A stretch of DNA of 14,226 nucleotides from a virus (IMGVR_UViG_2571042870_000001), one strand, 5' to 3'; shown: positions 1 through 14,226, numbered from the stretch's first letter. Translations and numbers: made by a program. Notes: generated by a model from the letters alone, not told the origin.

Positions 1-28
1 GACGCCCTTTATTGGGGTTATAAATATT

Positions 29-3000
29 TCAACGAATACTGATGCCGGAAGCGGCTTTTTTGGTCACAATCACCGTACAGTCGGTGATATTGCCTGCCCC
101 CTGATTGCCTTTCTGGAAAATCTTAAACTCCAGAGTGACGCTTCCCCTGCCACTCGGCATATCAATAACTGCACTGTAACTACCGGGAATGGCCCCTTTA
201 GTTTCTCTGGATGCGATTAATACGCCGTTTTTGCGAACTTCAAAACCATAACCCGTGTATCGCGTGCCTCCTGGGTTATTTCCGCTCCCCGGATCGTCAT
301 ACGCTATACCGTTAAAAATAATGGGCGGAATAATAATCTGGCGGTCAAAGTTATGATCATCGCTGATGGTGACTGTAACCGTACCGTTTGGTGTTTCCGT
401 GTTACCCCACGTACCGACTTTTTTCGGGAAGGCTTTTGATACAGCTTTAACGAAATCTCCTCTGACCTGGGTCGCCTCCAGCATGCCCTTAATCGTACAG
501 TTCTGGTTAATCGTGACATTGTTGAGCGTTCCTGAGTTCGCATTCACACTGCCACTGATATCCGCATTTTTCGCCGTCAGCCTCCCGTCTGATGTCAGGG
601 AAAATGCCGGAGGATTACCGCCGCTGGTAATGGTGGGGGCCGTCAGGCGTTTCAGGAACACTTCATTCATGAATATCTGATCGCCCTGACCAACAAACAT
701 CGGCTTTGTGTTGCCATTCGCAGGATTAATCATCGCAATCCTGTCTGCTGCCAGCAGCACCTGACTCTGCATGCCGTCAGGGGTGTTCTCAATACCGGCA
801 CCGATACCCGCAATATAAAGGCGTCCGTCCTGCATCTGCTGCAGCTTCACTGCCCACATGCTGTTCAGGTTATTATTTGTATCAACCTGAACCTTCTGTA
901 TCTGCTGGATCGCTGCACTCTGGTCTTCCAGTTTCTTATTGACGGTCTGTGTTATTTCATTGCTGACATCCGTTATGGACGTCCTGATTTCAGTCAGGTC
1001 AGGCGCAAGCTGACCGTTATCAATCTGCGTCCACAGCTCCTGAGCCAGATGGGTTTTCCCTATCTCGCCTTTGAAAAAATCCAGATAGCCTGATGCATCA
1101 TCACTCGGCTGACCGACAGCCTCCACGAATGCCGATTTGCCAACGGTGTTCACACTGCGAACGTAAAAATAATAATCATGGCCCGGTTTGATATTGATAC
1201 TGGCGGCTATCCAGTACAGTGCCGTACCAAGATAACGCGCGCTGGTTTCAACCTGCCTGATATCCGCAATCCGTTTTTCCGAGAACCAGAACTCAAACTG
1301 TACCGTCGGGTCATAAACCGCAAGATGCGGCGTGGCGGTTATCTGAAAATAGCCCGGCGTCAGCTCAATCCGCGACGGTGCTGCCGGTGCGGCAATCCGG
1401 AATGATACCGACGCCGGATCACCCTGCTGCCCCCAGGCATTTACCGCCCGGACTGTCAGCCTGTAGTTCCCCAGCGCCAGCTGCCTGAAGCGGTATGTGG
1501 TTTCCGTCGTCCGGGCCGTGCTGACCAGCCGCTCACTACCGTCATCCGCTGTTACGGTCAGACGGAGCAGGAAGCTCACGCCCTTCACCACCTTCGGCGT
1601 GTCCCAGCGGGCCAGTACCTGATACTCCCCGCTGTCTGCGGTGACTTCGGCGGTCAGGTGCTGCACCGCTGGCGGAGTGACACCATTCACCGTGCCGCTC
1701 TGGTCCCCGTCAAAGTGCGCCCCGTTATCCACGATGGCTTCTTTTTCCGGTACATGCTGCACGGCGGTGATGGCATACGTGCCGTCATCGTTCTCACGGA
1801 TACTCACACAGCGGAACAGGCGCTGGCGCAACGTTGGCAACTTCAGCCCCCACACGCTGTATTCTGCAACACCGTCAGGAACACGGCTCACTTTTACCTT
1901 CACGCCGTCGGTGACGGACTGGACCTCCACGCTGACCGGATTGCCACTTCCGTCAACCAGGCTTATCAGCGTGGTACCGGAGGATAGCAGCGTGATTTCA
2001 CGGTCGAGCGTCAGCGTCCGGGTCTGGCTGTTCACCGCCAGCACGCGCCCGCCGATGCTGATACCGGCATAGTCATCATCGCAGATTTCAATGACATCGC
2101 CCGGTACATGGCGAAGCCCTTCAGCACCCACGCTGAAGTCCACGGTCTGCGTTTCCAGCAGTTCCGTTTTAATCAGCCACAGCCCGGCGCGGTGTGCCTG
2201 CCCCCGACTGGTACAACCAAAGGCATCCATCTTCGTGACATTACGACCGTAACGGGCAATGGCCTGCGTATCTTCAACAAGCTCTGTCGCCGTCTCCCAG
2301 CCGTTGTTCGGGTCAATCCAGTTCACCTCAACGGCATTATGGCGGTCCTTCAGGGCGCTGAAGCTGTAGCGGAACGGCGCGCCATCATCCGGCATCACCA
2401 CATTACTGCGGTTATAGGTCCACACCTTATCTGATGGTCGGTCCTGCACGAACGTCAGCGTCTGCCCGTTCCATACCGGCATACAGCGCATCGCCGAGCA
2501 GAAATCACTGAGCACATCCCACGCCTTGCGCTGTGTGGTCAGGTACGCATTACAGGTGATGCGCGGCTCCGTGCCGCCAAAGCCGTCCGGCACTGACTGG
2601 TCGCAGTACTGGCCGATGACATACAGCGCCCATTTATCCACATCCGCCGCACCAAGACGTTTCCCCATGCCGTAGCGCGGGTGGGTCAGCATATCCCACA
2701 GACACCAGGCCATGTTGTCGCTGTATGCCGGCTTAAACGTTCCGTCCCAGATACCGCTGTATTGCCGCGTCTGCGGGTTATAGTTCGACGGCACCTGCAG
2801 AATGCGCCCGCGAAGATGATAATTACGGCTCACCTGCTGACTGCCGAACTGCTCCGAGTCCACCTGCACGCCGACCAGTGCCGTGTTCGGGTAGCACTGT
2901 TTCACATCGATGATTTCGGTGTATGACGACCAGAGCGTTTTGTTCTGCAGCTGGTCTGTGGTGCTGTCTGGCGTCATCCTGCGCATCCGGATATTAAACG

Positions 3001-3526
3001 GGCGCGGCGGCAGGTTATCCACCACCACCGAGGCCAGATACTGCGAGGTGGTTTTGCCCTTAATGGTGATGTCTTTTTCCGTCACCCAGCCACCGTTACG
3101 CTGTATCTGAACCAGCAGGCGGACTTCCGATGGATTCCTGTCCCCCTTTGAGGTGGTTTCCACCAGTGCCTGCACACCGAAGGTAAAGCGCAGACGGTCG
3201 ATGTTTGCCGACGTGATGGTGCGGGTGATCGGCGTGTCATATTTCACTTCCGTACCCAGCACAGTCTCGGAGCCGGAGGATTCAAAACCTTCCGGCGGTG
3301 TCTGCTCCTGCTCACCTGCCCGGAACACCACCGTGACGCCGGAGATGTTGGTATTCCCCTCACTGTCCAGCACCGGCGTACTGTTCAGCAGCACGCTTTT
3401 TAATCCATCCACCGGACCTTCAACCGGCCCTTCGCTGATGGCATCAATCACACTCAGTAACTGCGTGGATTTCAGGTTATCTTTCGCTTCGCGCGGGGTA
3501 TGCCCCTTACTGCTGCCTTTACCCAT
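29..3526 (-). CDS. J: Tail tip host-specificity protein J (central tail fibre), 1165 aa
   Basis: Single 1165-aa ORF. N-terminus [21 protein letters not shown] matches lambda gpJ as I recall it. Sits last in the tail gene order after I. Contains fibronectin-III-like segments. Lambda J is 1132 aa by recollection, so this one is 33 aa longer. ATG at 3524-3526 is preceded by GTGAGGA. Confidence 0.93.
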
Positions 3527-3548
3527 TCCTCACGCTCCATAAACGACA

Positions 3549-3568
3549 AAACCGCCCGCAGGCGGTTT
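3549..3568 (-). terminator. Terminator-like hairpin in the I-J intergenic spacer (8-bp stem AAACCGCC/GGCGGTTT, 4-nt loop), followed on the transcript by UUUUGUCGUUU
   Basis: Read directly: plus 3549-3556 aaaccgcc pairs with 3561-3568 ggcggttt, loop 3557-3560. Lies between I stop (3587-3589) and J start (3526). Function not established. Confidence 0.3.
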
Positions 3569-3586
3569 CACATAAAACATTTTGCA

Positions 3587-4258
3587 TCAGCGACCAATCA
3601 CCACAACCTGACCACCGTCCCCTTCGTCTGCCGTGCTGATCTCCTGAGAAACCACCCGTGACCCCACACGCATTTCACCGTACAGAACAGGCAGAACATT
3701 GCCCTGAGCAACCATGTTATCCAGTGAGGAGAAATAGGTGTTCTGTTTGCCGTTATCCGTTGTCTGTGTACGGGGAGTTCTGGCTTTCGGTGCCAGCATC
3801 TGCGCCACACCACCGAGCACCATACTGGCACCGAGAGAAAACAGGATGCCGGTCATACCACCGGCCCCAATGGCTGCCCCCCATGCTGCAAGGGTGGCTC
3901 CGGCAGTAAAGAATGATCCGGCAATGGCGGCAGCTCCCAGGACAATCTGGAATACGCCCCCTGACTTGGCCCCGGCGACTCTGGGAACAATATGAATCAC
4001 AGCGCCGTCAGGCAGAACCTCATGTAACTGCGCCGTCAATCCGGACGTGCTGACGTCCCGCCCGGAAATCCGTACCTGATACCAGCCGTCGCTCAGTTTC
4101 TGACGAAACGCCGGGAGCTGTGTGGCCAGTGCCCGGATGGCTTCAGCCCCCGTTTTCACACGAAGGTCGATGCGGCGGCCAAATCGTTGTAAATCCCCGT
4201 AAAGGCAGATGCGCGCCATGCCCGGTGACGCCAGAGGGAGTGTGTGCGTCGCTGCCAT
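3587..4258 (-). CDS. I: Tail assembly protein I, 223 aa
   Basis: 223-aa ORF, same length as lambda gpI. Position between K and J. C-terminal half is a long Gly/Ala-rich hydrophobic stretch (GGVFQIVLGAAAIAGSFFTAGATLAAWGAAIGAGGMTGILFSLGASMVLGG). Overlaps the K 3' end by 103 nt in another frame. Confidence 0.9.
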   Translation of the reverse strand: MAATHTLPLASPGMARICLYGDLQRFGRRIDLRVKTGAEAIRALATQLPAFRQKLSDGWYQVRISGRDVSTSGLTAQLHEVLPDGAVIHIVPRVAGAKSGGVFQIVLGAAAIAGSFFTAGATLAAWGAAIGAGGMTGILFSLGASMVLGGVAQMLAPKARTPRTQTTDNGKQNTYFSSLDNMVAQGNVLPVLYGEMRVGSRVVSQEISTADEGDGGQVVVIGR

Positions 4259-4899
4259 TTGTCGGTATACCTCTCTCGTTTGCTCAGTTGTTCAGGAATA
4301 TGGTGCAGCAGCTCGCCGTCACCGCAGTAAATAGCGGCATGATTCGGCACCGATGAACCAAAGCAGCACAGCAGCACATCGCCCGGCTGCGCCTCTGTCA
4401 GTGCGACACGGTAAAAACCAGTCGCCTCCATATTGTCAAGATAGAGATTCTGACCGTTACGCCACCAGTCATCCCCGCGATGAAAATCCGGCATCTCAAT
4501 CCCAGCCAGATGATAAGCATCCCGGAACAGCGTGTAACAGTCCGTCGCCCCGTGCTCAAAGCGCCGCCCGGTGAGATGCGGCACACAGCGGAACTTATGA
4601 ATCACTCCCCGGCAGACCAGCCACCACGGCAAATCACTCTGCACCTGCAGCCGCCGGTCGGCCTCACTCAGCCAGGGCAGACCACCGGGGTGACTGTGGA
4701 CCAGCGCCACAATCTCACCCTGCATTTTGGCCTGCAGCCAGTCCTCCGGAGCCATCCGGAAATAATCCTCCGGCTCACCGGAAATATTCACGCAGGGAAA
4801 ATATCTTTCCCCCTCCGGCGTTCTCACCACGAAGCCGCACGACTCCGCTGGCGCACATCGCCGGGCGTGCGCCAGAATCGCTGATTCTGTCTCTGTCAT
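4156..4899 (-). CDS. K: Tail tip assembly protein K, 247 aa with the chosen start; JAMM/MPN-like N-terminal motif and NlpC/P60-like C-terminal motif
   Basis: Start chosen at ATG 4897-4899 (MTETESAILAHARR...), 4 nt after the L stop (TAA 4904-4906). The track ORF begins at 4974 and would overlap L by 70 nt. HSHPGGLPWLSEAD fits the JAMM pattern HxHx7Sx2D. TDCYTLF and PNHAAIY resemble the NlpC/P60 Cys and His motifs. Start codon choice is uncertain. Confidence 0.85.
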   Translation of the reverse strand: MTETESAILAHARRCAPAESCGFVVRTPEGERYFPCVNISGEPEDYFRMAPEDWLQAKMQGEIVALVHSHPGGLPWLSEADRRLQVQSDLPWWLVCRGVIHKFRCVPHLTGRRFEHGATDCYTLFRDAYHLAGIEMPDFHRGDDWWRNGQNLYLDNMEATGFYRVALTEAQPGDVLLCCFGSSVPNHAAIYCGDGELLHHIPEQLSKRERYTDKWQRRTHSLWRHRAWRASAFTGIYNDLAAASTFV

Positions 4900-4903
4900 G
4901 GGA

Positions 4904-5602
4904 TTACTGCGAAAGTTTGTTAATGGAAAGGAAGCCGCCAAAGTTGCCGACGTTATTGCGAAACTTACAGCCACTCAGGCATTTGCTGCATTTATCCTTC
5001 GTGATATCGGATGTCGGCTGGTCATATTCATCCGCGACAGCCGGACCGCTATAACCGCACTCGTCACCGCGATAGGTCCAGGTGCAGGTGTTGGCCAGCA
5101 TGATGCGCCCCGGAAAAACAGCGCCATCCGTTTCCGTCGGCGTGGACAGTACAAAGGAGGCACTCACCGCGCTCAGTTCGCTGCACTGCTCGATGCGCCA
5201 GCGGCTGATCACCTCCTGCTCCGGATCGGCGTCACTGTTTCCGTTGACGAAGTTCACCGCATCCAGAAAACGGGCGTAAACCTTACGCCGGACCACCGTT
5301 CCGCCGACCAGACTCTGCATATCTTCCGCCATCCCGGTGACCATACCGTACAGGTTAGAAACCGTCAGCGTGGGGCGCGTACTGGTGCCTTTGCCATTCA
5401 GTTCAAAACCACTCCCCTGAATGGGATACGGCTGATACTGTCGCCCCTGCCAGGTGACCGGCTCACCTTTTTCGTTCTGCTCATTACAGAAAAAATAACG
5501 TTCTCCACCGACCTCTGTCAGGTCGATTTCCCAGAGCACCACGCTGGCAGACTGCTCCGCACGGGTGCATTCATTCAGTGTTTCCTGTCGGATATCCTGC
5601 AT
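4904..5602 (-). CDS. L: Tail tip protein L, 232 aa
   Basis: 232-aa ORF, same length as lambda gpL. C-terminal four-cysteine cluster (GDEC...DKCSKCLSGC), as in the gpL family reported to bind an Fe-S cluster. Start overlaps the M stop (TGATG). Confidence 0.92.
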   Translation of the reverse strand: MQDIRQETLNECTRAEQSASVVLWEIDLTEVGGERYFFCNEQNEKGEPVTWQGRQYQPYPIQGSGFELNGKGTSTRPTLTVSNLYGMVTGMAEDMQSLVGGTVVRRKVYARFLDAVNFVNGNSDADPEQEVISRWRIEQCSELSAVSASFVLSTPTETDGAVFPGRIMLANTCTWTYRGDECGYSGPAVADEYDQPTSDITKDKCSKCLSGCKFRNNVGNFGGFLSINKLSQ

Positions 5603-5931
5603 CAGTTCACCACCTGTTCAAACTCTGCGCTGAACTCAACACGCAGCATACTGACCCGCGACGACCATTTTGCGCAGGTCACCTTTATCTGCCGGTAGCC
5701 ATAAGGCGGCGTCCACAGAAAGGCCTTCCAGCCCCCGTGCTCAGCCAGAAACGACTCCAGCGCCGCGGCCTCCCAACGGGGAACAGAAAGCGTCACGCTG
5801 TACGTTTTCAGGTCAGTGTTCAGCCCGGCAGGCGCTCGCTGGGAATAGCCATCACCAAAGCGCACCTTTCTTACGGAAGGGGCCGAAGCCACATCCATAC
5901 CGGGTTTCACTTTCCAGCGGAAGGTTTTCAT
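5602..5931 (-). CDS. M: Tail tip protein M, 109 aa
   Basis: 109-aa ORF, same length and position as lambda gpM. Its ATG overlaps the H stop (ATGA). Confidence 0.92.
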   Translation of the reverse strand: MKTFRWKVKPGMDVASAPSVRKVRFGDGYSQRAPAGLNTDLKTYSVTLSVPRWEAAALESFLAEHGGWKAFLWTPPYGYRQIKVTCAKWSSRVSMLRVEFSAEFEQVVN

Positions 5932-8489
5932 CGTCCACCTCCGGAGAACAGACCACCATCGCGCATCTGTGCCTGAATTTCATCACGGGCACCCTTGCGG
6001 GCCATGTCATACACTGCCTTCATCATCTGTGGACCTGGCAGACCATTCGTACCGTCGTTCTGAATCACCACGTTGTTGTTCTGCTCAAACCTGATACCCT
6101 CTGAACGCCGCATTTGCGCCGGACTTCCGGTGCCACCGACATAACCGCCGGTGGCATAGCCGCGCATCAGCCGGTAGAGATTTCCCACGCCAATCCGGCT
6201 GGTTGCCTCCTTCGTGAAGACAAATTCACCACGGTGAACAATCCCCGCTGGCTCATATTTGCCGCCGGTTCCCGTAAATCCTCCGGTTGCAAAATGGAAT
6301 TTCGCCGCAGCGGCCTGAATGGCTGTACCGCCTGATGCGGATGCGCCGCCACCAACAGCCCCGCCAATGGCGCTGCCGATACTCCCGACAATCCCCACCA
6401 TTGCCTGCTTAAGCAGAATTTCTGTCATCATGGACAGCACGGAACGGGTGAAGCTGCGCCAGTTCTGCTCACTGCCGGTCAGCATCGCCGCCATATTCTG
6501 CGCAATACCATCAAAGGTCTGCGTGGCTGCACTTTTAACCTGCGACATACTGTTCGTGGCGCTCTCTTCCCACTCACTCCAGCCGGACTTCAGGCCTGCC
6601 ATCCAGCTCCCGCGAAGCTGGTCTTCAGCCGCCCAGGTCTTTTTCTGCTCTGACATGACGTTATTCAGCGCCAGCGGATTATCGCCATACTGTTCCTTCA
6701 GACGCTGTTCCGTGGCTTCCCGCGCTGCCTGCCGGTCAGTCAGCCCCCGGTTTTTCGCATCAATGGCGGCACGTTTTGCCCGTTGCTGCTGTGCGAATTT
6801 ATCCGCCTGCTGCGCCAGCGCGTTCAGGCGCTCCTGATACGTAACCTTGTCGCCAAGTGCAGCCAGCTGGCGTTTGTACTCCAGCGTCTCATCTTTATGC
6901 GCCAGCAGGGATTTCTCCTGTGCGGACAGCTGGCGACGTTGTGCCGCCTCCTCCAGTACCGCGAACTGACTTTCTGCCTTCCACAAATCCCGGCGCTGCT
7001 GGCTGATTTTCTCATTCGCTCCGGCATGCTTCTCCAGCGTCCGGAGTTCTGCCTGAAGCGTCAGCAGGGCAGCATGAGCACTGTCTTCCTGACGATCGCC
7101 CGCAGACACCTTCACGCCGGACTGTTTCGGCTTTTTCAGCGTCGCTTCATAATCCTTTTTCGCCGCCGCCATCAGCGTGTTGTAATCCGCCTGCAGGATT
7201 TTCCCGTCTTTCAGTGCCTTGTTCAGTTCTTCCTGACGGGCGGTATATTTCTCCAGCGGCGTCTGCAGCCGTTCGTAAGCCTTCTGCGCCTCTTCGGTAT
7301 ATTTCAGCCGTGACGCTTCGGTATCGCTCTGCTGCTGCGCATTTTTGTCCTGTTGAGTCTGCTGCTCAGCCTTCTTTCGGGCGGCTTCAAGCGCAAGACG
7401 GGCCTTTTCACGATCATCCCAGTAACGCGCCCGCGCTTCATCGTTAACAAAATAATCATCCTTGCGCAGATTCCAGATGTCGTCTGCTTTCTTAAACGCA
7501 GCCTCTGCCTTAATCAGCATCTCCTGCGCGGTATCAGGACGACCAATATCCAGCACCGCATCCCACATGGATTTGAATGCCCGCGCTGTCCTGTCTGCCC
7601 AGGTCTCCAGCGTGCCCATGTTCTCTTTCAGGCGGCGGGTCTGGTCATCAAACCCTTTCGTTGCGGCCTCGTTCGCCGCCTGCAATGCCCCGGCTTCATC
7701 GCCGGAACGCTGCAACTGAGCAACATACGCAATCTGCTCCGCCGTCACGTTATGGAACTGGCGTGCCATCGCAGTCAGCCCCGACGTCGGGTCTGTGGTC
7801 AGCTTCCCGAAGGCTTCAGCGACCTTGTCCACCTCCACGCCGGATGCAGAGGAGAAACGCGCCACACTCTGGCTGATGGACGCAATCTGAGCCTCACCGC
7901 TTACCCCCGCCTTAACCAGTGCGCTGAGTGACTCGCTGGTCTGGTTAAACGTCAGCCCTGCCGCCTGCCCGGCTCTGGACAGGACCAGCATACGATCTGC
8001 CGTCAGTCCCGCCTGATTGCCGGAAAGGACCAGCGTTTTGTTGAAATCGGACAGGGTTGAGTTGCCCTGATACCAGGCATACGCCAGCGCACCGGTCGCC
8101 ACCGCCAGCGAGGTGGCCCCCACCATCGGCAGGGTGATCGCACCGGCAAGCCCCCTGAACATGGGGATCATCCCGCCGAAGGAGTCCTTAACCTGACCAC
8201 CCTGTTGCAGCAGGATCAGCCACGGACTTTGCCCGCCTGCAAGCTGCGTGGCCACGTCGGTGAACTGTGCAGGCAGCATACGCATGGCGGCTTTATACTG
8301 CCCGACGGAAATCCCCGCTTTCTGTGCAGCCAGCGCCTGTCGGCTCAGCGACTGTTCAACGACTGCCGCTGTTTTTTTCGCATCACTTTCCGTACCGGAA
8401 AAATGACGCCTGACTCTGGCCATCTGCTCGTCAAATCTGGCCGCATCCAGACTCAAATCAACGACCAGATCGCCTACCGGTTCAGCCAT
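5928..8489 (-). CDS. H: Tail tape measure protein H, 853 aa
   Basis: 853-aa ORF, same length as lambda gpH. Ala/Gln/Glu/Lys/Arg-rich central region with coiled-coil character and a Gly-rich C-terminal region. GGAGGAG Shine-Dalgarno upstream of ATG 8487-8489. Start overlaps the end of the T frame. Confidence 0.93.
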   Translation of the reverse strand: MAEPVGDLVVDLSLDAARFDEQMARVRRHFSGTESDAKKTAAVVEQSLSRQALAAQKAGISVGQYKAAMRMLPAQFTDVATQLAGGQSPWLILLQQGGQVKDSFGGMIPMFRGLAGAITLPMVGATSLAVATGALAYAWYQGNSTLSDFNKTLVLSGNQAGLTADRMLVLSRAGQAAGLTFNQTSESLSALVKAGVSGEAQIASISQSVARFSSASGVEVDKVAEAFGKLTTDPTSGLTAMARQFHNVTAEQIAYVAQLQRSGDEAGALQAANEAATKGFDDQTRRLKENMGTLETWADRTARAFKSMWDAVLDIGRPDTAQEMLIKAEAAFKKADDIWNLRKDDYFVNDEARARYWDDREKARLALEAARKKAEQQTQQDKNAQQQSDTEASRLKYTEEAQKAYERLQTPLEKYTARQEELNKALKDGKILQADYNTLMAAAKKDYEATLKKPKQSGVKVSAGDRQEDSAHAALLTLQAELRTLEKHAGANEKISQQRRDLWKAESQFAVLEEAAQRRQLSAQEKSLLAHKDETLEYKRQLAALGDKVTYQERLNALAQQADKFAQQQRAKRAAIDAKNRGLTDRQAAREATEQRLKEQYGDNPLALNNVMSEQKKTWAAEDQLRGSWMAGLKSGWSEWEESATNSMSQVKSAATQTFDGIAQNMAAMLTGSEQNWRSFTRSVLSMMTEILLKQAMVGIVGSIGSAIGGAVGGGASASGGTAIQAAAAKFHFATGGFTGTGGKYEPAGIVHRGEFVFTKEATSRIGVGNLYRLMRGYATGGYVGGTGSPAQMRRSEGIRFEQNNNVVIQNDGTNGLPGPQMMKAVYDMARKGARDEIQAQMRDGGLFSGGGR

Positions 8490-9320
8490 ACCGGACTCCT
8501 CCTGCGATCCCTTCTGATACTGTCATCAGCATTACGTCATCCTCCGTCATGTCCGCCACATCCGGGGAAGCGGGGATAACTTCATTCCCGTCCGGGCCAA
8601 AGCGGACACCTCCGGCAAGCCCTGCCGCTTTCTGCATCAGCACATCATCTTCAGGCTCTTCGTCAGCCTCGCGCCGGTTCAGCAGACTGAAATCCAGCGG
8701 ATGCATATCCGGATCGCTGAAAAACAGGCTGAGCACGGTGTACGTCAGCCCGGAAAAGTGCATATCCAGCAGAACATCATGAAAATAATGGGTACTGTAA
8801 AAGCGGTGCCAGTCGGCATACTCCGTGGATGACATCCCGGCAAGCATGGCGCGCCAGTCGGGTCGCCCCATCTCACGCGCCAGTTTCAGGGCAAAACTCA
8901 GCTCACCGTCGAACACTTTCCCGCAGAAACAGGCTCTGCAGGCCCGGCGTCATCTGCCTGTTCAGGTGCATCATTCACAACAAACTCAGACATACCGGAC
9001 AGACGCATTACCACATTTTCAGCCTGAGCAATTGCCTCTGTGGGCCAGGTGGTAAGCACTTCCTGCTCAATTTGTTTAACGGCTTCATTCATGGACGGCA
9101 GCTTTGTCTTCTGCGGATGGCTATGCCACAGGGACATCGCCACCAGAAAAGCACCGGTTCTGACGAGATCTTCCACGCTCACCTGTCGATTGAGACTGGA
9201 TCCCGCCTGTTCTGCCTGTCGTTTCAGCAGGGCGAGATGCTCAATTCGCTGCAGGGCTGACAGTTCAGAAAGCGTGACGCTCACACCGTTATATTCAAAT
9301 GATTCGGTTTTCAGGAACAT
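8482..9320 (-). CDS. G-T: G-T tail assembly chaperone fusion made by programmed -1 ribosomal frameshift (G frame 9320 to 8916, then T frame to 8482)
   Basis: The T frame (8482-8916) has no ATG of its own; the track's start is GTG 8914-8916 directly after the slippery heptamer. It is in the -1 frame relative to G and opens at the GGGAAAG site, 6 codons before the G stop. Same arrangement as lambda G/G-T. Confidence 0.82.
8898..9320 (-). CDS. G: Tail assembly chaperone G, 140 aa
   Basis: 140-aa ORF, same length as lambda gpG. Ends ...SAGKCSTVS with the slippery site in codons AGK. GGAGAG Shine-Dalgarno 6 nt upstream of the ATG. Confidence 0.9.
   Translation of the reverse strand: MFLKTESFEYNGVSVTLSELSALQRIEHLALLKRQAEQAGSSLNRQVSVEDLVRTGAFLVAMSLWHSHPQKTKLPSMNEAVKQIEQEVLTTWPTEAIAQAENVVMRLSGMSEFVVNDAPEQADDAGPAEPVSAGKCSTVS
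8916..8922 (-). promoter_or_regulatory. Slippery heptanucleotide G GGA AAG for the G/G-T -1 programmed frameshift
   Basis: Plus strand 8916-8922 is ctttccc, reverse complement GGGAAAG. In the G frame it reads GCG GGA AAG (A-G-K), 6 codons before the G stop TGA at 8898-8900. Confidence 0.85.
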
Positions 9321-9335
9321 CGCTGACTCTCCGGA

Positions 9336-10076
9336 TTAACTGTCGGTGACGGTGATTTCTGCAACCACAGCAAGTTCACCATTACCGGATACAACCGGAA
9401 TGTTGACCTTGCCTGCAGCAACACCTTTCACGGTGATGGTCATACCACTGACCGACACGGTGGCTTTTGTTTTATCCGCTGACACCGCACGGAAGCTCTT
9501 GTCGGTTGCGCCTTCCGGCTGGAATGCCACGGTCAGCGTGGTGCTCTGCCCTTTCACCACCGAAGTGCTGGCAGGCGTCACGGTCATGCCGGTTGCCGCT
9601 GTTACCGTGCTGCGATCTTCTGCCATCGACGGACGTCCCACGTTGGTGACTTTCACCGTGCGGGTGATCACTTCCTTCGCCGTCACCGCCTTACCGATAC
9701 TGCTGACCCAGCCGCGGAACACATCGACCGTGCCGTTCGGGAAGCGGATTTTATAGGCACGGGTATCCCCTTCATTAAACCACGCCAGCAGCGCCTGCTG
9801 CCCCTGCTCTCCGGGCATCCACGCCAGCGTGAAGCTGGTATCTCCGGCAGATTTCTGCCCCTGCCCGGTCGCAGTCCAGTCCGCATCTTCATCATCGAGA
9901 TAGCTGTCGTCATAGGACTCAGCGGTCAGTTCGCCGGGCGTCAGGTCTTTAACTTTAGCCAGACGCGACCAGTCAACGTCTGAAAGCGGGTTCGCATAAG
10001 GGTCACCGTTCCCCTTATAAACCCACAGTGTGGTCCCGGCACCTTTCACCGGCATTGTAGGATTTGGTACAGGCAT
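9336..10076 (-). CDS. V: Major tail tube protein V, 246 aa, with C-terminal Ig-like domain
   Basis: Start chosen at ATG 10074-10076 ([22 protein letters not shown]...), giving 246 aa as in lambda gpV. GAGGA Shine-Dalgarno 4 nt upstream. The track's longer ORF from 10106 would overlap U. C-terminal ~90 aa are Thr/Val/Ser-rich, consistent with an Ig-like domain. Confidence 0.9.
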
Positions 10077-10083
10077 AGCGTCC

Positions 10084-10479
10084 TCACATTTCATAGGTAA
10101 TGACATAAGTCAGATCGGCTGAACTCCACAGGCCCGCATCATCGTCGCGCCGGTAGTCATAGCCGCTGGCCACCATACTGGTGATCAAATCTGACAGTGC
10201 CGGGATATCACTCATCACCGGATAAATCCGGGACTCCATCCACGCATCCAGCTCTGAATCCGGCACCTGAGCAGGCAGGAAAACTTCGATATGCAGCTCC
10301 GCCTGCCAGGTATCGCTGTCCAGCTCTTCGCCCGTGTATTCAGCGCCGGTGAGATAAACGGCAACTGCCGGAAAATCCGCCTCATCAAAAACAGCGGGGC
10401 GACCATCAAAAAACGTCGCCCCGGTGTCATGCTTCTCCAGTGCATCCAGTACGGCTGCACGGAGTTCAGTATGTTTCAT
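10084..10479 (-). CDS. U: Tail terminator protein U, 131 aa
   Basis: 131-aa ORF, same length and position as lambda gpU. ATG overlaps the Z stop (ATGA). Confidence 0.92.
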
Positions 10480-11054
10480 CGCTTTATTACCATCCTCAGT
10501 TGATGCTGCAGCGCATAGCCCAGCTCTTTCGGAAGACGTTCACGCCGTATCCGCTCAATATTTTGTTTAAACGCCGTGGTCAGCGGCACCGCCATCGGGA
10601 TTTTCACCACATCAATGGGGTAACGGTTTTTCCCGGCCACACGCTGCATGACATGCCACCGGCCATTTTTCAGTTGCTGAATAAACGCGCCGGGAATACG
10701 ACGGTTACCCACCACAAGCACGCTGCCGCCACCTTTCAGGGCTGAACGCTGCCCCTTTTTACGACGCCTGCGTCGGGACAGGACAATCCGCGCGTTACCC
10801 AGCTTTATTACGGGCAAATCCCCCCGGTTAACCTTGATTCTGGCCTGCGGATTTTTTACCGTAGCCCTTTTCAGCCTGGCCCTTTCCTTTACCAGTTTCC
10901 GGCGTACCTTTGTCTCACGGGCAACCTGTGACGCCGACTGCGATATCGCGGATGAAGCAACGCGGTTAATGGCCATTGCGGCAGCACCGGGCACCGCCGT
11001 TCTGCTGATACGGCTGAGGTTTTCAACGGCCTGCTCAAGACCTTTTATGGCCAT
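10476..11054 (-). CDS. Z: Tail completion protein Z, 192 aa
   Basis: 192-aa ORF, same length and position as lambda gpZ. Contains a basic patch RRRRRKKGQR. Confidence 0.9.
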   Translation of the reverse strand: MAIKGLEQAVENLSRISRTAVPGAAAMAINRVASSAISQSASQVARETKVRRKLVKERARLKRATVKNPQARIKVNRGDLPVIKLGNARIVLSRRRRRKKGQRSALKGGGSVLVVGNRRIPGAFIQQLKNGRWHVMQRVAGKNRYPIDVVKIPMAVPLTTAFKQNIERIRRERLPKELGYALQHQLRMVIKR

Positions 11055-11065
11055 ACATCCCCCTT

Positions 11066-11419
11066 TCAGCGGCGACGGTTAACGGCAGGCGGTACGCCCC
11101 GCCCAAGCCAGAGATGACAGCTTCCGCCATCATCCGGCGAAATCCGGTCTATCCAGAAGTTTTCCTCACCGATGGTCAGCGTGTCGCCGCGCCGCAGCTG
11201 CCGCACATCATCAGTCCGGACAAACAGGGACGGGCTGGAGCCTTCAACGCGCACGCCCGGTCCGGCATAGCTGATATTTTCAGGGTCATCAAAAACACCA
11301 CGTATCACAGCACCGGACTGCTCACCGGATGTCATGGTGGCTGACGTTCCCATGTACCCGCGTATCGTTTCATCGGCGCGGGCAATGGCAGCATCGAACA
11401 GATTATCGAAATCAGCCAC
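11066..11419 (-). CDS. FII: Head-tail joining protein FII, 117 aa
   Basis: 117-aa ORF, same length and position as lambda gpFII, between FI and Z. Confidence 0.92.
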   Translation of the reverse strand: MADFDNLFDAAIARADETIRGYMGTSATMTSGEQSGAVIRGVFDDPENISYAGPGVRVEGSSPSLFVRTDDVRQLRRGDTLTIGEENFWIDRISPDDGGSCHLWLGRGVPPAVNRRR

Positions 11420-11430
11420 AGCGCCTCCCG

Positions 11431-11826
11431 TTATTGCATTCTGGCCAGGCCGCGCTCTGTCATTTCAACTGCCACACCGGCAGAGACACGGAACGCCGTT
11501 CCCGGCAGCACAAATGCCACAGCCTCATCCCGCGTGGCGTGAAGTGCATCAGTATGCAGCGTCACCAGTGCCACAACCGTGACCAGATCAGCCGTATCAG
11601 TCACGGTATCCGGCTGCGCTGATACCAACTCATTTTCATGCCCGGTCAGCGCATTTTCCGGGCTGACAGATGTGTCCTGACCGGCAGCGTCATCCGTGTC
11701 ATTAAGCTCCTCTTCCAGCTCTGCCACACGGAGTGCCAGTTCTTCTTTCGTCCCCGTCAGGCTGACATCACGGTTCAGTTGCTCACCCAGCACCTGAAGA
11801 CGGGCAATCAGTTCATCTTTCGTCAT
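11431..11826 (-). CDS. FI: DNA packaging / head assembly protein FI, 132 aa
   Basis: Start chosen at ATG 11824-11826 (MTKDELIARLQVLGEQ...), preceded by GGAGGAG. Gives 132 aa as in lambda gpFI. The track's longer ORF starts at an ATG inside the E-FI hairpin. Confidence 0.85.
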   Translation of the reverse strand: MTKDELIARLQVLGEQLNRDVSLTGTKEELALRVAELEEELNDTDDAAGQDTSVSPENALTGHENELVSAQPDTVTDTADLVTVVALVTLHTDALHATRDEAVAFVLPGTAFRVSAGVAVEMTERGLARMQ

Positions 11827-11847
11827 GGACTCCTCCACAGAGAGAAA

Positions 11848-11865
11848 ATGGCCCCGAAGGGCCAT
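11848..11865 (-). terminator. Perfect 7-bp hairpin with UUCG tetraloop (AUGGCCC-UUCG-GGGCCAU) just downstream of E, followed by AUUUUCUCUCU
   Basis: Read directly: plus 11848-11865 atggccccgaagggccat is a perfect palindrome around a 4-nt loop. On the minus-strand transcript the loop is UUCG. Lies between E stop (11868-11870) and FI start (11826). Confidence 0.35.
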
Positions 11866-11867
11866 GA

Positions 11868-12893
11868 TTACGCCAGTTGTACGGACACGAACGCATCAGG
11901 GTCAGCCAGCAGCATCAGCGGTGCTGACTGAATCATGGTGAACTCACGCGCCGGATCGCCGGTGGTCACCCAGTTTTTCGGGTAGCGGGCAGAGGCGTTA
12001 ATACCTTCGCGCTGTGCGTCCGCATCCTGAATGCAGCCATAGGTGCGCAGACCGCGTGCCTGAGTGTTCCCCAGCACCATCGTGTTGTCCGGCAGGAAGT
12101 TCTTTTTGACGTCGTTTTCCACGTACTGTCCGGAATACACGACGATCGCCGTATCGCCATACATCCCCTTATAGGACACCGCTTCGCCCAGGTCTTTTAC
12201 CGCAGTCTCCAGCTCGGAATTAGAGCCGCGACGGGTATCCAGCTTCTCCTTGACGGCTTTGAAGGAACGGAACAGCGCCCAGCCTTTCGGATCGAACACG
12301 ATGATATTCACCACACCGCTGGCGTTCAGCGCGTAGGCTTCGATATCGTCGGTCGGGTCATACGTGGACTTGTCACGCTTGCTCCACTCCGTACCGCCGG
12401 ACTGCGTGATGTTGTTCGCCGCACTGCGGCCCATATCCACCTCAACCGGATCGAAGGCTTCACCGGTCATGGTGTATTTGCCCTTGAGCACGGCAGAAAC
12501 TGCCTGCATCTCTTCGACCTGGGCAATGGCCAGCTCTTCGTCACGCATGTTCTGCATGATGATGCGACGGCGACGGTAAGCCGGATCCGCCAGATTCTGT
12601 GGATCTTCATCCGGCAGGCGACGCAGGGTCATCTGCGGATTCACCTCATGCTTGGGTTTGACATATCCCGGCGTAAATTCAGAGGTGGAGCCGCCACGGG
12701 AACGGATAACCTCACCGGAAACAATCGGCGAAACGTACAGCGCCATGTTTACCAGTCCCGGAATTTGTGAGAGATAGACTTTCTCCGTGGTGAAGGGATA
12801 GCTCTCACGGAAAAAGAGACGCAGAAACAGCGGATCAAACTTAAATTTCTGCTCATTTGCCGCCAGCAGCTGGGCGGTTGTGTACATCGACAT
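11868..12893 (-). CDS. E: Major capsid protein E, 341 aa
   Basis: Start chosen at ATG 12891-12893 (MSMYTTAQLLAANEQKFKFDP...), giving 341 aa as in lambda gpE. The track ORF from 12920 would run into the D-E spacer hairpin. Confidence 0.93.
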   Translation of the reverse strand: MSMYTTAQLLAANEQKFKFDPLFLRLFFRESYPFTTEKVYLSQIPGLVNMALYVSPIVSGEVIRSRGGSTSEFTPGYVKPKHEVNPQMTLRRLPDEDPQNLADPAYRRRRIIMQNMRDEELAIAQVEEMQAVSAVLKGKYTMTGEAFDPVEVDMGRSAANNITQSGGTEWSKRDKSTYDPTDDIEAYALNASGVVNIIVFDPKGWALFRSFKAVKEKLDTRRGSNSELETAVKDLGEAVSYKGMYGDTAIVVYSGQYVENDVKKNFLPDNTMVLGNTQARGLRTYGCIQDADAQREGINASARYPKNWVTTGDPAREFTMIQSAPLMLLADPDAFVSVQLA

Positions 12894-12930
12894 AAAAAAA
12901 TCCCGTAAAAAAAGCCGCACAGGCGGCCTT
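12894..12930 (-). terminator. Terminator-like element in the D-E spacer: GC stem (GCCGC-CUGU-GCGGC) followed by UUUUUUU ACGGGA UUUUUUU directly before the E start
   Basis: Read directly: plus 12914-12918 gccgc and 12923-12927 gcggc form the stem. Plus 12894-12913 is aaaaaaatcccgtaaaaaaa, giving two U7 tracts on the transcript. Confidence 0.35.
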
Positions 12931-12948
12931 TAGTGATGAAGGGTAAGG

Positions 12949-13281
12949 TTAAACGATGCTGATTGCCGTTCCGGCAAACGCGGTCCGTTTTTTCGTCTCG
13001 TCGCTGGCAGCCTCCGGCCAGAGCACATCCTCATAACGGAACGTGCCGGACTTGTAGAACGTCAGCGTGGTGCTGGTCTGGTCAGCAGCAACTGCAAGAA
13101 TGCCAACGGCAGCACCGTCGGTGGTGCCATCCCACGCAACCAGCTTACGGGTGGCGGTGTCCAGCATCAGCGGGGTCATTGCAGGCGCTTTCGCACTCAA
13201 TCCGCCGGGCGCGGTTGCGGTATGAGCCGGGTCACTGTTGCCCAGCGGCTGGTAATGGGTAAAGGTTTCTTTGCTCGTCAT
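12949..13281 (-). CDS. D: Capsid decoration protein D, 110 aa
   Basis: Start chosen at ATG 13279-13281 ([12 protein letters not shown]...), giving 110 aa as in lambda gpD. Near-identical to lambda gpD as I recall it. The track ORF starts 2 codons upstream (MFM...). Confidence 0.92.
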
Positions 13282-13290
13282 AAACATCCC

Positions 13291-13896
13291 TTACACTGGT
13301 GTGTTCAGCAAATCGTTAACGGCATCAGATGCCGGGTTACCTGCAGCCAGCGGTGCCGGTGCCCCCTGCATCAGACGATCCAGCGCAGTGTCACTGCGCG
13401 CCTGTGCACTCTGTGGTGCTGCGGCCAGAATTCGGCGGGCCGTTTCCACGGTCATACCGGGAGTTTCTGCCAGCACGCGAGCCTGTTCTTCGCGTCCGTG
13501 AGCCTCCTCACAGTTGAGGATCCCCATAATGCGGCTGTTTTCTGCCGCAACCGCTGCGGTGATCTGCGCGTTCACGTCCGGCTGCGCCGCGCTGGCGTTT
13601 TCACCCTCCGTCGCTGGCACCACGTCAGTAACGTCAGCCTGCAAAGCAGTGGCTGAAACAGTTGTTGATTGAGTCTCTTTGGTCATTCGCCCTCCTGAGA
13701 GACGGGATTTACGTGCATCCAGCGCATCACGCATGACGGTGATCGCATCGGTGCTGTTAACAAGTTCATCAGCCAGTCCGGCATTAATGGCCTCCTGACC
13801 GCTGTACACTGCAGCCTCGGTATCCAGCACAGCCTGCACGGACAGGCCGGTATATGCCGACACCTTCTGTGCAAACATCCGGCGGGTTGCATCCAT
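13291..13896 (-). CDS. Nu3: Scaffolding protein Nu3, in-frame internal start within the C reading frame, 201 aa
   Basis: ATG at 13894-13896 (MDATRRMFAQKVSAY...) gives a 606-nt ORF sharing frame and stop with C, the same length as lambda Nu3 by recollection. No obvious Shine-Dalgarno seen; start chosen by analogy. Confidence 0.7.
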   Translation of the reverse strand: MDATRRMFAQKVSAYTGLSVQAVLDTEAAVYSGQEAINAGLADELVNSTDAITVMRDALDARKSRLSGGRMTKETQSTTVSATALQADVTDVVPATEGENASAAQPDVNAQITAAVAAENSRIMGILNCEEAHGREEQARVLAETPGMTVETARRILAAAPQSAQARSDTALDRLMQGAPAPLAAGNPASDAVNDLLNTPV

Positions 13897-14226
13897 CCGG
13901 GACTGCAGTGTTTCCCGGACGTCATCCGGTAGATGGCTGTAGGGGTTCAGGAAATCAATATGCCGGTTATCCAGCTCAGGAAAACGTCGCTGCACCGACA
14001 GAGGAATACCGTCGAGAATACTGGATATTTCCCTTGCTATACGCGACAGCACGAAAGTACAGAATGCGGTTTCCACCACTTCAGCCGATTCTTTGGCATT
14101 TTTCAGTTCCTGCGCCGTCGCCTGAGCACGAGTCAGGCGATGGCGCTCAAATTCAAGTGTTCCGGGGTGAAGATCTGCCTCGCTGGCCAGCCGCAGTTCT
14201 TCAACCTCCCGGCGCAGCTTTTCGTT
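13291..14226 (-). CDS. C: Capsid assembly protease C, C-terminal ~311 codons; 5' end lies beyond the window
   Basis: The minus-strand frame of the 13291-14079 ORF stays open to position 14226 (NEKLRREVEELRLASEADLHPGTLEFERHRL...). The track's ATG at 14079 is therefore internal. Position upstream of D and the nested Nu3 match lambda C. Confidence 0.85.
   Translation of the reverse strand, partial: NEKLRREVEELRLASEADLHPGTLEFERHRLTRAQATAQELKNAKESAEVVETAFCTFVLSRIAREISSILDGIPLSVQRRFPELDNRHIDFLNPYSHLPDDVRETLQSRMDATRRMFAQKVSAYTGLSVQAVLDTEAAVYSGQEAINAGLADELVNSTDAITVMRDALDARKSRLSGGRMTKETQSTTVSATALQADVTDVVPATEGENASAAQPDVNAQITAAVAAENSRIMGILNCEEAHGREEQARVLAETPGMTVETARRILAAAPQSAQARSDTALDRLMQGAPAPLAAGNPASDAVNDLLNTPV

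Follow-up and report, generated by a model that had tools for sequence, protein, structure and literature searches.

A lambda-type tail-tip protein J with a long shaft and a phage 434-type receptor-binding domain

The DNA analysed here (the window) is a stretch of 14,226 nucleotides from a virus (IMGVR_UViG_2571042870_000001), at one end of which lies gene J, which encodes the tip attachment protein, or central tail fibre. [quoted passage not shown] We consider it very probable that this J is modular in origin, with a long shaft and a 434-type RBD brought in by recombination and with OmpC as the receptor. The combination of alleles is already known and very common; what we describe is ordinary modular tail-fibre swapping, and it confirms rather than extends current knowledge. 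An earlier note on the same DNA had drawn attention to the base composition and length of J. Its observation is partly confirmed and its interpretation partly supported, and base composition is not the evidence for the swap.

Mosaic layout and base composition of J

The minus strand of the window is a lambda-type late operon, in which positions 1030–13947 match lambda 5081–18002 with 96.4% identity over 12.9 kb. J closes the tail operon, after H-M-L-K-I in the order of the window's open reading frames (ORFs), and the tail operon, J included, is intact throughout. Past the stop codon of J, 28 nt of the window remain; in the relatives L010, L013 and L014, lom and the side tail fibre gene stf come next. 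J is a single intact ORF of 1165 aa, compared with 1132 aa for lambda J, as the earlier note had stated. It contains six Pfam families in lambda-type order, each over its curated cut-off (E 4e-25 to 7.6e-43): FNIII-A_GpJ (residues 86–207), Phage-tail_3 (330–496, the hub), Ig_J (610–714), Ig_J_second (716–818), Phage_Tail_Tip (872–1000) and Ig_GpJ_C (1029–1164), with a Pfam-free gap at residues 819–871 between FNIII-2 and the tail-tip fibre. [quoted passage not shown] Given a hub that is 98% identical to that of lambda J, the protein is probably trimeric and built into the tail tip.

Table 1. Features of gene J in the window
Feature	Residues or codons	Window position	Strand	Basis or remark
Gene J (tip attachment protein / central tail fibre), 1165 aa		29..3526	minus	Stop codon 29–31; ORF list and translation
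Hub and FNIII module, lambda-type	1–805	1111..3526	minus	~98% aa identity to lambda J, 98–99% to 434
Conserved low-GC stretch, FNIII-2	726–805	1111..1351	minus	Change-point at ~1351 common to lambda J
Shaft module, long allele (alpha-helical shaft and upper beta-prism)	806–942	700..1110	minus	Segment identities
28 residues missing from lambda and 434	about 837–864	935..1018	minus	Protein alignments; gap placement alignment-dependent
Linker (lower central straight fibre)	943–1003	517..699	minus	Conserved among alleles; putative crossover zone
RBD, 434 type	1004–1165	32..516	minus	Predicted OmpC binder; segment identities, Pfam Ig_GpJ_C E=4e-25

The borders of the mosaic come from an alignment of eight J proteins to that of the window. 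Over six successive segments, identity to the window's J was 98/98/85/33/89/37% for lambda, 99/98/85/34/89/97% for 434, 98/97/90/99/94/96% for cdtI, 98/98/100/99/91/42% for PhiR47_2 and 76/74/100/100/96/99% for Stx2a_WGPS6. Lambda gpJ (NP_040600; structures 8iyk, 8xck and, with LamB, 8xcj) thus has the same gene position and domain order and 98% identity over residues 1–800, shares the conserved linker and has the same RBD and fibre fold. It differs in the shaft (33% identity over residues 821–935), where it lacks 28 residues, and in its LamB-binding RBD, which is 37% identical. The J of phage 434 (UMO75286.1), like that of lambda h434, resembles the window's in the hub and FNIII part and in the RBD, and differs in having a short shaft with 34% identity and 28 residues fewer over 821–935. 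Of the 33 residues by which the window's J exceeds lambda J, 28 lie in the helical shaft, and the RBD contributes a net 5.

At the nucleotide level, identity to lambda is 93–98% down to window ~1141 and about 85% over 1140–1081, and no lambda nucleotide match was found 3' of window 473. Nucleotide breakpoints lie at window ~1110, ~700 and ~516. The alignment that the earlier note had proposed for locating the identity breakpoint against lambda places it in the window at ~1110 (residue ~806). Where that note had envisaged a single swapped module of ~300 aa, there are two (residues 806–942 and 1004–1165), kept apart by a conserved linker of 61 aa. The linker is 89% identical in amino acids to both lambda (over 936–1005) and 434 and 87–90% identical to lambda in nucleotides; per 60-nt bin, nucleotide identity is 82–100% to seven of the eight alleles and 75–83% to PhiR47_2. 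In Stx2a_WGPS6, another hub/FNIII allele (74–76% aa identity) is joined to a distal part that is ~100% identical, and the change from one to the other falls somewhere from window ~1320 to ~1140.

As the earlier note had remarked, the 3' end of J is poorer in GC than the rest. The best single change-point in J takes GC from 0.594 to 0.496 at window ~1351 (codon 725; LLR 16.0, a value reached in 0 of 2000 codon shuffles) and coincides with the FNIII-1/FNIII-2 junction in Pfam. Positions 1–1000 are the lowest-GC kilobase of the 14.2-kb window (0.490 versus a mean of 0.572, sd 0.021). The hand counts in the note fared less well: its 35–50% across 1–960 compares with a measured 0.37–0.58 per 60-nt line (mean 0.49), and its 55–70% further upstream suits the line at 1381–1440 (0.67) but not that at 961–1020 (0.52). 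Its shift at ~950–1000 (residues 850–860) corresponds neither to the change-point nor to the homology break, and the change-point itself lies 81 codons upstream of that break.

Lambda J has its own GC change-point, likewise at codon 725 (0.593 to 0.532), and codons 726–805 have a GC of 0.50 in all eight of the J alleles compared, lambda included, with DNA that is 93–98% identical to lambda. Every J allele, that of lambda included, has a GC-poor 3' third, as a lasting trait of the region that encodes the fibre. Because the step at codon 725 is present in lambda J, inside conserved sequence, it is not the footprint of a swap. Such a shared drop had been named in the earlier note as a result that would tell against a swapped 3' end, and the step is indeed common to both genes; the RBD-coding part in the window, however, is lower still. 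This extra depression is limited to the last ~160 codons (0.48, compared with 0.547 in lambda). By RBD type, GC is 0.48 for 434, 0.477 for A8-like alleles and 0.547 for lambda, and GC3 is 0.51 compared with 0.62 in lambda. For genome scanning, the step is generic to J and hence useless for calling a swap; borders (residues ~806, ~943 and ~1004) are obtained only from alignment.

Receptor-binding domain and candidate receptor

Residues 1006–1165 are 97% identical to the J of phage 434 over 160 aa, from which they differ by five substitutions (N1047D, R1127G, I1136V, Q1138H and G1143R), and 95–99% identical to PhiR11_1, cdtI and Stx2a_WGPS6. The suspicion in the earlier note of a swapped C-terminal receptor part, with a different receptor implied, is borne out, and the near-identity of the last 300 aa to lambda J that would have spoken against it was not found. 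Close similarity to the LamB-type RBD (lambda J ~976–1132) was likewise not found, the alignment giving 37% identity with 17 gapped columns, and the A8 type is matched at only 50% (77/154); the allele nearest to A8 is PhiR47_2 (82%). Among 243 phage-collection records with a homologous domain, RBD identity to the window is at least 90% in 74, below 60% in 169 and between 60 and 90% in none. By these sequence identities the 434-type RBD is a discrete class.

The domain has an Ig-like beta-sandwich fold (PF12421, E=4e-25) and was modelled as all-beta with a pLDDT of 72–90. The best Foldseek matches of the RBD-region model are 9wca, 8xck and 9wcb, with a TM score of 0.67 on the 9wcb RBD. The A8 gpJ chimera (9wca, closed; 9wcb, open with OmpC; Nature 2024 base-editing vectors) is the best-scoring solved match in sequence and fold. 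It carries a natural alternative J C-terminus that redirects lambda particles to OmpC; its RBD belongs to a different class from that of the window, and the solved construct has the short shaft of lambda. For both receptors there is a solved homologue in complex with the porin: 9wcb shows A8 gpJ bound to OmpC, and 8xcj shows lambda gpJ bound to LamB.

Phage 434 uses OmpC as its receptor, and placing 434 J on lambda confers OmpC binding while LamB is dropped (review, PMC3509688). A sequenced lambda h434 imm21 hybrid (PMC9119081) has a match pattern equal to that of 434. Natural gpJ C-termini (A8 and 1A2) fused to lambda J also redirect particles to OmpC (PMC11338833). RBD classes that are ~40–50% identical may share a receptor (434 and A8, OmpC) or differ in it (lambda, LamB), so that only the near-identity to 434 carries weight. 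Since the RBD is 97% identical to that of 434 and 434 uses OmpC, OmpC is the predicted receptor of the window's allele, and the prediction is well supported. A virion with this J would be expected to adsorb irreversibly to OmpC and not to LamB, as 434 and lambda h434 do. The five RBD substitutions could give it a spectrum of OmpC variants different from that of 434. For annotation, this J is best assigned to the OmpC-type (h434) host-specificity proteins and not to the LamB binders.

In the literature we found no receptor assay for the identical-RBD phages mEp332 and phiSTEC1575-Stx2k or for cdtI, and no usable paper on PDB entries 9wca and 9wcb; a 2026 receptor-screen preprint includes no lambdoid J alleles. 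The DNA encoding the RBD also contains an antisense ORF (366–680, plus strand, 104 aa), which is not a gene: it is not conserved among alleles, has an early stop in cdtI and has lost its stop codon in PhiR11_1, and substitutions show no preference for its frame.

Module exchange and genomic context

All four combinations of shaft and RBD were found: short with lambda (lambda), short with 434 (434 and PhiR11_1), long with 434 (the window, Kati, cdtI and WGPS6) and long with A8-like (PhiR47_2). The shaft and the RBD therefore assort independently. Contigs that encode a tape-measure protein H identical to that of the window (853/853 aa) carry two types of J. In L010, L013 and L014, which are intact prophages, J is identical at 1165 of 1165 residues. 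In L015, there are 8 differences in residues 1–1003 and 97 of 165 alignment columns differ in the RBD, which is of a fourth class (identity 66% with A8, 45% with lambda). Near-identical prophage backbones thus differ only in the RBD. Nucleotide divergence from L015 begins to climb within the linker and jumps at window ~496, and mismatches to 434 end at window 572. This is the pattern expected for homologous recombination and suggests that the RBD is exchanged via the conserved linker. Both features, the conserved linker and the separateness of the RBD classes, are already put to use in engineered gpJ chimeras (PMC11338833).

Taken together, the 3' ~1.1 kb of J encodes the distal portion of a lambda-type central tail fibre and is put together from interchangeable alleles. 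Their exchange would proceed through homologous recombination in the conserved flanks (the end of FNIII-2 and the linker) between co-resident lambdoid phages and prophages. Receptor binding by the RBD would then be relayed up the fibre so that the tail tip opens, as in the structures of lambda and A8 gpJ; the transmission mechanism has been described for lambda gpJ (PMC11101478).

The long shaft with a 434-type RBD is widespread. Among 5426 complete E. coli genomes, 1164 (about 21%) contain window 29–1110 at a coverage of 80% or more, and 518 of the complete-genome records match it with at least 99% identity; its annotation there is gpJ. Deposited phages with the combination are Kati, ev243, PhiR34_1, PhiR68_2, mEp332, phiSTEC1575-Stx2k and cdtI, and their J, as well as that of L010, L013 and L014, is essentially that of the window. 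Across the whole gene, J DNA of the deposited phages is 95–97.6% identical to that of the window; over the last 1250 nt at the 3' end, Kati and PhiR68_2 reach 99.9%. The head-gene region is intact in these relatives, whereas the window has a deletion between Nu1 and C.

The model implied by the earlier note, in which the whole ~1 kb 3' end came in recently as one foreign piece, from a donor of lower GC, and the GC step marks its edge, would explain why the 3' third is significantly GC-poorer and why 434 and A8-like RBD alleles fall near 0.48, below lambda. We regard it as highly improbable, because the step precedes the homology break and sits at the same codon in lambda J, the intervening codons 726–805 are equally GC-poor in all alleles and close to lambda in sequence, a near-lambda linker separates the two divergent segments, and shaft and RBD assort independently. 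Exchange of separate modules remains our reading of J, and a different objection concerns the receptor. Single substitutions can change the receptor use of lambda J. Five differences from 434 might give a 434-like RBD a different receptor or confine it to a narrow subset of OmpC variants: a few substitutions move lambda J between porins (PMC11101478, discussion), and the OmpC variants accepted differ between the A8 and 1A2 chimeras (PMC11338833). We nevertheless think this unlikely, given the 97% identity to 434 over 160 aa, the recurrence of the same substitutions in a tight class of 74 records with no intermediates to other classes, and the recorded propagation on K-12 MG1655 of mEp332 and PhiR34_1, which have the window's RBD type, 434 likewise being propagated on K-12.

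The deletion itself amounts to 4,435 bp relative to PhiR42_1 and to every contig that encodes an identical H. At window 13946/13947, where there are 2–3 bp of microhomology, the reading frame of Nu1 continues into internal codons of C (...RHIDFL joined to NPYSHLPDDV...). W and portal B are lost completely, as are the greater part of terminase A and the 5' portion of C. Scans for the exact Nu1-C junction found it in none of the 5426 complete E. coli genomes, nor in the species-representative genome set or IMG/VR. Since intact prophages have an identical J, the deletion must either be recent or be an artefact of assembly or sampling. If it is real, the element cannot package DNA alone, and J would serve mainly as a recombination donor; in the genome of the window, J may never enter an infectious particle. 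J would then be a passenger in a defective prophage that sets no host range directly and only donates modules to incoming lambdoid phages, a possibility that we take seriously while leaning somewhat against it. The loss does strike terminase A, W, portal B and C, and one study describes relaxed homologous recombination with defective prophages as a way for temperate phages to gain DNA (PMC3945230). Yet J and the tail operon are intact and J matches its counterpart in intact prophages at every residue, so that any decay would be very recent, and the junction occurs in no other genome searched, so that it may be an artefact of assembly or sampling. In either case the passenger role complements the modular account given above and does not compete with it over the identity of the modules.

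Shaft length polymorphism

The long shaft allele (99–100% aa identity) occurs in Kati, cdtI, Stx2a_WGPS6 and PhiR47_2, and the short allele in lambda, 434 and PhiR11_1; DNA for the 28 extra residues was found in 65 phage records. Divergent J homologues (53–74% identical in the segment, one of them from Salmonella) have the long form in every lineage, and in their alignment only lambda and one lambda-type fragment lack the 28 residues, in a homologue set that was seeded with a long query and is therefore biased in what it recovers. Protein homologue searches gave fragments only (at most ~400 aa), and the allele combinations above were taken from phage and E. coli nucleotide collections. The extra length, which the earlier note had counted as an excess over lambda J, is better stated the other way round: the long shaft appears to be the common state, and lambda and 434 J probably carry a 28-residue deletion.

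Structure prediction, which the earlier note had proposed for the last ~300 aa, covered residues 801–1165. The AlphaFold2 monomer had an overall pLDDT of 59.8 from a 44-sequence alignment. Confidence is low in the beta-prism, as one would expect where three chains intertwine; from the model we therefore took only the helix and the all-beta RBD, and the shaft geometry is tentative. In the model, residues 837–889 form a single continuous helix (pLDDT ~64–77) that holds the 28 residues. These residues fall within the Pfam-free gap, which corresponds to the alpha-helical shaft. Their number equals four heptads, which would lengthen one shaft helix by roughly 4 nm if fully helical. All solved lambda-type fibres, the A8 construct included, have the short shaft, and no solved structure has a lambda-type long one.

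In lambda J, the helix at residues 841–861 refolds to beta-strands upon receptor binding. Shaft length could accordingly be a functional, independently exchanged module rather than neutral variation, a suggestion that we make with little confidence. If it holds, a long shaft, which approximately doubles the lambda 841–861 helix, could tune either the reach of the fibre through O-antigen or capsule or the threshold at which DNA ejection is set off. Internal duplication of neighbouring heptads was rejected as the source of the 28 residues (local alignment score of 17, compared with a mean of 21.6 for shuffled sequences). The tail-tip protein of phage T1 (9l9p_S) matches the shaft region at near-equal length (109 versus 110 residues), with a weak E of 6e-4.

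Deletion of head genes

The window lacks 4,435 bp that are present in intact relatives (14151-18585 of the reference, PhiR42_1 locus L009). The missing segment covers W and the portal gene B in full, together with most of the terminase gene A and the 5' portion of C, and its loss leaves an in-frame fusion of Nu1 to the interior of C/Nu3 (...RHIDFL/NPYSHLPDDV...), with microhomology of 2-3 bp at the junction. Searches of 5426 complete Escherichia coli genomes, genome_contigs and viral_contigs returned no match to the Nu1-C junction, and the head-gene region is intact in all contigs that encode a tape-measure protein (H) identical to that of the window.

Variation in the tail-tip protein J

Two of the prophages with identical H carry a J with a fourth class of receptor-binding domain (RBD), which shares 66% identity with the A8 domain, 65% with that of PhiR47_2 and 45% with that of lambda. 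In another such contig, L012, gene I is followed by a gap, then by unrelated SocA_Panacea, DinI and DUF4760 genes and a chromosomal RF3-like gene; this prophage appears to be truncated at or within J.

Along the Stx2a_WGPS6 J gene, nucleotide identity to the window rises from 60-78% to 88-93% at ~1320 (amino acid ~736) and is ~100% from ~1140 on. Window positions 1141-1320, inside the FNIII-2 domain, thereby mark a further recombination joint. The joint lies near codon 725, the GC change-point shared by the window and lambda.

An antisense open reading frame in the RBD-coding DNA was rejected as spurious: it is unconserved, with a premature stop in cdtI and no stop codon in PhiR11_1.

Divergence from lambda outside J

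The deepest local drop in identity to lambda outside J falls at the 3' end of H (5957-6151; 79%, with 10 gapped columns), against ~96% for the remainder of the operon. Smaller dips are tabulated.

Coordinates of features in the window and in contigs with identical H
Feature	Position	Strand	Details
Antisense ORF	window 366-680	+	104 aa; within RBD-coding region
Dip versus lambda	window 4358-4557		K/I overlap; 87%
Dip versus lambda	window 8952-9350		3' end of V, plus G; 88-89%
Dip versus lambda	window 11551-11747		FI; 90%, 3-nt indel
Deletion junction	window 13946-13947 (context 13291-14226)	minus	from comparison with intact relatives
J, fourth RBD class	L015:14964-18443; L011:14964-18443		1159 aa
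Region after gene I	L012:14331-17600		J gene not called
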